A stretch of 63,859 nucleotides of DNA, filler included, from Collodictyon triciliatum (taxonomy: Eukaryota): the NCBI GenBank assembly GCA_043381765.1. It is 9 parts of 8 records of this genome, joined end to end, with 100 filler letters (N's around TTAATTAATTAA, not from the genome) between each part and the next. Parts side by side here need not be neighbours in the genome. Positions count along the whole stretch, not along the records: positions 62,255 to 63,859 come from JBHJMP010003336.1; 8 more parts are not named here. One strand, written 5' to 3'. Each line of letters begins with the position of its first letter. The first letter of the stretch is position 1. Shown piece after piece: positions 1 to 63,859 of the stretch. The notes beneath the pieces were generated by a model, which searched no databases, was not told the DNA's origin, and saw only the letters and a list, made by a program, of their open reading frames with translations. The position numbers were made by a program, and so were the translations under genes.

Positions 1-14942: not shown

Positions 14943-15010
<68 letters not shown>

Positions 15011-17067
15011 GCAGAAATACAGGTAGTGGCTCTGTTGATTGACTGTAGTCGAACTTAATCGAATCCCTAGTTGTTTTATTACATAGTATTAAAATTTGAA
15101 ATGAGACTTAGCAATATTAACAAACGTCTTAGATTATACTCTTTCTTTTTTTTTTTATCACTGAGCAAGTAATTTGAATAAAAAAGAAGTAATATGTAGA
15201 ACGCGGAATTATAAGAAAAATAATTTACGGTCTCTTCAGGTTTCCAGCCGTACGCCCAGAATTCGTTCCAAACTTCATGTACTAGGGTATCATGAAATGA
15301 GAAGTAAATCGTGTGTATTAGTATAATCATGGGTGTTTATATCTCAAAGAATTTACGAGGGGTCTTCTTAAAAAAAGAATAATTCATTTAACAAACCTGT
15401 CCTTCGCCCTCCCAGTTCATGATATCATGATCCCTTATGAATAATGAATGATGAAAATAAATAAATAAATAAATAATATCTGAAACGCTTGTTCCTAGAC
15501 ACAGCTGTTTCAACGAAGGCAGAGAAGGACTGTGAAAATTATCTATCGAACCTGCGGTAAATGCCTTTTGATTTTTGGGTAATCTCACTGGCATCGATCT
15601 GTATATAATTTTAAGTTATATTTTATAAAAAGTGTGATTGAAAACGCGATAGATAAAAGATTGTTGTCAAGGGGAATATTTTGAAAATGGAGCGTACACG
15701 TCCATCCGCTCCCGCTGTTTCAGGCCCTTTGGTTCCACTACAACAAATGAAATTGCATATTGAGTGTACAAGTCAACCAACATCGCAATGTGGAGGTAGC
15801 ATGACAAAGGATCATGTAGAGTTGGAGGGAAGGAGAATGGTGACATAGCTACTCACTGTTCGTGAAACATCGCCTTAAGAATATCGGAATAGCGGACTTT
15901 AGAAGATCCTTCCTCACGTTTTTTCAACAATTTTTCCACAGATTGTGTCTCGATACCCAGTTTTTGAAGCTCATCAAGGAATTGTTTGGATGTGGTTTCT
16001 CCGTCCTCGTATCTCAAGTAATGAGCGTGGATTTGATCTCTGAGGTCAATCACAACCTTGGCGATGAAAAGCCGTGGATGAGTTAGAGATGAAGCATAAA
16101 AAGCAGGAGGAAACACATGCACCCTTGAACAAGCTTTGGTTGGAAGGTATCAAAAGAAAGATGAAAAATGGCCTTTTTTTTCTTTTTTTTAGCTGAAAGT
16201 GAAAATAAACCCTACGGATTTCTTGACTTGGTCACGAGCACGAAAGACATCCTGTGAGGAGTCTCCTTTTTGGTCAGCACTGAAGGGCTTTGACTCCAGG
16301 ATCGCAGACACGTCGATTCGGCCGGTGTTTGTGAAGCGGATCGTTTTCATTACTGCGTCACCCTCAGGAGTCCCAAAAGAAATGCCTGATTCCTTTAAAG
16401 CGGCCTGAAAATCCGCCGCTGCGATCGTATCTATTGATTTGGAGTTAAAAGGGAGAAGAAAGAAAAAAGAGAGGAAAAGAGAGAAAAAGGAAAGAAAAAA
16501 GGAAAGAAAAAAGGAAAGAAAAAAAGGGGAAAAAAAGAAAAAAGAAGGAAAAAAGAAGGAAAAAAGAAGGAAAAAAAAGAAAAGAAAGAAAAAGAAAGAA
16601 AAAGAAAGAAAAAAGAGAGATGAGAAAAAAAAGGAGAGAACAGTGAAAAGAAAGAGAGAGAAAAAGAGAAAGGCTGCAAATCACATACTGGAAGCGTCTA
16701 CAGCTTTGGTCTTTAGGGCATCGGCTAGCGTTGACATGTCCTTTACGGTGCGTGACTGATCGGATTTCGTCTATATGTTTCACATAGATTTTTAAGCAAC
16801 GTGTGGCACTTGCAAAAAAGGGGTGGAATGCTTTCACAATACAAAAAAAAAGCTTTATTTCGAACAGAGTGCAGAAGAAGAAAACTAGAGAACTAAATGA
16901 TCTCAGCACGAACTGAATAAGTAAATAAATAAGTAAATAAACAAATAAAAAGCGAATCAACAAATAAAAGTTATTTACAAATAAATAAATGAGTAAATTA
17001 ATAGATATAAAAGAACCAATTTTTATATTAAAAAACCAACAAATATAAAGAAGAAAAGGCTAGAGTA

Positions 17068-17163
<96 letters not shown>

Positions 17164-17350
17164 AAAAAAGGAAGGAAGGAAGGAAGGAAGGAAGGAAGGA
17201 AATGGCTGGGAGACTCCAGAGAATGAAATAATTGAATGAACTCAACAAGCAGAATAAAAGAGGCGACGTGAAGGAAAGCACGTCAGTGCATCCTTGATAT
17301 TCCTATGCTATTGAAGAGCCTATTTCGTTGGCTTCTCAGCCCCACGGACT
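12660..17350 (-). CDS. Micro-exon-rich gene for an uncharacterised protein with repeated D-[IV]-[IV]-x-W motifs and helical (EF-hand-like) repeats
   Basis: Many 30-60-nt AG..GT-bounded segments: DHDIMNWEG, NPVNWQG, DIINWGG, DHDVIVGW, DSDVINWDK, DVVGWTG. Longer exons read LRDQIHAHYLRYEDGETTSKQFLDELQKLGIE...VRYSDILKAM and EAALGLIRNLTCGDINADQFLRGL...VTFKDIVQTVF. Gene ends uncertain. Confidence 0.55.
13359..13460. repeat. (AAAAGA)n hexanucleotide repeat, intronic
   Basis: Seen directly; produces the poly-KR ORF artefact. Confidence 0.9.
14884..15010. repeat. (AAT)n microsatellite
   Basis: Seen directly. Confidence 0.9.
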
Positions 17351-18842
17351 TTGGAGGGGTGACTGGGCGTGTTGATCAGTTCGCCCTGCTCCAAATCACA
17401 GCGCTCGCGTGTTGCCAACGAGAATGCGGCGCGTTCTGCCTCTGCGAGATCGGTGGGTTGGAAACAGGGCAGGAAGAACAAAAGGAATCGCAGAGAGTTT
17501 TTGCCGGTCGAGAGTCTTTTGCGTGTGAGCCTCGAAAAAGGCCGCTTTGGAGCGCGCTTTATTGGCTGATTTGTTTTGTTTTGTGATGCCTTTCCCTTTG
17601 CCTTCGCCTTGGCTTTGATGTAATTTTTCTTTTCTTTTTTTTTTTTTTTTTTAAGCATCAATTGGCAATTTTGGCCACATGGGTTTTTCGGCTGGTGTGC
17701 TGGGAAAGGCGGATGAATATTCCAAATCAATGATGGCCTTTTCCTTTGGGTGCGACTCGCTAGGTCTTGGCAGGAGACAAGCAGTACTTTCCTCAGCCTA
17801 TCCTTTTCTCTTTTTTTCTTTTTTTCTTTTTTTCTTTTTTTTCTTTTTTTCTTTTTTTCTTTTTTTCTTTTTTTCTTTTTTTCTTTTTTTCTTTATTTCT
17901 NNNNNNNNNNNNNNNNNNNNNNNNNNNNNNNNNNNNNNNNNNNNTTAATTAATTAANNNNNNNNNNNNNNNNNNNNNNNNNNNNNNNNNNNNNNNNNNNN
18001 TTTTTATCTTTTTTATCTTTTTTATCTTTTTTATCTTTTTTATCTTTTTTTATCTTTTTTTATCTTTTTTATCTTTTTTTATCCTTTTTTATCCTTTTTT
18101 ATCTTTTTATCTTTTTATTTTTTATCTTTTTTATCCTTTTTTATCCTTTTTTATCCTTTTTTATCCTTTTTTATCCTTTTTATCCTTTTTATCCTTTTTA
18201 TCCTTTTTTATCCTTTTTTATCCTTTTTTATCCTTTTTTTATCCTTTTTTTTATCCTTTTTTATCCTTTTTTTATTTTTTTTTTACTGTTCGATTGCTTT
18301 TCTTTCATGATAGGTAAAACAAGGATTGCTAGATGTCAAGCTTTACATGTTTGCTTTTGGGGCCTACGGTATAAACCTTCTGCTGCTTAATTTCCCAGTA
18401 ATGCAGGTATTATTCATAGCGAGAACCACGAAGTAAATAGATAAATGGACGATAAAACATCTCAGCGAAGGAATCGTGATTCCCAAAACCATTCGCGCCA
18501 ACATCACCACGATACTCACTCACCACTGGTATTGCAAAGGATATTATTCGCTCAGGTCTGCTGAAGAACGGAAAATCACACTCGCATGTGCTTTACACCC
18601 ACGCATTTCGGTAGGCTGCGATGAGAGCTTCAGCGAGCTTCTAGTTTGGGTCCCTCCCTTCTCCAGACGAACAAGCAACCAAGCAGGCGCATGCGCTGCG
18701 GCGGAATCTCCTCGGATCAAATCGGATCAAATCGGATCCAGCCTATAAATAGCGCCCCACCATGTTTACGTGGACGTTGTCCGAATGGTCGTGTCGAGTC
18801 GTGGCATGATGAGCGAACACGCAATCGTTGTCTATTTGTGGG

Positions 18843-19223
18843 AATTACAGACAAATTACACTTTTATGGGCTCAAATTACGGTACAGAACGGGAAAACTA
18901 TGACGTGTTATGGCCGTCTATACTTCCATTCATGGCTTTGCCTTCCTTTTGGAAACTTACCCGACTTCAATAGAGAGCGGAAATTCTCGAGAAATTACGA
19001 AGCTGGAAATTCCCCACATTGAGCAGAAATTCCAAATTAATGCATAATTCCAGACAACAGACTCGAGAAATTCTGCGTTGTGAAACCACATACACACCAA
19101 AGGAAAACCGAATCAAACGAAATTCGCACGAAGCACAGGAAATTTCAAAGGAACCGCAGAAAACAGGAATTATCCCGTTGGAAAGACCGGAATTACGCCC
19201 GAATTATTACGTTTCACTGAATT
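18843..19223 (+). promoter_or_regulatory. Cluster of 16 AATT-core motifs (mostly GAAATTM/GGAATTA) upstream of the HMG-box gene, followed by a TATA-like ATATATA near 19250
   Basis: AATT cores counted at 18843, 18854, 18875, 18982, 18993, 19008, 19028, 19035, 19046, 19069, 19121, 19141, 19168, 19191, 19202 and 19220; a regulatory role is inferred. Confidence 0.35.
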
Positions 19224-19433
19224 TCAAAGGAAGCCCAGCCGGTTGGCAGCATATATATGGCAGCATTGACGCGGTGGGTTGCGGGATTGATGCGCTCAGT
19301 TCATCACATTGTCCCGCATCACGTGTGATTCCATCACACCACAACTACATCGCAGACATCCGGTCATCCATCAGCATCACATCCACATTGACAATTTCAA
19401 TACGAATAACAACATCACCCACGCACTCTCAGA

Positions 19434-20411
19434 ATGAGTCACCAACCTCCACAGCCACCTGTCACGCAACCCGCAGTCCAAGGGCCGCAAAATGCACCGA
19501 TGCCAATCCACATCCATCTCCCGACGGACGCCAACTTATCGCCCGATCTTGCATTGGCGCTCACACTGGATTACCTTCTGCCCCGCTATCCAGACCCGAA
19601 TACGCTCTTCTGCATTAACATCGATTTGCCAACCGCAGCCGCTCTTTTCCCTCACACGCCAGTGCTGATGCAACAGCTGCCATCACAACCTACATTCCAA
19701 CCTCAGCCCCAACTTCAATCCCCTCATTATACATTTCAACCACAAGTTCAATCTCCTCATTATACATTTCAACCACAAGTTCAATCGCCACCCCAACCTT
19801 TGCTTCGACAAGTTCAATCGCTGTCGCCCGTACATCCACATGCTTCATCAAACAAAAAGGAGCCGATATTCCCCTCTGAAGAATCCCAGAACACAAGATC
19901 TCCTCCCCAGTCCACAGACAAACAACCAAGCAAGACAAAGCGTGGCTCGATATCATCCTCGTCGTCATCATCATCATCCTCCAGTTCGCCCACAAAAGCA
20001 AGTTCTGCTGTTCAGAAGAAACACCCACGAGAACCCCGCACGAAAATGAACTCGTTTCTCCTCTTCAACCGCGAACACCGGAGGCGAGTTCTCGACTCAA
20101 ACTCTTTCCTCAGCACAAATGAACTAGCCACTTACATGGGAGAGTAAGATATCACTAAATCTAACCTCGATGATATCTTCTTTTTTTTTTCAGAACAGCT
20201 CCTAATCACAAACATAACACATCTCTATTCTTGTTTTGTCGTCACCCTCCCACCTCAACGAAACGGCATGCTCTCCTTCATATTACTCAATTCATTATCT
20301 CATTCTCCATTACTTAGGCTCTGGAAGAACCTGCCTGTGGAACAGAGAGAGATCTATCGCCTCCGTGCAAAGGAGATGAACCGCTCGGCTCATACCTCAA
20401 CCACCCTTTGA
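19434..20411 (+). CDS. Single HMG-box transcription factor (SOX/TCF/MATA_HMG-like) with Pro/Gln- and Ser-rich N-terminal region
   Basis: Exon 1 19434-20143, intron 20144-20317 (GTAAG..TTAG), exon 2 20318-20411. The spliced box reads PRTKMNSFLLFNREHRRRVLDSNSFLSTNELATYMGELWKNLPVEQREIYRLRAKE. Internal 33-bp tandem repeat (QSPHYTFQPQV x2). Confidence 0.88.
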
Positions 20412-21046
20412 CCCATCACTCCTCGCCGCCAAGAAACAACGACAGACACTTTCCATGCCCAGTCTCCGCATGCCATATTCGGTACGTATAGAATCAGACA
20501 CGCACAACAATCGCTTGTGGGGTCTCTTGCAAGGCCTACGGAGTCCTGGCTCTCCGCCATGTTCTCTTGTCACCCCATCGCGTCCCTCTTTTGTCTCGCT
20601 TTATTCACTTCGCTGTAATGTATGTCATCGATTAAAATCATAAAGGAATAAAATTAGAGCATTTACTCGTCCTCCATGCGGGTAGCGTGCAAATCGCCTC
20701 TTTCTTTTTCTCTCCGTTTCCGTTCTCGTTTATTCGAAAAGTCTTTTTCACAATGTTGTTCGCAAATGCAGAAAATAACAATTATAGAGCCTGTTGGCAT
20801 GAGTTGCAAAATAAAAGAGCATGCAACCAAACGAAAGGAAAGTGGCATGTCTAATGAAATTAAAAGAACTATATTGAGGGGGTACTTTGAGCGACGTAAG
20901 AGTTTGCTATTTCTTTTTTCTTCTATCTATTTTCTCAGCACAACATCGTCGTGTTCTAAGAGACTTCAAAAGGCTAAAGGAGACAATCTGCTTTCTTGTC
21001 ATCCTTTCTTTTCCCTTCCTTTCCTCTCTTTCATCCTCTCGTTCGC

Positions 21047-21616
21047 TCAGTCATGTACACCCTCTCGAGACTGGTACACCATCGACCGCAGACGCGCTGC
21101 ACTGTTTGACCGAGCCTTGCCGAGCCGCTCGGTCGAGACAGAATCGACACTGATGGCGTCTGCTGATTCGCTGTCGAAGCTCCCATTAAGTCCTCGAGAT
21201 ATTCGGGGTGAACTTCCTGCAAACATTACGCGCAAAGAGTGATTGAACAAAAAAATGTGACAAGAAACACTCAAAACAGAAACAAAAATACAAATGATAA
21301 GAAATGTTGAAGAAAAGGTGGATAGGTATCGAACCGCGCTTATCTCTCACGGACGAGCTGTGTGGCAGAGGTGGCTTAGACAAATGTGCTGGACTTGTAA
21401 CATTCGTCGATGCTATAAAATTATGGAAGGACATTTGTGAGTGTGTTTCTTGTTTGAGTAGTGCGGAATAGAATTTGAGATTCACATATGCGTAAATACA
21501 TTCAAAAAAAAATATGGCGGTTGAAAAGCAAAGATGCTTTGATACAACTAACCAAGTAGTGTAATGAGGTTTACATTTTCGTATGACTGCATCTGCCTCC
21601 GTCATAAGTTTCTTCT

Positions 21617-21685
<69 letters not shown>

Positions 21686-23422
21686 GGGTAGCAGTGAAGA
21701 ACAGTAATGGTGTTGTGGATTAATGATATGATTTGATCTTTGAAAAGAAAAAAGGACGCATCCTCATATATTACTGAAAATATTGCGTGATTAAATCAAA
21801 CCTCAATCTTAGCACTAAAGTCCTTAAGCTCGTTGTACGACGGTTTTATTTCTTCCAGTTTTGTCATTGTAAATTGGTTAAGGATATATGTAAAACAATA
21901 CATATTGTATTACATATCTACGAAACAAAACGCAAAAAAAAAAAAAAAATGAGGATATTGATGGTCGAAGTCAGACTCGTCGTCTATTGCCCCTCTTACA
22001 AAAGATATTTCATCCAACAATCGCTCCTTTTCATCTGATAGGCCTACTCTTAACGATTCGATGAGACCGTCCATGTCAAAAACACTTCTTACTTGCTCCA
22101 CCGCACCAGCGCTGTCTCGAAAGATATAGGCAAAAGAAATATGCGGAACTCGTTCAATGGTCTTCCAAATAAAGTGAAAGACTATTTAATATTTACAATT
22201 TTTTGTAAAAGAAAGAAAAAGACGTTAATGGTAAATGTTATGTCAAAAACCTGCTTGGTCTTGTAACAAAAGAGCCTTGTCTACTGCCTGGTCTTGAGTC
22301 AAGCATTCGTGGTGTGACTCGTCCATCTGCGCTCCCGGAAGAAAAAAAGAGAGTTTTTTTAAAAGAATTTCAGCAAAATGCATATGATCAGAATTGTCTG
22401 AATTGTCTGGAGCAAACCTCCATCAGAGGCAGATCTCGAGGGTGGGCGCTTCGAAGACTTCATCAAGTAATCATCTTTCAAAAAATAATATTTGTAAGAG
22501 TGCTGTGTTTATCTAGATCGTTAATATGTTGTTTTCTTGTTTTGAGTATGACATACACAGTTCCTTTTCTCTTTGTGTTTCTGCTATAGTTGAGACTGTT
22601 GCCCCTTTATCCTATACACATGCAATATATAATTAATTGAGTTTGTAGCAGAAATAACCCACGACGTAAATTTTCTTCCTTTAATCATATCAAATTACGA
22701 TGCCTCAGCTTACTCTGTGCAACGTATCTACAAATAACTTAATCTTCATTTCCAAGAGCTCCTTTCCAGCAGGCTCGGGTTTCATCGCCCGATTCCGCTG
22801 TCTTTGTTGTGTTTTCTCATCCATTTGTTGGCAAAGCTCATTATAAATATCCAATAATGTAGAAAGTTCATTCCAAAGCTCCTGTGTCGTAGGGAGGCAA
22901 GCAAGTGCGATGATTAACTAGTCCAATTAATTAATTGGTAAGATAATTGTTCTGTAGACGAAAGAATGAACCTCATTCTCGTCGATTAACTGACTCCCTA
23001 TGGCCTGCTTTGCCTCGTCCCATTCTGCCCGATTCAAGCGCCTCCGGATGATTCCCCACAGCAACTCGGGCATTTGGTATCCTGCCGATGCCGCCTGATT
23101 GTCATCTAATATATATATTTAGGTTCTGTCATTCCCTGTGTGAAAGGATATGGTTCATGTTGCTGTTGTGTGAGATATTGATATAGAGGGAGTTCGGCTG
23201 CAACTTAAGGTGTTTCAGTCTATAGAACCGAAAAGATAGAAAAAGAAACGAAGGACAATCACGATTAAAAAAAACTATGGTCAAAGAGACTGAAAAAAGA
23301 GAAAGGAAACTCTGAATATCCTTGTTACAATACTTAAAAAAGTTGCATACCTGCTCTGCCAATGGTGCTCATAGAAGACGAGCCAAGGCTGATCTTAGTC
23401 GCACTCGACTGGAGTTGCTTTC
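21047..23422 (-). CDS. CCDC24-like coiled-coil protein, multi-exon, 5'-truncated
   Basis: Exons LWGIIRRRLNRAEWDEAKQAIGSQLIDENE / ELWNELSTLLDIY...KELLEMKIKLFVD / VEQVRSVFDMDGLIESLRVGLSDEKERLLDEISFVRGAIDDE follow the CCDC24 pattern as recalled; last exon ends at TGA 21047. Confidence 0.55.
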
Positions 23423-24990
23423 TGAATGTTGTCGAGTCTATGACATTTATTTTTTCGCTCTCTTTTTCTTTTTTTGTTTGTTTTTTGTTTGTTTTTTTGT
23501 TTGTTTTTTGTTTGTTTTTTGTTTGTTTTTTGTTTGTTTTTTGTTTGTTTTTTGTTTGTTTTTTGTTTGTTTTTTGTTTGTTTTTTNNNNNNNNNNNNNN
23601 NNNNNNNNNNNNNNNNNNNNNNNNNNNNNNTTAATTAATTAANNNNNNNNNNNNNNNNNNNNNNNNNNNNNNNNNNNNNNNNNNNNTTGTTTTTTTGTTT
23701 TTTTGTTTTTTTGTTTTTTTGTTTTTTTGTTTTTTGTTTTTTGTTTTTGGTTTGTTTTTTGGTTTGTTTTTTGGTTTGTTTTTTGGTTTGTTTTTTGGTT
23801 TGTTTTTTTGGTTTGTTTTTTTTGGTTTTTGGAGGACGATTTCGCCAGCTGCAATTTTGCTGTTTCAGATGCATTCGTTATATTTTATTTTTGCCTCATA
23901 AATACCTCCTTTTCCAACTCCCGGTTTTCATAAAGGTTCTTGGCTCTTGGGCGCTTCTTTTGCAATATACAGTCGAGCATGCTATCATAAGCCACTCTGA
24001 CCAAGAGGCGTACGGTACGCTTCGTAGTCCTTAATGCCGTGCCAGCCTCGCTTCCTTGCATATTTGTAACCGTGAGTATTGTTCGACGCACTTAAGATTT
24101 ACGCGATACAGTCATCCTGTATTGCTTGCATCTGATTTGGCACGTTGTATTTGATTGTCTTTTTTATATCAATATGCTTCGATTCATGCTTTTGGTTTCG
24201 GGAATCTGCTATGTTACTTTGCTCCTTCCACTTGTGCTCATCACCCCTTTATATTAATATTTATTCGAGTTGCGCTTGGCCGCATATGTTTAGTTTCACA
24301 AGATGCCTTATTCTGTAAAGTCGGTGCCGATAGTTTTTCTCTTATTTTTTTTCTTTTCACTGAACGCGCGAACTGGGCTCGATGTTGTATTCGCAGTGTA
24401 ATAATACTAATAGCAACCAAACGTCTTTTTATTTTTTTTTTTTTCAATCCGGTTTGGTTTGGGTTGTTTATGATTTGCTGGGCTGCATCCACGCAAGCCA
24501 TGTTTGTGCTGTTGCCGATTAGTTTCCCTGTTTTTATCATGAATGTGGCTATGTTTTATGCTGTTCTTTTTCCAAGTCCATTTTATTGTCTTGTTGAAGT
24601 CCAAGTTGAAATTATGAAATGCAAACCGTGTGATTTGCGCAATAGATTTAACAGCTTTGGTGGCCACTGCGCTAGAGCTTTTCGAATACAAAGAACATGG
24701 CGCAGTACTTGCCCTCTGAGATATATTGTGGAAATTATAAAAATTACCATACTTTCAGGTGTAATAGTGCCTAAATTTCAATTTGCAAGCGCAAACTCTG
24801 TCGTGACTGTTGAATATAAACAGAATGTGATCACAAAACAGGGTTCGAGTCTGGTCTGATAAGGAGAATAAAACTGTGGCAGGATACGCTGGATATATGT
24901 CTCGGACTCGCGTTGGTTGTAAGAAACAACGCTAAAAAAAAAGAACAGAAACCATTACCCTGTCCGACCAAACCGCTTCCTTCCGCTAGA

Positions 24991-25798
24991 ATGTCGCAGG
25001 GCACTCCGCCACTTCAAGAGCTGAAGAGAATCACCAGAGATTGCAGTGTTGCCACGCCACAAAAGTGTACAGAGTTGAACCTCTCCTACAAAACTCTAAC
25101 TGCTGTGCCGCTTGGAGTCTTCGAGTTAACTCGTTTAGCCCGCCTGTATCTTTTTTACAATTATTTGTCGTCATTACCCTCGCAAATATCGTGCTTGACT
25201 GGTCTAACAGAGCTCAGGGCAAGCAACAATCAGCTCTCTTCGCTGCCGCTAGAAATATCCCACCTGACCCAATTAGTGAGCTTTGATGTTTATGCCAACA
25301 AGCTCTCGTCACTTCCACCACAAATATCAAGTTTGACAAGTCTAACATCGTTTGGTCTTGTGGAGAATCCAGCGGTCAAATTTATTATCTTTTCTTTTCT
25401 TTTACTTTATTTTTTTACACAATCTTTTAGCTCATAACCTTTATCGCCGTCTGCTTCATATTTCATTGTAATAGAACGTTGCCAACATGGGTGATGTGTG
25501 TAGTTGAAGGAGCTTCCGTTGCAAATCACAGCGCTTAGAAATCTGCAAAGGCTCTGGATCGAGTCTGGTGGGAAGCTCAGCATCAAGCGGGCGCCGCGTG
25601 GCATCACCAACCTGCCGTGCTGGACAAACCTCTCATTCAAGGAAAACACCCACGTCAGAAGGCTTCGGCTTTACGACCTGGTCAGTGTCATACCACTACA
25701 TATATCTTGAATGTAACTGACTTGTTCTCGGGCAGGTGGAGGTTGGCAGACCAGCTGAAGTACATAGTATGACCGTCGATGGGCCATCGAAGGGGTGA
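24991..25798 (+). CDS. Leucine-rich repeat protein, 3 exons
   Basis: LxxLxLxxNxLSSLPxxIxxLxxL repeats in 24991-25374 and 25504-25680; third exon from 25736 to TGA 25796-25798 (or a GTGAGC donor, in which case the gene runs into the adjacent retroelement). Confidence 0.85.
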
Positions 25799-25923
25799 GC
25801 TGTATAGAAGAGAAAATCTTGAGCTCGCCACGGCCATATACCTGTTCGACCAAACGTATGGCGTAGAGCTCCTGGCTGCAATTCATTTATTGATACTATA
25901 CGGAGCCGACCATAAATATTAAC

Positions 25924-27900
25924 CCCGAGGAAACTGCCTTCGCCTCTAGGACAAAAATGAGCTGTGGACGAGACAGTGGAAAACCTCGGATTGTGTGGCT
26001 GGAGTTTTTATGTTTTGTGTTTTGGAAGGAAATGAAAAAGAAAAAGAAAATAGAAAGGAGAGAAGTGTTCTCACACGCAGACTATTCTACCCGAGGGGAA
26101 TCAGCTCCAACGCGATTTCTGGTTGTATTCGAGACTGACAGAAGAGCGAATAAAGTTGTCGGGTCGATGAAAGTACGCACATGGCAGTTACTTCTCAAAT
26201 CGATTCCGACGAGTCCTATTCAACCGTTTATCTCAGACAAGGTTTACATCCTATTTCATTCCACACTAGATGAGTCTTTTGAAGAGACAACAGGTCACTT
26301 TCGTTGCGTTTCTTGCTGGGCGACTCAGACAAAAAGCGATGCATCGTTGTTTGTCTGGTATTATCGGAAGTGGCGCTTGAACGTCCCCTAGTTTCGGAAC
26401 CGTGCGTAGCCGGCAGTGGACTTTGCCTAACCGGAGTATGGTTACGTGTTCACGGTTTTAGAAACATACGCTCCTGCTTGCTCGGACTGTCTTAGGTGTG
26501 TGAAGTTCCAAGCTTGGATTCGTCTTGTGCTGTTTGCTCTTGCTCCTTGGTTCTCAGTGCGACGGGTTGGGGCAGGGTAAACGGACTATCTTTGGTGGGC
26601 GCTGGTTCCTGTGTTGCCTTCGATTTGGAGTATCCTTTCGGATAAGTAACGAAGACTGTCTTGAGGCCTCCTATGTTAACCACATTCACGTCAGTCTGAA
26701 TCGGTAGTTTAAGGGGGGATTTCTTTCGGGGTTTGGAGATGCGCTGCTCTTGGGTCTTGCGATGTGCGAGCTTGTCCGGTATTGGCGGTGGATGGGGCTT
26801 GAGTGCGAAGATTCTGAAGAGGAACCGAGATTTCCTTCCATGTCATCGTCGCTGTCGCTATATGCGCGTATCTTCTGTGAGTCTTGCGGGCTCAGTTGTT
26901 GCCTGGCCTTGTCTTCCTTGACCCCGTTGCTGCTTGTCTGCTTGGCAGTTGTATTCTTTTGCGGGGCTTTTACTTGTCGTTCGTTATTTGCGGCTGGCGG
27001 ACGCTCTTTGAGGATGCGCTTTGGATACTTTTTTCCCATGACCGTAAACTTTGCAGGGAGCTGGTTCTTGTGACAAAGAGGCTTCACCACGGCCGTGTCT
27101 GTGAAGAAGCCTTTCCTTTTTGATCCCCACGTGGGTCGGTCTGAACGGCTTCAGCTCCTGACGAAGGAGTTGCGGCCTCACGTCCAGCGGTAGTTGGTAG
27201 AGCATCGCCGAGGTCTCTGGTTCTTTACTTATGCTGAAGCTGCTCAAAATATCAATCAAACTTACTTGCTTCAGCCCCAGAAGCTTTCGGGCGTTTTCTG
27301 CAGCGTGGAAGGCGATCAGGCAAAGGCCTTCGCTGTTCGGTAAGCGCAACTGGATGGACTCTTCCCAAAGTTTGTCCGCTTTCAAAAAGGAGGCGAGCGC
27401 ATCTGTGAGCCTGCGGGCCGTGTTCTTGTTGTAAACGACTTGCTCGACCCCGTGCAAAAATACTGTCCGTTCAGACAAACTGGCAGGCGACTCCCTTGCA
27501 CAGATCTTCCTAGACTTACGTGCAACTCGGAGGTTTTCCGCGCCAGCGTTGGAACCAGAAAAACTGGCTGCAACTTGCAAAGCCTTCGACGAGTCACGAG
27601 TTTTCCGGAACTCCTACTTCCTTGGTGTGTTTTTCGACAGACTCGCTGGTGCTTATATCAAAAAGCGCAGTTCAGGTCACCGAGGCTGAGGATACAGTAG
27701 TACGGCTGCGACGTAGTTTCTGTCAAAACATCCACGGTTAGTTTGGGCCGCTTTGCTTTCTTCGTTCCGCCCACTCTCTCGCCGGCCCTTCTGTTCCGGA
27801 GTCAACCCCGCCGCATGTTGATTGGATCATTTGGGGCAACTCGAAGATCATAAAGCCGAGGGTGGCTCGATCGGAAATCAAGATGAATCTCTGCCCTTGA
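25924..27900 (-). mobile_element. Degenerate non-LTR retroelement, family B copy 1: L1/Tx1-type ORF1 (RRM-like) followed directly by the 3' end, with no RT
   Basis: Frameshifted ORF ...VFLHGVEQVVYNK...LYQLPLDVRPQLLRQELKPFRPTHV...FTDTAVVK..., closely duplicated at 57370-58110; 25924-26127 is duplicated at 50078-50285. The 5' boundary is approximate. Confidence 0.7.
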
Positions 27901-44721: not shown

Positions 44722-49093
<4,372 letters not shown>

Positions 49094-49258
49094 GATGAGA
49101 TGGCAGAACAGGAGAACCACCCACCGGCGTCTTGAAGGTGGCAGCAAACAAAAATAATAAATTTGAAATATATCAGAGTGGGCTTTGCTGACCAGGCAAG
49201 GAGGGTGCCTCTGGGAAATATGTAACCAACGATACAAGCCCCCATCGCAGAATGCCCT

Positions 49259-50545
49259 ATTTCACTCTTTATTTGATTCAAAGTGTAGCGAGGTTATGCC
49301 ATACACAGGGGCGGGATGGGAGCGCATGGGAGAGAGCAAACGCGAGTAGGGGAAGACACTACCGTGGAGAGGGTAGCACTGGAAAGAAATCAGTGATAGC
49401 GAGTCGGTCAGGTGTGCGTCCCAACTGATTGATTGATTGCGTGGGTAGCAGGGGTTGGATGTGCTGTGGGAGATATCGAACAACACATTCCCACATCTCT
49501 CTTCGCTTGCGGTCAGAGTAGCGAAGAATGCGGGCGTGTTTCAGCAGGCTGTTCAGAAAGCTGTATTGCACGAGGCTACCAAGCCTGGATACATTGATTT
49601 CTCGTTCGGGTGAATCATTAGAGTGAGAGAATGCACACACACTCCATAAGGAACACAGCATATGTCCCCTTGTGACTGTCCAGAGTATTCTAGAGTCGTG
49701 GGTCATTTTTTATTGTGCGCCAAACAGGATGTCGGATGCGTTGAGTCGGTTGGGAGCATAATCAAGCTCAGAGAGCATCTTGTGGGTAGACCCTGTCACT
49801 TTTTGAGCAAGAGAGCACTTCACAAATGTGTGTTCGATAGAGTCATCTCCACTATGGCACATGGTGCATTCTGGGGAGGTCGTTGCTGCGTGAACACACG
49901 CGCACCTATCCACAGCTCTGTGTTGGATATATAATGAGCAGCAGGGTGCGGTTATTGTGGACCGAAAATGATGTCAAGATACTTGAGTGGGTGTGACGGT
50001 GGCTTCTACACAATGTTTCCTGGAAACATAAGTCCATCCTGAAACCCGAAAAGAATTCCATCTTTCGTGTGGTAGTTACAACCAGAAATCGCGTTGGAGC
50101 TGATTCACCTCGGGTAGAATAGTCTGCGTGTGAGAACACTTTCACTCCTTTCTATTTTCTTTTTCTTTTTCTTATTCTTATTCTTTCCACCCAAAACACA
50201 AAATCTCCAACCACACAATCCGGGGTTTTCCACTGTCTTGTCCACAGCTCATTTCCTGTCCTAGAGGCGAAGGCGGTTTCCTCGGCTTTGTTTTCTCTCA
50301 ATAAACTGTTGAAAAGAAACCAAAAAAAAATCATCTTTCTTGTGGTAGTTGATTTTCCCGCCAACAGCTCGTGTGTATTCTTGCATGCATTTGTTGGCGA
50401 GTGTGGCACCTTTAGGAGACCGCAAGATGAATGCTGTGTCGCCTGCATATTGAAGTAGCAGTTGGTTGCGCACCTTGTTTTCGTTTCGGAAGTGGTTTGC
50501 AAGGCAGTCAGCGACAAAGTTGAAGAGCAGTGGTGCAAGTGGGCA
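49259..50545 (-). mobile_element. Degenerate L1/Tx1-type non-LTR retrotransposon (family A): RT C-terminal part, zf-RVT and 3' UTR; 5' part cut by the scaffold end
   Basis: LLQYAGDTAFIL...VGGKINYHK (YADD motif decayed to YAGD); zinc finger CTMCHSGDDSIEHTFVKC; ORF2 stop at 49359; 3' end ...CACTTTGAATCAAATAAAGAGTGAAA. Confidence 0.85.
50078..50331 (+). mobile_element. 5'-truncated family B retroposon nested antisense in the family A LINE
   Basis: Matches 25924-26127 (reverse complement); AATAAA at 50300 and A-rich tail; 19-bp TSD catctttcgtgtggtagtt (50059-50077) / catctttcttgtggtagtt (50332-50350). Confidence 0.85.
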
Positions 50546-51641
50546 NNNNNNNNNNNNNNNNNNNNNNNNNNNNNNNNNNNNNNNNNNNNTTAATTAATTA
50601 ANNNNNNNNNNNNNNNNNNNNNNNNNNNNNNNNNNNNNNNNNNNNTTCGTTAATCGCCGCAAAGTCTTTCGTTTGACGGAGAAGGACAGCGGTTTTGACA
50701 GCATTTGCAAGAGATATCTGCCAGTCTCCACAATGACATTCATATTATCCAAACCAGGCTGAGTGCCTCTTGAGTGGCGTGAAAGTGATTCGGCACAGTA
50801 TACGCACACACAGATAGCCCAATTGGTATCCCATCATGATGAGGAGCTATATTGAAAAAAAATATATAAACGCGTGTCTTTGGGCAATTGATTGTTCGTG
50901 ATAAACCCTGGTGAGCTTGGCTTTGGACATCGGCTGCAAGCCCCTTTTTCTGCGATGATAAAAATATTTTCTTTCAGTTTGGCTTATTGAGTGAGGGATT
51001 TTGTTCTTTTTGTGAGAAATTCTTTTATGCAACGAGTTTTTCTTACTGCGTTTGATAAACAAGAAAGTGATGGAGTTCTTGGTTGTGGAGTATCCACCGA
51101 GGGATTCATTCCGCTTTGCCCAGAGGCGAAGAGAAAGCCCTTTGCTGCGGTCGCTTGGCTAAGAATAATATGCGACTTTGTTATGCGCAAAAGTACTTTG
51201 GTCAAAAGAGAACTTATGCAAGTATTGGGATGATACAATGCCTTTAAGGGCCTTTCGCTTTGGGGGCAGATTCCGTGTGGATGATGTCCTTCGTAGAGCG
51301 TCTCTTTTGGGAGTCAACCATTACTTTGGCTGAGACGGTGTTTTTTATTTTGAGAAAAGGCCGCTCACCCAACAAAAAGCACATCTTTAAAATCAATAAG
51401 GAGTTCTATTGTGCGGTGGTTTATACTCACGCCAAAACAATTCCAAAAATACAACAAAACAATACAACAAAATAATTGGAAAAGGAAAACAAAAGGTAAA
51501 TGCTCAATAGAATTTCCTTTCTTAAAAATAACGCTAGATAAACTGAAAGCGAAAGGATTATGCTTGCAGCGCGCCTTCCTTGATTTGCGTGCGAAAAAAA
51601 AGTATGAACCTTTCCCAAGCACAGAATAGAAGACAAAGGTC

Positions 51642-53933
51642 ATGTCCGCAGGCTATTGCTGTAAGTGAAAATATCTTCGTGTCTCTTCATCTATACCTTC
51701 AATTTTTCTCTTCTTTCATTTCTCTCTAGCTTATTGATCGTCATTCCCATATCTTGCTAAAACGTCGATTCCAGGAAAAAGTGGCCATCAAGAGACCAAA
51801 AACAATCAGGGTGTCTGCAGAGAATGCTTCTTCCATTTGGTTGGGACAGATACACCAAACGACTGTCACCAACAGGTCTTGGAATTGAGAAAAGCGCGAC
51901 TATTCTTGTTCAGTTTATTGTTTTTTGCATCATTCCTACATTATAAGATACAATATAAATCACCAAGAATCATCGAACTTTTCAAATGTTGCTTATTCGA
52001 CAGAGGCGACAAAGCAGCGATTGCAGCGTCGAGTGGGAAAGGTAGTAGAATCACGCAAAATACCATATATGGCTCTCTTGTAGCACATTTATTTAATCGA
52101 TTTGTTCTCTTTGTGATATAATTAAATCAGATTATATGGAATCGTTGGAATTATTTGATATTACAATACAATTTTCTTAATCATTATTATATTTTTCATA
52201 TATTTAATGCTGGATTATATTGATAACTGTTTCGCTAACCATTCTTGCATTATCCTCTTGTAGACTCCAAAGTGTCGACCCATGTAATGACTCCGCTGGA
52301 TAAAACACAAGACTACAGCTTGAATTTGTTATTCTGTATATTGACGAATGAATTGCAGTAATCATATTTTATTTTATTTTATTTATATTTAATTTCTTGT
52401 TATCCATTTTGATAAAGTGTGTATATTTTCTTTTTTAAAAAAACAGTCATTATTTAAATCTTCCAATATTTGAGTATGTACCGTGATGATTACCCGGAGG
52501 TTCTCTCATTTTTTCTTGTTAAAATACCCAAACACCTTTGTTTACTCAACCTATATAACATTAATGACAAAAAAAAATGCTACAGATGTTTGCATCGTAT
52601 GCTTTTGAGTATGATCTATTTTATTTTTTTCTTAAAATTATAACGCAGACCGTGAAGCACAACGAGCAACAATATGAAACCCCGTTGAACGTCTCATAGA
52701 ATGAGCTTTATGGATGGATGATGGACAGAACAAGAAGACAATCAGACAAAGGAGTAATTGTAATTCATCTACTTATCCATAAAAAAAAATTATTCTTGTC
52801 GCATTCAGCTCAGACATGCTCTTTTTTATCTTCTAGAAGAAAAAAAGACAACTAATCCCCCATAATATCTCACCCTCTCTCATTTCAAATTACAGGCCTT
52901 TATTTGCGGAGACTTTTGCAGACAGGCAGTCAACCATGGTGCAGGACTTCTACGCACTGACAAAATCGTTACCGAACACGGTGCAGACGAAATGATAGAC
53001 TGGTCTGATGAATATTATGTCCATCGATTTATATAAACATTCTCCCAAAAATTATGAAGTGCATCATTCATGTATTCGATTCAGCAATCATGCTATTTGA
53101 GTTTGTTGTAGGAGATTTCAACTATTTTCGTATTTCTCTTCTCATTTGTTTTACGTGGAGATATCGCTCGAATTCAACGCTGCTCAAGTATTACCTCAGG
53201 AAGCAAATTTTTTAGTTTGGCACGATATATCACTATTATATTATAATAGGTAAGCCTGCCTATATTTGGCACAAACAATCACAAGAAAACTCACACATAT
53301 ATTAATCTGTACACTTTATTACAAATACATTCCAATTTTTTTGATTACTTCAGGCTCATTCCTATGACACAAACCTCTCAAGTTTTGCTACGAGAAAGAG
53401 ATTGGGATGTGAACTTTCCTCTCTTTAAATCCTCGGCAATCATAAATAGTAAATACTCAAACCGTAACTTCTTTCCTTTAAGGTATGCACCGAATGCCTA
53501 TGACAGGTTTTGTCGAGATTATCACAGATATTTGGAGTGTATTTGGCCGAGTGAAATTGTAGGTTTTTTTCATCTAAATGTATTCGCTGTACTAATAGCA
53601 TTAAAAATAAATATGAAAAGTAGATATTTAGTGTATTCTCTTTACTACCATACAAATCAGTGGCCTTTTTTTATCAAAAACCCATGTAATGTTAAATTTG
53701 TACTATTGATTTAGTTCATGCGGATACACTGAGCATGTGTCTGGACTTTCTCAATAGACATCATCCAATCGGCCGAAGCGATGACTTTTGATCAGTAGGA
53801 CAAAACTCTTGTGCGAAATGTGTGTTCACGATGCGGATACATCAGCAGCCAAAAAGTCTGCAAAGCGTGCTTTCTGCTCGATAGTTTTATCACGGGCTTC
53901 CAAAACTCACGGTTGGAAAGGCGAAGAAATGGG
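51642..53933 (+). pseudogene. CTU1: Cytoplasmic tRNA 2-thiolation protein 1 (CTU1/NCS6) pseudogene retaining introns
   Basis: Recognisable motifs KRPK..VCRECFF, LFDRGDKAAIAASSGK-DS (PP-loop SGGKDS altered), IDE*IA, YRDD, S*NELYGW, LRGDIARIQRC, KPLKFCYEKEI, YAPNAY and CSRCGYISSQKVCKAC, with several frameshifts and in-frame stops. Confidence 0.88.
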
Positions 53934-56514
53934 TTTGTCTTTCCTTTTTTCTTTTGCTGCAGTTAAGTGGCACTTTCATTTCTTCGCTTTTACTGTCATT
54001 TTTTTTTCAAATCAAATTGCTTCAACACCAAATACTATCAGCAGTATTCTGTGCAAAATATTTCTCTTTTTCCGAGTCGCAATGATTGACACATCTGTCG
54101 TTTTGTTAATTACATAAGGAGCAGTCATTTACCGAGCACAGTGTAGAGTCATCAATGAAGAAGGCTCGATGCCCAACACAAGATAAACATCCATTTTTAG
54201 AATGTATATTAGAGCTTTTAAAATAACCGGTATCAAACGAATAAATACTTTTTCGAATAATTTCGATTCTATTATTCTTGAACTTTAATATTTTCTCACA
54301 AGAGCATATGATTACTTTTTTATCTGCTTGGCTAATATATACAAGTGATGCTTTGAGTTTATGGACCGATTTATAGACGCTGCAATATTCGGCCGCAGCG
54401 ATGAGCAACCGTTTCAAAAAGAAGCACAACATAATCTTAGCAACTGGAAACATGCATCGCATATCCGCATTCAGTCGACGTCATAAGCTGCGGAAGGTGG
54501 CGAGAAATAGGCACTTGTGCGTCGGGTATTGCGCTCCGAGACAAGAAGAAAGAAAAAAGCAATAAAATACTTATCTTGCATGAAGAGTGAAAGAAAACAG
54601 AAAAATTATATTCTCTTACATATCGATGATGAAAGATGTGCAGCAGATTGAATATTGGACGACATACTTTTCTCACTTTCATGGCAAAGAGAACCTTTGC
54701 AAGATGCACCGTGGCCATGCAAACAACATGCGTATGATGCTGGGAAATATCATCTAATCCAGTGCTTGGAAAAAATCGAATTAGCACGATTGAATTAAAG
54801 AGGTGTCTTGGATGATATAATTGCCGAGCATCTGACAAAACAGTTGGGCACTTGGAGATGAATAAATATCGACAGTTCAAGTAAGCCTCCCATTCTGATA
54901 GTTATATATTGATAGACAACTGCAGAATTACTTTTTAGAGGGTTCTGACGGCGATGGCGTTGTGTGGGTCGGGCATGTATCCACACTCGGCGTGTATGTC
55001 ACCATTGTTTGAACAAGAAAGACGATTTCATTCTTTTCCTGGTCGCTTTTTAAGTCATTTACACACAAAGTACCCAAATAATGGCTTCAAAGTTCTGTTT
55101 TTCTGGTCCAAAAAATCTATTACTCTTTATGTGCTTTATTTAAAGGTAGGATGTATATAGTCTTCGTACATGAAGGAATAATCAAAAGAGTTCCATTATA
55201 TACAAAGGCATTCGATGGTGTCCCTTTCATTCGGCTGAAAGACGGAAAATGCGCTGCAGATGGTGCGGTGGACATTTGCTACAATGCAAATTGTTTCTCC
55301 ACCAGTCAGTCGCGAGACCAACTGGGTAGGAATGCCTTTTTGGGTGATTTCTTTGTTGTACTGTCCATCACCTTCGCTAAATATGAATAAATAGGCATCG
55401 TTTTTATAATTGTTAGCTTTCAAAACCCTACCCCACCAACTTACATTGACCCTAAACCTTACATATAGAAAGAGAATATAAACCTTACAGCTTTATTATT
55501 TAGCAGCAGTATAGATAAAAGAAAATTATCTATGCTGCATAGAAACGAATATCATGCATCCGATATTGTAGGGCACTGGATTTCAAGAGACAGCTCATGG
55601 TTTACATCACTTTTTGTGTTGTAGTCTAATTGTGTTTGATAATCAACAGAGGATTTTCTCAAGGATTACTCATGTCAGCAAGAAAAAATGAATCAGGCAT
55701 TATGACCATGTTTGTTTCTTTTTCAAGTTCAGATTGTCTGCCTTTTTTCTTTTTGTTAAATTTGCCTAATTACTTGGATGATGATATCATTTTCATTCGT
55801 GCATGCAACAATCATGATTGGTAGTCTATTCATTGAGAAAACTAAACCGCTGCAGCATTTCCTATTTCTCCACTGGAAACAATAAGGTCAACTCGCTGAA
55901 GCTTTTCCCACTTAATTACAGTATCTTTATTGAATGCACAAAATATAATTCTGATCATATATTATCTACACCTATTTGGTTCTTTTGTGGATGTTTATAT
56001 CTCTTAAAAAATTATATGATTTTTCCTTTCGGGATTCTACCATTCTATCTCGCTTTATATTCCAGTGTTTTTTGATATTTTTCATGAACCGAAAAAAATA
56101 TAAAAGAAACAGGTGTTCCACGACTCGAATTTGTTTAGAATCTAGCAACAGACAACAAAAAAAACCAGAATAGTAACGATGTTATTATCAAGTAAGTAAA
56201 CGGACGAACTAATTGATGGGTTTTCAAAATATTCGAAAGAAGCTGACTTTGCAGTAAGGACAAGCGTAATTGACAAACTGACTCATTTCTCTATCACAGT
56301 TGAATATGCTGATTGTGCACAAAGAATAATATCGTTTGAATTTTTTTTGTTCGTTGTTCATCCTGTGTGTGCCAGAAAAGAAACCATGATGTAGTTCATC
56401 ATCATTTTTTTGTGCATCATATATACTTCATTGCACATTGCGATATGTGCTTTCGCGAGAAATAAAATATCTTAAGGCAAGAGATTTTGAAAATCCGAAT
56501 CAAAAAATATACTT

Positions 56515-56577
56515 TATTCCCCTTTATTCGATTCAAAGTGCAGCGAGGTTGTGCCATACAAAGGGGCGAGGTAGATG
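56515..56577 (-). mobile_element. Micro-insertion of the LINE family A 3' terminus (63 nt)
   Basis: ctttattcgattcaaagtgcagcgaggttgtgccatacaaaggggcg closely matches 49267-49313; 19-bp TSD cgaatcaaaaaatatactt (56496-56514) / cgaatcaaaaaatagactt (56578-56596). Confidence 0.85.
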
Positions 56578-57288
56578 CGAATCAAAAAATAGACTTAAAA
56601 AACGAAAACAATTGAAATTATTAATAAAACCTAGAACTGCTTACCAAATACTCATCAAAATGTCGAATTCGTCACTGACGAGTGCCTCACTGACAGAAAC
56701 AAGAAAATTGTGCCCAACCAGTCTGTGAGTATGAAAATGTAAAATAGTTGAATACAATGGAGAATGAAAATGATACACAAGTATTTGTTTAAACCTATAT
56801 GGGAATGAATCACAAGAGTGACATAAGCAGCGTAATTCTCAATCAAAATAATTGTACCTTGTCATCTGGAACTCTTTTTGTAGACCAATGTGATTATTTT
56901 CAGGAAAAAGAACGAAGCATTCAACTCTGCTTCTTCCATTAAACCTACTCATAGCAGCGCCGCCTGATTATATTTGGGTATATTGCATGGAATTAGCAGG
57001 AATCCATCCATAAAACTACAGACTACAAAAAGCGCACTCATATTTCCTATTCAACCAAGCAAACTTCATATATCTCCAGAGGCTGCAGTCACTATGGTCA
57101 CAGTCTTTCGAGTTGTTATGTAGAAAATATTCCTATTCTCCCAAGAAACTGCATCGACAAATTCTTTAATTGATGGAGTTCATAACCTACACAGATTAAC
57201 AAGACTACTTGATAATATCAATATTAGATATTATTGAGGTATGTTTTCTTTGGTTGAATCTTCAAGTTACATTACTGAAGACCTTGAG

Positions 57289-58460
57289 TTCCCGCACCTG
57301 ATGGAAAAACGAGCTTCCCGCACCTGATGGAAAAACGAGCCTAGACGGGGAGATCGGCGCAAGCCGCGACCCCGAGTGGCACGTAAGTCTAGGAAGACCC
57401 GTGCAAAGAAGCCGCCTACAAGTCTGTCTGACCGAACTTTTTTTTTGCACGAGGTCGAGCAAGTCGCCTACAACAAGAACAAGGCCCGCAGGCTAACAGA
57501 TGCGCTCGCCTCCTTCTTGAAAGCGAACAAACTTTAGGAAGAGCCCATCCAACTGCACTTACCGGATAGCGAAGGCCTTTGCCTGATTGCCTTCCGCACT
57601 GCAGAAAACGCCCGAAAGCTTGTGGGGCTGAAGCAGGTAAGTCTGAGCGACATTCGATTAGCTTCGCTAGAAGTAAACCAACAGAGACCTTGGTGATGCT
57701 CTACCAACTATCGCTGGACGTATGGCCGCAAATCCTTCGTGAGGAGCTGCAGCCGTTCAGACCGACCCACGTGGATATCAAAAAGGACAAAGGCTTCTTC
57801 ACAGACACGGCCTTGGTGAAATTTCTTTGCCACAAGAACCAGCTCCTTACAAAGTTTACGGTCATGGGCAAAAAGTGTCCAAAGCGCATCCTCAAAGAGC
57901 GTCCACCAGCTGCAATAACGAACGACAAGTAAAAGCCCCGCAAAAGAATACACCTACCAAGCAGACAAGCAGCAACGGAGTCAAGGAAGTCAAGGCCAGG
58001 CAACAACTGAGTCCACAAGACTCACAGCAGATACGCGCATACAGCGACAGCGACGATGACATGAAAGGAAATCTCGGTTCCTCTTCAGAATCTTCGCATT
58101 TGAGCCCTCTACCACGAAGACTTGACAAGCTCGGACAAGCTCGTGCATAGCAAGACCGAACAACATCTTTGTTGGGTCATATGCTAGTCCAAATAAAACT
58201 AGAAATCACGCAAGAACTCGCCATCGGAGCAGAATCGTTTACATGAGGCAATAGTTACTCTCATTTTATATCTTATCACCCATTTAATCCCTTTTCTTAT
58301 CATCCTCATTCTTTCATCTCTTCCATATTAATATTATAAAAAAGTAACAACACCATCTGTAATTTTTTTTATTATATCTTCTACAGCTCGCATCTTCCCT
58401 CAGGGGTCAATAGACTAGGTTTTTTTTTGTCTCTCAATAAACAGTGGAAAACAAAAACAG
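57289..58460 (+). mobile_element. Degenerate non-LTR retroelement, family B copy 2: ORF1 fragment plus diverged 3' end
   Basis: 57370-58110 is closely similar to the reverse complement of ~26790-27535; 58150-58250 is a diverged match to 26070-26170; tctctcaataaacagtggaaaa (~58429-58450) matches the family B tail at 50294-50315; 26-bp tandem duplication at the left edge. Confidence 0.75.
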
Positions 58461-59408
58461 AATGAAGTCCATCGTGTGCTTATATTCGTGCTTTTGTTGA
58501 TTTTTTTAACAGTCATCGCAGTAGAATCCTCTCATTTAATGATACACTAAATCTACATCGCAAATGAGCGACGGCTTTTGTATGTTATTCACTAGGAATC
58601 CTGAGGGTGATTGCTTCTCCCGACACTCCAGCTACACTATTGCAGAAAGCACCTTAATGCAAGCCAAGTCGAGGAAGCACTGACAAATTCTCACGGCTTG
58701 TGTGGCCATCGATTCGCACAAATATTTATTCCTGTAACTTTGGTTCTCACGCCTTGTCAATTTTGAATAAGACCAAATTGGTTGGCTCCATTCAAAATCT
58801 TGATGCATCTTATTGTAAAGTGGGTTTAACTTCATTTGGAAATCGCGGTCACACGCTATGTATCGTCTTCGTCGTATATCTCAGTGTCATAGGAGATTGA
58901 TTTCAAGATTCTGTTGTGTGAGAGTGACCATTTGGTGCCATCATTTTCCTTGATATTATTTTTTATTTTTACAATTTTTTTTGCTTTTATTTCATTTTTG
59001 ACAATTTTATTGCTTTGTTTTTCTCAATTTTTTTTGACTCTATCGACTGTTCTCGCTTCTTTTTTTTCATGCACTACTAGAAATGTGTTATTTAGTGCAT
59101 ACTTATTTTTATACAAATGTCTCATCTTACGCAGCTCTATTTGTTTCGTTCTCTAATATCCTTTGAAGTTTTTTTTTCTTGTTTGTGAATTAGAATGGTG
59201 TTTTTTGAATAAATGACTGTCATATTCATGCACGCTTTTTTTCTCCTTTATTTATAAATACACAACAAGTCAGGCGATCAAAATGAAGGCCAGATTTGTA
59301 AGAGACACAAAAGCCTGTGCACTGACATCTCCAAGGCTCAAGCTTTTCCTCGTGATGGTCTTCTTATATATCACACCTCCCTGTCTCTCTGGTAATCCAC
59401 ACTGGTTG

Positions 59409-59440
<32 letters not shown>

Positions 59441-59472
59441 CATTATTATCATTATTATTATTATTATTATTA

Positions 59473-59522
<50 letters not shown>

Positions 59523-59652
59523 TTTTTTNNNNNNNNNNNNNNNNNNNNNNNNNNNNNNNNNNNNNNNNNNNNTTAATTAATTAANNNNNNNNNNNNNNNN
59601 NNNNNNNNNNNNNNNNNNNNNNNNNNNNAAAAAAAAAAAAAGTACTTGGGAG

Positions 59653-59686
<34 letters not shown>

Positions 59687-60430
59687 AAGTGCAATAAGTC
59701 CTGGTAAAAGCCAGACCTCCACACACGCCACCAACCAGCGCCTTGTGTGGTGCGGTCCGCTAGATGCAGCAGAGGCCTCTCCGCCCTTCCCATGACGAGT
59801 TGTGACGCGACCGACCGTCACCGAAGCACACCAAGGGAAAAGCGCGCTGGTGGCCCTTCCTCGTTTGATTATCCACAAATGGAGTGGCTACAGAGGGACA
59901 AATCCAACGACATTTGACAGAACTTGACCATATTCGGCCAAATTCTGACCATCCCACAAAGATGGGATTGTTGGTTGCGCTTCGCCAGCACAGAGAGACG
60001 AGCCGGAATCCGTGCGGTGTTCCACACAAAGTGAGAGTCGCTTTGAGCGCAAATAGCTGCAGAGCGGCACAAAGCAACAAGCCGATTCCCTGGGCTGAGC
60101 GAATGGGTTGCGTGGCCTACTCAATCTATTAATTAATTAATTAATTAATTGCCAATTATTTCTTGTTGTTCTGGGTGCTTTGGTAGCGTGCTCCTACCTC
60201 CAAGCTCAAGTTTCATAGTGGTTTAAAAAAAACAACAAGAACAACAATTGAGTACTGCCAGGAGCATCTGTTCGGCTGCCACAATTCCTTGAGCTCGTTG
60301 CATTCTTTTTCTTTTTCCTTTTCTCGTTCTCTCTTCCTTTTCACATTCTCTCAGATGTTCACCTTGTTGTGCACATGATCTTTTATCTGATGGAATCCGA
60401 CAGGAAGGCTTCGCGAGAGAACAATCCCGC

Positions 60431-60590
60431 AGACAAACCCGGAGAAACCCAGAGAAACCCAGAGAAACCCAGAGAAACCCAGAGAAACCCAGAGAAACCC
60501 AGAGAAACCCAGAGAAACCCAGAGAAACCCAGAGAAACCCGGAGAAACCCGGAGAAACCCAGAGAAACCCAGAGAAACCCAGAGAAACCC
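60431..60590. repeat. 10-bp minisatellite (AGAGAAACCC)16, i.e. (GGGTTTCTCT)n on the minus strand
   Basis: Sixteen tandem units with a/g variants at position 1, ending 16 nt before the ATG at 60607. Confidence 0.95.
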
Positions 60591-60606
60591 AAACACGGTT
60601 GTTAGA

Positions 60607-61925
60607 ATGACCGGTCGGGCCAGTGGAAGTCGGCGAATAATGAATCCACACGGCAGTAAAATGTCCTCAGGAGTCACCGATTTACAGGTATTTTGTTGCC
60701 CTCTGCAGTCTGCAAACCCGAGATGTTTCAAAGCGTGCTGTGAAACACGGGTGGGTGATCAGTCAACTTGACCCGTGCTGCGTGTTTATCTTCTCGACAT
60801 ATTGTAGGACATGGCCTGGGACCAAGAAGAATACTACGACACCGACTCGCTCTTTGGCAGAGTCCGACAGGCGATGAAGCATTTCGAAGAGCAAGTTTTT
60901 GGCTTGCTTTACTTGATGACAAAGGATCGCAAAAAGATGTTCAACAACAGACTTTCGAACACTACGCTGCTTGTCGTGGATTTTCTTCGTAATCAACTCC
61001 CAATCTGTCACCTTTTGTTTTTCTTATTGCAAGAGCAAGATTACACGTTTAGTTTTGAGGATTTTACCCTGAAACAAGTCTATATGCTTCAGTGATTTTT
61101 TGGTGTTGTTTTTTTTTTTTCCTGCATTTTTTTTTATTGTATGCCACAAATTCTCTTTCCACGAACCTAAAACTTTGCAATCACCTAGTCTAACCAAATC
61201 CTCCTTTACATACGTAGAATTTATGTTCTTTGTGTTTTCTCCGGATTTTCCCTGGTACAAAGGCTTCAACATCATGCAGCGCCTTACAAGTCTGTTCCAA
61301 CTCTCCATCGACGAGTTGCCTGATCTGCTCTTTCTCCCCCTATACTTTTTAATATGCGGTTCTATCGTGACCATGATTGGCCTGTCCATCAACGTCGCTC
61401 ACGCATCGAAGGTAAATCATATGGAGCCATTCAGCTGATATCTATCACATATTTCTAAGTGTCTCTTTGTTCTCAATATTGCATACCGTTTCACAGAATC
61501 AAAATCAAAATGTGCAAATGATTGTTGCCCTTCGTTGGATGGTTTCCATATTAATCACTTTGGGTTACATACCATTTTTAAAGGTTTTACTCTTGCACTA
61601 CTCCAAATTTAGTCATAATCTTTTCCAGTTTTCTTTTTGTTTAATTTTTTTATTTTTTAAAAAATCATCTCTAATATCACTATCATTTCCACTATCATTA
61701 CCATTAACATTCTAAAATAACTATTACTATTACTATTTCTAAACTTATGGTGTAATAGGTTGTAATTGTCCCACTTGACTGTACGCATACGAGTGATGGA
61801 GTTGTAATGCGCATGTTTCCCTCTATGGAGTGCTTCACCAGTTTGCACACTGGACTCTTTATAATTTCCTTCGTTGTGTCCGTGTCATTTGTATGCTTCT
61901 CATTGTTGATGAGTTTGGTGTAAGC

Positions 61926-61984
<59 letters not shown>

Positions 61985-62154
61985 AAAAGAATATTAATTT
62001 CCCACTTGTTTAAAAATACTCAAATGTGTGGATATACATAACCTCATGATTACATCTAACCGATACCTCTCGCTCCTTCTTTGTCTTCAAAAAAAAAACA
62101 ATCGATTGAAACTAGATATTTTGATTCTCATCCAAAGTCGCCGAACTATCTGTC
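60607..62154 (+). CDS. TmcB/TmcC-like (tiny macrocysts family) multi-pass membrane protein, N-terminal part, 3'-truncated
   Basis: Spliced VFGLLYLM...LLVVDFLQFMFFVFSPDFPW...ALRWMVSILITLGYIPFLKVVIVPLDC...FPSMECF...LH...SLVYFDSHPKSPNYL, the pattern typical of this family's N-terminal transmembrane region. Confidence 0.7.
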
Positions 62155-62630
62155 NNNNNNNNNNNNNNNNNNNNNNNNNNNNNNNNNNNNNNNNNNNNTT
62201 AATTAATTAANNNNNNNNNNNNNNNNNNNNNNNNNNNNNNNNNNNNNNNNNNNNTTTTTCTCCTCCCTCTTCCGCTCCCCCCCCTCCCTTCTTCCCTTCT
62301 CCCCCCCCCCCCCCCCCCCCCCCCCTCTCTTTCTCTCTTTATCTTTAAAAATGAATATATTTCAGCGGAAATTTTGTATTTAATTCACTATACTTTTTCC
62401 TTTATTTATTTAATTCAATATCTTATAAGTCCCGTATCGATAAGATAATACATTCACTTTTATTATGGTGACCCCAAGAAGAAGAAACAAAATAAAATAA
62501 AAGAAAGGATACTGCAATTTATGTTGCATTCTTTTTCATTTTTGTATGTTTCTTTTTCGTTTATTGCTATTCTTTATTTGAATTTAACATCGATATTTTG
62601 GTAAATGGGTGCATCCGTTGAAATAAATAG

Positions 62631-63312
62631 GTGCTGGATAAAGATAGACCACGAGATATACCGCTTCGTTTTCTTGTATGTGCCTCTTGTCATCTCGCTA
62701 ACTGCAAACATAATTCTTTACCTATCTGCCTATAGACACTTGAACAGTTTGAAGGTAAGTGGACTCCTAACTTGAAGAAAACTTTACATCCACACATATA
62801 ACCCCACTTATCCGTTCATAATTTCTTTTCAAAAAATTTATCTTCATATAATCCAGTCAAACATTTCTTTTTATTTCTTTTTTATTGGTTTTTTTTTTTA
62901 GAAAGAACACGAATCCGTTGGCGGTAAAGGAACATACCTTGTCGTACAATTTAGAAAGAAATTGTCCAAACGACTCATGCGTGTAGTTGTTGCCTTTGTC
63001 TGTTGTTGGTTTTGGCCGACAGTAAACCGGGTGCAAAATTGGATACAGCCTGATAATCCCCAAGTACTACATCATCACCTACTCTACATACCAAGTATCA
63101 TATTAGTCCTTATACTTGTCATTTATATTAAACGTGCTTCTTTTTTAATGAGCTCGGGAGGGTATTTCAAGTGTATATCGGTAACCTTAGATTAATATCA
63201 AACAAATATCCTTAGTTTTGGTTATTCTGTTTGCATGCAATATCCGCTCCATCATTTGGATTTGCGATTAGCCTTGTGTATGGGACAAGCAAAAAAGTGA
63301 AAAAACAGTTTA
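62631..63312 (+). CDS. GCR1 / Dictyostelium cAMP-receptor-like 7TM protein, TM5-TM7 part
   Basis: Exons CWIKIDHEIYRFVFLYVPLVI... / KLSKRLMRVVVAFVCCWFWPTVNRVQNWIQP / FWLFCLHAISAPSFGFAISLVYG follow the CAR/GCR1 pattern (CWI..., F..CW...NR, G...S.VYG). Confidence 0.75.
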
Positions 63313-63486
63313 GGTAAGTAAAAAAACAAAACAAAAAAAACACTGATACGCTTTCTCATCATCTGATTACGTTACTTTTTTAAGTAATGTATCAAACAAG
63401 TAATAAAGGGGGACCCCCAATAATTTTGCATATAATCTCCATGTTTCGGGAGTAATTTTAAATCACTTAAACCTCACATCATCAGC

Positions 63487-63545
63487 CCTTTTTCCTTTTA
63501 TTCGATTCAAGAGAGGAAAAGGGTTTCATATATTTTACAGTCCGA
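63487..63545 (-). mobile_element. Micro-insertion of a LINE family A-type 3' terminus (59 nt)
   Basis: Contains tttattcgattcaag; flanks tcacatcatcagc (63474-63486) / tcacatcagc (63546-63555) form an imperfect TSD. Confidence 0.55.
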
Positions 63546-63687
63546 TCACATCAGCTTTTAAACTTTCCCCTCTTTAATAGAGCCTTGGTCAGGTCTCGCT
63601 TAAGTGCCAGCTTTACCGGGGTAAATTATTCAGTGATTATTATTATTTACTAAATTGACCTGTAGCTCGAATTTAACAAGAAGTATC

Positions 63688-63772
63688 CTTTGAATCGAAT
63701 AAAGGAAAAAACAAAAAGAAGTATCAGTAATAATAGTAATACGATGTATCTTAGAATCGAATAAAGGAAAAA
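63688..63772 (+). mobile_element. Two adjacent micro-insertions (63688-63715 and 63750-63772) of the LINE family A 3' terminus
   Basis: ctttgaatcgaataaaggaaaaaacaa between aagaagtatc copies (63678-63687, 63716-63725); cttagaatcgaataaaggaaaaa between aatagtaatacgatgtat (63732-63749) and aatagtaatcgatgtat (63773-63789). Confidence 0.75.
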
Positions 63773-63859
63773 AATAGTAATCGATGTATAACAAAAAACA
63801 AAAAACAAAAAACAAAAAACAAAAAACAAAAAACAAAAAACAAAAAAACAAAAAAAACA

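Follow-up and report, generated by a model that had tools for sequence, protein, structure and literature searches.

Probable ultra-short insertions of an L1-like LINE 3' terminus in a 63.9-kb sample of the Collodictyon triciliatum genome

Abstract

We find that the 3' terminus of an L1-superfamily LINE recurs in DNA of the eukaryote Collodictyon triciliatum as tags of 19-68 nt. We consider it likely, with a probability of roughly 0.7, that these tags are genuine insertions by target-primed reverse transcription (TPRT) from that terminus and that the ultra-short product predominates in this sample.

Results

Composition of the window

The window, that is, the whole stretch of DNA analysed (63,859 nt, assembly GCA_043381765.1), is one 63.9-kb sample in which about ten short scaffolds are joined through N44-TTAATTAATTAA-N44 spacers, with 2126 N in total. 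The scaffolds measure 1.6-9 kb and end mostly in microsatellites, LINE or gaps, and the six tags that an earlier note on this DNA had listed are spread over 4 of the ~10. Any density estimated from such short, repeat-bounded scaffolds comes from an unfair sample in which long young LINE copies are under-represented, and extrapolation from it is barred. The ORFs in the window include fragments of dynein heavy chain, LRR, protein kinase and CCDC24 sequences, and the single Rfam match at the gathering threshold is a tRNA gene (34598-34679, minus strand, 66 bits). DNA of the scaffold between 62387 and 63488 also turns up in freshwater metagenome samples: compared with runs from three studies, positions 62255-63859 are matched by low-depth pieces with 0-2 differences, in addition to T-run noise. 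None of these pieces covers 63551-63859, and neither joints nor gaps appear among them. The coordinates of all features are collected in Table 1.

Table 1. Source LINE, tags, flanking repeats and metagenome matches, in window coordinates; p refers to the complexity-filtered control sites.
Feature	Position	Strand	Sequence or remark	p
Source LINE, 3' part	49259-50545	-	RT C-terminal part, CCHC zinc knuckle, C-terminal domain, ~95-nt 3' UTR	
Tag, 28 nt	63688-63715	+	CTTTGAATCGAATAAAGG, then A-rich tail	0.012
TSD of 63688 tag	63678-63687 and 63716-63725		AAGAAGTATC, 10/10	
Tag, 23 nt	63750-63772	+	CTTAGAATCGAATAAAGG+A5	0.001
TSD of 63750 tag	63732-63749 and 63773-63789		17/18, one indel	
Tag, 30 nt, CA variant	30995-31024	-	tail GGGTGAAGTGAAGA, not poly(A)	0.002
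TSD of 30995 tag	31025-31039 and 30981-30994		14/15	
Tag, 63-68 nt	56510-56577	-		0.0002
TSD of 56510 tag	56578-56591 and 56496-56509		TATTTTTTGATTCG, 14/14	
Tag, 59 nt	63487-63545	-	second 3'-UTR type upstream, same terminal motif	0.123
TSD of 63487 tag	63546-63555 and 63474-63486		GCTGATGTGA vs GCTGATGATGTGA, 10 vs 13 nt, 3-nt indel	
Tag, ~50 nt	37884-37933	+		0.123
Repeat around 37884 tag	37864-37883 and 37934-37951		imperfect repeat only	
Probable mini-tag, ~8 nt of LINE sequence	62388-62406	-	AATAAAGG+A5 (+GTATAG); absent from the earlier list	
Repeat around mini-tag	62407-62417 and 62377-62387		TGAATTAAATA, 11/11	
A-tailed insert, 44 nt, second tail family	36261-36304	-	TTGAAAGGAAGAATAAA+A7	
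TSD of 36261 insert	36305-36321 and 36244-36260		perfect, 17/17	
Candidate second copy of the same tail	48797-48819	+	TTGAAAGGAAGAATAAA+A9, 23/23 identical to 36259-36281, no delimited TSD	
Metagenome piece	62387-62765		0-2 differences	
Metagenome piece	62930-63115		0-2 differences	
Metagenome piece	63095-63245		0-2 differences	
Metagenome piece	63346-63488		0-2 differences	

Recurrence of the terminal motif

Within the window, TTGAATCRAATAAA with at most one mismatch occurs 8 times, compared with 0.34 ± 0.59 expected, and none of 100 shuffles reaches 8. The 17-mer CTTTGAATCRAATAAAG, with up to three mismatches, gives nine matches against 1.5 expected; seven are real, and the two with three mismatches (at 12450 and 21738) look like chance. 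The motif had been reported at six places and at the end of a LINE, and upon checking the coordinates it was present at all of them. Each tag carries AATAAA.

The CpG of the motif (TCGAAT) is replaced by CA at 31016 and 49275 (TCAAAT) and by TA at 62405-62418 (TTAAAT). These variants could reflect CpG decay or could be subfamily markers, the latter being favoured because both CA copies have GTGAA-type tails in common.

The 14-mer TTGAATCRAATAAA was found in 0 papers in the literature. In public metagenomes the 18-mer occurs at 106 loci, of which L033 alone is the LINE; the remaining 105 were rejected as unrelated, their context being mostly microbial-looking, as were all 12 occurrences in two bacterial MAG loci and ten viral contigs.

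The source LINE

By its sequence, the source element is an L1-superfamily LINE, with an APE-RT-zf-RVT layout that is read from its relatives. The copy in the window, truncated by the end of its scaffold and degraded by frameshifts and stops, has a 3' UTR terminating in CTTTGAATCAAATAAAG. Pfam RVT_1 matches a 94-aa remnant at E=5.2e-5 (23.5 bits, under the gathering cut-off of 29.6) and zf-RVT matches the LINE at E=1.5e-4 (22.8 bits, under the cut-off of 27.5), a CX2CX7HX4C pattern can be read within the ORF at 49710-49973, and the best match to the RT among solved structures is human L1 ORF2p (E=0.002-0.006). In public assemblies, two RT fragments (P0001, P0002) are 76-78% identical to the LINE and carry PF00078, and the relatives of one of these fragments are ORF2 proteins of 1100-1300 aa with PF03372 (APE), PF00078 and PF13966, those with names coming from lizards, a killifish and green algae. 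PF03372 is found in many full-length relatives of the same RT (for example P0003, P0005, P0007 and P0009); the copy in the window shows no APE domain because its 5' part lies off the scaffold.

The claim that the motif is the 3' terminus of this RT- and CCHC-bearing element was upheld. The metagenome locus L033, which is 94.5% identical (584/618) to the last 618 nt of the LINE, ends in the motif plus GG (CTTTGAATCGAATAAAGG) followed by A10, and the motif is thus the true 3' terminus, with the A tail after it.

Within the RT region of the LINE, in the opposite orientation, lies a nested poly(A) retroposon of 255 nt (50077-50331, plus strand), which ends in CTCAATAAACTGTTGAAAAGAAACC+A9 and is flanked by an 18-bp target-site duplication (TSD; 50059-50076 and 50332-50349, 17/18). 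A second, partial copy at 25925-26127 is 89% identical over ~210 nt and has another 3' end. The nested copy and its 18-bp TSD indicate that such retroposition operates in this genome.

Flanking repeats and their significance

Flanks were scored by the best local alignment between the 80 nt upstream and the 50 nt downstream of the motif. Against 3000 unfiltered random sites, a control that is inflated by microsatellites, the six tags obtain p = 0.040, 0.196, 0.029, 0.196, 0.060 and 0.034. Against 4000 complexity-filtered sites (from 10376 tries) the p-values are those of Table 1, with a Fisher combination of 2.2e-8; the filter (complexity >=0.8) is stricter than some of the real flanks (0.51-0.89), which makes this control a little lenient, and the true significance falls between the two. 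The tags had been claimed to sit each between its own direct repeats, and as a set they do so better than the 4000 random sites, two of the six being weak (p = 0.12 each). The TSDs are of variable length (10/10, 17/18, 14/14, 14/15, 11/11 and 17/17, with two more weak). In three tags the repeat directly adjoins the first base of CTTTG, a combination of abutting with a score of at least 10 that is found in 0.075% of the controls. The LINE copy itself has no flanking repeat (p = 0.82), as expected with its 5' end off the scaffold.

When the window was scanned generically for inserts with an A tail that lie between exact repeats of 10 nt or more, 3 were returned, compared with 1.5 ± 1.3 in local shuffles, which is not significant; the scan recovered 63688, 36261 and 44898, and the count of TPRT-consistent against mirror arrangements was 4 vs 2. 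Exact repeats of at least 12 nt were enriched, at 8 (2.9 ± 1.6 in local shuffles), and those of at least 10 nt 25 (16.4 ± 3.9). Read by eye, a nick between T-rich and A-rich DNA fits the target sites in only ~5 of 10 cases.

These results bear on the possibility that no retroposition took place and that the tags are motifs and repeats that match by chance, products of local duplication, or LINE cDNA that was captured without an endonuclease at double-strand breaks. AT-rich low-complexity DNA is indeed rich in short repeats, as the shuffled counts at 10 nt illustrate, and two tags have weak repeats; nonetheless chance would have to produce 8 motifs where 0.34 are expected, a combined flank test of p = 2e-8 and repeats that adjoin the tags exactly. 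The tag flanks are otherwise unique within the window, TRF shows no array over the neighbouring tags 63688 and 63750, so that tandem duplication was rejected as their origin, and capture at breaks would leave no TSD. We regard this explanation as scarcely credible.

Individual tags

The tag at 63688 has the tail GGAAAAAACAAA. An (AACAAAA)n microsatellite of 9.3 units (63790-63855) begins 17 nt past the tag at 63750, and such an array may be linked to A-rich LINE tails or A-rich nick sites. The tag at 56510 is colinear with the LINE 3' UTR over 47 nt (56522-56568, 91.5% identity). A second copy of the 63487 type, 40 nt with 4 differences, occurs in a freshwater-metagenome contig. The tag at 37884, which opens with CTGTA like the 63487 type and is without an A tail, contains an A12 run that separates an unrelated-looking 5' part from the terminal motif. 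Such a tag could have arisen as a template-switch chimera, or else as the copy of a transcript reading through an older tag.

A further insert at 62388-62406, which contains one of the mere three occurrences of the 13-mer AATAAAGGAAAAA that the window has, is probably a seventh tag, truncated within the motif. Its flank test, in the motif-anchored geometry with unfiltered controls, is not significant (p=0.40), and its repeat resembles the motif, which makes homology-guided joining possible.

A second family of A-tailed inserts

The tail TTGAAAGGAAGAATAAA defines a second tail family with the same ultra-short habit (Table 1). A search of the window found 2 exact matches, and 5 with at most three mismatches against 1.15 expected. 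A T13 run stands directly before the TTGAAAGGAAGAATAAA+A9 tag (48784-48819). An insert of 31 nt at 44898-44928 (minus strand), ending in GGGACAATAAA+A9 between 10-nt exact repeats ATGTAAGATA, may be another micro-retrocopy, 10-nt repeats being expected by chance; it was set aside as too weak to be counted, as was 47705-47791, with a 10-nt repeat and no A tail.

Length distribution

The inserts of the six listed tags measure 23, 28, 30, ~50, 59 and 63-68 nt. Including the mini-tag the range is ~19-68 nt, with 8-57 nt of LINE sequence retained. When both tail families are taken together, 8 of the 9 delimited copies in the window are at most 68 nt long and one is at least 1.29 kb; a self-BLAST of the window with the 1.3-kb LINE found no copy between these lengths. 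Tiny copies dominate within the window.

This dominance could be the short end of a smooth distribution produced by ordinary 5' truncation, with scaffolds that exclude long copies and annotation that discards short ones. An assembly of this sort would be broken by LINE copies that are long and young, and ascertainment may therefore account for part of the surplus of tiny copies; the scaffolds are of 1.6-9 kb, bounded by microsatellites, LINE or gaps, and the sole long LINE copy runs into the end of its own. The lengths are spread out between 19 and 68 nt, one copy is cut within the motif, and short human retrocopies with ~15-bp TSDs are known (PMC2831318). Against this stand the empty interval between 68 nt and 1.29 kb that follows eight copies of nine, the 5' base common to three copies with microhomology at 0 of 4 junctions, and an average of ~900 bp for truncated human L1 (PMC2837659). 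On balance, we consider ordinary truncation unlikely as the full explanation.

5' ends, tails and upstream sequences

The tags at 63688, 63750 and 30995 have unrelated TSDs and begin at the identical base, the C of CTTTG, and suffix searches of the window found no tag that starts between this C and AATAAA. The three-way coincidence was noticed post hoc and has, by our own arithmetic, P ~ 0.01 if 5' ends are spread uniformly or geometrically across ~60 positions. The mini-tag, being cut within the motif, indicates that the CTTTG start is no absolute boundary. Microhomology was absent from all 4 of the LINE-mappable 5' junctions (read by eye), with no base assignable to both TSD and LINE. The tails are GG+A5-6 in the CG-variant tags and GTGAA-like in two CA-variant copies.

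The upstream part of the tags at 63487 and 37884 differs from the LINE 3' UTR and begins near CTGTA in both, which points to several 3'-UTR subtypes with only the ~17-nt terminal motif in common. Tag RNAs have predicted folds of 0 to -0.8 kcal/mol and the 104-nt LINE end a z of -1.3, without a stable stem-loop. A hairpin with a CTTT/AAAG stem, at the base of which the RT would stop, was excluded as the cause of the cut because there is no stable fold.

The three identical 5' ends also suit a dedicated non-autonomous micro-element, with units of ~25 and ~55 nt that have masters of their own, for example transcribed tags ended by their own AATAAA, and that are copied in trans by the LINE via the terminal motif. 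The shared start of 63487 and 37884 near CTGTA, almost the place where the metagenome copy loses similarity, and the joining of one terminal motif to differing upstream sequences would fit it as well. A unit of 23-30 nt, however, is too small for a promoter, and the tags lack the head with an internal pol III promoter by which SINEs are recognised: at the Rfam gathering threshold, no tRNA-, 5S- or 7SL-like head was found at any tag. The near absence of predicted structure, the colinearity of the 56510 tag with the LINE 3' UTR and the non-uniform lengths likewise speak against such an element, which we judge highly improbable.

Discussion

The presence of the LINE 3' end and its tail between variable TSDs indicates TPRT with extreme 5' truncation, and TSD lengths of 10-18 bp suit APE-type TPRT and do not suit DNA transposons. 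The earlier note had attributed the tags to the insertion of LINE 3' ends by a TSD-generating mechanism of the APE/L1 type, and the motif, the TSDs, the RT- and CCHC-bearing LINE and L033 all bear this out. In the proposed course of events, the LINE RNA would terminate in ...CTTTGAATCGAATAAAGG(A)n, the element's endonuclease would nick the target, and cDNA synthesis would begin in the A-rich tail. Of the LINE sequence no more than 8-57 nt reach the genome, and staggered cleavage of the second strand would leave the 10-18-bp duplication. Several 3'-UTR subtypes and the second tail family take the same route.

The earlier note had left open whether the LINE aborts after tens of nucleotides or mobilises a tiny 3'-end RNA. 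The 5' base shared by three tags and the lack of microhomology at four junctions favour the tiny RNA, the preference being tempered by the small sample and by the one copy (62388-62406) cut within the motif. The recurrence of one 5' base together with the lack of microhomology looks like run-off at the 5' end of an RNA, which favours short 3'-terminal RNA templates and suggests that these fit better than a random stop on a long RNA. That the template is usually already a short 3'-terminal RNA fragment, held by the RT via its tail and copied to its 5' end, seems to us slightly less than an even bet; early abortion followed by end-joining is a possible but somewhat doubtful course. We also entertain, as a rather remote conjecture, a more specific version in which cleavage of the LINE RNA would occur at one fixed position immediately upstream of CUUUGAAUCGAAUAAAGG(A)n and the stub would remain competent for TPRT, such that most attempts would leave a 20-60-nt 'tombstone' with a TSD. 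The cutter might then be a host nuclease, a small-RNA-guided slicer, or trimming outside the RT footprint on the tail.

If the bias holds genome-wide, this L1-like element would nearly always leave a scar of 20-70 nt in place of a copy that can be recognised. Annotating repeats under the customary length cut-offs would then overlook the greater part of its activity, rates of retrotransposition and mechanisms of truncation would be estimated with a skew, and sense-oriented AATAAA hexamers would have been scattered by the thousand through introns and flanking DNA. A 5' end that is fixed and lacks microhomology would offer a natural handle on whether LINE truncation comes about by RNA cutting or by poor cDNA completion, and if the fixed cut is real, tens of thousands of unannotated AATAAA tags would form a countable record of defeated retrotransposition. 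If the bias fails genome-wide, the finding would amount to the usual short tail of 5' truncation, seen in a sample rich in repeats. Our literature search, whose coverage is light on subscription journals and excludes supplements, returned no report of 20-70-nt LINE insertions as a class or as a main product, which is weak evidence.

Among known systems, stringent-type LINEs of the L2/UnaL2 type need a 3' stem-loop. The tags resemble them in that a ~17-nt terminal sequence is kept across differing 3' UTRs, a conservation that suggests a requirement of the RT, and in one tail of the form (GTGAA)2; they differ from them in having no stable predicted structure, a mostly A-rich tail and an L1-like protein. 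SINEs and other non-autonomous elements may borrow the 3' tail of a LINE, as do the Drosophila suffix element and the tail-sharing tRNA-SINEs. Like these, the tags are short units that carry the terminal sequence of a partner LINE and would be mobilised by it; unlike them, they are without a promoter-bearing head, ten times shorter and non-uniform in length.

The T13 run before the tail tag and A9 at 48784-48819 recalls the poly(T)-headed truncated L1 copies ascribed to twin or dual priming in PMC2837659, where the loci span 99-4697 bp, whereas ours is a single locus without a delimited TSD. Short processed pseudogenes derived from mRNA are likewise recognised by poly(A) and ~15-bp TSDs and missed by standard annotation, and Terai et al. 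2010 proposed for such short human retrocopies that truncation of the RNA either precedes or accompanies its reverse transcription (PMC2831318). Those copies, whose source is cellular mRNAs, are <=300 bp (median of the new ones 356 bp; PMC2831318), whereas the tags measure 19-68 nt and have the LINE's own tail as their source.

The closest likeness is to 5'-truncated L1. The tags derive from the element's 3' end, carry an A-rich tail and lie between variable 10-18-bp TSDs, and the RT relatives of the LINE have the APE+RT+zf-RVT layout, with human ORF2p as the nearest solved structure. Truncated human L1 copies average ~900 bp (PMC2837659), whereas 8 of 9 copies here measure 19-68 nt. About 80% of 5'-truncated human L1 copies have junction microhomology, full-length copies being at chance level (PMC2912911), whereas the tags have it at 0 of 4 junctions and three share a 5' base. 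Overall, the kind of insertion is known, namely 5'-truncated L1-type insertion by the ordinary mechanism, the unusual feature being the extreme shortness of almost all copies in this small sample.
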